Assembly (NCBI GenBank): GCA_963728565.1
Contig: CAVSLC010000003.1
Location: 64,001-128,000 of the forward strand
Direction: 5' to 3'
Source: an uncultured delta proteobacterium
GTDB lineage: Bacteria > Desulfobacterota > Binatia > UBA9968
Length of the DNA: 64,000 nt
Part shown: piece by piece, positions 1-64,000 of the stretch
How the letters are laid out: every line of letters begins with the position of its first letter
Position numbering within the stretch: the stretch's first letter is position 1
Made by a program: the position numbers and the translations under genes
The notes under the pieces: generated by a model
Told to the model about the DNA's origin: nothing
Databases searched by the model: none
What the model saw: only the letters and a program-made list of their open reading frames with translations

Positions 1-237
1 TACCAGTGGATTTTGATTGCTCGAGTGGTGATATCCTGGATTGACGCCGACCCCTATAATCCGATAGTGCGATTTATTTATAATTTGACAGAGCCGGTGC
101 TCGAGAGGGTTCGTGAACGGCTACCTTTAGTTGCCGGCGGATTTGATCTCTCTCCTCTGATTGTTTGGCTCGCCATCTGGTTTATCAAGCGATTTCTGGT
201 TCAATCGCTTTATGACCTTGCTTATGCGTTGAGGTAA
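1..237 (+). CDS. yggT: YggT family membrane protein (5' truncated by window edge)
   Basis: ARVVISWIDADPYNPIVRFIYNLTEPVL...GFDLSPLI is the YGGT signature; frame open from base 1. Confidence 0.9.
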   Translation, partial: YQWILIARVVISWIDADPYNPIVRFIYNLTEPVLERVRERLPLVAGGFDLSPLIVWLAIWFIKRFLVQSLYDLAYALR

Positions 238-465
238 TCGCCAGGGATGCGTTCGTGAAATCTCGACATGGCCGTATATTCGCATGAATCGATCGAATGC
301 TCGCCCCGCTGTTATGGCCCGCATTGGTCTTGCCCATCGCGCGGCGGCCGGAGTTTTTACGTGGCGCCGGCCACAGCAAGGACAGTGACGTCTGAACCTA
401 AGAAAAAGAAGACTGTTCGCTCCATAACTTAGTCTCGGCATTATTCACAAAGGGAGATTGTTCTC

Positions 466-1884
466 ATGAAGATTTTCTTAGAAGGGCGTTGGATTGATAA
501 GGCCAACAAGATCGAGGTCAAAAACCCTTTCGATAATTCGGTCATCGATACGGTTCCCAAAGCGGATGCCAGCGATGTGGAAAAGGCGCTGGCTTATGCC
601 GAACGTGGAGCCAAGGTGATGGCCAAACTGACCAGCTATCAGCGTTGGAAAATCCTGCGCACGGCGGCAGATCTAATGGCGGCGCGCAACGAAGAGCTCG
701 GCCAAACCATATCTAAGGAAGAAGGAAAGATCATCGCCGAGGGGCGGGGAGAAGCAGGCCGAGCGGTGGAAACTATGATGGGATCTGCCGAGGAGGCCAA
801 GCGCTTACACGGGGAAACCGTCCCGCTGGATGCGGATCCTACCGGGGCTAAGAAGTTAGGATTCACGCTACGCGTGCCCTGCGGTGTCGTTGCAGCCATC
901 GCGCCATTTAACTTTCCATTAAATCTCGTTTGTCACAAAGTCGGTCCGGCGCTCGCAGCGGGAAATTCGGTGATCGTCAAACCGGCTTCCGATACACCGC
1001 TGTCGGCCTTGAAGCTCACGGAAATTCTTTTGGAAGCTGGACTCCCGCCGGAAGGGATTCAATGCATCACAGGATCGGGCGGTGAGATCGGTGATGCTCT
1101 GGTTAAAGACCGCCGCGTGCGAAAAATCACATTTACCGGCAGCCGTGAAATTGGCGATCGAATTTGCCGAATGGCGGGGATAAAAAAAGTTACGATGGAA
1201 CTCGGCTCCAACAGCCCGCTTATCATCATGCCCGACGCCGATTTAAACAGAGTGGCGGCCGCAGTGGCGACGACCGGTTACGGCAATGCCGGGCAAACCT
1301 GCATCTCGACTCAAAGGGTGCTTACGGCAAAAAAAGTTTACGGCGACTTCCTTGATGCTTTGAAACCCAAAGTTGAAGCCCTCAGCACCGGCAATCAACT
1401 CGATGAAGGATCAAAAGTCGGGCCGATGGTAAAGGAGAGCGAGGCGGTCCGCGTCGAAGACTGGATCGAAGAAGCGGTTGCCTCCGGTGCGCGCTTGGCG
1501 GCCGGTGGTGGTCGGCGCGGCGCGATCTACATGCCAGCAGTGGTGGCCGATGTTACGCCAGATATGCGCATCTCGCGCGATGAGCTATTCGGTCCGGCGG
1601 TGGCGGTGACTCCGTTTGAAAATATCGAAGAGGCCATTGCGCTCGCCAACGATAGTATCTACGGCTTGGCGGCAGGCATCTTTACGGAAAATGTGGAATG
1701 GGCCATGAAATTCGCGCGTGAAGCCGAGGCCGGCAATCTGCATGTTAACTGGGGCCCGCAATGGCGCGTGGACCTTATGCCTTACGGCGGACTTAAGGAC
1801 TCAGGCTTTGGCAAGGAAGGTCCAAGGTATGCGGTGGAAGAAATGACCGAGCTCAAGATGGTGGTATTTCACCTGAATAGCTGA
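466..1884 (+). CDS. NAD(P)-dependent aldehyde dehydrogenase, substrate unknown
   Basis: PFNFPLN, KPAS, FTGS, ELGSNSP (catalytic Glu), GQTCIS (catalytic Cys), [18 protein letters not shown]; SD GGGAG upstream. Confidence 0.95.
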
Positions 1885-1951
1885 TCTGACAAACAGCTTT
1901 GGCAACCAGCGAACACCAGAGTTAAACAGCGTGCAAGCATCGGAACCAGTG

Positions 1952-2674
1952 ATGAGAAGCGATGGGCGAAAACCCAAACAACTGCGGGCAATAAAAATAG
2001 CGCCGGGCTACCTAAAGACTGCCGATGGTTCGGTGTTGATCGAGATGGGCGACACGAAAGTAATTTGCACCGCTAAATTGGAAGACCGTGTGCCGCCTTT
2101 CCTGCGCAATAGCGGTAAGGGTTGGATCACCGCCGAATATGGCATGTTGCCGGGTTCATCACAGGCGCGCATCGGCCGCGAGTCCTCCCGCGGCAAAGTG
2201 GGTGGCAGAACCCACGAGATTCAACGCTTGATTGGCCGCAGTTTGCGGGCGATTACGGATTTGACCAATCTGGGTGAGCGTACGGTCTGGATCGATTGCG
2301 ATGTGATCCAGGCGGACGGTGGCACCCGCACCGCTTCGATTACCGGCGCTTATGTTTCTCTGTGCCAAGCAATTCGTAGTTGGCAAAAGCGTGGAATCAT
2401 TTCGCAAGAACCTATCAAAGACTCCGTTGCCGCGGTAAGCATTGGAATCGTAGATGGCAAGATCCTGCTAGATCTATGTTACGAGGAGGATAGCAAAGCG
2501 GACGTCGATATGAATTTCGTTATGACAGGGTCCGGTAAGTTCGTCGAAGTTCAAGGTACTGCGGAGAGCGCCCCTTTTACCAGGAAACAAATGGATAAGA
2601 TGTCGGAGATTGCCGAACACGGCATCAAGGAGTTGCTCAGGGCGCAGAAACAAGCTCTCACCTTCACTTCTTGA
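1952..2674 (+). CDS. rph: Ribonuclease PH
   Basis: [48 protein letters not shown]; alternative GTG start at 1931. Confidence 0.97.
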
Positions 2675-2687
2675 AGTCGTCAATGCG

Positions 2688-3308
2688 ATGTTCGATCTAC
2701 TTGTCGGGACAACCAACAGCGGGAAATTGAGGGAGATCAAAATTTTTCTGAAACATCTGCCGCTTCATATTATCTCCTTAAATGACTTATACGATCCACC
2801 GGTGATTGCTGAAGATGGGCAATCGTTCGAAGAAAATGCTCTCAAAAAGGCGCGAACGCTTGCGGAGTGGTCCGGCTACCGCACATTGGCGGATGATTCG
2901 GGATTGGAAGTTGATGCTCTCGATGGTAGGCCTGGGATTCTTTCGGCGCGATTTAGCGGCGCTGAGGCTGGTGACGCCGGCAATAACAGCAAGCTCCTCG
3001 AAGAAATGAGGGGCATTTGCGAGGAAAAACGAACTGCGCGGTTTGTTTGTGTTTTGGCCTTGTGCCTCCCGAGATTGCGTGGTGATAAGCAGTGCACCGT
3101 GCGGGGTAGTTGCGAAGGATTCATCGGGGTTGCTCCTAAAGGAAGGAATGGCTTCGGGTATGATCCGCTGTTTTTCTACCCGCCATTGGGGAGGACCTTC
3201 GGCGAAATCGATCAGCGGACGAAGATAACCGTCAGTCATCGCGGCAAAGCGCTTGCAAAGCTCGCCGAGGTCCTGCCGGCATGTTTCGATTTGGCTGGAA
3301 AACCTTGA
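2688..3308 (+). CDS. rdgB: Non-canonical purine NTP pyrophosphatase (RdgB/Ham1)
   Basis: TTNSGKLREI, ADDSGLEVDAL, GFGYDPLF, SHRGKAL; typical position after rph. Confidence 0.95.
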   Translation: MFDLLVGTTNSGKLREIKIFLKHLPLHIISLNDLYDPPVIAEDGQSFEENALKKARTLAEWSGYRTLADDSGLEVDALDGRPGILSARFSGAEAGDAGNNSKLLEEMRGICEEKRTARFVCVLALCLPRLRGDKQCTVRGSCEGFIGVAPKGRNGFGYDPLFFYPPLGRTFGEIDQRTKITVSHRGKALAKLAEVLPACFDLAGKP

Positions 3309-3349
3309 TTTACTTCTTTAGCCATGTAGAATTGAGCCTGTTCATTTGA

Positions 3350-3426
3350 CGGGGCGTAGCGCAGCCTGGTAGCGCACCTGCCTTGGGCGCAGGGGGTCGG
3401 AAGTTCAAATCTTCTCGCCCCGACCA
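3350..3426 (+). tRNA. tRNA-Pro(TGG)
   Basis: Cloverleaf, anticodon arm cctgc-cTTGGGc-gcagg with TGG anticodon, ends CCA. Confidence 0.95.
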
Positions 3427-3437
3427 TCAAGACTGCT

Positions 3438-3492
3438 GAGTAATGAGTGTTGAGTTTCAGTAACTCATCGCTTATTACTCGCTGTTTTTTTT
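3438..3492 (+). terminator. Long hairpin plus T-run between tRNA-Pro and tRNA-Arg
   Basis: gagtaatgagtgttgagtt / aactcatcgcttattactc (with G-U pairs) followed by gctg and T8. Confidence 0.5.
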
Positions 3493-3569
3493 GCGCCAGT
3501 AGCTCAGTTGGATAGAGCAACGGCCTTCTAAGCCGTAGGTCAGGGGTTCGAATCCCTTCTGGCGCGCCA
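3493..3569 (+). tRNA. tRNA-Arg(TCT)
   Basis: Anticodon arm acggc-ctTCTaa-gccgt, GTTCGAATC T-loop, CCA. Confidence 0.95.
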
Positions 3570-3583
3570 GTGTCGGGTTATAT

Positions 3584-3660
3584 GGTGAGTGTAGCTCAAC
3601 GGTTAGAGCACTGGACTGTGGCTCCAGGGGTTGAGGGTTCAAATCCCTTCACTCACCCCA
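3584..3660 (+). tRNA. tRNA-His(GTG), with encoded G-1
   Basis: Anticodon arm ctgga-ctGTGgc-tccag, ends CCCA. Confidence 0.95.
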
Positions 3661-3723
3661 TATTGTTAGTTCCGTGTTCTCAGTTCGGTACAAGGTTCGT
3701 GCCTGCCGAGTAATAGTTTGTTT

Positions 3724-3799
<76 letters not shown>

Positions 3800-4075
3800 A
3801 AATCTTCTTAGCCCGAGGCTATCTCTTTAGCCCCCCAATCGGTGACACCTGAGCCGTTCGGCTAGAACCTAGTCGGTCCTTAGGGTATTTAGCCTGCATT
3901 GTTCAGGATATTTCGCCTTTTGCTCTGTGTTCCTTGCCGCTTCTCGCGTAGCGCCGATGCGTTTTCTTCGTAACGTGATCGCGCAGAAATCAATTGTTAA
4001 GGCTTCTCCGTAGTGAGATAATGATTCAGGTTCTATTCGCATATGCGACGCAGCTTGGCAGCTGGCAAGGATTCG

Positions 4076-4597
4076 ATGGATCTGACGGCAACGACCTATT
4101 CTATGACTTTGGAGATCTACTTGCAGTCCGCGGTTCTGCGCGGGGTGCTCGTTACAAATCAGGATCGTCTAAGTAATTACCTGATACTTCGTGAGGGAGA
4201 TGAAGTTCTCTCAATCACAAACGCCACTCTTGACGATTTGCAAGGAAAAACGATGGCGGCCGGCTCAGCCGAATATTTGATCTATATGCAGGAGGTATTT
4301 CTAATCGGCGATTTGAGCCCGCAACTCAGTTCAGATCGGTCCGGGTACGAACATCTTTACGTGAAAAAGGAATCAAACAAAGCCTTGATCAGCGTAGGAC
4401 CCTATTGGCTGAAAGGCGACATTCATATCGTTCCGGGCGCTCCGTTGCATGAGCTCCTATTGGGCAAGACACGTTTTTTCCCGATTACCGACGCCACCTT
4501 AATCGGCAGGCCCGACATAGCATCGCGCACGTATCTAGTGAATCGCACAAAGATTGGTTGCATGACAGCCGTAGGGGACGGTCTGGTTGAGCTTTAA
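4076..4597 (+). CDS. Hypothetical protein with two similar ~80-aa beta-rich halves (DUF6812-like)
   Basis: Halves LEIYLQSAVLRGVL...SITNATL...YLIYMQEVFLI and ALISVGPYWLKGDI...PITDATL...YLVNRTKIGCM align by eye; start uncertain (4043/4076/4103). Confidence 0.6.
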   Translation: MDLTATTYSMTLEIYLQSAVLRGVLVTNQDRLSNYLILREGDEVLSITNATLDDLQGKTMAAGSAEYLIYMQEVFLIGDLSPQLSSDRSGYEHLYVKKESNKALISVGPYWLKGDIHIVPGAPLHELLLGKTRFFPITDATLIGRPDIASRTYLVNRTKIGCMTAVGDGLVEL

Positions 4598-4619
4598 TGG
4601 TAAAGGCAAGTAAGCCCAA

Positions 4620-4940
4620 ATGACTAACCGAGTTCCAACCGAGATCAATCACATTAAAACCCAGGCCGTCGTCAGGATTCTGTGGAATGATGGCCATGCA
4701 GGGAACTATCCAGAAGCGTACCTGAGGGGTCACTGCCCTTGCGCTCTTTGCCAAGGCCACGGCACCACCCGGAAGTTTATCTCCGTTCCGGATGCTAAGT
4801 TGATTGACATCCGGCCGATAGGAAACTACGCGGTAGAATTTCACTGGCACGATGGTCACAGTACCGGCATCTACACCTATGATTATCTCCGATCTCTCTG
4901 TCCGTGCCCAGAGTGCGATTCTTCAGATGATCGCAGTTGA
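4620..4940 (+). CDS. DUF971 / GBBH-like N-terminal metal-binding domain protein
   Basis: WNDGH...YLRGHCPCALCQGH...GNYAVEFHWHDGHSTGIYTYDYLRSL signature. Confidence 0.85.
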   Translation: MTNRVPTEINHIKTQAVVRILWNDGHAGNYPEAYLRGHCPCALCQGHGTTRKFISVPDAKLIDIRPIGNYAVEFHWHDGHSTGIYTYDYLRSLCPCPECDSSDDRS

Positions 4941-5134
4941 TAACTAACGGCTTCGAGCTGTTTGGATTGATCAAGAACTAGTCCTTTCAAATAGCGCCTG
5001 GTTCAGCGAAGCGCCAGGACCCGTGCTTTAATCCCGCGTAAGCCCTAATCCGCAGCAGTACAACAGCATCAAATTGTTCTTGCCGCGCTCACATCGGTTT
5101 GGACTGATTTGAACTAAATAGACCGCGCGAATGC

Positions 5135-5163
5135 TTGACTTAGTGGAATGCCTTTCCTACTCT
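5135..5163 (+). promoter_or_regulatory. Putative sigma70 promoter for tRNA-Leu/tig
   Basis: TTGACT-17 bp-TACTCT. Confidence 0.55.
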
Positions 5164-5214
5164 GTTTTGCTGGTCTAGACGGCAAAACACTGGTCCACAA
5201 TTTGTTCTCTAGAA

Positions 5215-5299
5215 GCGAGAGTGGCGGAACTGGCAGACGCACTAGACTTAGGATCTAGCGGGTAACACCATGGGGGTTCGAGTCCCCCCTCTCGCACCA
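5215..5299 (+). tRNA. tRNA-Leu(TAG)
   Basis: Anticodon arm ctaga-ctTAGga-tctag, long variable arm, CCA; typical position before tig. Confidence 0.95.
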
Positions 5300-5387
5300 G
5301 CGTGTCCGTCGTGAAACAAGGAAGGGGGATGTTGTGTGGTGATCGTGTCGATGCTAAGCCGCAGAGACAGTTGCGAATCACCGCTTT

Positions 5388-6713
5388 ATGGCTATGAAAA
5401 TAGATCTCGCTGAGCTAAGTCCAGTACAACGCAAGGTTCATATCGAGCTACCGGCAAACGAAGTCGCCGGCGAATTCTCTCGCGCCTACCAGGACCTTGG
5501 CAAACGTGTTCGCATCAAGGGATTTCGCACGGGGAAGGCCCCGCGAAGTGTTCTCCAGGGAATCTATGGAGATGAAATAAGAGAGCAAGTCCGTTCACAG
5601 CTAGTCGAACATTCGCTCGGTGAAGTAATCAAAGACCGAGGCTTGCAACTAGTTTCCCGCCCAGAGATCGAGGCCGCCGAGCTCCAAGAGAACGGGGATT
5701 TTTCCTTTTCAGCTGTTTTTGAGGTTAAGCCCGAAATCGATGTTAAGAATTACCTCGGCATCGAGGTCAAGAAACCGCGAATTGCTGTGACCGACGATCA
5801 GATTGATGAAGCGCTAAAACGTTTGCAGCAGAGCCACGCGCGTTTAGAGCCAGTTACCGATCGCATCGTCGCCGAGCGGGGGGATTTCATCGCGGTAGAT
5901 TTTGCCGGCGTCGTGGACGGCAAACCTTTCTCCGGCGGCAAAGGCGACAACTATGTGATAGAGATAGGAGCCGGCCAGGCACTGCCCCAATTTGATGATG
6001 CTCTGCAAGGAGCCAAGCAGGGTGAGGAAAAACAAATCAAGGTTACTTACCCTGAAGACTACCCCAATCGTGGTCTTGCCGGCAAAACTGCCGAGTTCTC
6101 AGTCGTCGTGCGTGAGATCAAGCAGAAAGTACTTCCGACGATCGATGACGAGTTCGCCAAAGATCATGGCGAATGCTCCTCGCTAGAGGAATTGAAGGGA
6201 ATCATTCGTCAACGGCTCGAAGCTGAGCTCGCGCAATACCAAAAAGAAGAGCTCAAGGAACAAATTTTAAACCATTTGATCGAGAGTCATTCCTTTGAGC
6301 CGCCCGCCTCGATGGTAGAGCGTCAAACTCGATATCTCTTGGAACGAAACGCGAGTGCGCTTCCCAACTCGCCTGAACCGGAAACGGCTCCAACCACGGA
6401 AGAAACCAGAAAAGCGCTCGAGACCCGTGCAGTCCGTCAGGTGCAAGCGACATTGTTGGTTGAGAAAATTTCACAGCTAGAAAAAATACATGTCGAAGAT
6501 CGTGACGTTCAAGAGAGAATCGACAAGCTCGTTAGAGCTGCTGGCGAACGTGGGAAGACCCTGCGCGACTTTTATTCCAGATCGGAGGCGCGCGCCGATC
6601 TGCGAACGCAAATAGCCTTTGAGCGCACTCTCGATTTCTTGCTGCAGCAAGCGGCTGTTCAAGAGGTGGATCCTTCTTTAAATAAGGTTGATGACGAAAA
6701 TAAAAAAAGTTAG
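5388..6713 (+). CDS. tig: Trigger factor
   Basis: IKGFRTGKAP ribosome-binding motif, FKBP domain, upstream of clpPX. Confidence 0.95.
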   Translation: MAMKIDLAELSPVQRKVHIELPANEVAGEFSRAYQDLGKRVRIKGFRTGKAPRSVLQGIYGDEIREQVRSQLVEHSLGEVIKDRGLQLVSRPEIEAAELQENGDFSFSAVFEVKPEIDVKNYLGIEVKKPRIAVTDDQIDEALKRLQQSHARLEPVTDRIVAERGDFIAVDFAGVVDGKPFSGGKGDNYVIEIGAGQALPQFDDALQGAKQGEEKQIKVTYPEDYPNRGLAGKTAEFSVVVREIKQKVLPTIDDEFAKDHGECSSLEELKGIIRQRLEAELAQYQKEELKEQILNHLIESHSFEPPASMVERQTRYLLERNASALPNSPEPETAPTTEETRKALETRAVRQVQATLLVEKISQLEKIHVEDRDVQERIDKLVRAAGERGKTLRDFYSRSEARADLRTQIAFERTLDFLLQQAAVQEVDPSLNKVDDENKKS

Positions 6714-6742
6714 AATGACTTGGTGGTAAAGGAGTTTCTAGG

Positions 6743-7345
6743 ATGAATTTTATTCCCATGGTCGTCGAGCAAACCGGCCGCGGCGAGAGAGCCTATGACA
6801 TTTATTCTCGCTTGCTTAAGGATCGCATTGTATTTTTGGGGTCCGTTGTGACCGATGACGTGGCGAATCTGATTACGGCCCAGTTCCTCTTTCTCGAATC
6901 GGAAGATCCTGAACGCGATATTTTCTTCTACATCAATTCTCCGGGCGGATCTGTGACTGCAGGATTAGCGATCTATGATACGATGCAGTACGTCCGACCA
7001 CAGATCTCCACGGTTTGTGTCGGGCAGGCTGCGAGCATGGGCGCCGTGCTCCTTGCCGCCGGCAGTAAAACCAAACGGTATGCGCTGCCCCATGCGCGGA
7101 TTATGATTCACCAGCCGCTGGGTGGATTCCAGGGGCAGGCGGCGGATATTGATATTCAAGCGCGCGAGATTCTTAGAATGCGTGAAGAGTTGAATAACAT
7201 CCTCATGAAACATACCGGGCAAAGCTTAAAGAAGATCGAGAAGGATACCGATCGGGATATGTTCATGTCAGGTAAGCAGGCGCAGGAATACGGTTTGGTT
7301 GACGAGGTGATCGCGACTCGACCTGAAAGCACTTTGAAAAAGTGA
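6743..7345 (+). CDS. clpP: ATP-dependent Clp protease proteolytic subunit
   Basis: [36 protein letters not shown]. Confidence 0.98.
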
Positions 7346-7366
7346 TTCAACTGAAGCGGGGGTTCT

Positions 7367-8620
7367 ATGCCAAAGCACGGGGATGATCGATCCGGGAATC
7401 TTGTTTGCTCTTTCTGCGGAAAGAGTCAAGACGAGGTTCGCAAGTTGATTGCTGGACCGACCGTATACATTTGCGACGAATGCATCGATCTATGCAACGA
7501 CATCATTGCCGAAGAGTGCGATCACGATGAAACTCTTACGGCCTCATCTAACGTTCCAAAGCCAGCTGAAATCAAAAGAGTTCTAGATCAGTATGTGATC
7601 GGCCAAGAGCGAGCGAAACGGATTCTCGCCGTCGCGGTCCATAACCATTATAAACGCATTGACAGCCAGATGGTGACGGGCGATGTTGAATTGCAGAAGA
7701 GTAACATTCTACTGCTGGGGCCTACCGGTTCCGGAAAGACCTTGTTGGCGCAGACTCTTGCACGTTTTCTGCAAGTGCCCTTCACCATAGCTGATGCAAC
7801 CAGTCTCACAGAGGCGGGGTACGTTGGCGAAGATGTAGAAAATATTATCCTGAACCTGCTGCAAGCGGCGGATTATGACGTTGAAAAGGCGCAGCGAGGA
7901 ATCGTATATATTGACGAGATCGATAAGATTTCTCGAAAATCGGACAATCCGTCGATTACCCGCGATGTCTCGGGGGAGGGTGTGCAACAGGCTCTGCTGA
8001 AGATCATCGAAGGAACCATGGCGAGCGTTCCACCAAAAGGAGGCAGAAAGCATCCGCAGCAGGAGTTTTTACAGGTAGACACGACTAACATTCTATTTAT
8101 CTGTGGCGGCGCTTTCGTCGGCCTGGAAGATATCATCCGTAAGCGGACTGGGAAAAAACGCATGGGCTTCGGCGGTCATCTCGATGAACAAGATGGCAAA
8201 CGGCCCACTGAGCTTTTGCATGAAACGCGGCCGGAGGATCTGCTTAAGTTCGGATTGATTCCAGAATTTATTGGGCGATTGCCCGTGATCGCTACCTTGG
8301 ACGAACTGGATGAATTCGCCTTAGTGCGTATACTGAAAGAACCAAAGAACGCGCTGACAAAACAGTATTCCAAGCTTTTCGAAATGGAAAGCGTGCATCT
8401 TAAATTCACGGAAGAGGCACTTCGATCGATCGCACGGGACGCGATGAAACGTAAATCCGGCGCGCGAGGGCTTAGAGCAATCATGGAAAATATTATGCTC
8501 GATATTATGTATGACATGCCGTCGCAGCCCAACATCAAGGAGGTCGTGATTTCCGAAGAAGTGGTCAACAGAAACGAACCTCCGATTGTTGTGTACACCA
8601 AAGCGGCGGAGAGCGCTTAG
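7367..8620 (+). CDS. clpX: ATP-dependent Clp protease ATP-binding subunit ClpX
   Basis: CSFCGKS zinc finger, [18 protein letters not shown]. Confidence 0.98.
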
Positions 8621-8632
8621 GAAGGGAAACGT

Positions 8633-11102
8633 ATGTTGTTTCGCAGTGATAAAAAGGACGAAAAGGAAAAAGAGCCGGGTGACTCCACCCGCGTCCCGTT
8701 GCTACCTTTGAGGGACATCATTGTCTTCCCACATATGGTCGTGCCGCTTTTCGTCGGCCGCCAACGTTCTATTCGAGCATTGGAAGAAGCTACCCAAAAA
8801 CAAGGGCCAATTTTCTTGTCCTCGCAGAAAGATGCAAAGACGAACGAGCCGGCAGAGGACGACATTTACAAAATTGGCACATTAGGCACTGTTGTCCAGA
8901 TGCTTAAACTTCCGGACGGCACGGTCAAAGTTTTAATTGAAGGAAAGAGGCGCGCTCAGATCGCGCGGTTTGTAAATAATCCTGAGTTTTTCTTGGTAGA
9001 CGTAGAGGAAGCTCCGGAAGTTAATGAGCGGAATACTGAAGTAGAGGCTTTAACGCGCGAGGTCCACACCACGTTTGAGAATTACGTCAAGCTAAAGAAA
9101 AAAATTCCTCCCGAAATGGTGATGTCGGTATCCTCGATCGATGATCCGGGACGACTAGCGGATACCATCGTGGCTCACTTGGGAATTAAGTTAGAAGACC
9201 GGCAAAATCTGCTTGAAACTTTCAATGCGGCCGAACGCCTGGAGAAGGTGTTAGGGCATATGCGTGCGGAAATCGAAATACTTGAGGTCGAGCGTCGTAT
9301 TCGCTCGCGTGTCAAGAAGCAGATGGAGCGTTCACAAAAAGAATACTACCTGAACGAGCAAATGCGCGCGATCCAAAAAGAACTTGGTGAGAAGGACGAG
9401 TTCAAAAACGAGATCCAAGAAATCGAGGAGAAAATCAAGCAAAAAAAGCTGTCGTCGGAAGCCCGCGAGAAGATCGACAAGGAGCTTAAGAAGCTAAAGA
9501 TGATGTCACCGATGTCAGCGGAAGCGACAGTGGTCAGGAACTACATCGACTGGATCTTGAGCTTGCCGTGGAATGAGTTTACCGATGACAAGCTGGATAT
9601 CACCGAAGCCGAACGGGTTTTAGAAGAAGATCATTATGGCCTCGAAAAGGTAAAGGAGAGAATTCTCGAGTACCTTGCGGTGCAAAGTCTCGTGGGTAAA
9701 ATCAAAGGTCCAATTCTGTGTCTCGTCGGGCCTCCTGGAGTTGGAAAAACTTCATTGGGACGGTCGATCGCGCGCGCAACCGGGAAGAAAATTTGTTCGA
9801 GTGTCTTTGGGGGGCGTGCGGGATGAGGCGGAAATCCGCGGCCATCGTCGTACATACATTGGCGCCTTGCCCGGAAAAATCGTCCAGTCGATGAAAAAAG
9901 CGGGGTCGAGCAATCCGGTGTTTTTGATGGACGAGATCGACAAAATGTCGACTGATTTTCGGGGTGATCCTTCGTCTGCATTGCTCGAGGTCTTAGATCC
10001 CGAACAGAATACCGCGTTTAACGATCACTACCTGGATTTGGATTATGACTTGTCCAAGGTGATGTTTATTACGACGGCAAATACTCTTGATCGTATTCCA
10101 CGGCCACTGCAGGACCGCATGGAGATTATTCGAATCGCCGGTTATACGGAACTCGAGAAGCTCAGTATTGCTAAGCGTTATCTCTTGGAGAAGCAGAAAG
10201 AAGCCAATGGACTTACTCCCGAAAACGTCACATTTACCGATAATGCTTTACTGGGCGTCATTCGACACTACACCAAAGAAGCCGGGGTAAGAAGCCTCGA
10301 ACGTGAGATCGCCGCGATCTGCCGAAAGGTTGCCGTTGAGGTAGTCAAGAAAGATCGAAATACTCATATGCAGGTGGGAACAAAGAGCCTCCATAGATAT
10401 TTGGGACCCGTGAAGTACCGCTACGGCAAGGCTGAAGATGAGCAGAAGGTCGGAGTAACGACCGGTTTGGCGTGGACGGAGCTTGGCGGTGAATTGCTGG
10501 CAACGGAAGTGACCGTTATGCCAGGAAAAGGCCAGCTGATCATCACCGGAAAACTGGGCGACGTCATGCAAGAGTCCGCGCAGGCTGCCATGAGCTACGT
10601 GCGGTCGCGAGCGACGGAGCTTGGGTTGGAGAAAGACTTCTATCAAAAAATCGATGTTCACATCCACGTTCCGGAAGGAGCTATCCCTAAAGATGGGCCT
10701 TCGGCTGGGATAACGATGGCGACCTCACTAGTCTCGGCATTGACGACGGTTGCAGTGCGAAATGATCTTGCCATGACCGGCGAAATTACTCTGCGTGGCA
10801 CCATCCTGCCGATCGGCGGGCTCAAGGAAAAGGTATTGGCTGCGCATCGGGCAGGGATCAAGAAAGTGTTAATACCTGCCGAAAATGAGAAAGACATAGA
10901 GGAGATTCCCGCTGCGGTTTTGAAGACTGTGGAGCTTGAATTGGTCGCTCACATGGATGACGTGCTGAAGAAGGCGTTAGTCATTGACAATCCAGAAAAT
11001 CTTTTCAAGCGCCCGCCGGTAACGATCGAATCGAAAGAGGGGCCAGCTCCGTTCGGGGAAAAGATCGAGGATAACGCTCCCGCTGAGATTCTTCCTCAGT
11101 AA
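8633..11102 (+). CDS. lon: Endopeptidase La (Lon), split by an apparent +1 frameshift near 9785-9791
   Basis: N-domain and GPPGVGKT in frame 8633; [32 protein letters not shown] and IGGLKEK in frame 9675; removing one A from gggaagaaaattt restores one ORF. Confidence 0.93.
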
Positions 11103-11119
11103 ATAATTGTTCCGATACT

Positions 11120-11165
11120 TCGGCCAGCCGCGTGGTTTGACACTCGGTTGGCCGACTGTTATAAA
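11120..11165 (+). promoter_or_regulatory. Putative sigma70 promoter for hup overlapping an inverted repeat
   Basis: TTGACA(11137)-17 bp-TATAAA with TGn extension; -35 lies inside the tcggccagccg/cggttggccga inverted repeat. Confidence 0.55.
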
Positions 11166-11213
11166 CTCGCAACGTCTGATTAGATTAGACAGATTTGCTT
11201 GAATGGAAGAGTA

Positions 11214-11486
11214 ATGACCAAGGCAGACTTAATCGATTCATTAGCAAGACGCTCTGAGATGCCCCGACAAAAAGCAGAAGAAATTGTCAATGGATTTCTC
11301 GATGATATTGTTGCCGCTTTAAAGAACGGGGATAAAATAAATGTTTCCGGATTCGGAACTTTTTCGATCTCGGAGCGTAAAGGGCGAACCGGGAGAAACC
11401 CGAAGACCGGGGAAGCAATCGAAATCGCTCCTTCTAGGGTCGCTAAGTTCAAGGCCGGTAAGCTCTTAAAAGAGGCCCTCAGCTAG
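11214..11486 (+). CDS. hupB: HU family DNA-binding protein
   Basis: MTKADLI, GFGTF, GRNPKTGEAIEI; conserved position after lon. Confidence 0.9.
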   Translation: MTKADLIDSLARRSEMPRQKAEEIVNGFLDDIVAALKNGDKINVSGFGTFSISERKGRTGRNPKTGEAIEIAPSRVAKFKAGKLLKEALS

Positions 11487-11544
11487 AACACCCTATCGTG
11501 CAAATCCGCAGCTGGTGGTAGACACCAGAGGTAATCCGGAAGAG

Positions 11545-11619
11545 GGGCGGTTAGCTCAGCGGGAGAGCATCGGCCTTACAAGCCGGGGGCCACAGGTTCA
11601 AATCCTGTACCGCCCACCA
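11545..11619 (+). tRNA. tRNA-Val(TAC)
   Basis: Anticodon loop ctTACaa, CCA. Confidence 0.95.
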
Positions 11620-11636
11620 ATCGTAGTTAATCATTT

Positions 11637-11713
<77 letters not shown>

Positions 11714-11755
11714 TTTTTTCTCGAAGTGGCACAGAGATATTGCGAGGATTACAGT

Positions 11756-12181
11756 ATGAAAACCAAAGAAGCGCTTGCCCAACGAGAGTGGTACATCGTT
11801 GATGCGGATGGAAAAATCTTGGGCCGCATGGCTAGCGAGATCGCCAGGGTTCTGCGCGGTAAGAACAAGGTGATTTTCACTCCCAACGCGGACACCGGCG
11901 ATTTTGTCATCGTCATCAATGCTAAAGGTGTGAGGCTTTCGGGACACAAACTGGATGATAAGATCTATTATCGTCACACCAATTATCCTGGAGGAATTCG
12001 CTCCCGCACGGCCGCGGACCTTCTCGAGAACAAACCGGAGGATTTGATTCACTTAGCTGTTAAAGGAATGTTGCCCAAAAACCGTTTGGGTAGAAAATTA
12101 GCCGCCAAGCTCAAAGTGTATTCAGGCGCCGAGCATCCTCACGAAGCACAAAAACCAAAACCGCTGGCGATCCGAGCTTAG
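11756..12181 (+). CDS. rplM: 50S ribosomal protein L13
   Basis: [40 protein letters not shown]; SD GAGG before ATG 11756. Confidence 0.97.
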
Positions 12182-12192
12182 GAGGCTATCAA

Positions 12193-12585
12193 ATGGCAGA
12201 AAAAGTGATCACTGCAACAGGGAGACGAAAGACTTCTGTAGCTCGCGTCTTTTTACGTCTGGGAAAGGGCTCCATCGCCATCAATGATCGAACTCTCAAT
12301 GAGTATTTTGGCCGGGAGACTGCTCGCATGATTGTCATGCAGCCTTTCGAGCTAACTCAGACCACGGGTAATTATGACATCGAAGTCAATGTTAATGGAG
12401 GGGGTAGTTCAGGGCAAGCGGGTGCCATTCGTCATGGCATCACGCGAGCGCTCATGTTGCTCAATCCGGATTTTAGATCGTCGTTGAAAAAGGCCGGTTT
12501 TGTCACGCGTGATCCGCGCGGGGTAGAGCGCAAAAAGTACGGTCGACACAAGGCGCGAAAACGACCACAGTACTCAAAGCGTTAG
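12193..12585 (+). CDS. rpsI: 30S ribosomal protein S9
   Basis: [31 protein letters not shown]-terminus. Confidence 0.98.
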
Positions 12586-12601
12586 GCGAGTCAGAACGAA
12601 T

Positions 12602-12643
12602 TTCGAGCGCTTTTGCGCGATTTTGCGGCGCAAAAAGTTCGAA
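12602..12643. terminator. Inverted repeat between convergent rpsI and lptG (possible bidirectional terminator)
   Basis: tcgagc..ttttgcgc / gcgcaaaa..gttcga. Confidence 0.5.
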
Positions 12644-12714
12644 CGGGTTCGGTTTGTTTGAGATTCTACGGCAGGGTGGACAATCCACCACGCGTACATC
12701 AGTATACTTCCCTA

Positions 12715-13824
12715 CTATTCTTCAGCAGTGAAAAGATAAATCCCCAGGAGCGCGGATATCGAATTTGGCAACCACGCTGCGATTGTTGGCGGTAAGGCGC
12801 CGCTATGTCCCAGGGAAAAGCAGAAGGCGGAAAGCACCCAGTAACCAAAGGCGATCAGCATTGCGATGCCGAAACTCATGGCTAGCCCACCGCCAATGCG
12901 TCTTTTTAACGCGAGAGGAATTGCGATTAAAACCATCAGGGGCGAAATAAATGGAACTGCCAGCTTTACCTGTAAATCAACCTCATAAGCTGTGGCATCC
13001 ATGCCTTTGGCCTTCATTTCGACGATTTGTTTTTGCAGATCGAAGAACGTGAATTCTTCGGGATCCCGAGCGAGTAACATGAGGTCGCCGGGTGTTTCAG
13101 AGATCGTCGGCGGCGTGCTCACGATTCGTTGCTTGAGCTTTCCGTCCGATAGAAACTGCCATTCGATGCCACTTGGTGATTCCCATCGTTGTCTCACCCA
13201 GTGCGCTTTGGGAACCCCAATCGTAGACTGCAATGTAAAGTCGCGGCTTAGAACAAAGAATGTGATTCCCTCCAGAACATTGTTGCTTGGATCAAAGCTA
13301 TCTATATTGACAAAGCCACCCTCCCCACGGATCCAGATATCTTTTGTTCCGAATAGACTTTGTTGCTGTCTCTTCTTAATTTCAGTCTTATAGATAGTCT
13401 CGGCACGATGAGCGAAAACCGGTACCAGTCCTTCATTCCAGATGAAATTCGTCATGCAGATTAACAACGAGATACAAAGTAGCGGGAATGACAATCTTCG
13501 GGTGCTCAAACCGCCAGCCTGCATTGCTGTGATCTCCTGAGCTTTATAAAGCATTCCTAGGCAGAAGAGAGTCGAAAATAATGTGGCAAAACCGATCACC
13601 CGAGATATTGATAATGGAATTTTGTACAACACGTAGCGAAGTGCCGTGGTAACGGAAATTCCAGATTCCACTAACGTGCCGATCCGCTCAAAAAACTCGA
13701 TAATCGCAAAGATCGAAGTGAAACAAAGCAAACTAGCGACAAATACCCGGACAAAGCCGCTGGATATATAGCGATCAACGATGCTGCCAAATGGTAAAAG
13801 GGCAAATCGCGGCTTCTGTGGCAT
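12715..13824 (-). CDS. lptG: LPS export ABC transporter permease LptG
   Basis: IVDRYI N-terminus, EITAMQAGGLS, AAWLPN; follows lptF. Confidence 0.85.
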   Translation of the reverse strand: MPQKPRFALLPFGSIVDRYISSGFVRVFVASLLCFTSIFAIIEFFERIGTLVESGISVTTALRYVLYKIPLSISRVIGFATLFSTLFCLGMLYKAQEITAMQAGGLSTRRLSFPLLCISLLICMTNFIWNEGLVPVFAHRAETIYKTEIKKRQQQSLFGTKDIWIRGEGGFVNIDSFDPSNNVLEGITFFVLSRDFTLQSTIGVPKAHWVRQRWESPSGIEWQFLSDGKLKQRIVSTPPTISETPGDLMLLARDPEEFTFFDLQKQIVEMKAKGMDATAYEVDLQVKLAVPFISPLMVLIAIPLALKRRIGGGLAMSFGIAMLIAFGYWVLSAFCFSLGHSGALPPTIAAWLPNSISALLGIYLFTAEE

Positions 13825-13832
13825 GGTTTTAA

Positions 13833-15023
13833 TTAGCGGTTTTCGAATCTCGTCAGTCTCTGCCCGAGCCACAGAGATGCGGCGTCGAACCTGGTCTGCA
13901 ACAGTAATGGAGATTCGTAAAGCGCCTTCCGGAATAGATGCAATGAAATGACACCGACTATGATGTTTGGAAACCATAAGGCGACGAACGGGTGAAAAGC
14001 ACCCCTCTCTCCCAATGCCTTTCCCAGGGAGAGCAGAGCGTAATAGACCACGAGCCAGACGACGCATAAAGCCACTCCCCACGATCTATTGGCCCGTGAT
14101 GTGCGCGGTAGAAGCGATAGAGCGACACCTAGCAGACAGAACACGATAGGTGCAAAGGAGAACGCAATCCGTTGATGAAACTCCATCAGTTCAGGTCTGG
14201 CGTTTATGCCGGCAGCTTGCTTTTCCTCAATGGTTTTAAGCAGCCGATTTAAAGACATCTCCTTCGGTCCGGCATCTTTTATTTTTGCGGGTCCGATGAA
14301 TTCGTCCAAATCCAGCTTGAAATCGTAGATGTTGAAGTTAGTTTGGCTGAAGTCTGAGCGTGTTCGGTCTCGTTCATAGATGGAGCCATCGAACAATCTC
14401 AATGAGAGCGTATGGGTCTGTTCCTCGGTGTTGATCAGGCCGACCTTGCCCACGATGATATTGTCCCTCGCGGTCTCCCGTTTGTCGATGATTAGAATGC
14501 CTTGCCCAACATTGCCAGGAGGTATTATCTCTTCGACATAGATCAATATGTTTGGAAAGTCATCGTTGAACACCTTCTCCCTGAGGGCTGTTCCAACGCG
14601 AGTCTTAGCGAGGTTGTAAAGTTCGTCTTTAAGAGCCACTTGCGCCGCCGGTCTCACCCAGGTTGTGAGGAGAAAGGTAATGATGGCGACACTCGCCGCC
14701 ACAAAAACAAGGGGTAGCAGAATCTGCACCGGACTTACTCCGGATGATTTCAGGGCGAGAAGCTCCTGATCGCCTGATAGTCTGCCGAGTCCCAAGAGAA
14801 TGGCTAAAAGAAACGCCATGGGAAGGGTTAATTCTAAGAACGTTGGCAGAATCAAGACAAGTAGTCTTCCGACTTGGGTCAGGGGTATGCCACGAGTTAC
14901 GATAAGTTCGACCAACTTTAAAATTCTTGCGATCAGAAGAATGAAAGTGAAAGTGAGTAGCCCGAGCAAGAATGGCGGGAGAATTTCCGAAAGAAGATAA
15001 CAAGTAAGAGTTCTGCGCTTCAC
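13833..15023 (-). CDS. lptF: LPS export ABC transporter permease LptF
   Basis: YLLSEILPPF, LPMAFLLAILLGLGRLSGDQELLALKSSGVS, LWFPNI; start uncertain (15023 or 15071). Confidence 0.85.
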   Translation of the reverse strand: MKRRTLTCYLLSEILPPFLLGLLTFTFILLIARILKLVELIVTRGIPLTQVGRLLVLILPTFLELTLPMAFLLAILLGLGRLSGDQELLALKSSGVSPVQILLPLVFVAASVAIITFLLTTWVRPAAQVALKDELYNLAKTRVGTALREKVFNDDFPNILIYVEEIIPPGNVGQGILIIDKRETARDNIIVGKVGLINTEEQTHTLSLRLFDGSIYERDRTRSDFSQTNFNIYDFKLDLDEFIGPAKIKDAGPKEMSLNRLLKTIEEKQAAGINARPELMEFHQRIAFSFAPIVFCLLGVALSLLPRTSRANRSWGVALCVVWLVVYYALLSLGKALGERGAFHPFVALWFPNIIVGVISLHLFRKALYESPLLLQTRFDAASLWLGQRLTRFENR

Positions 15024-15088
15024 AACCTTTTCATGGTAACCGGTGATTCTTTTGTTGTAAACGACAGGCACGCTTCTAATAGAACGAT

Positions 15089-15853
15089 ATGGAGCAGGAT
15101 CTAATATTCGGTGTCAATCCTATTCTAGAGAAGCTCAGGGTTGCGCCGGAAGAGATCTCCAAGATTCTACTTGCCCGGGGCCCGCTACGACCAACTCTTA
15201 AATCACTGGAAACGGAAGCGCTGAAACTTCAGATAGAGATACAGTTCGTAGACGCTAAAGAGCTCGATCATTTGGCGCACGGGCAAAACCATCAAGGTGC
15301 TCTAGCGCGAGTCCGAGCGTATTCGTACGCACCTTTCTCGGAATTAGAAAGTACCACCTCTGAGGCACGTTCTCAGATGGTTCTGATACTGGATGGCATT
15401 ACCGATCCGAGAAACTTCGGAGCGATTCTGCGCACCGCCGAAGCTGTAGGCGCCCGCAATGTCATCATCCCCAAGGATCGTTCGGTGCGGATAACGCCAG
15501 TAGTTCTCAAGGCCTCCGCAGGAGCTGTTAATCACTTGCGAATCTATCGGTTGACGAATCTGCGACGCGCCTTGATGTCACTAAAAAGCTCAGGATTCTG
15601 GATCGTTGGCTTAGATGCAAACGCCAGGGAGACTTATGACAGTAAAGAGTACCCGAACAAGCTCGGAATCGTTCTAGGTAGCGAGGGCCGGGGTCTTCGT
15701 CCTTTGATCACTAAGCAATGCGACTATCTCGTGCGCATTCCGATGAAAGGCAAGATTTCGAGTCTCAATGTTTCAGTTGCCGCGGCCATCTTGTTGTACG
15801 AGGTGTCGCGGCAGCACAGCGGCATTGACAAGGGTAAACCCGACGGATATTAG
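15089..15853 (+). CDS. rlmB: 23S rRNA (Gm2251) 2'-O-methyltransferase, TrmH/SpoU family
   Basis: HQGA, LDGITDPRNFGAILR, GSEGRGL, IPMKGKISSLNVSVA. Confidence 0.93.
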   Translation: MEQDLIFGVNPILEKLRVAPEEISKILLARGPLRPTLKSLETEALKLQIEIQFVDAKELDHLAHGQNHQGALARVRAYSYAPFSELESTTSEARSQMVLILDGITDPRNFGAILRTAEAVGARNVIIPKDRSVRITPVVLKASAGAVNHLRIYRLTNLRRALMSLKSSGFWIVGLDANARETYDSKEYPNKLGIVLGSEGRGLRPLITKQCDYLVRIPMKGKISSLNVSVAAAILLYEVSRQHSGIDKGKPDGY

Positions 15854-15916
15854 GAGTTTGGTGGGGCGGGACCTATGGCGAGCCTGTTGACATCATAGAT
15901 CGAAGATGGTTTAAAT
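15825..15916 (+). promoter_or_regulatory. Two tandem putative sigma70 promoters for the tRNA-tuf supercluster
   Basis: TTGACA(15825)-17-TATTAG and TTGACA(15887)-18-TTAAAT. Confidence 0.45.
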
Positions 15917-16079
15917 ACCCGTTTGCGGAAGTGGTATGACCTCTTTGCCGTCGTTGTCCGTTGCGTATCAAGAACTTACTACTAATAGCTTGTTAACCAA
16001 ATAGCGCTGAAGCGGTCGTTGCCGTTGTGATGTAGCCGTTTGATGCCTCATCTTATTGGTACGGACCGGTCACTGCGAC

Positions 16080-16154
16080 GCTGGCGTAGCTCAACGGCAG
16101 AGCAGCTGATTTGTAATCAGCAGGTTGTAGGTTCAAGTCCTATCGCCAGCTCCA
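16080..16154 (+). tRNA. tRNA-Thr(TGT)
   Basis: Anticodon arm gctga-ttTGTaa-tcagc, CCA. Confidence 0.95.
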
Positions 16155-16240
16155 GCCAAGCATCCGATGTTAACCTGGCGGCGAGGGATTTGCCGTTCGG
16201 GAATCGCAGTGGGATTGCGGCAAACATACTGCTAATAATC

Positions 16241-16325
<85 letters not shown>

Positions 16326-16331
16326 TTTTTG

Positions 16332-16407
16332 GCGGGAATAGCTCAGTTGGTAGAGCGCGAGCCTTCCAAGCTCGGGGTCGCGGGTTCGAGTCCCGTTTCC
16401 CGCTCCA
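16332..16407 (+). tRNA. tRNA-Gly(TCC)
   Basis: Anticodon arm cgagc-ctTCCaa-gctcg, CCA. Confidence 0.95.
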
Positions 16408-16487
16408 ATTCGCATGGGCGGCAGCCAAAATATCGGATGGTTCGATCCCTGAAATTAGGCCATCAGCCAAAAGTAATCGACTGATAT

Positions 16488-16560
16488 GCCCAGGTAGCTC
16501 AGTCGGTAGAGCACGTCCTTGGTAAGGACGAGGTCAGCGGTTCGATCCCGCTCCTGGGCT
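16488..16560 (+). tRNA. tRNA-Thr(GGT), CCA not encoded
   Basis: Anticodon arm cgtcc-ttGGTaa-ggacg; classic Thr-Tyr-Gly-Thr array before tuf. Confidence 0.93.
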
Positions 16561-16624
16561 TGGTCCCCGTTCATTTTCGAGCACGATAAAGTCAATTGAT
16601 TGGCAAATCAATCAGGAGGAAGAG

Positions 16625-17815
16625 ATGAGCAAGCAAAAGTTTGAGCGCAAAAAGCCGCACCTTAACATCGGAACCATCGGCCACGTAGACCACGGTAAAA
16701 CTACTTTAACTGCGGCCATCACGAAGGTTCTCTCCAAGCAGGGCAAGGCGCAGTTTCTTGCCTATGATCAAATCGATAAGGCGCCGGAAGAAAGAGAAAG
16801 GGGCGTTACGATTAATATAGCTCACGTGGAGTATGAGACTGACAAGCGTCATTATGCACATGTCGACTGCCCTGGACATGCGGACTACGTGAAAAATATG
16901 ATCACTGGAGCGGCGCAGATGGATGGAGCGATTCTAGTGGTTTCAGCCGCCGACGGGCCGATGCCGCAAACCCGCGAGCATATCCTGCTGGCGCGCCAAG
17001 TCGGTGTTCCCGGTATAGTTGTTTACCTTAACAAAGCCGACATGGTTGACGACAAGGAATTGCTAGAACTGGTAGAGCTCGAAGTTCGAGAGCTGCTCTC
17101 GAAATATAAATTCCCCGGCGACGAAGTTCCGATAGTGATCGGTAGTGCTCTAAAGGCTTTAGAGGGAGACGCCTCCGACATAGGTGAAGGGTCTATCATA
17201 AAGCTCATGGAAGCTGTTGACTCTTTCATCAAAGAGCCCACTAGAGACGTCGACAAGCCATTTATCATGCCGGTCGAGGACGTTTTCACAATCAGCGGTC
17301 GAGGCACAGTTGTGACCGGCCGAGTCGAGCGCGGCGTCGTCAAAGTCGGAGAAGAGATTGAAATTGTCGGCTTTAAGCCGACGCAAAAAACGGTAGCGAC
17401 CGGGATCGAAATGTTCCGCAAACTTCTGGACGAAGGTCGGGCCGGCGATAATATTGGGGTGCTGCTACGCGGCACCAAGCGTGAAGAGGTTGAGCGAGGT
17501 CAGGTATTGGCGAAGCCCGCGAGCATAACCCCGCATACAAAGTTTAATGCTGAGGCTTATGTTCTAACGAAAGAAGAAGGTGGTCGACACACGCCGTTTT
17601 TCAATGGATACCGGCCGCAATTCTACTTCCGCACAACAGATGTTACCGGTGTCGTGAAACTGCCGGAAGGAACAGAGATGGTTATGCCCGGCGACAACAT
17701 CAACGTCGAGATCGAGCTCATTACTCCCGTCGCTATGGACGAAGGGTTGAAGTTTGCGATTCGAGAGGGCGGTCGGACCGTTGGCGCCGGGGTTGTCACA
17801 AAGATCATGCAGTAA
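16625..17815 (+). CDS. tuf: Elongation factor Tu
   Basis: [28 protein letters not shown]. Confidence 0.99.
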
Positions 17816-17839
17816 CTTGGGTCAAAGGGGGGCGCACTC

Positions 17840-17992
17840 ATGCGGGATATCGTAGGGTTTGCTTGTGACCAATGTAAGCGAAAGAATTACACCTCGACGA
17901 AGAACAAGAAAAAAACCACCGATAAACTTTCTTTTAAGAAATTTTGCGCTTCGTGTCGATCTCATACAGTTCATCGAGAGATCAAGGTCTAA
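17840..17992 (+). CDS. rpmG: 50S ribosomal protein L33 (Zn-binding form; not in ORF track)
   Basis: Manual translation MRDIVGFACDQCKRKNYTSTKNKKKTTDKLSFKKFCASCRSHTVHREIKV. Confidence 0.95.
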   Translation: MRDIVGFACDQCKRKNYTSTKNKKKTTDKLSFKKFCASCRSHTVHREIKV

Positions 17993-18002
17993 CGATTACC
18001 GG

Positions 18003-18080
18003 GGGTCAGTAGCTCCAACTGGCTAGAGCTCCGGACTCCAAATCCGGCTGTTGCAGGTTCGAATCCTGCCTGACCCGCCA
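18003..18080 (+). tRNA. tRNA-Trp(CCA)
   Basis: Anticodon arm ccgga-ctCCAaa-tccgg; typical position between rpmG and secE. Confidence 0.93.
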
Positions 18081-18097
18081 CCAATGCATCATTAGCC

Positions 18098-18313
18098 ATG
18101 GCAGATTGGATTCAAAAAGTTCAGGATACTTTTGGCCATACGGTCGAGTTTGTAAAAGAATCCTGGCAGGAGCTGCAGAAGGTCCATTGGCCTTCGCGGA
18201 AGGAAACTTACGCCGCGACTGCGCTCGTTATTATCGTGGTCGTGCTGGTGTCGGTTTACTTGGCGATCATAGACTTAGGCTTGACCACAGTGATCCAGGC
18301 TATCATCGATTAA
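18098..18313 (+). CDS. secE: Preprotein translocase subunit SecE
   Basis: ELQKVHWPSRKET followed by a TM helix. Confidence 0.95.
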   Translation: MADWIQKVQDTFGHTVEFVKESWQELQKVHWPSRKETYAATALVIIVVVLVSVYLAIIDLGLTTVIQAIID

Positions 18314-18329
18314 CTCTGCGAGCTCTCCT

Positions 18330-18860
18330 ATGGCAAAGCAATGGTATATCGTTCACACCTTCTCGGGTTTTGAACAGAAGGCGAAAGCAGCTCTCGAGGA
18401 GCGGGTAAGGACTCTCGGTAAACAGGAGTACTTCGGTGAAATCCTTGTGCCGGTTGAAAAGGTCGTTGAGCTCGTCAAAGGGAAGAAAAAAACTTCCTCA
18501 AGAAAATTCTTTCCAGGTTACATTCTGGTTCAAATGGAACTCAATGACGATACTTGGCATGTGGTGAAGGAGACACCGAAAATTACTGGGTTTGTTGGTG
18601 GCAGCACGAATCCGCCGTCGATTTCGGAGGAGGAAGTTCGAGCGATTACTCTTCAAATGGAAGAGGGCGCAATCAAACCCAAGCCGCGGGTGCTATTTTC
18701 GGTTGGTGAGAACGTTAAAGTTGTCGACGGTCCATTTGCAGATTTCAACGGGGTTGTTGAAGAAGTTAGACCCGATAAAGGCAAGCTTCGGGTGCTCATC
18801 AGTATCTTTGGACGAGCCACTCCTGTCGAGTTGGAATTCGTTCAGGTTGAGCGGAACTAG
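18330..18860 (+). CDS. nusG: Transcription termination/antitermination factor NusG
   Basis: WYIVHTFSGFE, FFPGYILV, KOW motif, IFGRATPVEL. Confidence 0.98.
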   Translation: MAKQWYIVHTFSGFEQKAKAALEERVRTLGKQEYFGEILVPVEKVVELVKGKKKTSSRKFFPGYILVQMELNDDTWHVVKETPKITGFVGGSTNPPSISEEEVRAITLQMEEGAIKPKPRVLFSVGENVKVVDGPFADFNGVVEEVRPDKGKLRVLISIFGRATPVELEFVQVERN

Positions 18861-18876
18861 TTAACAGGGACATTAA

Positions 18877-19302
18877 ATGGCCAAAAAAGTCATCGCAGAA
18901 ATCAAGTTGCAGATCCCCGCTGGGGCAGCCAATCCGAGCCCTCCCGTCGGGCCCGCATTGGGGCAGCGTGGGGTTAATATCATGGAATTCTGCAAGGCCT
19001 TCAATGCTGCGACTCAATCCCAGCAGGGTATGATCACTCCGGTGATTATTACAGTTTATGCGGACCGATCTTTCACCTTTGTCACGAAGACGCCGCCGGC
19101 TTCTGTACTACTAAAAAAGGCTGCGGGCGTGGAGAAAGGTTCCAAGGAACCGGGCAAGACTAAAGTTGGGAAAGTTACTCGGGCGCAAGTTCGGCAGATT
19201 GCGGAGTTGAAGCTCAAGGATTTGACGGCTAACGATTTGGCCGCGGCCGAGAAGTCAGTTGAAGGTACTGCTCGCAGCCTTGGTCTCGACGTTGAGGGAT
19301 GA
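18877..19302 (+). CDS. rplK: 50S ribosomal protein L11
   Basis: [26 protein letters not shown]. Confidence 0.98.
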
Positions 19303-19365
19303 TTCAGAGCGGCGCAGTCACTCGATTTGAATCCGTCTGCTTCGAAGCTTTAGGAGGGGGGACAA

Positions 19366-20070
19366 ATGAGCGGTTTTGGAAAATCATATCGCGCGGCGTT
19401 GGCCAAGATAGATCGTAGTCACCGCTATCAATTGGACGACGGTGTTAAGCTTGTACGAGAAACCGCCCGGGCAAAGTTTGATGAGACTGTTGAGTTCGCC
19501 ATCCGCTTGGGGGTTGATCCGCGGCAAGCGGATCAAAATGTAAGGGGAACCGTGACATTGCCACACGGTATGGGCAAGGCCGTTAGGGTGCTCGCTTTCG
19601 CCAAGGGAGAAAAGGAAAAAGAAGCGCAGGAAGCCGGAGCTGATTTCGTCGGAAGCGATGAACTTATTAAAAAGATCAGCGAGGGGTGGTTCGATTTCGA
19701 TAAAGCTGTAGCGACTCCGGATATGATGGCGGCAGTCGGTCGGATCGGTAAGGTGTTGGGGCCACGTGGCCTCATGCCTAATCCTAAGACCGGTACGGTC
19801 TCGGCCGATATTGCACGTGCCGTTAAAGAGATCAAGGCCGGTAAATTGGAGTTTAGAGTCGATAAAGCAGGAATAGTTCATGTTCCCGTGGGTAAGGCTT
19901 CTTTCGAGCCTGAGAAGCTTATAGACAATGCCAGAGCCGTGCTCTCAGCAATTCTCCGAGCCAAACCTGCCTCAGCTAAAGGCAACTACATTCGCGGGGT
20001 GACGCTATCAACAACCATGGGGCCAGGAGTCAAAATCGACCTGTCGCAGGTTCGGGCTATGGCTGCCTAG
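19366..20070 (+). CDS. rplA: 50S ribosomal protein L1
   Basis: [29 protein letters not shown]. Confidence 0.98.
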
Positions 20071-20116
20071 ATCTGTTCTTCAGCCAAATTTCAAGCCAAA
20101 GGGGATCGGGAGACGC

Positions 20117-20659
20117 ATGGCGGAGTTAGAAGCTGCACGCGCGAGTCACGGCGAAAAAGCCGAGACAGTAGCGGCTGTGCATGAAAAATTTAGGAAGGCA
20201 AAGATGGCGATCGCGACTGAGTATCGTGGTCTTTCGGTCGGTAAGATGACGCAGCTGCGGCGCGAGATTCGCGATGTCGCAGGGGAATATCAGGTTATCA
20301 AAAATACCCTCGTTCGCCGGGCTCTTAAAGATACCGCTTACGGCGAATTGGAACGAATGCTCGAGGGTCCCAATGGATGGGTGTTCGCATATGACGATCC
20401 GGTCCTGCTTTCTAAAACGCTCGTCAAGTTTGTCGATGCCAATGAAAAAATGACGATCAAGGGGGCAATGTTCGAGGGCGAGCTAATGGATCCTGCTCGG
20501 GTCAAAGTTCTCTCACAAATGCCCAGTAAACCTGAGCTGCAGGCGACGTTGCTCGCGCTGATACAGGGGCCAGCGACTTACTTGCTTCGCCTCATTCAAG
20601 AACCTGGATCTCGGATGGTCAGATTGCTCGATGCGGCAGCGAAGGCAAAAGCCGAGTAA
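20117..20659 (+). CDS. rplJ: 50S ribosomal protein L10
   Basis: EYRGLSV, VIKNTLVRRAL; position between rplA and rplL. Confidence 0.95.
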   Translation: MAELEAARASHGEKAETVAAVHEKFRKAKMAIATEYRGLSVGKMTQLRREIRDVAGEYQVIKNTLVRRALKDTAYGELERMLEGPNGWVFAYDDPVLLSKTLVKFVDANEKMTIKGAMFEGELMDPARVKVLSQMPSKPELQATLLALIQGPATYLLRLIQEPGSRMVRLLDAAAKAKAE

Positions 20660-20701
20660 TTACAACGATCGGTGTGGATTTAATTAAAAGGGGGACGTTT
20701 T

Positions 20702-21079
20702 ATGGCAGAGGTATCTAGGGAACAGGTTAAGGATTACATTAAGAACATGACGCTGCTGGACGCTGCGACTCTGGTCAAGGAACTCGAAGAAGAGCTCGGC
20801 GTCAGTGCGGCGGCGCCTGTGGCCGTGGCTGCGGCAGCTAGTGGCCCGGCGGCAGCGGCGGAAGAGAAAACCGAATTTGATGTTGTTCTTACAGAAGCGG
20901 GCGAAAAGAAAATCCAAGTGATCAAGGTTGTCCGAGAGCTCACCGGTCTCGGTTTGAAAGAGGCGAAAGATCTTGTCGATGGCGCGCCCAAGAACGTCAA
21001 AGAGGGCGTTGCAAAAGCCGAGGCTGAGACGATCAAGAAAAAGCTCGAGGAACAGGGCGCCAAGGTCGACATCAAATAG
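20702..21079 (+). CDS. rplL: 50S ribosomal protein L7/L12
   Basis: [31 protein letters not shown]. Confidence 0.98.
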
Positions 21080-21145
21080 CGCACCAGCACCGGGAGATCC
21101 TGTCAGTGAATCGGAAGTATTGTTTAGATCGCTAAAGGAGAAACA

Positions 21146-24100
21146 ATGCCATTTCAAGTGGCCAATAATCTACGATTTCGCCGCAGTTTTGGCAGGATCA
21201 AGAGAATCATTGATCTGCCCTATCTAATTGAAATCCAGAAGAACTCCTATGAGTTGTTTTTGCAAAAGGATGCTTCGCCCGCGCAGCGCGAGAATATCGG
21301 CCTTCAAGAGGTTTTTAAATCGGTATTTCCAATCAAGGACTTCAATGAAACGGCGTCCCTGGAGTTCGTCAGCTATAGCTTGGGCGAGCCGAAATACGAC
21401 GTCGACGAGTGTCATCAGCGCGGCATGACTTTCGCCGCGCCGCTCAAAGTAACGGTTCAGCTCGTTTTATGGGATGTCGACTCCCAAACCGGCGCCCGCA
21501 GCATCAAGAATGTCAAAGAGCAGGAGGTGTATTTTGGTGAGATTGCTCTGATGACGAAGAACGGCACGTTCATGGTGAACGGCACCGAACGGGTCATTGT
21601 CAGCCAATTGCACCGATCCCCTGGAGTTTTTTTCGAACATGACAAGGGAAAGACGCACGCAAGCGGCAAGTTGCTCTATTCGGCGCGAATTATTCCCTAC
21701 CGCGGTTCCTGGGTCGATCTCGAGTTTGATCCCCGAGATATCATCTATGTCCGTATCGATCGCCGGCGTAAGTTTCATGCCACGGTTTTGCTGAGAGCGC
21801 TCGGTATGACTACGGAAGATCTGCTGAATTACTACTACCGGAGCGATACCATCGTCTTCGATGGCCGCAAACCGGCGCTTGTTTTCAATCCCGCGCATTT
21901 GATGGGAGCGAAAGTGACGAGCGATGTTCGTGACCCCAAAAGCAATGATCTGATCGTTAAGGAAGGTAAAAAGTTTACCCGTCCGGTCTTGCGTCAAATG
22001 GAGCAAGCCAAGGTCAAACAAGTTCCAATCGTTTGGGAAGAGATCCTGGGTCGGATTGCTGCCCATGATATCGTCAATCCGCAAACCAAAGAAGTCATCG
22101 TTGAATCCAATCATCCCATTACCCAAGAGAAGTTGGATCTCATCCGTGAAAAGGGCATTCATCAGATTGAAGTTCTGTTCATCGACGAATCGACAGTCGG
22201 TCCTTACTTGCGAAATACGTTGTTGCAGGATCGCATCAACTCACCTCAAGATGCAATTTTGGAGATTTATCGCCGCCTAAGGCCGGGTGATCCTCCGACG
22301 GTTGATTCGGCGACTAACTTCTTTAACAACTTGTTCTTCAATCCTGACCGTTATGATCTTTCCAAAGTAGGTCGGCTTAAGCTGAATCACCGCCTTAAGC
22401 TCAACGTTCCGTTGGAGCAGGGTACGCTTCGCAAGGAAGATATTCTTGAGGTCGTTCGATATTTGATGGAGCTAAAGAACGGCAACGGCACCGTCGACGA
22501 TATTGATCATCTCGGTAACCGCCGCGTACGCGCCGTCGGCGAGCTCGTTGAAAACCACTTCCGTGTCGGATTGGTGCGTATGGAACGGGCCATCAAAGAG
22601 AAAATGAGCTTGCAGGATATCGAAACGTTGATGCCGCAGGAACTGATTAACTACAAGCCTGTTTCCGCAGCGCTTAAAGAGTTTTTTGGCTCCAGCCAAT
22701 TGTCCCAATTCATGGATCAAACTAATCCGCTTTCGGAGATCACTCACAAACGCCGCTTATCGGCATTGGGTCCCGGTGGACTGACCCGGGAACGCGCAGG
22801 ATTCGAGGTGCGCGATGTTCATCCGACGCACTATGGTCGCGTTTGTCCGATTGAGACGCCGGAAGGTCCGAATATTGGACTGATCGCATCCTTGACGACG
22901 TATGCTCGGGTCAATGAGTTTGGCTTCATCGAAACGCCGTATCGCGAGGTTGAAAACGGCAAGGTCACCGATCGGATACGGTATCTTTCCGCGCTTGAAG
23001 AGGAAGATCATGTCATCGCCCAAGCCAATGCGCCGATCGATGCCCGTGGCGTCTTCACTCTCGATTTAGTTTCCGCTCGCAAAGGCGGTGAATTCGTAAT
23101 GGCGCGACCTGAGGAAGTCAACTTCATGGATGTGTCGCCGAATCAACTCGTCAGCGTGGCGGCCTCGCTGATTCCATTCCTTGAAAATGATGACGCCAAC
23201 CGGGCTCTGATGGGCTCTAACATGCAGCGTCAGGCAGTGCCTCTGTTAAGGACCGAGGCTCCTCTGGTCGGTACCGGGATGGAGAAAGTTGTCGCCCGGG
23301 ATTCCGGCGTGACAGTCGTGGCGAAGCGCGACGGCGTAATCGAAAGTGTCGATTCGACTCGCATTGTGGTTAAGGCCGATAAGGCTTCCGGCGCCCGGGA
23401 CACGGGAGTTGATATCTACAATTTAGTCAAGTACCAGCGTTCCAATCAGAATACTTGCGTCAATCAACGACCAATCGTCAGGATTGGTGACCAAGTAAAA
23501 GCCGGCGACGTTATTGCCGACGGTCCATCCACCGAGATGGGAGAGCTTGCACTGGGCCGCAATGTTCTTGTCGCGCTTATGCCTTGGGGCGGCTACAACT
23601 TTGAAGATTCTATTTTAATTAGTGAGCGTGTCGTTAAAGAAGACATTTACACCTCAATTCATATCGAAGAATTTGAATGTGTTTCCCGCGACACCAAGCT
23701 CGGGCCGGAAGAGATCACGCGCGACATCCCGAACGTCGGCGACGAAGCGCTGACCGATCTTGACGACAGCGGTATCATCAGGATCGGCGCCGAGGTCAAG
23801 CCTAGTGATATCCTCGTGGGAAAAATCACTCCCAAGGGCGAGACTCAGTTGTCCCCTGAAGAAAAACTCTTGCGCGCTATATTCGGAGAGAAGGCTGGTG
23901 AGGTCCGAGATACCTCGCTGCGCGTTCCGCCGGGAGTTGAAGGCACGGTCATCAATGTCCGGATCTTTTCGCGCAAAGGTTTGGGCAAAGATGAGAGAAG
24001 CAAGGCGATCGAGGACGAAGAGATCATTCGACTACGCAAAGACCAGCATGATGAAGTCCGAATTCTTCAAGATGGCGCGCTCAGGCGTTTGAAAAAACTT

Positions 24101-25249
24101 CTAGTCGGCCGGAAACTGGCGAACCGACTAAGCGACGACAGTCGAAAACTGCTGCTAGTCAAGGGTAAGGAGATCACCGAAGAAGATCTGGATCAATTGC
24201 CGATGAGCTACTGGAGCGAGATCCGTGTCGATAACGAATCAGTGGAAGCGGAGCTCGACCGTATCGTTGAAAGCACGGCCGGACAGGTCAAGCTAATCAA
24301 AGAGGTATTCGAAGACAAGATCGAAAAACTCAGAGGCGGCGATGAACTCCCGCCAGGCGTCATCAAGATGGTCAAGGTCTTTGTCGCCATCAAGCGTAAG
24401 TTGCAGGTTGGCGACAAGATGGCTGGCCGCCACGGCAATAAAGGCGTCATTTCTAGGATCCTGCCCGAAGAGGATATGCCTTATCTAGAGGACGGCACCC
24501 CGGTTGACGTGGTGCTCAATCCGCTGGGTGTCCCCTCACGTATGAACGTGGGCCAGATTCTTGAAGCGCATCTGGGCTGGGCAGCGCGCAGTCTCGGGCA
24601 TCAGATCGATCAACTAATGCGCGAACACCGCCAGGAAGTGGACGCTCTGCGCAAGCGGCTTAAGGAATATCTCAATAGCAAAGAAGCCAGCGAGCTTATC
24701 GATGGCGTCAAAGACGCTGACGTATTTAAGCTGGCGGAGAAATATCGTGACGGGGTGCGTTTGGCGTCGCCGGTTTTTGACGGCGCGGCGGAAGATGAAA
24801 TCTTTAATTTGCTGCGAAAAGCCGATCTCCCGGTCAGCGGCCAAGTGACTCTATATGATGGCCGCAGCGGCGAGCCCTTCGACGGCAAAGTCACAGTCGG
24901 GATTATGTATATCATGAAACTGCATCACCTGGTTGATGACAAAATACATGCTCGCTCCACCGGTCCCTATTCTCTCGTTACACAGCAACCATTGGGCGGA
25001 AAGGCTCAGTTTGGCGGCCAGCGGCTCGGAGAAATGGAGGTTTGGGCGTTAGAGGCTTATGGCGCGGCGTATACGCTTCAAGAAATGCTGACTGTCAAGT
25101 CTGATGATGTCGTTGGGCGAACGCGAATGTACGAGGCGATTGTTAAAGGGGATAATCTCCTCGAACCAGGATTGCCTGAATCGTTTAACGTGATGGTTAA
25201 GGAGCTCCAGAGCCTGGGGCTCGATGTTGATCTAGTCGAGGAAAAATAG
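21146..25249 (+). CDS. rpoB: DNA-directed RNA polymerase subunit beta
   Basis: [45 protein letters not shown]. Confidence 0.99.
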
Positions 25250-25296
25250 CTAAGCCTTGTGGAGGCCCACTGCGCTGATGCTGGAGGTGGATCTTT

Positions 25297-28200
25297 ATGG
25301 AAGATCTTTTTAACTTATTCGAACGACCGAAAAATCCGCTAAGTTTTAATGCGATCCGAGTCTCTGTGGCGTCCCCGGAAAAAGTGCGGTCTTGGTCACA
25401 CGGGGAGGTGAAGAAGCCGGAGACGATTAACTACAGAACGTTCAAGCCGGAACGAGATGGTTTATTTTGCGCCAAGATTTTTGGTCCGACCAAAGATTAC
25501 GAATGTAACTGCGGCAAGTATAAACGCATGCGCCACCGAGGCGTGGTCTGTGAAAAGTGCGGCGTCGAGGTGATTCAGTCCAAGGTGCGCCGCGAACGGA
25601 TGGGCCATATCGAGCTGGCCACGCCGGTAGTCCATATCTGGTTTCTCAAAAGCCTGCCGAGCCGGATCGGTGCTTTGCTCGACATGTCGCTAAAGGATAT
25701 CGAGAAGGTGCTCTATTTCGAGTCCTATATTGTTATCGATCCAGGAGAGACTCCTTTGCAATACAAGGAGCTTTTGAGCGAGGTCCGATATCGCAAAGCG
25801 ATGGAGGAGTTTGGCGGGAGGTTTACTGCGGAGATGGGCGCGGAGGCGGTGCGGAAGATCCTCAAAGCCGTCGATGTAGTAAAACTTTCAGAAGATCTGC
25901 GCCAAGAGATGCGCGATGCGAACTCCGAGGTTCGTCGCAAAAAGTTGGCAAAACGATTAAAAGTCCTAAACGCTTTTAGGACTTCGGGGAATCGACCGGA
26001 GTGGATGGTCATGGAAGTTGTTCCAGTCATTCCCCCGGATCTACGGCCTTTGGTGCCGCTTGATGGTGGTCGTTTCGCGACCTCGGATTTAAACGATCTC
26101 TACCGGCGCGTCATCAACCGAAACAATCGGCTCAAGCGCCTGATGGAGCTAAGCGCGCCGGATATGATCATTCGCAACGAGAAACGCATGCTCCAGGAGG
26201 CCGTTGACGCTCTATTTGATAACGGCCGGCGTGGGCGAGCTATCACCGGCCAAAATCGCCGGCCGCTTAAGTCCTTGAGCGATATGCTTAAAGGTAAAAC
26301 CGGCAGATTCCGCCAGAACCTGCTCGGCAAACGGGTGGACTATTCCGGACGTTCGGTGATCGTTGTTGGACCGGAACTGCGGCTGCACCAATGCGGGCTG
26401 CCTAAGAAGATGGCTTTGGAGTTGTTCAAGCCGTTTATCTATAACAAGCTCGAAGAGCGCGGCTTCGTCACCACGATCAAGAGCGCAAAGAAAATGGTCG
26501 AAAAAGAACGGCCCGAGGTTTGGGATATTCTCGATGAAGTGATTCGCGAGCACCCGGTGATGCTCAACCGCGCTCCGACATTGCATCGCCTTGGGATTCA
26601 AGCTTTTGAGCCGATCCTGATTGAGGGGAAGGCGATTCAGCTTCATCCATTGGTCTGCGCGGCGTATAACGCAGATTTCGACGGTGATCAGATGGCAGTT
26701 CATGTCCCATTGTCGGTCGAAGCTCAGGTTGAAGCTCGCGCCCTGATGATGTCCACCAACAATATTCTGTCCCCGGCCAATGGTAAGCCCATTATCGTGC
26801 CGACCCAGGATATCGTGCTGGGCCTCTACTACATGACCCGGGATCGCTTCCAAGCCAAAGGCGCCGGGCGCATCTTTAGCAGCCCGACGGAAGTTCGTAT
26901 CGCCTATGATCAGGGTGAGGTGGAGATTCAAGCGCCGATCACCGTGCGGATGAACGGCGAGCGCGTCGAGACCACCGTCGGCCGAATTCTGGTTTATGAG
27001 GTTGTGCCGCCGGAGATCGCATTCAAGGAAGTCAATCGAGTTCTGAAGAAAAAAGAGCTGGCAAATCTGATCGACATCAGTTACCGGCTGGCTGGCAATA
27101 AGGCGACCGTTATTCTCGCCGACCGTTTGAAAGATATCGGATATCGGCATGCCACCAAGGCGGGCATCTCTATCGCCATCAAGGACATGGTGATCCCGCC
27201 CAATAAAGAGGTCTTGCTCAAGAGCGCGCACGAAGACGTTCGCGAAATCGAAGAGCAATACAAGAACGGACTCATTACCGACGGTGAACGTTACAACAAA
27301 GTGGTTGATATCTGGGCTGAGGTTACCGATCGAATCGCCGACGAAATGCTACGCGACCTTGGCTCCGAGAAAGTTACTGATGAAACCGGACGTGAAACTT
27401 CGATTCCAAGCTTTAATCCGATCTTCATGATGGCCGATTCCGGTGCTCGCGGCAGCGCCCAGCAGATCCGTCAGTTGGCGGGCATGCGCGGGTTGATGGC
27501 CAAGCCGTCCGGAGAGATTATTGAGACGCCAATTACGGCTAACTTTCGTGAGGGATTGACGGTTTTGCAGTACTTCATCTCAACCCACGGCGCGCGCAAG
27601 GGGTTGGCTGACACCGCATTGAAGACCGCTAATTCGGGTTATCTGACTCGACGCCTGGTAGACGTAGCTCAGGACTCGGTGATTTCCGATCCTGATTGCG
27701 GCACCATGGATGGCATAGAAATCACGCCGCTCATGGAAGGCGGTGAGATTATCGAGCCCCTCGGCGATCGCGTGCTCGGGCGAGTCGCGCTCGAGGATGT
27801 GCGCGATCCTTTCTCCGGCGACATTATCGTCAAAGCCAACCAAGAAATTAATGAAGACTTGGTACAACGCATCGAAGACGCCGGTTTGGAGCGGATCAAG
27901 ATTCGTTCTGTGTTGACCTGCCAATCGAAGCGCGGCGTATGTGTGATGTGCTACGGCCGTGATCTAGGTCGAGGACACATGGTCAATCACGGGGAAGCGA
28001 TCGGCGTTATTGCGGCGCAATCGATTGGCGAACCGGGAACACAGCTCACGATGCGTACGTTTCACATCGGTGGTACTGCGAGCCGGAGAGCAGAGCAGAC
28101 TACTCTCGAATCGCGCAACGATGGCTATATCAAGTTCATCAACGTCAGCACCGTCACCAACAAGGAGAAGGATCTAGTGGTGATGAATCGCAACGGCGAA

Positions 28201-29424
28201 CTCGCCGTCATCGATTATCCGGAAGGTGAGAAAGGCAGGGAACGCGAGCGAGAGCGTTACCCGGTGGTTTATGGCGCGAAGCTGAAAAAGAAGGATGGGG
28301 ACAAGATCAAAGCCGGCGAGTTGATCGCCGAATGGGATCCGTACACGATTCCGATTTTGACTGAAATGAGCGGCGTAGTGAAGTTTGGTGACGTCGTTGA
28401 AGCGATCACCATGGAGGAGAAGGTGGACGAACGCACAGGTCTGTCCACAAAGGTAATTATTGACTCCAAAGACGTTGACAAGCGGCCGCGAATTTCCATC
28501 AAAGACGATGGTGGACAGACGGCGCGGATGTCAGCAACATCGGAAGCTCGCTATCTGCTACCGGTGGGCGCTCATATCAACGTGCAAGAGGGTCAGACGG
28601 TTTACGCGGGGGATGCGATTGCAAAAATCCCGCGCGAAACAACCAAGACAAAGGATATTACCGGCGGCTTGCCCCGGGTAGCCGAATTGTTCGAAGCGCG
28701 CAAGCCGAAAGAGTTCGCAGTCATAAGTGAAATCGACGGAACCGTTTCCTTTGGTAAAGACACCAAGGGAAAACGCAAAGTGGTCGTCACTCCCGAAGTT
28801 GGCGAACCGCGCGAGTATCTGATCCCCAAGGGCAAACACATCAGCGTGCACGAAACCGATCGTATACGCGCTGGCGAGCCTCTCATGGATGGTTCTTCAA
28901 ATCCCCATGACATTCTCAACATTTTGGGTGAAAAAGCGCTCGCCAAGTACCTTGTAGACGAAGTTCAGGAGATTTACCGCCTGCAAGGGGTGCGCATCAA
29001 TGATAAGCACATCGAGGTCATCGTCAGACAGATGTTACGCCGTGTGCGCATCAAAGAGGTAGGAGATACCGAATTCCTGGTCGGCGATCAAGTGGAGAAA
29101 TGGCGGTTTGACGAGGAGAATCAGCGTGCCATCGCAGGAGGCGGCAAGCCGGCTGTGGCTGAGCCACTGCTTCTCGGAATCACCAAGGCCTCGCTATCGA
29201 CCGAAAGCTTTATCTCGGCAGCTTCGTTTCAAGAAACGACGAAAGTGCTCACTGAAGCGGCGATTCACGGCAAGATTGATTTACTTTGCGGTCTTAAGGA
29301 GAACGTCATCATGGGCCGGCTGATCCCGGCGGGAACCGGGGTCGCGAGATATTCGAAAGCTGAAATCGAAATCGATGCTCCAGAGGGATTCGAAGAGGAC
29401 ATGTCACAGGCCGCAGGAGCTTAA
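25297..29424 (+). CDS. rpoC: DNA-directed RNA polymerase subunit beta'
   Basis: [10 protein letters not shown] catalytic motif, N-terminal Zn ribbon. Confidence 0.99.
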
Positions 29425-29520
29425 GCTTTTGACATGGTGGGATGAATTTGTTAACTAGAGTGGTTCCCCAGGAAGTTGTTGCTTTATCCATATCAATTAA
29501 TTTGGTGATCGAATAAACGT

Positions 29521-30364
<844 letters not shown>

Positions 30365-30384
30365 ATTTAGAAAAGATATATTGT

Positions 30385-30417
30385 AAAAAGGAGGCGGTTG
30401 ATCCGCCTCCTTTTTTT
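30385..30417 (+). terminator. Intrinsic terminator-like hairpin inside the str operon
   Basis: aaaaaggaggcgg-ttgat-ccgcctcc followed by T7. Confidence 0.75.
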
Positions 30418-30431
30418 CCCGGTGTAGAGCA

Positions 30432-32528
30432 ATGCCTAGAACTGTTCCCTTAGATAGAACCCGCAATATCGGCATCATGGCCCATATTGATGCGGGAAAG
30501 ACGACAACCACCGAAAGGATCCTTTATTATACGGGGATCAACTACAAGATCGGCGAGGTTCACGAGGGAACTGCGACCATGGACTGGATGGTCCAAGAGC
30601 AAGAGCGCGGCATTACTATCACTTCAGCCGCAACCACCTGTTTATGGCGAGATCACCGGGTCAATATCATTGATACGCCGGGACACGTTGACTTTACGAT
30701 CGAGGTGGAACGTTCGCTGCGAGTTTTAGACGGCGCCGTAGGGGTTTTCTGCTCGGTGGGTGGCGTCGAGCCGCAGACCGAGACTGTTTGGCGGCAGGCC
30801 GATAAGTACCAGGTTCCCCGAATCGCATTTGTCAACAAGATGGATCGGTTGGGAGCGGATTTCTTCCGGGTCGTCCAAATGATCAAGGATCGTCTCGGCG
30901 CGCGCGCGGTTCCGTTGCAGTTGCCAATCGGTGCCGAGGATAAATTCATCGGCGTCATCGATCTGGTGCGCATGAAGTCGATTGTCTGGGAGGATGAGAG
31001 TCTCGGCGCCAAGTTTCGTGATGAAGCTATACCGGAGGAGCTAGCATCGGCGGCGGCCGAGTATCGTGAAAAGTTGATCGAAGCGGCTGCGGATTCGGAC
31101 GAGACAATCATGGAGAAGTACTTGGAGGGCCACGAAATCAGCGAAGCTGAGCTGACGAAGGCCATCCGAAGTGCTACTTTGGCGATCAAGATCATTCCGG
31201 TGCTGTGCGGTTCGGCGTTCCGCAACAAAGGTGTTCAGCCGTTGCTCGACGCCGTGATCGAGTACTTGCCCTCGCCATTGGATATTCCGCCGGTTAAAGG
31301 CATCGATCCCGACACCCAGGCGCCCGACGAACGCCCCGCCAAGGACGATGCTCCGTTTTCGGCTCTAGCGTTCAAAATCATGACTGACCCGTTCGTTGGA
31401 ACGTTGAGTTTTTTCAGAGTCTACTCCGGATCGTTGACTGCGGGCGCCAGCGTTTATAATTCAACCAAAGGCAAGCGCGAGAGAATAGGTCGTCTTTTGA
31501 AGATGCACGCGAACAAGCGTGAAGAGATAAAAGAAGTGTACGCCGGTGATATTGCCGCTGGAGTGGGTCTGCGAACTGCAACCACGGGCGATACTTTGTG
31601 CGATGAGAACGATCCGATTATTCTCGAATCCATCGAGTTTCCGGAGCCGGTAATTTCGATTGCCATCGAACCGAAAAGCAAGGCCGATCAGGAAAAGCTT
31701 GGCTTGTCACTGCAGAAGCTAGCCGCTGAAGACCCGTCGTTCCGAGTGCGGACCGACGAAGAGACCGGCCAGACGATTATTTCCGGCATGGGCGAGCTTC
31801 ACCTGGAAATCATCGTTGATCGCCTACTAAGAGAATTTAACGTCGGCGCCAATGTCGGTAAGCCGCAGGTCGCCTATAAGGAAACGGTTCGTAAGGCGGT
31901 CGAGCAGCAGGGCAAGTTCATTCGCCAAACCGGTGGCCGCGGTCAGTACGGTGATGTCTGGATCAAATTAGAGCCACAACAGCCCGGAGCTGGTTTTGAG
32001 TTCGTCGACGCCATTAAGGGCGGTTCGATTCCGCGCGAGTATATTCCGGCGGTAGAAAAAGGTGTCAAAGAGGCGACGGAAAATGGCGCTTTGGCGGGTT
32101 ATCCGATGGTTGATGTAAAGGTCACGTTGTTCGACGGCAGCTATCATGACGTCGATTCATCGGAAATCGCTTTTAAGATCGCCGGCTCAATGGCTTTCAA
32201 AGAGGCTGCGCGCAAAGCGAGTCCGGTCCTGCTCGAACCGATTATGTCAGTGGAGGTCGTGGTGCCTGAAGATTTCATGGGCGACGTGATTGGCGATCTC
32301 AACTCGCGCCGGGGTAAGGTTTTGGGAATGGATACGCGACCGGCTGCCCAGGCCATAGATGCGCGGGTGCCGCTGGCCCAGATGTTCGGTTATGCTACCG
32401 ATCTGCGTTCAATGACCCAGGGCCGAGCAACCTACACAATGCAATTCTCACATTATGAGCCGGTGCCGGCCAACGTTGCCGAGGGGATTATTGCCAAGTT
32501 AGACGGCAAGTCGGATGACAAAAAATGA
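30432..32528 (+). CDS. fusA: Elongation factor G
   Basis: [35 protein letters not shown]. Confidence 0.99.
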
Positions 32529-32833
32529 ACGAGAAAATTAGGATTCGGCTAAAGGCCTACGATCATCGGGTGTTGGATCAATCGGTGGGAGAGATCGTCG
32601 AAACAGTAAAACGCACCGGTGGCAGAGTGGCTGGCCCGATTCCATTGCCGACACGGATCGAACGGTTTACGGTCAATCGCTCGCCTCATGTCGACAAGAA
32701 GTCTCGCGATCAATTCGAGATCCGAACCCATAAGAGATTGCTCGATATTTTGGAGCCGACGCAGCAGACCATTGACGCATTGGGAAAGCTCGATATCGCT
32801 GCGGGCGTGGATGTTGAGATCAAGCTTCAATAA
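32525..32833 (+). CDS. rpsJ: 30S ribosomal protein S10
   Basis: [31 protein letters not shown]; ATGA overlap with fusA. Confidence 0.98.
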
Positions 32834-32875
32834 GGGAGACAGCTCTACTAGAAAAGCTTCGCCTGAGAAAATCAT

Positions 32876-33508
32876 ATGACTGGCCTTATCGGAAAAAAAC
32901 TTGGGATGACGCAATTTTATTCTGCGGATGGGAACGTGGTTCCCGTTACGGTCATTGAGACCGGGCCCTGTGTTGTAGTGCAGAAGAAGGAAACAGCGAT
33001 AGACGGTTACAATGCCCTGCAGGTAGGCTTCGGCAGCAAGAAGAGCCAGCGGGTCAACAAGGCCCTTCAAGGGCATATGGCCAAGGCAGGCAAAGGTGCA
33101 TTTTCGATTTTGAGAGAATTCCGCTCTGACGATGTGACAGGGTATCAGGTGGGGCAAGAGATCAAAGTGGCTGATCTGTTCAAGATCGGGGACCTGATCG
33201 ATGTCTCCGGAGTTTCAAAGGGGCATGGCTTCTCGGGGGTCATCAAGAGATGGTCCTTTGCCGGGTTTCCAGGATCCCATGGTACTCACGAATATTTTCG
33301 GCACGGTGGATCGATCGGTAACCGATCGTATCCAGGGCGGGTGCGCAAGGGTAAGAAAATGGCTGGGCACTGGGGCAATGAGAATATATCGATCCAAAAT
33401 CTGGAAGTCATCGACGTTCGCGCCGAAGAGAATCTGCTCCTCGTAAAGGGAGCTGTTCCGGGGGCCAAACAAGGCGTCGTAATTCTACGACGAGCGGTAA
33501 AAGGATAG
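32876..33508 (+). CDS. rplC: 50S ribosomal protein L3
   Basis: GKKLGMTQ, SKGHGFSGVIKRW, KGAVPG. Confidence 0.97.
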   Translation: MTGLIGKKLGMTQFYSADGNVVPVTVIETGPCVVVQKKETAIDGYNALQVGFGSKKSQRVNKALQGHMAKAGKGAFSILREFRSDDVTGYQVGQEIKVADLFKIGDLIDVSGVSKGHGFSGVIKRWSFAGFPGSHGTHEYFRHGGSIGNRSYPGRVRKGKKMAGHWGNENISIQNLEVIDVRAEENLLLVKGAVPGAKQGVVILRRAVKG

Positions 33509-33514
33509 GTCGCG

Positions 33515-34111
33515 ATGGAAGTTCATGTGGCAGAGCCCAAGCTTGATGAACGGATTTTTGGCGTGAACGCGCGCCCGCATCTGTTGCATCAGGCTGTCGT
33601 CATGCAGTTGAGGAACCGGCGCGCGGGTACGGCTGCGACCAAGTCTAAAGGTTTTGTCCGCGGCGGTGGCAAGAAGCCGTGGCGTCAAAAGGGCACGGGG
33701 CGTGCCCGCTCGGGCAGTATTCGGTCACCGATATGGGTCGGAGGTGGGACGATCTTTGGTCCTCAGCCGCGCGATTATTCTTTCCGTATGCCGCGTAAAG
33801 CGCGGCGCGAGGCTTTGCTGTCGGCGTTAAGTCTTAAGAATCAAGAAGGAAAGCTCATCGTTCTTGATAAGCTTGAGCTTGAGGAAGCAAAGACCAAGTT
33901 AATGGCGAATGCTCTTGCGGAATTGAAGGTCCAGAGCGCCCTGCTGGTGGTTTCACAGGCCGATGCGAAAATCGAGCGGGCCGCTCGTAACTTGCCAAAG
34001 ATCAAAGTGCTTCGAGTCGAAGGTTTGAACGTCTACGATCTTCTTCGATACGATCACCTGATCCTTATGGAAGGCGCGTTGAAGCAGTTGGAAGAGAGGT
34101 TGGCTTCATGA
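33515..34111 (+). CDS. rplD: 50S ribosomal protein L4
   Basis: GGGKKPWRQKGTGRARSGSIRSP. Confidence 0.97.
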   Translation: MEVHVAEPKLDERIFGVNARPHLLHQAVVMQLRNRRAGTAATKSKGFVRGGGKKPWRQKGTGRARSGSIRSPIWVGGGTIFGPQPRDYSFRMPRKARREALLSALSLKNQEGKLIVLDKLELEEAKTKLMANALAELKVQSALLVVSQADAKIERAARNLPKIKVLRVEGLNVYDLLRYDHLILMEGALKQLEERLAS

Positions 34112-34398
34112 GAGGACCTCAGGAAATCATCAAGGCGCCGGTCATTTCGGAGAAAGGTTCGCTGCTTGCCGAGACGGTGCAGCAGGTGTTGTTCAAGGTG
34201 CGCCCTGATGCCAACAAAGTTGAAGTTAAAAAGGCTGTTGAGTCTCTTTTTAAGGTCAAAGTCGTTAAAGTGCGCATGGCCCGTTATCTGGGAAAGGTGC
34301 GCCGGGTAGGCAAAAGCACGGGCCGGCGGCCGGAATGGAAGAAGGCATACGTAACCTTACGCGAAGGCGATAAGATCGACTTTTTCGGCGCGGCATAG
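34108..34398 (+). CDS. rplW: 50S ribosomal protein L23
   Basis: PVISEK, ANKVEVKKAVE, WKKAYVTL. Confidence 0.97.
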   Translation: MRGPQEIIKAPVISEKGSLLAETVQQVLFKVRPDANKVEVKKAVESLFKVKVVKVRMARYLGKVRRVGKSTGRRPEWKKAYVTLREGDKIDFFGAA

Positions 34399-34410
34399 AG
34401 AGAATAAATC

Positions 34411-35238
34411 ATGGCGATTAGAACCTATCGACCGACATCGGCCGGGATGCGTTTCCGAACGGGCTTGACCTTTGATGAAGTTGCAAAGAAGCGACCTGAG
34501 AAGGCATTGAGAACGCCTTTGGGTCATAGCGGTGGTCGTAACAACAATGGACGTATTACCGCTGATCATCGAGGCGGAGGACACAAACGGCTCTATCGTG
34601 TTATCGATTTCAAGCGTAACAAAAAAGGTGTTCCGGCGAAGGTTGAAGCGATTGAATACGATCCAAATCGCTCAGCCAACATCGCGCTGCTTTGTTACGC
34701 CGATGGCGAGCGGCGGTACATCCTAGCGCCGGAACGTCTTAAAGTGGGCGATTCCGTGATAGCTGGGGATGATAACGTCGACATTCAACCGGGTAATTCG
34801 CTGCCTCTAAAGTTTGTTCCAGTTGGTACTGTGGTTCACAACGTTGAACTTAAAATAGGTAAAGGCGGTCAGCTAGCCCGAAGCGCCGGTTCAGGCATTC
34901 AGTTAATGGCCAAAGAAGGTTCTTATGCGTTGCTGAAGCTTCCTTCAGGTGAACTCCGTAATGTTCTGGCTGAGTGCCGCGCAACCATCGGTCAGGTCGG
35001 CAATGCCGACCAGGAGAATGTTTCCTGGGGCAAGGCCGGACGAATGCGCTGGCTCGGTTTTCGATCGACCACCCGCGGGATTGCCAAGAATCCCGTCGAT
35101 CATCCGCATGGCGGCGGCGAAGGACGGTCCAAAGGCAATCATCCGATGACACCGTGGGGGAAGCCGACCAAAGGCTACAAGACTCGGAAAAATCAGTCCA
35201 CGGATAAGTACATCGTCAAAGGAAGAAAGGCGAAATAA
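34411..35238 (+). CDS. rplB: 50S ribosomal protein L2
   Basis: [24 protein letters not shown]. Confidence 0.98.
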
Positions 35239-35240
35239 GC

Positions 35241-35552
35241 ATGCCGCGTTCGATAAAAAAGGGGCCCTTCGTCGATGAACATCTAACCAAGAAGATTTCG
35301 GCGATGAACGAATCACGTCAGAAGCAAGTGATCCGGACCTGGTCGCGTCGGTCCACCGTGACGCCTGAGATGGTCGGTCATACGATCGGCGTGCACAACG
35401 GTCGAAAGTTCATTCCGGTATTTGTTTCCGAAAACATGGTCGGACATAAACTCGGTGAGTTCTCGCCGACCCGAACTTTCTTTGCTCATTCGGGAGACAA
35501 GAAGGCCGAATCGGGTCAGGCCGGAGCGAGACCCGGCGGCGCCTCCAGATAG
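35241..35552 (+). CDS. rpsS: 30S ribosomal protein S19
   Basis: [25 protein letters not shown]. Confidence 0.98.
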
Positions 35553-35616
35553 CTCCGGTTGGCTATCTGTGGCCGAGAATCCTACACGCATGGAACCAAA
35601 GGTTATTAACTGATTT

Positions 35617-35961
35617 ATGGAAGCTCGCGCGATTACGAAGTTTATCAGGCTATCCCCCCGCAAGGTGCGGTTGGTAGTCGATCAGATTCGCGGCAAAGGG
35701 GTTGAAGAGGCGCTGAATATTTTAAAATTCACACCGAAGCGTTCCGCCCTAATTGTCTCCAAGACTTTGCGCACCGCGGTCGCTAACGCTGAAAGCACGC
35801 AGAGCGTCGACGTGGATCAACTCTACGTCAAACAGGCCAACGTCGATGAGGCCGGAATGTGGAAGCGATTTACCCCGCGAGCGCAGGGAAGAGCCACGCG
35901 AATTCGTAAGCGCTTGAGTCATATCACCATTGTGTTGGATGAGGTGAGTGAGAGGAGATAA
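35617..35961 (+). CDS. rplV: 50S ribosomal protein L22
   Basis: [21 protein letters not shown]. Confidence 0.97.
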
Positions 35962-35962
35962 C

Positions 35963-36625
35963 ATGGGTCAGAAAACACATCCAAAGATGTTTCGCTTAGG
36001 TGTCATAGAGTCATGGGATTCGAAATGGTACTCACGCCACGATTATGCCAAGCTGCTTCACGAAGATTTTCGTGTGAAGAAGTTTTTAAAAAGCCGACTG
36101 TATCATGCCGGCATTTCAAAAATTGAAATCGAACGAGCCGCTAATAAGGCGAAAATCAATATTCATACCGCGCGCCCAGGAATCGTAATTGGTAAAAAGG
36201 GCGCTGAGATCGAAAAACTAAAAGAAGAAATCGCCAAGCTTACTAATCGCGAAACCTACATCAACATTCATGAAGTCAGGCGGCCGGACCTGGACGGACA
36301 GCTCGTGGCCGAAAACGTCGCCCTGCAGCTGGAACGTCGGGTGGCTTTTCGGCGCGCTATGAAAGAAAGCGTTTCGCGGGCAATGCGTATGGGAGCTCAA
36401 GGTGTAAAGATTCAATGCGCAGGTCGATTGGGCGGTTCGGAAATCGCCCGAACCGAATGGTACCGTGAGGGGCGGGTTCCGCTCCACACTCTGCGGGCGG
36501 ACGTCAATTATGGGTTTGCCGAGGCGCGCACGACCTACGGCATCATCGGCGTGAAGGCTTGGATATTCCGAGGTGAGGTGCTCACTGAAGAAGAAGAACA
36601 GCAGAAAGCTATGTTGGGCGGCTGA
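35963..36625 (+). CDS. rpsC: 30S ribosomal protein S3
   Basis: [28 protein letters not shown]. Confidence 0.98.
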
Positions 36626-36650
36626 TGAAAAATGATCTGAGACAGGTAAG

Positions 36651-37076
36651 ATGCTCGAACCGAAAAAGGTAAAATACCGAAAAATACAAAAGGGTCGCCG
36701 GCGCGGAACCGCATACCGAGGTTCCACTCTGGCGTTTGGAGATTTCGGACTGAAGGCAATAGACCGCGGTTGGATGAGTGCGCGAGAAATCGAAGCAGCT
36801 CGAGTCGCTCTAACGCGGTATCTCAAGAGAGGCGGAAAAGTTTGGATCAGGATCTTCCCGGACAAACCCTTGACCAAAAAGCCAGCGGAAACCCGAATGG
36901 GAAAGGGCAAGGGATCCCCGGAAATGTGGGTGGCGGTGGTTCAGCCCGGAAGAATTCTTTTTGAAATGGAAGGCGTGGAGGCTAGCCTCGCACGCGAGGC
37001 GTTTCGGCTGGCGGCGCACAAGTTGTCCATCCCAACTATTGTCGTCGAAAGAAGAGGCGTGGTTCATGGAAGCTAA
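36651..37076 (+). CDS. rplP: 50S ribosomal protein L16
   Basis: [15 protein letters not shown]. Confidence 0.98.
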
Positions 37077-37269
37077 AGAATTACGCGACATGAGCTCCGC
37101 TGACCTTGCCCGTAAGTTAAGCGAGCTTCGTGAAGAGATCGGTCATTTGAAGCTAAAACGGGCAACCAGCAGGTTGGAGAACCCGATGAAGTTGCGGCAG
37201 ACCAAGCGTGACTTGGCTCGGGTGGAGACGATCTTGAAGGAAAAGGCGGTTCAAGGCGGGAAGGCATAG
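37066..37269 (+). CDS. rpmC: 50S ribosomal protein L29
   Basis: MEAKELR...LENP...RDLARVETI; position between rplP and rpsQ. Confidence 0.92.
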
Positions 37270-37270
37270 T

Positions 37271-37564
37271 ATGGATAATCGAAGCCTTAGAAAAGAGCGC
37301 ACGGGCACCGTTGTCAGCGATCGGATGGAAAAAACCATCGTGGTATCGCTTGAACGAACCGTCATGCATCCGAAGTACAGAAAGTATCTAAAACGTAGAA
37401 GCAGAGTAAAAGCGCACGATGAAACCAATCAATGTCAGGTAGGCGATCGGGTACGTATCGTTGAATGCCGCCCCCTCAGCCGTGACAAACGTTGGCGCGT
37501 TAGTGAGATACTGCAGCGAACTCAAACGACAGCGGGTGAGCAGTCCACCGGAGCCGATGTCTAG
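37271..37564 (+). CDS. rpsQ: 30S ribosomal protein S17
   Basis: [26 protein letters not shown]. Confidence 0.97.
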
Positions 37565-37599
37565 GCGTCCGTTCAGGTCAAGTAGGTTGAGGTCGATTC

Positions 37600-37968
37600 A
37601 TGATTCAGACGAGAACGGTGTTGGATGTTGCGGATAATTCGGGCGCACGGAAAGTCCAATGTATCAAGGTTTTGGGTGGCAGCAAGCGGAAGTACGCGTC
37701 GATCGGAGACATCATTGTTGTGTCAGTCAAAGAAGCAATTCCTAACGCCAAAGTGAAAAAGGGCGAAGTGATGAAAGCCGTCGTGGTAAGGACCGCAAAA
37801 GAGATTGGACGCTCCGACGGAACCTATATCCGCTTCGATAACAATTCGGCGGTGCTCATCGATAATCAGAAGGAGCCGATTGGAACCCGAATTTTTGGTC
37901 CTGTGGCGCGTGAGCTGCGAGCCAAGAAGTTCATGAAAATTATTTCACTCGCGCCTGAGGTGCTCTAA
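37600..37968 (+). CDS. rplN: 50S ribosomal protein L14
   Basis: [19 protein letters not shown]. Confidence 0.99.
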
Positions 37969-37983
37969 ACGGTTTGGGAGAAC

Positions 37984-38301
37984 GTGTTCGTGCAGATTCG
38001 CAAAAACGATAGTGTCATGGTGATTTCCGGCAAGGAGCGGGGCAAGACTGGCAAAGTTCTCCGCGTAAATCCGAAAGAGGATGCCGTGATCATTGAAAGA
38101 ATCAATGTGGTGAAGCGGCACACAAAACCGCGAGGGCCGCAGCAAGCCGGCGGAATCGTCGAAAAGGAAGCCTCTATCCCCGCATCCAACATCATGATTA
38201 TGTGCGATAAATGCAACGCGCCGGTGCGCATCGGAAAAAAAATTCTTACCGATGGCAATAAGGTTCGTGTGTGCCGACGCTGCGGCGAGGCGTTGGATTG
38301 A
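37984..38301 (+). CDS. rplX: 50S ribosomal protein L24
   Basis: KOW motif [25 protein letters not shown]. Confidence 0.96.
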
Positions 38302-38852
38302 TGGTAACAAGGATGGTTCGTCTAAAACAGAAATACGACGATCAGGTGGTGCCGGCGATGAAATCGGAATTCGGCTACAAGAATTCCATGCAGGTGCCGA
38401 AGTTAGAAAAGATCACGATCAACGTCGGTCTTGGTGAGGCGACGCAAAATATCAAAGCATTGGACTCAACAGTCGCGGAGATTACCGCTATCGCGGGCCA
38501 GAAGCCGGTGATTACACGGGCCAAGAAGGCGATAGCTAATTTTAAACTGCGCGAAGGAGTGCCGATCGGCTGCATGGTGACATTGCGCCGCGATCGGATG
38601 TATGAATTCCTGGACCGGTTAATTCACGTAGCTCTGCCCAGAGTACGAGACTTCAAAGGCGTTTCTGACCGCTCCTTTGACGGGAGGGGAAACTATTCCT
38701 TGGGGCTTAGAGAACAGATCATTTTTCCCGAAATCAATCCTGACAAAGTTGAAAAGGCCCGGGGAATGACCGTGACCATAACCACCACAGCAAAGACCGA
38801 TCCTGAGGGACGGGCGTTACTGAAGCACTTAGGAATGCCGTTTGGCACTTGA
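38301..38852 (+). CDS. rplE: 50S ribosomal protein L5
   Basis: [21 protein letters not shown]; start 38301 or 38313. Confidence 0.97.
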
Positions 38853-38874
38853 TCTATAACCAGGGAGATTTCCA

Positions 38875-39060
38875 TTGGCCAAGAAGTGTTTAAGAATCAA
38901 AGCCGAAAGACCGAATAAGTTTAAAGTTCGGGAGTACAATCGTTGCCCGCTCTGCGGCCGATCCCGGGCGTTTTACCGACGCTTTCGCATGTGCCGGCTT
39001 TGTCTCAGAGACCACGCTCGTAAGGGCCACATCCCGGGACTTATCAAGGCCAGCTGGTAG
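38875..39060 (+). CDS. rpsZ: 30S ribosomal protein S14 type Z
   Basis: 61 aa, CPLCGR...MCRLC; TTG start after SD GGGAG. Confidence 0.95.
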
Positions 39061-39073
39061 GACGGAGAGCAAT

Positions 39074-39478
39074 ATGGGAATGACCGATCCAATCGCCGAC
39101 ATGTTGACGAGAATCCGCAATGCCTCGAGGGCGCGCCACCAGAGGGTTGCCGTGCCGTGGTCGCGAGTCAAGGAAAATATCGTAAAGGTCTTCGTTGAAG
39201 AGGGTTACGTAAAGGAATACAAGAAAATCAAAGCTGCCGAAGGCGCGGGTGACGAGCTGATCATTCAACTGAAGTTTGATCGGGACAATCGGCCGATCAT
39301 ATTAGGGTTAAAGCGAGTGAGTCGCCCAAGCTTGAAGGTGTATGTCGGCGCCCAGCAGTTAACCCCGATTCGCAAGGGGTTGGGTATCAACATACTCTCT
39401 ACTTCCAAAGGAATTTTAGTCGACCGGGAAGCCCAACGGGCCAAGGTCGGCGGCGAGGTTCTATGTTCGGTTTGGTAG
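39074..39478 (+). CDS. rpsH: 30S ribosomal protein S8
   Basis: DPIADMLTRIRN, STSKG, GGEVLCSVW. Confidence 0.98.
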   Translation: MGMTDPIADMLTRIRNASRARHQRVAVPWSRVKENIVKVFVEEGYVKEYKKIKAAEGAGDELIIQLKFDRDNRPIILGLKRVSRPSLKVYVGAQQLTPIRKGLGINILSTSKGILVDREAQRAKVGGEVLCSVW

Positions 39479-39494
39479 CTTGTACGAGGTAAAC

Positions 39495-40043
39495 GTGTCA
39501 CGCATCGGAAAATTACCTATCACGATCCCTTCGGGAGTAAAAATCGCAGTCGACGGCGATGCAGTTCGGCTGGAAGGGCCCAAGGGAAAGCTGAGCGCCG
39601 CGATTCCGTCCGGAATCGCGGTCAAAGTTGATGGGACTGTTGTTCATGTTGAGCGGGACGAAGAGGCGCGGAGAATTCGAGCTCTGCATGGTCTCACCCG
39701 AAAATTGATCGCCAACATGGCCGAAGGTGTCAGCAAAGGATTTAACCGTATACTCGATATCAATGGCGTCGGTTATCGCGCTGAGGTTAAAGGCCAAGAG
39801 ATTCACATGACACTGGGGTACTCTCATCCTGTAGTTTTTCGCTTGCCGCCAGGCGTCACAGCGTCGGTCGAACGGCAGGTTATCATCACCTTAACCGGTG
39901 CTGATCGACAGTTGGTGGGAGAAACTGCTGCAAAAATCAGAAGCTTGCGAGCGCCTGAGCCTTACAAGGGCAAAGGGATTAAATATCGCGAAGAGGTTAT
40001 CAAGCGTAAGGCTGGCAAAGCTGTGGGTTCGGCTGGCAAATAG
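39495..40043 (+). CDS. rplF: 50S ribosomal protein L6
   Basis: SRIGKLPI, PEPYKGKGIKY; GTG start after GAGGT. Confidence 0.97.
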   Translation: MSRIGKLPITIPSGVKIAVDGDAVRLEGPKGKLSAAIPSGIAVKVDGTVVHVERDEEARRIRALHGLTRKLIANMAEGVSKGFNRILDINGVGYRAEVKGQEIHMTLGYSHPVVFRLPPGVTASVERQVIITLTGADRQLVGETAAKIRSLRAPEPYKGKGIKYREEVIKRKAGKAVGSAGK

Positions 40044-40062
40044 CCTCTGAGGTTGGAGAGAG

Positions 40063-40428
40063 ATGGCAACCAAGCAAAGAAATATTGCGCGCATACGGCG
40101 ACAACAACGCGTCCGGAAAAAGGTTATGGGGACCGACGCTCGCCCTCGTGTCTGCGTCTATAAAAGCGGCAGGCACATCTATGTTCAGGTGATATCGGAC
40201 ACCAAGGGAATCACCTTAGCATCCGCTTCGACGCTGTCTTCCAGCCTGGCTGATGAGATCAAGAACATCAAGGGTGTGGAAGCCGCAAAGCGAGTCGGTT
40301 TGAATTTGGCAAAAGTTTGTAAAGAAAAGAACATTAGCCGTGTCGTCTTCGATCGTAATGGGTTTCTCTTCCACGGGCGCGTAAAGGCGGTTGCTGATGG
40401 TGCGCGCGAAGGTGGTTTAGAATTTTAG
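40063..40428 (+). CDS. rplR: 50S ribosomal protein L18
   Basis: RPRVCVYKS, VFDRNGFLFHGRVKAVADGAREGGLEF. Confidence 0.97.
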   Translation: MATKQRNIARIRRQQRVRKKVMGTDARPRVCVYKSGRHIYVQVISDTKGITLASASTLSSSLADEIKNIKGVEAAKRVGLNLAKVCKEKNISRVVFDRNGFLFHGRVKAVADGAREGGLEF

Positions 40429-40446
40429 CGCAGCCTGCGTAGTGAG

Positions 40447-40950
40447 GTGTCTTTGGAACGCATTGATCCGCATGGATTGGAACTCAAGGAAAAAGTTGTT
40501 CACATTAGCCGGGTTGCCAAAGTAGTTAAAGGTGGCCGGCGGTTCAGCTTTAGCGCCCTGATCGTAGTTGGCGACAATCATTCGGTGGTCGGCTGCGGAA
40601 TGGGTAAGGCCAACGAGGTGCCGGAAGCGATTCGCAAGGGATTGGAACAAGCAAAAAAAAATCTGATCAGGGTTCCAGTGATGGCAGGAACTATCCCATT
40701 TGAGGTGACCGGAAGATTCGGCGCCGGATACGTTATCTTGAAACCTGCTTCCGATGGTACTGGGGTCATTGCCGGTGGCGGAGTTCGTGCCGTGGTTGAG
40801 GCCGCCGGAATTCAGAACGTCTTGACCAAGTGCCTCGGTTCTAACAATCCGCACAACATGGTTAAAGCTACCGTCGAAGCTCTGCGAGACTTAAGAGCGC
40901 CAGAAGAAATTGCCGAAAGGCGCGGAAAAACATTGGCGGAGATCCGTTAA
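40447..40950 (+). CDS. rpsE: 30S ribosomal protein S5
   Basis: [22 protein letters not shown]. Confidence 0.98.
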
Positions 40951-40951
40951 A

Positions 40952-41404
40952 ATGAAGCTAGATGATCTAAGGCCGGCTCCCGGCTCGACAAAAAAACGCA
41001 AACGTGTGGGGCGTGGCGATGGTTCCGGTCATGGAAAAACCGCTTGCCGGGGGCACAAAGGACAGCGCGCCCGTGCCGGCGGTGGAACCCGTCCCGGGTT
41101 TGAGGGCGGCCAGATGCCATTACAAAGACGTCTGCCAAAGCGAGGGTTTAATAATCCCTTCAAAGTCGATTTTGCCATCGTGAACCTGGATCAGTTGGAA
41201 AGATTCTCATCGGATAACGAGATCAATCCGGAGATACTCTTGGCAAAAGGACTAGTGCATGGGAAGAATTGCCGGATTAAGATCCTAGCCGATGGCGCGC
41301 TCAGCAAGAGTTTGACGATCAAGGCGCATAGCTTCTCGGCGAAGGCCAAGGAAAAAATCGAAGCGGCCGGCGGAAAGGCCGAACTGATCACCTCTCATGC
41401 TTAG
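40952..41404 (+). CDS. rplO: 50S ribosomal protein L15
   Basis: [31 protein letters not shown]. Confidence 0.97.
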
Positions 41405-42707
41405 CGGTTTTCAAAACGCCTCGCGCATCCCAGAGTTGCGCAAACGTTTGTTGTTTACGCTGGCGATGTTGGCCGTCTACCGGCTTGGCGTCCATGTGCC
41501 GACGCCGGGAATCGACCGCCAAGCGTTAGCGGCGTTCTTTGAACAGTATAAGGGCACGATCTTCGGCTTGTTCAACCTTTTTTCCGGTGGCGCTCTTGAA
41601 CAATTTTCGGTTTTTTCTTTGGGCATCATGCCCTATATCAGCGCGTCGATTATCCTTCAGCTTTTGACGGTGGTTTTTCCTTATCTCGAACGATTGTCAA
41701 AAGAGGGTGAAGCAGGGCGGCGGAAGATCACCCAGTACACCCGTTATGGGACGATCGTCCTTGCGGTCATCCAAGGCACTATGATCAGCCTAGGCTTGGC
41801 CGGCACTCAAGGGCCCGGTGGTCAGCCGATTGTGTTGAATGCAGACGTGAGTTTTCACATCATGACGGTTATTACGCTCGCGTCGGGGACAGCTTTTATT
41901 ATGTGGTTGGGCGAACAAATCACTGAGCGCGGCGTGGGTAATGGCATATCGCTGATTATATTTGCCGGGATTGTTGCCGGTCTTCCATCTGCCATTATTA
42001 CAACCGTTCAATTCATCCGGGAAGGTGAGTTGAACGTGTTAGTGGCGCTCTTCATGCTGGTTTTGATCGTAGCGGTCGTCGGCGCAATTATCTTTGTTGA
42101 ACGGGGACAGCGACGTATTCCCGTTCAGTACGCAAAGCGGGTTGTCGGCCGCAAAATGTATGGTGGCCAGAGCTCGCATCTGCCGTTGAAGGTGAACACG
42201 GCCAATGTTATCCCGGTCATTTTCGCTTCTTCAATTCTTATATTTCCAGCAACTATGGCGCAGTTTGCCCAGTATCCTTGGGTTCAAACTGCGGCGACTT
42301 ATTTGAGTCCGGGGCAATGGCTACACGATTTGGTGTTCGCGCTGCTGATCATTTTCTTCGCATTCTTCTACACTGCGGTGGTCTTCAATCCGGCCGATGT
42401 AGCGGAAAATATGAAGAAATTCGGCGGCTATATTCCGGGAATTCGACCGGGCCAGAAGACTGCCGACTACATCGAGAGGGTACTTTCTCGCATCACACTG
42501 AGCGGAGCGATTTACCTTTGCATCGTATCCTTGCTGCCGACAATCCTGGTGAGCCAGTTTAACGTGCCGTTCTACTTCGGTGGAACCGCCTTACTGATCG
42601 TTGTGGGCGTGGCGCTTGACACTGTGGCGCAAATGGAGAGCCACTTGATTACCCGCAACTATGAGGGCTTTATGAAGCGAGGCCGACTGCGGGGAAGAAG
42701 GGGCTAA
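41397..42707 (+). CDS. secY: Preprotein translocase subunit SecY
   Basis: [41 protein letters not shown]. Confidence 0.98.
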
Positions 42708-42710
42708 GGC

Positions 42711-43373
42711 TTGGCCAGTGTACGTGTTGTTCTCCTAGGCCCGCCGGGTGCAGGAAAAGGGACGCAAGGGAAGCTCTTGCGAGACCGCTTCGAGGCCTGT
42801 CAAATATCCACAGGCGACATCCTAAGAAAAGCTGTGGCCGACAAAACGCCACTCGGGAAGGAAGCGGAAAGCTATCTTAGCCGCGGCGAGTTAGTGCCCG
42901 ATGACGTGATAGTCAGGTTAGTCGGTGAACGGCTGAAGCAAAAGGACTGCGCCAACGGCTTTGTTCTGGACGGCTTTCCCAGGACCTTGCCGCAGGCTGA
43001 AAGCCTGGAGGGGATTTTGAAGACCATGGCATTGCCATTGGATGCCGTCTTGTCTATCCAAGTTCCCCACGACGTTATAGTTAAGCGCCTGGCGGGACGG
43101 CGAAATTGCCAAAACTGCGGTGCGTCCTACCATGTGAATTTCGATCCACCCAGCAACGGCGAGACCTGCGACCGTTGTGACGGTGGTTTGCAGCAACGCG
43201 ATGATGATCGCGAAGAGACTATTACCACTCGCTTACGGGTTTATGAATCCCAGACTGCGCCCCTAGCTAATTACTACCGAGAGCGTGGTAAGTTGCGGGA
43301 AATCAACGGCGTCGGGAAAGTGGAAGATATTCAGAAGCGAGTCATCGAGGCACTCGGGAGGCCGGCCAGTTGA
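42711..43373 (+). CDS. adk: Adenylate kinase (Zn-lid type)
   Basis: GPPGAGKGTQ, LDGFPRT, CQNC...CDRC lid. Confidence 0.97.
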   Translation: MASVRVVLLGPPGAGKGTQGKLLRDRFEACQISTGDILRKAVADKTPLGKEAESYLSRGELVPDDVIVRLVGERLKQKDCANGFVLDGFPRTLPQAESLEGILKTMALPLDAVLSIQVPHDVIVKRLAGRRNCQNCGASYHVNFDPPSNGETCDRCDGGLQQRDDDREETITTRLRVYESQTAPLANYYRERGKLREINGVGKVEDIQKRVIEALGRPAS

Positions 43374-44128
43374 TTTCGCTCAAGTCACCTCGAGAAATCG
43401 AGATCATGAGAAGAGCGAATCTGATCGTTGCCGAGGTTTTACAGGAGCTGAAGGCAAAGATAGCTCCCGGAGTGACAACCCTAGATCTAGATAGAGTGGC
43501 CGAAGAATTGACCCTTAAAAGAAGCGCGATTCCGGCCTTTAAAGGTTATTCTGTTGGCGGCCGGGTCTTTCCTCGTTGCCTGTGTGCATCGATAAACGAA
43601 GAAATAGTTCATGGAATCCCATCCAATCGAACGCTTAAGGAGGGCGACATCGTTGGGCTCGACTACGGTGTCATTTACGAGGGCTTCTACGGTGACTCTG
43701 CGATTACGGTCGGTGTAGGAAGGGTCAGCGACGAAGCCAAGCGCCTGATGGAGATCACCGAAAAGTCATTGTACGACGGCATCGATCAATTGTATGAAGG
43801 CAAGAGACTGGGCGATCTGGGTGCTGCCGTCCAAACGACTGCCGAGGGAGCCGGTTATTCAGTGGTTCGAGCCTTCGTTGGGCACGGCATCGGAAAACGA
43901 CTGCATGAAGAGCCGCCTGTGCCAAATTATGGTGAACCCGACCGCGGACTGAGGTTTAAGGAAGGAATGGTATTGGCCATCGAGCCGATGGTAAACATTG
44001 GCGGCCCCGAGGTGGAAATTAAAGCCGACGGCTGGACTGCTGTAACCAAAGACGGTAGCTTGGCGGCCCATTTTGAACATTCAGTCGCCGTCACCAAAGA
44101 CGGTCCTTATATTCTCAGCCAGCTATAG
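43370..44128 (+). CDS. map: Methionine aminopeptidase type I
   Basis: EIVHGIP, GHGIG, HEEP, IEPM, AAHFEHSV. Confidence 0.97.
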   Translation: MISLKSPREIEIMRRANLIVAEVLQELKAKIAPGVTTLDLDRVAEELTLKRSAIPAFKGYSVGGRVFPRCLCASINEEIVHGIPSNRTLKEGDIVGLDYGVIYEGFYGDSAITVGVGRVSDEAKRLMEITEKSLYDGIDQLYEGKRLGDLGAAVQTTAEGAGYSVVRAFVGHGIGKRLHEEPPVPNYGEPDRGLRFKEGMVLAIEPMVNIGGPEVEIKADGWTAVTKDGSLAAHFEHSVAVTKDGPYILSQL

Positions 44129-44159
44129 TCTGAGGTGATTAGCAAGTAGTCGATCATTT

Positions 44160-44378
44160 ATGCCAAAAGAAGATGCCATCGAAGTGATGGGAACGGTTTT
44201 GGAAACCTTACCCAATGCCATGTTTCGGGTGCAGTTGGAAAACGGGCATAGGGTTTTGGCCCACATATCCGGCAAGATGCGGATGCATTACATCAAGATT
44301 CTTCCTGGTGACAAGGTGAAAATCGAGTTGTCGCCCTATGATTTGGCGCGTGGAAGAATCATCTATCGCGAGCGTTAG
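44160..44378 (+). CDS. infA: Translation initiation factor IF-1
   Basis: [24 protein letters not shown]. Confidence 0.98.
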
Positions 44379-44392
44379 AAACAGGAGCTATC

Positions 44393-44506
44393 GTGAAGGT
44401 CAGAGCTTCGGTTAAGAAGATTTGTAACAAGTGTAAAGTTATTCGCCGCAAGGGCGTTGTCCGCGTCCTATGTGAGAATAGCAAGCACAAACAGAGGCAA
44501 GGTTAA
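44393..44506 (+). CDS. rpmJ: 50S ribosomal protein L36 (not in ORF track)
   Basis: Manual translation [37 protein letters not shown]; SD AGGAG. Confidence 0.96.
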
Positions 44507-44534
44507 GTTTTTTAAAACTTGATTGGAGTTAATT

Positions 44535-44918
44535 ATGGCGCGTTTATCGGGTGTCGATCTCCCAAGGAACAAACGGATGGAAGTTGCGCTTACCTATATC
44601 TATGGCATCGGGCGCAATTTATCCCGAGAGATATTAACGCAGGCGGGAATCTCGCTCGATTTAAAAAGTGACGATCTTTCCGATGATGATGTGGTTAAGA
44701 TTCGTCAGTTGATAGACCAGAATTACAAAGTTGAAGGCGATCTTCGGCGCGACGTTTCGGCCAATCTCAGACGCCATATTGAAATGGGCTCTTACCGGGG
44801 GCATCGACACCGTAGAAACCTTCCGGTGCACGGTCAGAGAACTCATACCAACGCGCGGACCAGGAAAGGTCCGCGAAAAACTGTCGCGGGAAAGAAAACC
44901 GCTCCGTCAAAAGGTTAG
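44535..44918 (+). CDS. rpsM: 30S ribosomal protein S13
   Basis: [26 protein letters not shown]. Confidence 0.98.
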
Positions 44919-44937
44919 TAAATTTTAGGAGTATTCA

Positions 44938-45393
44938 ATGGCGAAATCCGAAGAAACCGCCGAAGAGAGGCAGAGCAAAACGGCCGAGACCCCAGCGGAC
45001 CAAAAGGGTGCTGATCGCGCGGCGCGCAAGAAGCGGGGCCGCAAGAACATCTCCGAAGGAGTCGTTCACATTCATTCAACATTCAACAACACGATTGTCA
45101 CAATCACGGATTATCAGGGAAATGTCATTTCGTGGTCGAGCGCCGGAAGCATGGGGTTTAAGGGGTCGCGCAAAGGCACTCCCTTCGCCGCGCAACAAGC
45201 CGCGGATAACGCCGCCAAGAAAGCGATGGACCACGGCTTGCGGACGGTTCAAATTTTTGTGCGGGGTCCTGGAGCGGGACGCGAGTCCGCTCTCCGGGCA
45301 TTGCAATCGGCTGGCATCAACATCAGCTTGATCAAGGACGTAACTCCGATTCCTCACAATGGATGCCGCCCGCCGAAACGCAGACGCGTTTGA
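44938..45393 (+). CDS. rpsK: 30S ribosomal protein S11 with N-terminal extension
   Basis: [35 protein letters not shown]. Confidence 0.98.
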
Positions 45394-45413
45394 TAACAAA
45401 ATAGGAGGAAGGA

Positions 45414-46040
45414 TTGGCTAGATACACAGAATCTGTTTGCCGATTGTGTAGGCGCGAGAACCTCAAGCTATTTCTAAAAGGTGAGCGCTGTTACACCGAT
45501 AAATGCGCCATCGAACGACGCAACTATCCGCCCGGAGAGCACGGTCAAGGCAGACCCAAATTTTCGGAGTATAGTATCCAGTTGCGCGAGAAGCAGAAGG
45601 TCAAGCGCATCTATCGTCTCATGGAAAGTCAGTTTCGCCGAACCTTTGATCAGGCTAGCCGAATTAAGGGTATTACCGGTGAGACCTTGTTGGTCTTTTT
45701 GGAGCGTCGCTTAGACAACGTTACCTATCGCGTGGGATTTGCCAGTTCCAGAGCGGAAGCCAGGCTGCTGGTGCGGCATGGACATATCCTAGTCAACGGC
45801 AAACGGCTGAATATTCCATCGTACCAGGTCCGAGTGGGCGACGTGATATCGGTAAAGGAGCAAAGCCGTCAGATGGCTCGCATTCTAACAGCGATGGAAG
45901 GCGTGCAGCGACGAGGCGTGCCGGATTGGGCGGAACTAGACCGAGACAATTGTAGTGGAAGAATCAGGATTCTACCCACCCGCAGCGACATTACCATGCC
46001 GATTAACGAGAAGCTGATCGTCGAACTGTATTCGAAGTAA
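45414..46040 (+). CDS. rpsD: 30S ribosomal protein S4
   Basis: [29 protein letters not shown]; TTG start after AGGAGG. Confidence 0.98.
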
Positions 46041-46063
46041 GCTTCTGAATGTAGGGAGAAACT

Positions 46064-47092
46064 ATGTCTACTATGTATAGGCATTGGACGGATTTGATTA
46101 AACCAAAGCAGTTGGAGGTGGACGAAAAGACGTTAACTTCAACTTATGGGAAGTTTTATGCGGAGCCATTTGAACGCGGTTTCGGCCAAACGATTGGTAA
46201 TTCGCTACGACGGATTTTGTTATCGTCCTTGATGGGCGCTTCGATTGTCGCGGTGCGGATGAAAGGGATTCTTCATGAGTTCTCGACGATTCCCGGAGTT
46301 ACCGAAGACGTCACCGACATCATTTTGAATCTCAAGGAAGTCAGGTTGCGACTTAACGATGGCGAGCAACATACGCTGAAAGTCGAAGCGAAGGGTCCCG
46401 CCACTGTATTGGCTAAGGACATTACCGGATCTGCCAATGTCGAGATTCTCAATCCAGAGCAAAAAATCGCCACGCTCTCTAGAGATGCTAAGCTCGACAT
46501 GGAATTGATAGCGAAGCTGGGGCGCGGCTACGTTCCAGCGGAAAGGAATAGAGAAGAGGGCGCGCCGGTGGACACGGTATTTATCGATGCCATTTTTTCG
46601 CCGGTCCAGAAAGTAAATTTCACGGTGTCCAATGCTCGCCTCGGGCAACGCACCGATTATGACCGGGTCGTGTTTGAAGTAGTAACCGACGGCAGCGTTA
46701 AGCCCGACGACGCGATGGCATACGCCGCAAAGATCCTGCAGGATCAGGTGAGTATTTTCGTTAACTTTCAAGATGAACCACAGCAAGAACGACGTGATGA
46801 CCGGCCGTCGATCCCATTGAACGATAACCTGTTTCGCAGCGTCGACGAGCTCGAATTCTCCGTGCGCTCGCAAAACTGTTTACAGAATGCTGATATCAAA
46901 TACATCGGCGAGTTGGTGCAGAAGTCCGAGCAGGAGATGCTCAAAACCAAAAACTTCGGTCACAAGTCGCTCAACGAGATCAAAGAGATTCTGCGCGAAA
47001 TGGGCCTAGAACTCGGCATGAAGATCGACCATTTTCCACCGCGGGAGGAGATCGAGAGCAGGCGGCGCGCCGACGAGAAAGAGACCGCATAA
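46064..47092 (+). CDS. rpoA: DNA-directed RNA polymerase subunit alpha
   Basis: [23 protein letters not shown]-terminal domain [11 protein letters not shown]. Confidence 0.98.
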
Positions 47093-47094
47093 CT

Positions 47095-47568
47095 ATGCGA
47101 CACCTTAATTCCGGAAGAAAGCTCAGCCGCAATTCGAGCCACCGCTGGGCGATGATGCGCAACATGGTGACTTCTCTTTTGCGTGAAGAGAAGATACAAA
47201 CCACCGATCCCAAGGCCAAAGAGCTCAGACGCTGGGTGGACCGTGTAATAACGCTGGGCAAGGAGGGAAGCCTGCATGCCAGACGCCAAGCGCTCGCTAT
47301 CATTCAGGACAAGACCGTGGTCCATAAGCTGTTCGACACAATCGCCACCCGCTTCCAAAATCGCCCTGGCGGTTATACTCGAATCATCAAAATCGGTCGG
47401 CGGCATGGCGATGCGGCGCCGGTATCGTTGATAGAGCTGGTTGCCGGCGCTGACGAAACCGCCGAAAGCACAAGCGGGAAAGATAAGAAAGCGAAGAAGA
47501 AAAGCGGCAGGACGGCTTCCAAACCAGGTTCCGGCCGCCGCAAAAGCGCCAAGTCAGCTTCCGCCTAG
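47095..47568 (+). CDS. rplQ: 50S ribosomal protein L17 with Lys-rich C-terminal extension
   Basis: [27 protein letters not shown]. Confidence 0.97.
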
Positions 47569-47590
47569 AGCCCAACCTACATCAAGTCTC

Positions 47591-47636
47591 AGCCGGAGTC
47601 TGGTCGAGTTCGAACTCGACGACTCCGGCTTTTTTT
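47591..47636 (+). terminator. Strong intrinsic terminator closing the ribosomal supercluster
   Basis: agccggagtc/gactccggct 10-bp stem enclosing the perfect palindrome gtcgagttcgaactcgac, then a T-run. Confidence 0.85.
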
Positions 47637-47750
47637 GCTTACTCTTCATCTCCGCTAGGTAATCGTTTGCACCCATGAATTCAGCTCGCCCGCCGCAAGT
47701 TTTTTTTGAAATCCAACTTGAGACTACCGCCGTGCCGGCTGTCTAACCAA

Positions 47751-48048
47751 CTACCTCGTGCTCATCTAGCGCCCTCGGGTTCTTCCAAACGTTCTAGGCG
47801 AGATCGTGCTGCGCCCTAGCGTGCCGGGTTGAAGCTTTCGCATTATCCCGGATTCCGCAGTTGCGATTGGACAGGAAGCACGAGGCAGAACCCTTCCGCA
47901 GCGAAGTCGATGGGTTTGTGCGATCACTCAGCGGTGCTTCGAGGGATTGGTGGAAGCCTCATAGCAAACGTCGTACGAGAGCCGGAAAATAACTTTGAAA
48001 CTTCACAGCCGGACGCCTTCGCTGCTGGAAGGGTTCTACCTCGCTTCC
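47751..48048. repeat. Three related repeat copies in alternating orientation (47751-47762, 47874-47909, 48014-48048)
   Basis: B=ggaagcacgaggcagaacccttccgcagcgaagtcg; reverse complement of C=ggaagcgaggtagaacccttccagcagcgaaggcg; reverse complement of A=agcacgaggtag. Confidence 0.75.
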
Positions 48049-48312
48049 GGCATTTTTGGTTCGACTGCCGGAATACGGGATTATGCCTAGTGTCAGCCAT
48101 TTGAAACGACGGTTTAAACGATCAATGGATCAATTCACCGGAAAGTAGCTGGTTGTCGCTTCGGGATGAAACCAAAAGCTGTTGGTTGGTTGCCGGAGAG
48201 AAAAGAAGGTTTACAATTCTAAAGAATTTTATTTCGAACTATCGCCTTAAGCAGCGAATAAGCCTGCTTATGTTGTACCTTCAGCAATCGCATGCCGGAG
48301 AGTTTTAGATGC

Positions 48313-49341
48313 TCAAAGCGCCGTTTTCCCGTCCTTCGGCGGTTTAACCTCGCTAAGCAGCCGCTGGATAATATCTACCGACGACAATCCTTCGCCCTGG
48401 GCCTTATAGTTCGGCACGACTCGGTGGCGTAGGACCGACGGCGCAAGCGCTTGAATGTCTTCGATTGAAACGGCATAGCGACCTTGGAGAATTGTGCGCG
48501 CCTTGGCGCCGAGGATCAGATACTGCGAAGCTCGCGGTCCGGCGCCCCACTCTACATAATCTCTGACGAACTGCGGCGCATCGTCATTTTGCGGGCGTGA
48601 ATTCTGCGACAGCGCCACGGCATACGAAACCACAAACGGTGAGACGGGAACACGTCTAACGAGTTCCTGGTAGCGCAGGATCGCGGCACCTTCCATAACC
48701 TTGCGCGGCGACGGTTTTTCATTGGAAGTCGTTTGCAGAACGATTTGCACTTCGTCATCGAAATCGGGATAACCGATTTCGATGTTGAGCATAAACCGGT
48801 CGAGCTGCGCTTCGGGAAGTGGATAGGTGCCTTCCTGTTCGATGGGATTCTGGGTTGCCAAGACAAAAAACGGTAGATCCAGCGGAAAAGTTGTTCCGCC
48901 GGCGGTGACTTTGTATTCCTGCATCGACTGCAGCAGCGCCGCTTGGGTCTTGGGCGGCGTGCGGTTGATCTCATCAGCGAGCAAAATGTTCGTGAATATC
49001 GGCCCTTTGAGGAATTGAAACTGCCGCCTGCCGGTCGATGGGTCCTCTTGCAGAATGTCGGTTCCGGTGATGTCGGAAGGCATGAGGTCGGGCGTAAACT
49101 GAATGCGGTTAAATTCTAGATCCAGGATCTCCGACAGGGTGCTGATCAACAGCGTTTTGGCCAGACCCGGGACCCCCACCAACAGGCAGTGTCCGCGGGC
49201 GAACAGCGCGATCAAAACTTCCTCGACGACCCTATCTTGACCGACGATGACCTTGCGAATTTCGCCCAGCATGGTGTCGCGTTTAGCCGCGAATTCTTCG
49301 ATCTCCGCAATTTCATGTTGATGAATTTTAGCCGCGTCCAT
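48313..49341 (-). CDS. MoxR family AAA+ ATPase
   Basis: GVPGLAKT, RIQFTPDLMPSDITG, LADEINR, ATQNPIEQEGTYPLPEAQLDRF. Confidence 0.95.
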   Translation of the reverse strand: MDAAKIHQHEIAEIEEFAAKRDTMLGEIRKVIVGQDRVVEEVLIALFARGHCLLVGVPGLAKTLLISTLSEILDLEFNRIQFTPDLMPSDITGTDILQEDPSTGRRQFQFLKGPIFTNILLADEINRTPPKTQAALLQSMQEYKVTAGGTTFPLDLPFFVLATQNPIEQEGTYPLPEAQLDRFMLNIEIGYPDFDDEVQIVLQTTSNEKPSPRKVMEGAAILRYQELVRRVPVSPFVVSYAVALSQNSRPQNDDAPQFVRDYVEWGAGPRASQYLILGAKARTILQGRYAVSIEDIQALAPSVLRHRVVPNYKAQGEGLSSVDIIQRLLSEVKPPKDGKTAL

Positions 49342-49353
49342 CGAGGTTCCTTT

Positions 49354-50940
49354 TCAGTTGGCGCCGAGCAACTTATCGAGCGAAGCCTTTGCCAGTTGCG
49401 CTTTTTCCGTCTCGCCCAAGGATGCGTAGACTTCGGTCAGTAGCTTAAAAATAAGCGGATTGAAAGGATTGATTTGAATTGCTTCCTCGAGTGCGTTCTT
49501 AGTCTCGTGATAATTTTTTGTCGCATGATAAATGCGGCCCAGTTGAACGTAGGTGCCGCCGTTGTCCGGGTCCAAATCAAGCGCTTTCTTCAACGGAGTC
49601 AGCGCCTCGGGGTAGCGATTCATCTGGATCAAAACCCGTCCCAACTTGTTGAGAATGATTGGAGAATGCGGGCTGGCCTGCAAGGCGCGCTGGTATTCGT
49701 TGGCCGCCGCTACGGTTCGTCCCTTGTTTGATAGTTGATCGCCAAGATGGGTACGGTTACGCGCCACCGCCGATTGGATCTCCTTGAGCTCGACGATTTC
49801 TTGGTCTTCGTTTTGATCTTTTTTCACTTTCAGCCGGCGCACCCGGGTGCCTTCGATTTCTTTAAGGCCCTTTTGTTTCAGAAAATTTTTCCACTGAACT
49901 TCGAACGCATCGAAAGACAGGCCGAACACCTTTGAAATCGCCTCGGATGTGGATGATTCATTAAGCGTCGCCAATAGCTCGCGTACGCCGGTCTTACCCT
50001 TGCTTTGATTGATGTAGTCGATTGCGGACGCAGCTTCGGCATAAGCCAATTGAACTTGCTCGGGTGTTTCCAAATGGATCAGCGAGGGTTCCATCTTTTT
50101 GAATCCGACGAATTGGTTTTTCTCCAGAGCTTGCACCAGCAGGGTTTGATTGGCGGGCGTCAGATAGTCCTCGGCTGCGTCCTTGGGCGGCACCGGTTTG
50201 CGCCAGCGAGTTTCGTAAAAGCGCGCCATTCCTTCGTGCAGCCAGATCGGCGCCTGGTTGTTGGTGAGACCGACGATCGCGTAATGCAGATACTCATGGC
50301 TCAAGGAATCGACCCAGCGATAGCCGAGACTCAGCGCCCGCGGCGAGATGATCATAAGCTTATTGAACTTACAGATGCCCACGGCGCCGGTCTCCTCGAT
50401 ATCGCGCAGAGAGAGAGTTGAAATCGCGTTGAAGCTCGGCGCATCTGGGGCGACCTCGACGCGGACTTTCTCCTTGGGGTAGTAACCGAGTTCCGCGCCG
50501 ACCGCCTGGTAGCTTTTTTCCAAAGCATCGAGGGCATGGGTTGCCAATATCCCGTCGCGTTTTTCATCGAGGTAAAGCACGAAATGGACGCTCTCATAAC
50601 GCTTGAGCGTTTTGATGACGTCGACGGTGAACTGGGTCAGCAGCTTTAATCCCTGGCGCTGTTTCACCTTGGAATCAATGGTAAGAGCCCTGTCGATGGA
50701 CGCCAGAGCCTCCTGGTACCGGCCTTGGTAGAATTTTACCCGGGCATCGAAATCCAGCGCATCGGGGGACTTCGGGTTGTCACGCAATGACTTCACCGCG
50801 AGCTCTTCAGCTTGGCTAATACGCCAGGCGTCGAGGAGCTCTTGGCCCTCCTTGAACTTGTCCTCCACCTCAGCGGCGAACAGTTGCGCCGCTAAACCGA
50901 GCAAAATAACAATTGCTGCGAAAGCAGTTCGATACTTCAA
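49354..50940 (-). CDS. Exported TPR-repeat protein with central peptidase MA-like (gluzincin) domain
   Basis: Signal peptide MKYRTAFAAIVILLGLAAQLFA; HEYLH plus downstream WLHEGMA; N- and C-terminal TPR repeats. Confidence 0.8.
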   Translation of the reverse strand: MKYRTAFAAIVILLGLAAQLFAAEVEDKFKEGQELLDAWRISQAEELAVKSLRDNPKSPDALDFDARVKFYQGRYQEALASIDRALTIDSKVKQRQGLKLLTQFTVDVIKTLKRYESVHFVLYLDEKRDGILATHALDALEKSYQAVGAELGYYPKEKVRVEVAPDAPSFNAISTLSLRDIEETGAVGICKFNKLMIISPRALSLGYRWVDSLSHEYLHYAIVGLTNNQAPIWLHEGMARFYETRWRKPVPPKDAAEDYLTPANQTLLVQALEKNQFVGFKKMEPSLIHLETPEQVQLAYAEAASAIDYINQSKGKTGVRELLATLNESSTSEAISKVFGLSFDAFEVQWKNFLKQKGLKEIEGTRVRRLKVKKDQNEDQEIVELKEIQSAVARNRTHLGDQLSNKGRTVAAANEYQRALQASPHSPIILNKLGRVLIQMNRYPEALTPLKKALDLDPDNGGTYVQLGRIYHATKNYHETKNALEEAIQINPFNPLIFKLLTEVYASLGETEKAQLAKASLDKLLGAN

Positions 50941-50946
50941 AGTCTG

Positions 50947-53900
50947 TTACTCGGAAAGATTTTTGAAATAGCGTTCGATCTGGTCCTTTAGCTGAGGCGG
51001 AACGCCTTGCTTGAGAGAGTCCAGGATCTCTTCACGAAAATTTCGCGGAGCTTTGTATTCTTCCTTGCCGGGAAGACGGAATTTCTCGGTATCCAGTCCG
51101 GTGAAACCACTATCAACGTCAAACTCCGGAAACTGCGGCATGCCCGGGAGCGGCGTTAACATTCCTCCCGGCATGAACCGGCCTTGCCGGAATAACCGAG
51201 TTACCGGCATATTGCCTAGTTGGCCGCGTTGAGCCATTTGTTGCATGGCCGATTGCATTTGTTGTTGTGACTGCGAAAGCCGGTCCAGCGCTTCACGTTC
51301 AGGTGGTACCGCGCCTTGTGAGTCGAGCCGGCCGAGACGCTGGTTGGCATTGTTCATGGATTTCCCGGCTTCGCCGATATTTTGGACAATTTTTGGATCG
51401 AGTGAGGGGAAAAGTTGAAAAAGCGACTCCAGCTTCTCATGCAGAGATTCAGTGCGTTCGCGCAAAACTCCTTGGCGGTTGGCGAGATCGCGGAGTTGTT
51501 TTTGATCGGACTCCTTGAGCGCCTGCATCGATTGGCCCATCAAACTGTCCAGCTCGGACTTCAGGTTGTCCAAGGTGCTTTCAGCGCGCCGCGCTCTCTC
51601 AACCTGTGCAGGATCACGTTTTTTTGCTAGCTCTTTGCGTGCTAACCCCTCGCCCTCGCCATAGCCGGGAAAATCCTTGCTCAGCAGCTTTGCGATCAAA
51701 TTTTTAAGAAGTTGATTCATCGTCGCGTCGTCGAGCTTGGTGGCGGCTTGGGGATCTTCCGGCCCCTCGCGATCGGGAAAAAGCTCGGTCAATTTCCCCA
51801 GCTCGCTCTTGGCGTTTTCCAGGAATCGATCGAGTTTTTGCTTCAAAGCACTATCACGCTCGCTCAACGCCGACTTATTGATGTCTTCCGTGTTCAAGAG
51901 TATTTCCTGCTGCTCGCGCGCGATCTGCTGCAACTCGTTGGTTGAACGCGACATCTCGCCTTGCATACGCCCCATGCTTGAAGCCATCGCCGAGCGCTGG
52001 GAGTTCTGCAATGACGCCACCATCTGCGCCATCTGATTGAACAATTCCCGAGCAAGCTGACGCGCCCCGTCGATGTCGCCTTGCATCAGTTTCTTGCGGA
52101 TCTCATCGAGCGCCGAAAACATCTCGTTGAACCCTAAGCTGCGCATCGATTCCATATTCATGAAATCGTCCGGCAGTTGTTGCGCCATCTGCGACATGGC
52201 TTGTTGCAGCGCGGCCAGTGACTTGGCGAGTTCGGAAAGCTGCTTGAGAAGCGAATCCAGATTCTTGTCGCCGCTGTGAAGCTTTTCCAAAGATTCCATG
52301 AGGCGCTCCTGACTGCGCGCCAGGTCCTGCGCCGTCGAAGCCATCTCCTGCGCCTTTAGCCGCTTGCTGATATCTTCCGAGAGCAGCGACATGCGCTCCA
52401 GTTCCGACGAAATCTCATCGCGAGCTCTCAATTTATCATCAGCAGACTGAGCCTGCTCTTGTTTCTTGAGCAACTCTTCCTTGGTGAACTGCAGATTTCG
52501 CTTCAACGCTTCAAGATCGGACCAGGTGGCGAAGTCGGAAAGCCGGTCCTTTTCGGTTCTGCGCATCACTTCTTCGGTTTGCTTCAATGCTTCGGTCAGG
52601 TTTTGCTCAAATTTCTGGTTCATGTCGGGCGCGCGAGCCGCATTGTTTTCTTCCGGCATCGGCTTTTCCAGGTGATCACCCAGCAGATCGACCATTCGAC
52701 TGTTAAGTTCACGGACCATCTCGGCAATCTGTTGATGTTCGCCCTTGATATTCTTAAGCCGCAGCCTGATCGCGCGCGATGAGCCCAGCTTGGGTCCGGA
52801 AATGGTGTCATTGTCCGTGACCTCGAGGTTGACCAGCGCGTCCTCTCCGTCGCGCAATGCCAGCCGGCCGAGGTCCCAACGGTATTGGTCGCGGAGAATT
52901 AGCCTGCGGGCATCATCTTTCTGCAGTCGAATCTTCTCTTGTCGCTCGCCGACTTTCACTGAAAGTGTCACTTCAGCCAGGCCGAAATCGTCACGCGCGC
53001 TGTATTCAAGGGTCAGCATCTCGTCGCCGTTAATCTCCAAATCTTCAGTCGGGCGGAGCAGGTCGATGGTGGGAAAGCCATCGGGCTTGACCTTCAGATC
53101 ATAGGATATCGGCGAATTTCGAAAGCCATGGCGATCTTCCACAAGGATCTGGTATTGCTGTGATTGAAAAAGCACCAAATTGCCTTGCAGCTTGCGTCCA
53201 TCAATCTTTAGCGGAACGCGCTTGCCATCACCAAGAACGATTTCGGCTTTGACGATGTCTTTTGTGCTAATCGCATTGATCCTGAGGTTCGAGCCCTTGA
53301 GCCCCTCGATGTTGCCGCTGGTCGTGGCAGTTGCGCCGAGCCCGGTGTACGCCGGTGGATAAACAGTCAGTTGCAGGTTGCCGATTTCGGGCGGATCGAT
53401 GGCTTCGGCGGAGTAGGTTGTCGAAGAAAACGGGCCGCTGGCGGCACGGTAGCTCACGGTTCTTTTCAAGTGAGCGAGCTTGACCCTAAACTTGCCTTCA
53501 CCCAGGCTCTCCATGACTAGTTTTTCCTCGCCAACGAGCTCGCCGCGATCATTCGTGCCGGCCCAGACGATGAGATCAAGAGTTTTCGGGATAACTCCTG
53601 AAGTTGTCGCCTCGATCGTCACCGGCGCGCCACGCACAACGCGCAGCCCTCGAGGATTAAGTTCTATGGCTGTCTGGGATGGCGGCATGTGGTCCAACGG
53701 ATGTGTCAACAAGCTGAACGTCTGTCCTACCCAGGAAGGATTGAAAAGCAACATCCCGAGCACTGGAATGGCAAGAAGAAAAAACAGCCGGAGACTGCTC
53801 TTAAGCCGGTGCGTGTCGAGCAAATCGTTAAGCTTGAGCCCGGAAACTTCCTTGCGGGTGGTGCGTAACAGGGCGAGCACCATCGGCGCCGAAAATCCTG

Positions 53901-54258
53901 GCGCACTCTGAGCGTTCGCTACCTGCGGGTAGAGTTGCAAAGAGTTGATTAAATTATTGCGCAGTTTTGGCTGTTTTTGCTCGACGTAACGCGCTGCATG
54001 TTCCCGTGAAAACCGCCGCGCGACTTGAATGATGGTCCAGCAGATCAAACCCAGCAGGGTTGCGGCGGTGATAACGCTGTAGACCAGCGGCGCATAAGGA
54101 AAGAAAGTTTTGATCTGTTCGATACCCGGGCCGACTGCCAAAAGCAGTAGCGCGCATATTGCCGTGAGACAGATGCCCTCAATACCCTTAAGAAATTTGA
54201 AGCGCCGAATAAAACGCTTCAAGAATGAGGAGAGTTCTTGAAATTCCTCTTGTCCCAT
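50947..54258 (-). CDS. Large membrane-anchored protein with Ig-like and long coiled-coil regions (DUF4175-like)
   Basis: N-terminal TM helices, LRNNLINSLQL, YPPAYTG, ARDDFGL, DNDTISGPK, Q/E/L-rich coils, C-terminal IERYFKNL. Confidence 0.75.
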   Translation of the reverse strand: MGQEEFQELSSFLKRFIRRFKFLKGIEGICLTAICALLLLAVGPGIEQIKTFFPYAPLVYSVITAATLLGLICWTIIQVARRFSREHAARYVEQKQPKLRNNLINSLQLYPQVANAQSAPGFSAPMVLALLRTTRKEVSGLKLNDLLDTHRLKSSLRLFFLLAIPVLGMLLFNPSWVGQTFSLLTHPLDHMPPSQTAIELNPRGLRVVRGAPVTIEATTSGVIPKTLDLIVWAGTNDRGELVGEEKLVMESLGEGKFRVKLAHLKRTVSYRAASGPFSSTTYSAEAIDPPEIGNLQLTVYPPAYTGLGATATTSGNIEGLKGSNLRINAISTKDIVKAEIVLGDGKRVPLKIDGRKLQGNLVLFQSQQYQILVEDRHGFRNSPISYDLKVKPDGFPTIDLLRPTEDLEINGDEMLTLEYSARDDFGLAEVTLSVKVGERQEKIRLQKDDARRLILRDQYRWDLGRLALRDGEDALVNLEVTDNDTISGPKLGSSRAIRLRLKNIKGEHQQIAEMVRELNSRMVDLLGDHLEKPMPEENNAARAPDMNQKFEQNLTEALKQTEEVMRRTEKDRLSDFATWSDLEALKRNLQFTKEELLKKQEQAQSADDKLRARDEISSELERMSLLSEDISKRLKAQEMASTAQDLARSQERLMESLEKLHSGDKNLDSLLKQLSELAKSLAALQQAMSQMAQQLPDDFMNMESMRSLGFNEMFSALDEIRKKLMQGDIDGARQLARELFNQMAQMVASLQNSQRSAMASSMGRMQGEMSRSTNELQQIAREQQEILLNTEDINKSALSERDSALKQKLDRFLENAKSELGKLTELFPDREGPEDPQAATKLDDATMNQLLKNLIAKLLSKDFPGYGEGEGLARKELAKKRDPAQVERARRAESTLDNLKSELDSLMGQSMQALKESDQKQLRDLANRQGVLRERTESLHEKLESLFQLFPSLDPKIVQNIGEAGKSMNNANQRLGRLDSQGAVPPEREALDRLSQSQQQMQSAMQQMAQRGQLGNMPVTRLFRQGRFMPGGMLTPLPGMPQFPEFDVDSGFTGLDTEKFRLPGKEEYKAPRNFREEILDSLKQGVPPQLKDQIERYFKNLSE

Positions 54259-54418
54259 TGGCTGACGCTGAAGGGCATCTTATCGCCGATCCTAGGGGTT
54301 GTCTATCGTGCTCTGGTTTCGCTTCCCCCTCAGTGGCAAGACGATGTTTCTTGTGTTAATCAAAGAACCTTCATCATTTCTCGCTGTTTTGGCTGGAGAA
54401 AGGAACGCCACGAGTTTA

Positions 54419-56011
54419 ATGGAAAACCTTGAAACCGATATACTCATTCTGCACGAGGGGCACGAGGATGAATACGGTGACGATGAAGAGGGCATCGTCA
54501 TGGACGAAGATCATCCGATGTGGCGCTCCGAGCGAATTACGCTTAATTCGGTCGGCATCGACATCGGTTCATCGACATCCCACCTGATTTTCTCCCGACT
54601 GACTTTGCGTCGGCAGGGCATGGCTTTATCGAGCCGTTTCGTTGTCGTCAATCGCGAGATGCTCCACGAGTCGCCGATCCTCTTAACCCCCTATGTCGAC
54701 AAAACGACTATCGATACCGACAAGTTGAATGAGTTCATCCATGATTCGTACCGCAAGGCTAATCTGACGCCCAGCGATATCGACACCGGCGCGATCATTG
54801 TTACCGGGGAGGCTGCGAAAAAGAAAAACGCCGAGGCCATAGCCGCACTTTTTTCCGCGGAGGCGGGTAAGTTCGTATGTGCCACCGCGGGACACAATCT
54901 CGAGTCGATTCTTGCGGCGTACGGTTCCGGCGCAGTCGGCATGACCCATCATGAGGGCGGCGATTTTACCGTCATGAATGTCGACATCGGCGGCGGCACC
55001 AGCAAGATCGCAATCGCGCAGGGCGGAAAGGTTATAGACACTTGCGCCATGGAAGTCGGCGCGCGCCTGATAGCCATGGACGAAACCGGTAGGATCAATC
55101 GGCTCGAGGATACCGCGCTCAAAGTAGCCAATATGGCCGGTGTGAAGCTCGCCCTCGGAGCCACCGTGAGCGAAGAGGACAAGGAGAAGTTGGCCCAAGT
55201 GCTGTGCGACTCGCTCTTCGAGGTGCTCGAGCGCGGCCAGATCTCCACGCAGGCGCAAGATCTGCTTTTGACGCCCAACCTTGAGTACAAGGATCCGATT
55301 CACGCGGTGATGTTTTCAGGCGGAGTGTCTGAGTTTGTCTATGGCTACGAAAAGCGGAATCTGGGGGACCTGGGTGTCCATCTCGGCCGGCGTGTCCGGG
55401 CGCGCGCCAATCAGCTGGCCGGGGGTAAGATTCCATTGCGACCGGCCGAAGTACGGATTCGCGCTACCGTCATCGGAGCGTCCCAGTACACTGTCCAGGT
55501 CAGCGGCAATACCATCTACCTTTCTCATCCGGAATTGCTGCCTCTGCGCAACCTGCAAGTGATTACGCCTGAATTTGAGCAGAGTGAAACCCTCACATCC
55601 GCCGATATCACCATCTCCGTTCGGAAGGCTTTACAGCGTTTCGACATTTTCGATTCTGACCGAGCCGTAGCGCTCGCGATCAGATGGGAGCTTGGCCCTT
55701 CCTATCCGCTAATTCGCATGCTGGCGGAAGGGCTAGTGGGCGCCATGAAGGAGCATATTGATCAGGGTCAACCGATGGTGCTGGTCTTTGACGCGGATAT
55801 CGCCAAGCTGATGGGAAACATCATAGAACGCGAGCTGATACCCGGGGCAGGAATCATTTCAATCGACGGCATCGATCTCAAGGATTTCGATTTCATCGAC
55901 ATCGGTCAAGAATTACCCGACGCCAAAGCTGTTCCGGTCGTAATCAAGTCGTTGATTTTTCGCCATAACGAGCAGGGGCGGGGTCATCATCACCATCACC
56001 ATCGCCACTGA
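54419..56011 (+). CDS. eutA: EutA-like (ethanolamine ammonia-lyase reactivase family) ASKHA ATPase with His-rich termini
   Basis: SVGIDIGSSTSHLIFS, SPILLTP, DTGAIIVTGE, FVCATAGHNLES, NVDIGGGTS, FSGGV, IRATVIGASQYT, VPVVIKSLIF. Confidence 0.85.
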   Translation: MENLETDILILHEGHEDEYGDDEEGIVMDEDHPMWRSERITLNSVGIDIGSSTSHLIFSRLTLRRQGMALSSRFVVVNREMLHESPILLTPYVDKTTIDTDKLNEFIHDSYRKANLTPSDIDTGAIIVTGEAAKKKNAEAIAALFSAEAGKFVCATAGHNLESILAAYGSGAVGMTHHEGGDFTVMNVDIGGGTSKIAIAQGGKVIDTCAMEVGARLIAMDETGRINRLEDTALKVANMAGVKLALGATVSEEDKEKLAQVLCDSLFEVLERGQISTQAQDLLLTPNLEYKDPIHAVMFSGGVSEFVYGYEKRNLGDLGVHLGRRVRARANQLAGGKIPLRPAEVRIRATVIGASQYTVQVSGNTIYLSHPELLPLRNLQVITPEFEQSETLTSADITISVRKALQRFDIFDSDRAVALAIRWELGPSYPLIRMLAEGLVGAMKEHIDQGQPMVLVFDADIAKLMGNIIERELIPGAGIISIDGIDLKDFDFIDIGQELPDAKAVPVVIKSLIFRHNEQGRGHHHHHHRH

Positions 56012-56036
56012 ACGGTAGCGGCTTGGCACAGCCACG

Positions 56037-56065
56037 TTGACATTAGAAACGATATCGCCTAATTT
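56037..56065 (+). promoter_or_regulatory. Putative sigma70 promoter for the 56101-59037 operon
   Basis: TTGACA-17 bp-TAATTT followed by an AT-rich leader. Confidence 0.6.
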
Positions 56066-56100
56066 AAAAATTATCTTTATTTTACGGGTGTTTAACTTTT

Positions 56101-56286
56101 ATGGACGAAGCAAGCGGTTTGCAGAATTTTCTCGCGATCGTAACCAAGCCGGACAATATTCCGATTGTCGGCATGCTGATCCTGGTGATTTTCTTCAGTT
56201 GGATCGGACTGCGCCAGGCATTCAAGAATGATCAGCTCGTCGAGCAGGGTAAAGAAGACCAAATTCCCAATGAAATGTGGAAGTAG
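56101..56286 (+). CDS. Small single-pass membrane protein (KPDNIPIVGM motif)
   Basis: 61 aa with one TM helix; stop TAG directly adjacent to the next ATG. Confidence 0.75.
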   Translation: MDEASGLQNFLAIVTKPDNIPIVGMLILVIFFSWIGLRQAFKNDQLVEQGKEDQIPNEMWK

Positions 56287-57111
56287 ATGTTGAGGGGCTG
56301 CCTGATTGGGCTGGCCGTCCTCACGTGCATGGGTCTATCTTTAGCTGCTGAAACAACATCTCCTCTCGTAAAGGAAAATCAGTGGGAGGAGGCGCGGAAC
56401 TATCTGGCAGAAGGAAAAGCCGCAGAAGCCAAAGCGGTCTTTGAGGCTTTACTGAGGCGATATCCTGAGGAACCCGATCTTCATCTCTTTTTGGGTATAA
56501 CCCTGCTGAGACTCCGCGATCCCCAAGCCGCCGAGACGTCGGTGCGCAAGGCGATTGCCCTTGATCCCGATCATGTTGAAGCGAGAACCTTACTTGCCTG
56601 GATCGAGTCGGATATTCGCGGTGACTTCGATGCAGCGATTGCGGAGTACAAAAAGGTTGTCGAGCTGAAACCCGATCTTCCCCAGGCCTACAACAATCTT
56701 GGAGTGGCCTTGAAACGCAAAGGGGAGCTTGCCGCGGCAGCCGACAACTTTAACAAGGCGTTGGAGCGAAAGCCGGATTTTAGCGCGGCGCTGAACAACC
56801 GGGGCTGGACATTCGCTGAACAGGATAGATGGAGCGAAGCGCGCCGAGACTTCGAACAGGCGCTTAAGATCAATCCTCAAGACGACGGCGCGCTTTACGG
56901 CCTGTCACAGGCGTTGCGCGAAGTGAGGGATTACTCCGGGGCGCAAGAGGTTTTGGGCCAGCTCATATCTCGCTCTCCCAATTTTGTTTACTGGCTGGAG
57001 TGGGGGCGCATCGGGCTGATTCGATACTGGTGGGTTTTGTTGGCGATTGCGTTGGCATTCTTTTTCAAAGGACGATTCAAGAAAGCGGGGGTCCAATCTC
57101 ATGGCGGCTGA
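56287..57111 (+). CDS. TPR-repeat protein with signal peptide and C-terminal TM anchor
   Basis: About 6 TPR units (e.g. AYNNLGVALKRKG), hydrophobic N-terminus and YWWVLLAIALAFFF followed by basic residues. Confidence 0.85.
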   Translation: MLRGCLIGLAVLTCMGLSLAAETTSPLVKENQWEEARNYLAEGKAAEAKAVFEALLRRYPEEPDLHLFLGITLLRLRDPQAAETSVRKAIALDPDHVEARTLLAWIESDIRGDFDAAIAEYKKVVELKPDLPQAYNNLGVALKRKGELAAAADNFNKALERKPDFSAALNNRGWTFAEQDRWSEARRDFEQALKINPQDDGALYGLSQALREVRDYSGAQEVLGQLISRSPNFVYWLEWGRIGLIRYWWVLLAIALAFFFKGRFKKAGVQSHGG

Positions 57112-57652
57112 AGCAAGCAAAAAGCGCAAAGGCACGGCACTACTGGCGGTGATGGATGAGAATTGCTCAAGTTGCGCCGGTTCACCTTTGTGCGAGGCGC
57201 ATTGTCCAGTCGATGAATGCATCAATCTGGTCTATGAAGAGCTGCCGCAGGGAGGGCTCAAACCTTATCGCGTCATGGTGGACAACGACAAATGCATCGG
57301 CTGTCAGATGTGTTATAGCGACGACTTGACCAAGGTGCAGCAGCACAAGGAGACCGGCGAGATCTTCTACGAATACGCCGGCCGTTTTTACGACAGCAAC
57401 CGCAACCCGGTGGCGCCCGACGCCGTTCCGAAGCGTTTCCAGCTACAGCTCATTGGCACCGAGTCTGAAGACCGCCTCGACAAGAAAATCTGCCCTTGGG
57501 ACGCCATCAAGATGTACGAGTTCGACGATGGTCTGGAAGTTTCGCAATTTTTTTACGACATCACCAAGCTCAAGAAAATTGACGGCGGGTATGTCATCGA
57601 TGAGGCTGAAAAAGAACGTCTCGAAGCAAAGCAAAGCGAGCTGTACGAGTAA
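57101..57652 (+). CDS. 2x[4Fe-4S] ferredoxin-like protein with large insertion
   Basis: CSSCAGSPLCEAHCP and CIGCQMC-x59-CPWDAIKM. Confidence 0.75.
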   Translation: MAAEASKKRKGTALLAVMDENCSSCAGSPLCEAHCPVDECINLVYEELPQGGLKPYRVMVDNDKCIGCQMCYSDDLTKVQQHKETGEIFYEYAGRFYDSNRNPVAPDAVPKRFQLQLIGTESEDRLDKKICPWDAIKMYEFDDGLEVSQFFYDITKLKKIDGGYVIDEAEKERLEAKQSELYE

Positions 57653-57675
57653 CTCAACCGCCTATAGGTGAACTT

Positions 57676-59037
57676 ATGACAGCGAAGGTCGAACTAACGG
57701 AAACGATTTTACGCGATGCTCATCAGTCGTTGCTGGCAACGCGGATGCGCACAGAGGACATGTTGCCGATAGCCGCAAAGCTCGATGCCATCGGCTACTG
57801 GTCCTTAGAAACATGGGGCGGGGCTACTTTCGACGCGGCTCTGAGATATCTCAAGGAAGATCCCTGGGAGCGGTTGCGCAGCCTGCGCGCGGCAATTCCC
57901 AAGACCCGCTTCCAGATGCTCTTGCGAGGCCAAAACATCGTCGGCTACCACAACTATCCGGACGATATTGTCGTCCGCTTCGTCCAACGCGCTGCGGCCG
58001 GCGGTATCGACGTTTTCCGTATCTTCGACGCGATGAACGATGTGCGCAACATGAAGACTGCCATAGAAGCGGCGCTCAAAACCGGTAAGCTCGTCGAAGG
58101 CACGATCTGCTACACAATCAGCCCGGTGCACTCGGTGGATTACTTTCTGCGAGTAGGCGAGCAACTGGCAGAGTTGGGCGTGCAGATTATATGCCTCAAA
58201 GACATGGCGGGGATGCTCGCTCCGTACGCCGCCCAAGAGCTGATCAGCAAAATTAAAGCTCGTATTCCGCTACCGCTTCATCTCCATTCTCACTGCACGG
58301 CCGGGTTGGCGCCGATGACTTACATGCTCGCCATTGAAGCCGGCGCTGACATAGTGGACACCGCGCTTTCGCCGTTATCCCAAGGCACGTCACAGCCGGC
58401 GACAGAAGCGGTGGTGGCGGCATTAATGGGCAGTTCCCGGGACACTGGATTGGATTTGGGCAAGCTCAACGAGATCGCCGAATACTTCTATGGAGTGCGC
58501 AAGAAATACGCTGAGTTCGAAAGCGCCGTCAACAACCAGGTCAAGACCGACATTTTGACTTCACAAATTCCCGGGGGAATGTTGTCCAATCTGGTGGCGC
58601 AGTTACGGCAGCAGAAGGCCGAGGACAGACTCGACGCGGTGCTAAATGAAATGCCCCACGTCAGAAAAGATCTTGGATACCCGCCCCTAGTGACGCCGAC
58701 GAGCCAAATCGTTGGCTCTCAGGCGGCACTGAATGTGATCACTGGAAAACGTTATTCCGTCGTTGCCACCGAAACGCGGAACTACGTCATGGGACTGTAC
58801 GGCAGGCCGCCAGGACCGATCAGCCAGGAGATCAAAACAAAAGTTCTAGGCGGAAAAGAGCCGATTGACTGCCGGCCGGCGGATCTTCTTAAGCCGGGTT
58901 TGGAAGCTGCGCGCAAGGGAGCCGGCAGCCTCGCAACCAGTGAAGAGGATGTGCTTACCTACGCATTGTTCCCGGATATTGCCAAGGAGTATTTTCTCTC
59001 GCGGGATTCCGGACAGACGTCCCAACCAACCGGCTGA
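57676..59037 (+). CDS. Pyruvate/oxaloacetate carboxyltransferase (PycB/OadA/transcarboxylase 5S family) without biotinyl domain
   Basis: LRDAHQSLLATRM, WGGATFD, MLLRGQN, KDMAG, HSHCT, IPGGMLSNL, GYPPLVTPTSQIVG; no EAMKM motif. Confidence 0.92.
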   Translation: MTAKVELTETILRDAHQSLLATRMRTEDMLPIAAKLDAIGYWSLETWGGATFDAALRYLKEDPWERLRSLRAAIPKTRFQMLLRGQNIVGYHNYPDDIVVRFVQRAAAGGIDVFRIFDAMNDVRNMKTAIEAALKTGKLVEGTICYTISPVHSVDYFLRVGEQLAELGVQIICLKDMAGMLAPYAAQELISKIKARIPLPLHLHSHCTAGLAPMTYMLAIEAGADIVDTALSPLSQGTSQPATEAVVAALMGSSRDTGLDLGKLNEIAEYFYGVRKKYAEFESAVNNQVKTDILTSQIPGGMLSNLVAQLRQQKAEDRLDAVLNEMPHVRKDLGYPPLVTPTSQIVGSQAALNVITGKRYSVVATETRNYVMGLYGRPPGPISQEIKTKVLGGKEPIDCRPADLLKPGLEAARKGAGSLATSEEDVLTYALFPDIAKEYFLSRDSGQTSQPTG

Positions 59038-59064
59038 TGGTTGAGGCAATTACAGGCAACTACA

Positions 59065-59124
59065 AGGATGAAAGCGGAAGTCCAAAGCGGACTCAGTTTT
59101 CAGCCTTCATAATTCATCTTTTCC
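59065..59124. terminator. Imperfect inverted repeat with ttcat-type short repeats between convergent genes
   Basis: aaggatgaa ... ttcagcc-ttcataa-ttcatct between the carboxyltransferase and hisG. Confidence 0.35.
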
Positions 59125-59130
59125 AAACTG

Positions 59131-60030
59131 TTAAATGACCTTATTGAGTGGGTATTCGATAATGCCCACGGCGCCGTTGCGTATCAGAAGCGGAATCAAA
59201 TCCCTGACTTTGGCTTCTTCGAGCACGCTCTCCACCGAGAACCATCTGATCCCTTTCAGGCTCGGAGAAGGATGAAGTGTGGCGACCGTTGGCGCCGTGA
59301 TGCTCGGAATCAGCTGTATGACCTTTTCCAGGTCGGCTTCGGCGACATTCAGCTTGATGCCGACCTTGTTTTCCGCCGAAAGCGCTCCCAGCAGTAGAAG
59401 TCGGATTTGCTCAATCTTCTCCTTCTTCCAAGGGTCCTGCCATGCGTCCTGGTTGGCGATCAGTTGGGGACAGGATTCCATTAGCTCATGGATAATCCTC
59501 AGCCCATGAGCGCGGATCGTGCTACCGGTCTCGGTCACTTCAACGATGGCGTCGACCAGACCTTCGGCAGCCTTGGCCTCGGTGGCGCCCCAGGAGAATT
59601 CGACTTCGACGGGGATTTCTCTTTCGGCAAAATAGCGCTTCGTATAGTTCACCATTTCCGAGGAAATTCGCTTACCCCGAAGGTCTTCTATCCTTTCAAT
59701 CGGTGAATCCTGCGGCACAGCCAGCACCCAGCGAGTTGGGCGAAAGCTGGTCTTCGAATAGATCATCTCGCAGACGAGCTGGACATCGGAACCGTTCTCC
59801 ATGACCCAATCTCTGCCGGTGATGGCGACATCCAGAGTGCCGGACTCGACGTAACGTGACATTTCCTGGGGACGCGCCAGGCTACAGCGCAAAGTCTCAT
59901 CATCGATGGAGGGGAAATAACTGCGGCTCGTCGTCGAAATTTTCCAGCCGGATTTTCTGAAGAGCTCGATGGTCATTTCCTCGAGGCTCCCCTTCGGTAT
60001 TCCCAGCTTCAGTTCTTTGCCGGCCTTCAT
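59131..60030 (-). CDS. hisG: ATP phosphoribosyltransferase, long form
   Basis: [34 protein letters not shown]-terminal regulatory domain ending EYPLNKVI. Confidence 0.95.
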
Positions 60031-60067
60031 GAGCCGCGGGCCTCTATAATGAACAGTTGAAGCGGGC

Positions 60068-60451
60068 TCATAATGATTTTTTGTAAACCTCTTTCGGATC
60101 AAAAACCCGTTCGGCGCAAATTTCCCAGTGGTCGCCGGAGCGCTGGCGAAAGAAGCAACTTCGAAATCCTTCATGGCAAGCGGCGCCGCCGATCTGATTG
60201 ACCTGCAGCAAAATCGTGTCATTGTCGCAGTCGATGAAAGCATCTCTTACTTCTTGGAAGTTGCCCGACTCCTCGCCTTTGAACCAAAGCCCCTTGCGGG
60301 AACGGCTGTAATAATGCGCTTTGCCGGTCTTTTGTGTTTGCTCCCACGCCTCTTCGTTCATATAAGCAACCATCAACACGTCGCGCGATTCGTAGTCCTG
60401 CACGATCACGGGAATCAAGCCGTCAGCCTTGGCGAAGTCTATCTTTTCCAT
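60068..60451 (-). CDS. hisI: Phosphoribosyl-AMP cyclohydrolase (monofunctional)
   Basis: [32 protein letters not shown]. Confidence 0.95.
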
Positions 60452-60508
60452 CGATTTTCCTCGAATTCACTGAGTTAACATAGGCCCCGCCGGACTTCAA
60501 ACGAGACA

Positions 60509-61250
60509 TCAGCCGGGCCTGGCATTATCAACAGGACTACGAGTCGCCGCGGCGATTTTGAGTATCGGAATCGTCTTGATCTTCTCCGTGGCCGAGCCTC
60601 CGCCAGTAAATCCCTTCAGGCCGCGGGAAATTCGCATCGATTTCGATAATCTCGCCCGGCGTAACGATAGCGCTGAGCGGGATGTCGTGTTCGGCCATCG
60701 GCAGGTCTTCGTCGACGATTTGCAACGGGTGAACCGAGGTGACGATCGGCGTCTTTGCGGAAATCTTTTTGTTCTCGGTCAGCAAGGCGAATTCCAAGTC
60801 CGAATAGCCGCCGCCTTTACCGACCCGAGCGCCGCGGCGATTGACCGCGACCGAGCCGCAGATGATCAGGTCAATTTTTTTGATTTCATCCAGCCCGATC
60901 AACCTGCCGAACTTTGCCGCACCCTGAATTGTAGACGCGGTGTAAGGGGAACAATTTAGTTTCGCTGGATCGAGCTCGATAAATGGTTTCTGATTGCGCA
61001 GGCGCGGCACCGCCATATAGACGATTTTGCCATCGGCAAGAGCTTTGTGCCGAATCGCTCTTTGCGGTGAGTCCGGATTGGATTTCAAAGCTATGGCGCG
61101 CTTCCAGTATGGTTTTTCGGCGAGCAGGCGCGCGCAGACTTCGGCGCCAATAAAGTTGGGTATTCTTCCTTGGGCGCCGGGAAAGCGCGCCACTTTCTCA
61201 CGCTGCATCATCGACCAAACTTTCTGTCGGATCTGCTCTTTTGTTCGCAT
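60509..61250 (-). CDS. 5-formyltetrahydrofolate cyclo-ligase paralog (COG0212 'RIPNF' type), probable frameshift near 60592
   Basis: GRIPNFIGA, NPDSPQ, AVPRL, GSVAV, GKGGGYSDLE; the expected C-terminus (EKIKTIPIL) is in a shifted frame; ORF-track stop is 60537. Confidence 0.85.
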
Positions 61251-61352
61251 CACAATAAATTATTCCTGCCTTCGATAGATGACAAGCGAGCATAGAGTCA
61301 TCACGGGAAATCGGTGCGATTGCGCTCACTGTCACACTTGCGGATTAGCGGA

Positions 61353-61382
61353 TTGACTGGGTGTGAAAGGCGGTTGTAAGAT
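61353..61382 (+). promoter_or_regulatory. Putative sigma70 promoter giving a near-leaderless cutA-nudix mRNA
   Basis: TTGACT-18 bp-TAAGAT, ATG 8 nt after the -10 box, no SD. Confidence 0.45.
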
Positions 61383-61390
61383 CGATATTA

Positions 61391-62236
61391 ATGCAAGAGT
61401 TCATCGTCGTCTATGTGACCGCTGGATCGGCCGACGAGGCGGATCGGTTGGCCCGTTCGCTGGTTGACGAGCGGCTTGCGGCTTGCGTCAATCGCATCAA
61501 GTCGGTGCAGTCGGTTTATCGATGGCAGGGCAAAGTAGAGCAGAGCGAAGAAGAGCTGTTGATTATCAAAACGAGCCGGGACCGGTTCGCGGTTCTGGAG
61601 AAACGCGTTCGAGAACTTCACAGTTACTCAGTTCCAGAAGTGATCGCATTGCCAGTGATCGAAGGCAGCAGCGGCTATCTGAAATGGCTCAAGGAGCAGG
61701 TTACTTCCGGGCCGCGGCCCCGCGGCGATGGCATACGAACAGTCCGCGAAGTTTCGGCCGGCGGCGTGATGTACCGCAAGCACAGCGATGAGATTCAAAT
61801 CGCCTTGATTCACGTGCGCAATCGATGGGGCCTGCCTAAAGGTCATGTTGAAGAAGGCGAGCGCATCGAAGAAACCGCTTTGCGCGAAGTGCGAGAGGAG
61901 ACTGGATTAGAAGGTCGCGTGGTAAGAAAAGTCGGCGATATCCGCTACGCCTATCGTGATAAAACCAAGGAAGGCGAGCCGATCCGCATCTATAAACGGG
62001 TTCATTTTTATTTATTGCGTTACCTGAAGGGCGATGTTCGTGATCATGATCACGAAGTTGACGAGGCGCGCTGGTTTCCCATGGACCAGGTGATCAAAAA
62101 CTTAAAGTTCGCCAGCGAACGAAAAATGGTTCATCGGGCGCTGAGCATCCTGACGGCAAGTGACAATCAGCGGGTCAAGCAGGCGCCCGAACGGCAATCC
62201 GAAGATGAACCGGTTGAGCAAAAGCTCCCCCGCTAA
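61391..62236 (+). CDS. CutA-Nudix hydrolase fusion protein
   Basis: aa 1-103 CutA ([31 protein letters not shown]); aa ~120-255 Nudix ([32 protein letters not shown]). Confidence 0.85.
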
Positions 62237-62277
62237 CTCGCTGCGACGATTTGCCCGCGAATCGGTGACGGAAATTC

Positions 62278-63658
62278 ATGGTCATGAGTGATCGAGCTGT
62301 CGGCGTTACGTTTTCGGTGCCGTACGAGATCGCTGCGGTTCGTCGGTTACGGCAGACCAGCCTGCAGGAGCGTGAACACGCGCTCCAGGCCTGCGGCTAT
62401 AACTGTGAGCTGCTGCCCCAGGACGCAATCTATATCGATCTCTGCACCGATAGCGGCGTGAGCGCATTGAGCACGGCCCAGATTGCTGCCGGGAGTGGGA
62501 TCGAGGCGGTGGAGCCGGCAATGGGCATGGCGACAGAAGCCAGCCGAGCATTTGCTTCTCTGTCAGCGCAGTACCGCGAAGTTTTTTGGGTTTCCCTACT
62601 TAGTTCCGGCCATCCAGGGACGCGCCGCTGAACGCATATGGGCAAAGATTCATGTCAAGCCTGGTACTGTGGTGCCCGGCAATATGCTGTTTCCGTCGAC
62701 GCGCATGCATATCGAAGCCAACGGCGGCAAGGTGATCGATGTCATAGCCGATGGCGCCCACGATCTCCAATCAGAAGATCCCTTCAAAGGAGATCTCGAC
62801 ATCGAAAAACTTGCCGCGCTTTTTCGCGAGCACGGACGGCAAAAGGTCAGCTGCATCTATGTCGAGCTTAGCGTTAACGCTTGCGGCGGCCATCCGGTCT
62901 CTCTCGGCAATCTCAAGAAGGTCAAGGCGCTGGCCGCAACGAACGGTGTGCCGCTGTTTCTCGATGCCTGCCGGATTCTCGAGAATAGCTATTTGATCCG
63001 GCAACGCGAGGCCGGATATCATGATCGTTCCATTCGCGAAATCGTTTTTGAAACGTGTGAATCGGCAGACGGTTGCACGATGAGCGCCATGAAAGATCTG
63101 CTGGTTCCGATGGGCGGCATGATCGGCAGCCGCGATCCCGTCACCTTCCAAAAGGCGACCCTGCAAAGTTTTCTCGATGGCGCGCAGCTCCCGGCAAGCG
63201 CAATGCAAATGATCAGCACCGCGCTTGACGAGATCTTGGCCGAGGATGCCTATGTGACCAGCCGGGTGGAGCAGGTTAACTATCTTTGGCGCAGGCTCAG
63301 AGAGACAGTCCCAGTGGTGCATCCGCCCGCCGGTCACGCCGTGTATATCGACCTGGCCGCGTTTTTGCCGCACGTGGCTGCGGAGAATCATCGCGCCGAG
63401 GCTCTAGCCGCGTTTCTTTATTGCGTTTCCGGCGTTCGGGTGACCAAAGGCGCGCCACCGGCGCCGGCCCAAACCGCGCGCGGGGTGGAGCTACTTCGGC
63501 TGGCAGTGCCGGCGCGTAAGTACGTTCAGGGGCATATCGATGACGTCGCCGAAGCCGTGTTGTATGCGTATGCCCACCGCCACGAAATTAGAGGATTGAA
63601 GCAGGTCGATGATCCTCAAAGAGCCAAATACCAGCCTTGTCACTTTGAGCCATTATGA
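62278..63658 (+). CDS. Divergent tryptophanase/tyrosine phenol-lyase family PLP enzyme, split by a +1 frameshift in the T6 run 62582-62587
   Basis: YIDLCTDSG, QGRAAE, VNACGGHPVS, LDACR, MSAMKD (PLP Lys), GHAVYID, LLRLAVP; removing one T joins ORFs 62278 and 62483. Confidence 0.85.
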
Positions 63659-64000
63659 GTTTCTTTTCGGCATCAGTTGAACAAAACTCCCGATCTCGTT
63701 TGGGTCAGCTCTTTTTTCACCGGGTTAGCGAGCTTGGCGAGCGCACTTTTTTAAAGATACAGCGTTGTGGCAGCTTCGAAGATATCTCATGGCGCGATGT
63801 CGGCGCGATGGTTCAAAACACCCTGTTGGGCCTGCACTCGTTGGGGATGACCAGAGGCGACAATGTCGCGATTCTGGGCGACAACAGTCTGCCCTGGCTT
63901 TGCGCCGACCTGGCGACATTGGCTGGAGGCTTGCCGAACGTGGTGATCTCGCCAAATGCCTCGGAGGCAACCTTATTAAAGATTCTTGCGCATTCTCGCT
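63655..64000 (+). CDS. AMP-forming (ANL / long-chain acyl-CoA synthetase-like) ligase, N-terminal part, runs off window
   Basis: Manual translation ...FEDISWRDVG...LHSLGMTRGDNVAILGDNSLPWLCADLATLAGG...ILAHSR; ATGA overlap with the upstream stop. Confidence 0.8.
   Translation, partial: MSFFSASVEQNSRSRLGQLFFHRVSELGERTFLKIQRCGSFEDISWRDVGAMVQNTLLGLHSLGMTRGDNVAILGDNSLPWLCADLATLAGGLPNVVISPNASEATLLKILAHSR

Follow-up and report, generated by a model that had tools for sequence, protein, structure and literature searches.

The window, the whole stretch of 64,000 nt analysed here, comes from a soil bacterium and carries on its plus strand a single ORF in which a complete CutA domain, a 12-residue linker and a Nudix hydrolase domain with an intact Nudix box follow one another (Table 1). 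This architecture had been proposed in a preliminary description of the same DNA, and the ORF list, Pfam and direct reading all agree with it. Both domains scored well above the Pfam gathering cut-offs (127.9 bits versus 22.4 for PF03091, with profile positions 1-98 of 99 covered, and 82.9 bits versus 21.1 for PF00293), and the protein that follows the linker displays the anticipated SAGGV...WGLPKGH motifs. To assess conservation we used alignment A1, which gathers 25 fused proteins and also served as AlphaFold2 input. In this alignment, the linker varies in sequence and hardly at all in length, and it is within this region that the cutA stop codon of split relatives falls. The AlphaFold2 monomer of the fusion showed the expected secondary structure in both domains, with pLDDT below 50 at residues 108-114 (linker) and 261-281 (tail), but its overall confidence (mean pLDDT 68, pTM 0.46) is mediocre and the packing of the domains is therefore not reliably readable from the model. 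Prediction of a complex between three CutA domains and one Nudix domain scored 0.00 in both runs, with the controls not folded, and has no bearing on binding. Scanning for promoters and terminators around the ORF returned counts at chance level, so that the sigma-70-like match listed in Table 1 is not significant. RNA-library contigs of X15 cover positions 61628-61792 and 61828-61988; they derive from a related strain and possibly from DNA, and are no proof of transcription.

Table 1. Features of the fused cutA-nudix gene in the window and assembled contigs bridging its linker
Feature	Coordinates	Strand	Details and evidence
Fused cutA-nudix ORF	61391..62236	+	281 aa plus stop, ATG start; ORF list, Pfam
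CutA1 domain, residues 5-102	61403..61696	+	PF03091 E 1.4e-37; PDB 1nza E 1.2e-27
Linker, residues 103-114	61697..61732	+	alignment A1, junction translations, pLDDT
Codon ATA, Ile115	61733..61735	+	site of the nudix ATG start (MRTVRE...) in split relatives
Nudix hydrolase domain, residues 121-245	61751..62125	+	PF00293 E 2.7e-23; 3i7u E 3.9e-24
Nudix box G151-L173, includes E170	61841..61909	+	direct reading; alignment with aq_158
C-terminal tail, residues 254-281, variable, probably disordered	62150..62233	+	poorly conserved in A1; pLDDT
Weak sigma-70-like promoter match (TTGACT, 18 nt, TAAGAT)	61353..61382	+	1 found versus 0.6 expected from shuffles
Linker-bridging Logan contig, X1 record 4	61350-61760		
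Linker-bridging Logan contig, X3 record 10	61598-61914		
Linker-bridging Logan contig, X15 record 7	61628-61792		

A single missing or extra base in a metagenome-assembled genome could join two separate genes into one apparent fusion, and the window itself lends this explanation some colour. In the next downstream gene, which encodes a tryptophanase-like lyase, one G more than in a congener is present near position 62578 and splits the gene into two ORFs, as the warning in the preliminary description about other indels in this assembly had led us to expect. This insertion leaves the fusion untouched, and several independent sources contradict an artefact at the linker. The same frame, free of stops and at full length, was recovered in genome G000 and in five of its seven congeners (G001, G004, G005, G006 and G007; 86-98% identity), and a search of 41 related genomes with translation of the loci found it uninterrupted in two other genera as well (G023 and G014). 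In a collection of 5.8 billion proteins, 2467 matches were returned at E <= 0.001, and all 120 relatives listed among them, which come from many sources, combine PF03091 with PF00293 (266-320 aa, 69-97% identity). Sequence coverage over positions 61700-61760, which we judged on assembled Logan contigs, is provided by three independent studies, whose contigs bridge the linker with 0 gaps (Table 1); the indels listed in these contigs are just two, at 61342 and 61385, both upstream of the ATG. Furthermore, of the 35 substitution sites listed for the ORF, 28 lie at codon position 3 of the single frame, among them all three sites just past the linker (61741, 61744 and 61753), a signature of purifying selection acting on one frame across both domains. 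The fused forms also have no nudix start codon from which a separate protein could be read. The preliminary description had pointed to an out-of-frame ATG in the linker as the possible trace of a lost base. That ATG does exist, at 61729-61731, but the missing base does not, as the open frame of the five congeners and the gapless contigs evidence. Collectively, these data establish that the CutA-Nudix fusion is real and no assembly artefact, an origin that we regard as hardly credible.

CutA1 proteins adopt a PII-like fold with ligand-binding clefts between subunits and, to our knowledge, all solved CutA homologues have been deposited as trimers or multiples of trimers. The best solved match of the CutA domain in the window was the Thermus thermophilus protein (1nza). 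Alignment with E. coli CutA (PDB 1NAQ) was ungapped, with 38% identity over 97 residues. The domain has in common with stand-alone CutA1 the AAC, Y-x-W and H-x-Y-x-x-P-E motifs and two of the three pocket glutamates: E61 and E90 of the E. coli protein correspond to E54 and E83, both invariant in alignments A1 and A2, whereas E59 is replaced by S52, with E53 adjacent. As for the His2Cys copper site of E. coli CutA, which we take to consist of C16, H83 and H84, just the counterpart of H84 (H77) is kept. Unlike stand-alone CutA1, the domain has an enzyme fused at its C-terminus, and with 103.1 bits it missed the cut-off of 120 of the CutA1 equivalog model (NF041095); it is thus a CutA-family domain but no NCBI equivalog. 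The fusion is the sole PF03091 match in G000, a genome 80.6% complete. No CutA1 match was found in two fragmented congeners, G002 (96% complete) and G003 (95% complete), so the gene may be dispensable. Conservation of CutA extends to all domains of life, yet what it does is still disputed; the proposals, according to passages of a 2025 study (PMC12685090), are copper tolerance, the carriage of small molecules and, as of 2025, the binding of pteridines. The same passages report that CutA binds pteridines, including tetrahydrobiopterin, as well as lumazines, that pteridines raise its copper affinity, and that an E59A/E61A/E90A cleft mutant poorly complements a cutA deletion.

The substrates of Nudix enzymes are not readable from sequence. 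On direct reading, the Nudix box of the window (G151, HVEEG, E157, RIEETAL, R165-E166, V, R, E169-E170, T, G172 and L173) fits the signature GX5EX7REUXEEXGU, and it is invariant in the 25 fused proteins of A1. The best solved match of the domain was 3i7u, an Aquifex Ap4A hydrolase, in an end-to-end alignment of domain residues 5-139 with chain residues 3-128. It was followed by mycobacterial MutT1 (PDB 9CXX and 5GG5; E 5.6e-13 and 2.2e-11), Chlamydia CT771 (9.9e-11), Thermus Ndx1 (5.5e-10), 1kt9 (5.5e-07) and NUDT2 (3u53; 2e-06). The closest relatives of the domain by sequence are thus characterised ApnA hydrolases of the aq_158/Ndx1/NUDT2 type, consistently with the resemblance to Ndx1 and asymmetric Ap4A hydrolases noted beforehand. 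The Aquifex aeolicus enzyme aq_158 (PDB 3I7U/3I7V) and the domain in the window both have an N-terminal SAGG strand, a W-x-x-PKG motif, a Nudix box and a catalytic glutamate, with E170, invariant in A1, aligning with E51 of aq_158. However, aq_158 is a stand-alone 15.8-kDa protein, to which the window's version adds an insertion of ~5 residues, located in an 11-letter region, and the N-terminal CutA domain. Passages of PMC13145063 describe aq_158 as hydrolysing Ap4A, Ap5A and Ap6A and rename it 'Omnivore RNA pyrophosphatase'; in vitro it strips triphosphates and diphosphates, m7G, NAD, FAD, Np4 and sugar caps from RNA 5' ends; its E51A mutant is reported there as inactive.

MutT1, an 8-oxo-(d)GTP phosphatase, belongs to the same Nudix subtype and likewise has two domains. 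The partner in MutT1 is a C-terminal histidine-phosphatase domain instead of CutA, and neither Pfam nor NCBIfam found such a domain in the fused ORF. The MutT1 model (NF052459) was the best NCBIfam Nudix model, at 75.6 bits versus a cut-off of 475 and over profile positions 3-125 of 292. The model of the dihydroneopterin triphosphate diphosphatase NudB (NF006961) scored 21 bits versus 103, and NF001937 and related models of the RNA pyrophosphohydrolase RppH 29.8 bits versus 139. Indeed, all NCBIfam equivalog cut-offs (MutT1, NudB, RppH, MutT and others) were missed by wide margins. A PII-like module joined to a Nudix hydrolase is also mentioned in passages of PMC8469502, for COG3323 and COG4111 of Fusobacterium nucleatum. 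By their description the families involved are unlike those of the window, the PII-like part being DUF34/NIF3-related and COG4111 not of the Ap4A type, and these passages describe no CutA-Nudix fusion.

In the order of the organism, that is, in its families f1 and f2, cutA and nudix lie next to each other on the same strand and nearly abut, and they constitute a conserved, tightly spaced gene pair. In a classification of 44 non-redundant loci, the fused form makes up 20, and the split pairs comprise 8 in frame and 16 out of frame. This set leaves out duplicates of other loci (L002, L004, L005, L007, L012, L093 and L096), a locus from an unpublished genome (L010) and a cutA without nudix (L107); the unpublished genomes G012 and G018, which showed in-frame split forms in the 41-genome search, stand outside all counts and claims. 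In the in-frame split layout, the cutA stop codon is followed by 4-5 codons and the nudix ATG, as in the example ...GEQLSGSTA, stop, PGDA, MRTVRETSAGG. In the fused forms, the cutA stop has become a sense codon, and the position of the former nudix start, ATG in split forms, is occupied by ATA, ATC or ATT (Ile), GTA, GTT or GTG (Val), CTT (Leu) or ACT (Thr). With the stop gone and the former ATG decayed, the Nudix domain can be produced solely as part of the fusion. The share of in-frame arrangements among split loci (8 of 24) equals exactly the chance expectation, which indicates that the shared frame was not selected; on the same count we set aside the idea of stop read-through in the in-frame split forms.

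We then placed the CutA and Nudix parts of these loci in a maximum-likelihood tree (44 rows, 253 columns) rooted on the f2 rows. Eighteen fused rows, among them the window, formed one starred clade (99/94), and two further fused rows (L009 and L029) neighboured a clade made up of three split rows, all out of frame. At least two changes are accordingly needed on the tree to account for the fused state, whereas the starred branches alone would allow one. Split forms also surround the fused assemblage: in-frame ones are its nearest outgroups, and every f2 row at the root is split. This topology suggests that the out-of-frame pair would have given rise to an in-frame pair, with loss of the stop and decay of the internal start codon as the successive later events. 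The split state is thus likely ancestral and the fused state derived and stable in the 18-species clade; because the tree is built from the very genes in question and one outgroup row is misplaced, this polarity is likely but short of proven. Separate genes with a stop in the linker, which the preliminary description would have taken as evidence against the fusion, do occur in more distant genera. Being probably the ancestral condition of a state that is derived and stable on the tree, they explain the fusion and do not refute it. The locus displays gene fusion stepwise, from out-of-frame pair to in-frame pair, stop loss and start-codon decay, and its split and fused forms in nature lend themselves to comparison.

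The same two domains also occur in reverse order. In an exhaustive search of representatives clustered at 50% identity, we found a protein of 250 aa (P0260) in which Pfam places a Nudix domain at residues 6-126 and a CutA1 domain at 147-243. Among the 120 relatives listed for P0260, six have both domains (P0260 itself and P0271-P0275; 243-255 aa, 37-49% identity to P0260) and the other 114 have the Nudix domain only. In an alignment of the six reversed fusions, the Nudix box and the CutA motifs are kept and the Nudix domain is of the same SAGG...WSLPKGH type, with both domains 29-31% identical to those of the window. The reversed family thus resembles the window in uniting the same two Pfam domains and Nudix subtype within one polypeptide of ~250 aa, but it differs in domain order, phylum and gene neighbourhood, as befits an independent event. 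In the ESM Atlas, two separate clusters of 51 and 66 members have CutA1 and NUDIX in every member; the commonest taxon is Ca. Binatota in the former and Ca. Margulisiibacteriota in the latter, labels that are based on 11 members per cluster. The reversed form is also encoded at five metagenome loci (L108-L112). The two with flanks (L108 and L110) share no theme in their surroundings: one reversed gene lies directly after a gene for the nucleotide pyrophosphohydrolase MazG, and no pterin or folate genes were found in the flanks of either. Some candidates for further fusions were discarded, as P0126, P0127, P0145 and P0171 turned out to be frameshift-garbled copies of the window's family, P0130 a CutA-CutA protein and P0234 a Nudix-Nudix protein. 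To judge from these sequences, the same two families have been fused at least twice, independently and in both orders. The preliminary description had portrayed the locus as a Rosetta-stone fusion, a portrayal strengthened by the adjacent yet separate genes of sister lineages and by the second lineage fused in the opposite order. That such a fusion has arisen twice, in both orders and with one Nudix subtype, would be a concrete if modest lead on CutA, since it names a partner enzyme.

Beyond these lineages the link fades. We searched a sample of 150 genomes of the phylum outside the order, together with G000, at E <= 1e-15, and obtained a match in 104 of the 151. Within the 150-genome sample, cutA and nudix were adjacent in none of the 17 genomes with matches to both the CutA and the Nudix part; ~17 kb separates them in G042 and G088 and ~740 kb in G079, while in the other 14 genomes each sits on a contig of its own. 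Among the best 80 loci in genome_contigs, 26 species-level loci hold the pair, all from the window's lineage and 16 of them fused. The remaining 54 of these best 80 loci, from Nitrospirota, Acidobacteriota, Actinomycetota, Chloroflexota and others, contain a Nudix homologue of 35-51% identity, with no CutA match up to 3 kb on each side. Coupling of cutA and nudix is therefore not general, and the link is confined to two lineages among the material searched. The taxon labels attached to the 26 pair loci are discordant and comprise Deltaproteobacteria, Ca. Binatia, Syntrophobacter, Thermodesulfobacteriota and a few others.

We consider it probable that the locus encodes a vertically inherited two-domain cytoplasmic protein in which a CutA trimer and an intact Nudix enzyme are functionally coupled. 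Since proteins of the CutA1 family are trimers with intersubunit clefts, the fusion should likewise be a trimer showing three Nudix domains; in such an assembly, the CutA domain would hold the protein together and the hydrolases would be borne on flexible tethers of ~12 residues. The Nudix domain would cleave a nucleoside-diphosphate-linked substrate, most likely ApnA, (oxidised) NTPs or the protecting groups of RNA 5' ends, in line with aq_158, the characterised homologue nearest to it. The small-molecule clefts of CutA might modulate or feed the hydrolase, or CutA might simply oligomerise it; its part might be that of a sensor, as in the ligand- or metal-sensing trimer suggested by the preliminary description, of a binder of substrate or product, or of a scaffold. 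A functional link between the two domains is suggested by the adjacency of their genes across f1 and f2, the stable fused clade and the independent reversed fusion, and by extension CutA may regulate the Nudix domain.

The main rival of such coupling is a neutral fusion, in which co-transcribed neighbours with unrelated jobs were joined by a stop loss that a floppy linker made tolerable, and CutA would neither regulate the Nudix enzyme nor provide its substrate. From the pre-existing in-frame arrangement one point mutation would have been enough, and the variable linker, modelled with low confidence, suits this scenario, as do the unlinked genes elsewhere in the phylum (none of 17 adjacent), the lack of a cutA match within up to 3 kb of the Nudix gene at the 54 nearest loci from other phyla, and a tree whose two or more changes allow a reversion or a second event. 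On the other hand, the pair stays adjacent across two families, and the fused state is kept without exception in the starred clade of 18 species. Moreover, an unrelated lineage independently joined CutA to this Nudix subtype with the domain order turned round, and it is unlikely that a neutral accident befell the same two families twice. On balance, we deem a neutral origin unlikely. A more specific proposal starts from the pteridines: CutA would bind pteridines or lumazines, the Nudix domain would have as its substrate a nucleotide related to pterins or flavins, such as dihydroneopterin triphosphate, FAD, or a dinucleotide of molybdopterin or pterin, and product capture or feedback control would fall to the CutA clefts. 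The pteridine binding and the raised copper affinity described in passages of PMC12685090 are in line with it, and so are the two A1- and A2-invariant glutamates, out of the three mutated in that work, although the position of E59 is a serine (S52) in the window. The FAD caps that aq_158 removes in vitro, according to passages of PMC13145063, would fit as well, but the NudB model reached just 21 bits versus its cut-off of 103. The upstream gene, which is divergently oriented, is a member of the 5-formyltetrahydrofolate cyclo-ligase family (PF01812, E 8.7e-27) and adjoins cutA in 31 of 37 close loci. This neighbour nonetheless falls below its equivalog cut-off (42.8 versus 84.9) and adjoins cutA in just 3 of 15 more distant loci, so that the neighbourhood looks like inherited synteny; in addition, the two flanked reversed-fusion loci are devoid of pterin and folate genes, one of them following the MazG gene instead. 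We hold this proposal to be very improbable.

Within the coupled reading, it is conceivable, albeit improbable, that the two independent fusions reflect one shared small molecule on which CutA and this Nudix subtype both act. The CutA clefts would then bind whichever part of the Nudix substrate is not nucleotide, or else the reaction product; candidates are a nucleotide linked to a pterin or flavin, dihydroneopterin triphosphate and an ApnA alarmone. Occupancy of the clefts would gate the three tethered hydrolases. If this were true, CutA would for the first time have a defined partner enzyme, and a physiological pathway to go with it.

In the literature searched, no account of a CutA-Nudix fusion came to light, and the 2025 CutA paper (PMC12685090) mentions neither Nudix, nor a fusion, nor an operon. 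The proteins themselves are already in databases under generic names: relatives are called 'divalent cation tolerance protein CutA' at NCBI and 'uncharacterized protein involved in tolerance to divalent cations/ADP-ribose pyrophosphatase YjhB' at JGI.

The gene for the fused CutA1 and Nudix hydrolase domains (cutA-nudix) and its 5-formyltetrahydrofolate cyclo-ligase family neighbour are transcribed in divergent directions, an arrangement present in 31 of the 37 close loci but in only 3 of the 15 more distant ones. Against TIGR02727, the product of this neighbour scored 42.8, below the cut-off of 84.9. Since pteridines are reported as CutA ligands (PMC12685090), this neighbour is of possible interest.

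Features flanking cutA-nudix in the window, and a reversed fusion on metagenome contig L110
Feature	Position	Strand	Evidence
hisG (long form, PII-like HisG_C domain) + hisI	window 59131-60451	-	ORF list
Divergent 5-formyltetrahydrofolate cyclo-ligase family gene	window 60537-61253	-	PF01812, E 8.7e-27
Tryptophanase/tyrosine phenol-lyase-like gene	window 62278-63658	+	Beta_elim_lyase; NF009709, 322 bits
Reversed Nudix-CutA fusion + MazG gene	L110:4213-5741

Downstream of cutA-nudix, the tryptophanase-like gene is split into two overlapping ORFs, with a break near 62578, because it carries one G more than its counterpart in the congener locus L013, which is an intact ORF of 457 aa. Either the extra G was introduced during assembly, or the gene has recently become a pseudogene. 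The hisG and hisI genes also overlap in the ORF list, and the 370-aa hisG ORF includes an N-terminal extension of ~120 aa ahead of the HisG domain; its listed start is therefore probably too far upstream.

The closely related genomes with this gene (L013-L037) fall into a single tight gene clade, and yet their database records assign them to no fewer than five phyla or classes (Deltaproteobacteria, Ca. Binatia, Verrucomicrobiia, Chloroflexota/Limnocylindrales and Thermodesulfobacteriota). Thus, the taxonomy that NCBI gives for these MAGs cannot be relied on.

On L110, a single metagenome contig, a gene for the MazG nucleotide pyrophosphohydrolase shares its terminal part with the reversed Nudix-CutA fusion. 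Both genes probably constitute one operon, which would then hold two 'house-cleaning' pyrophosphatases. A further unusual CutA architecture is that of P0130, a 321-aa database protein in which a hydrophobic N-terminal region precedes two tandem CutA1 domains.
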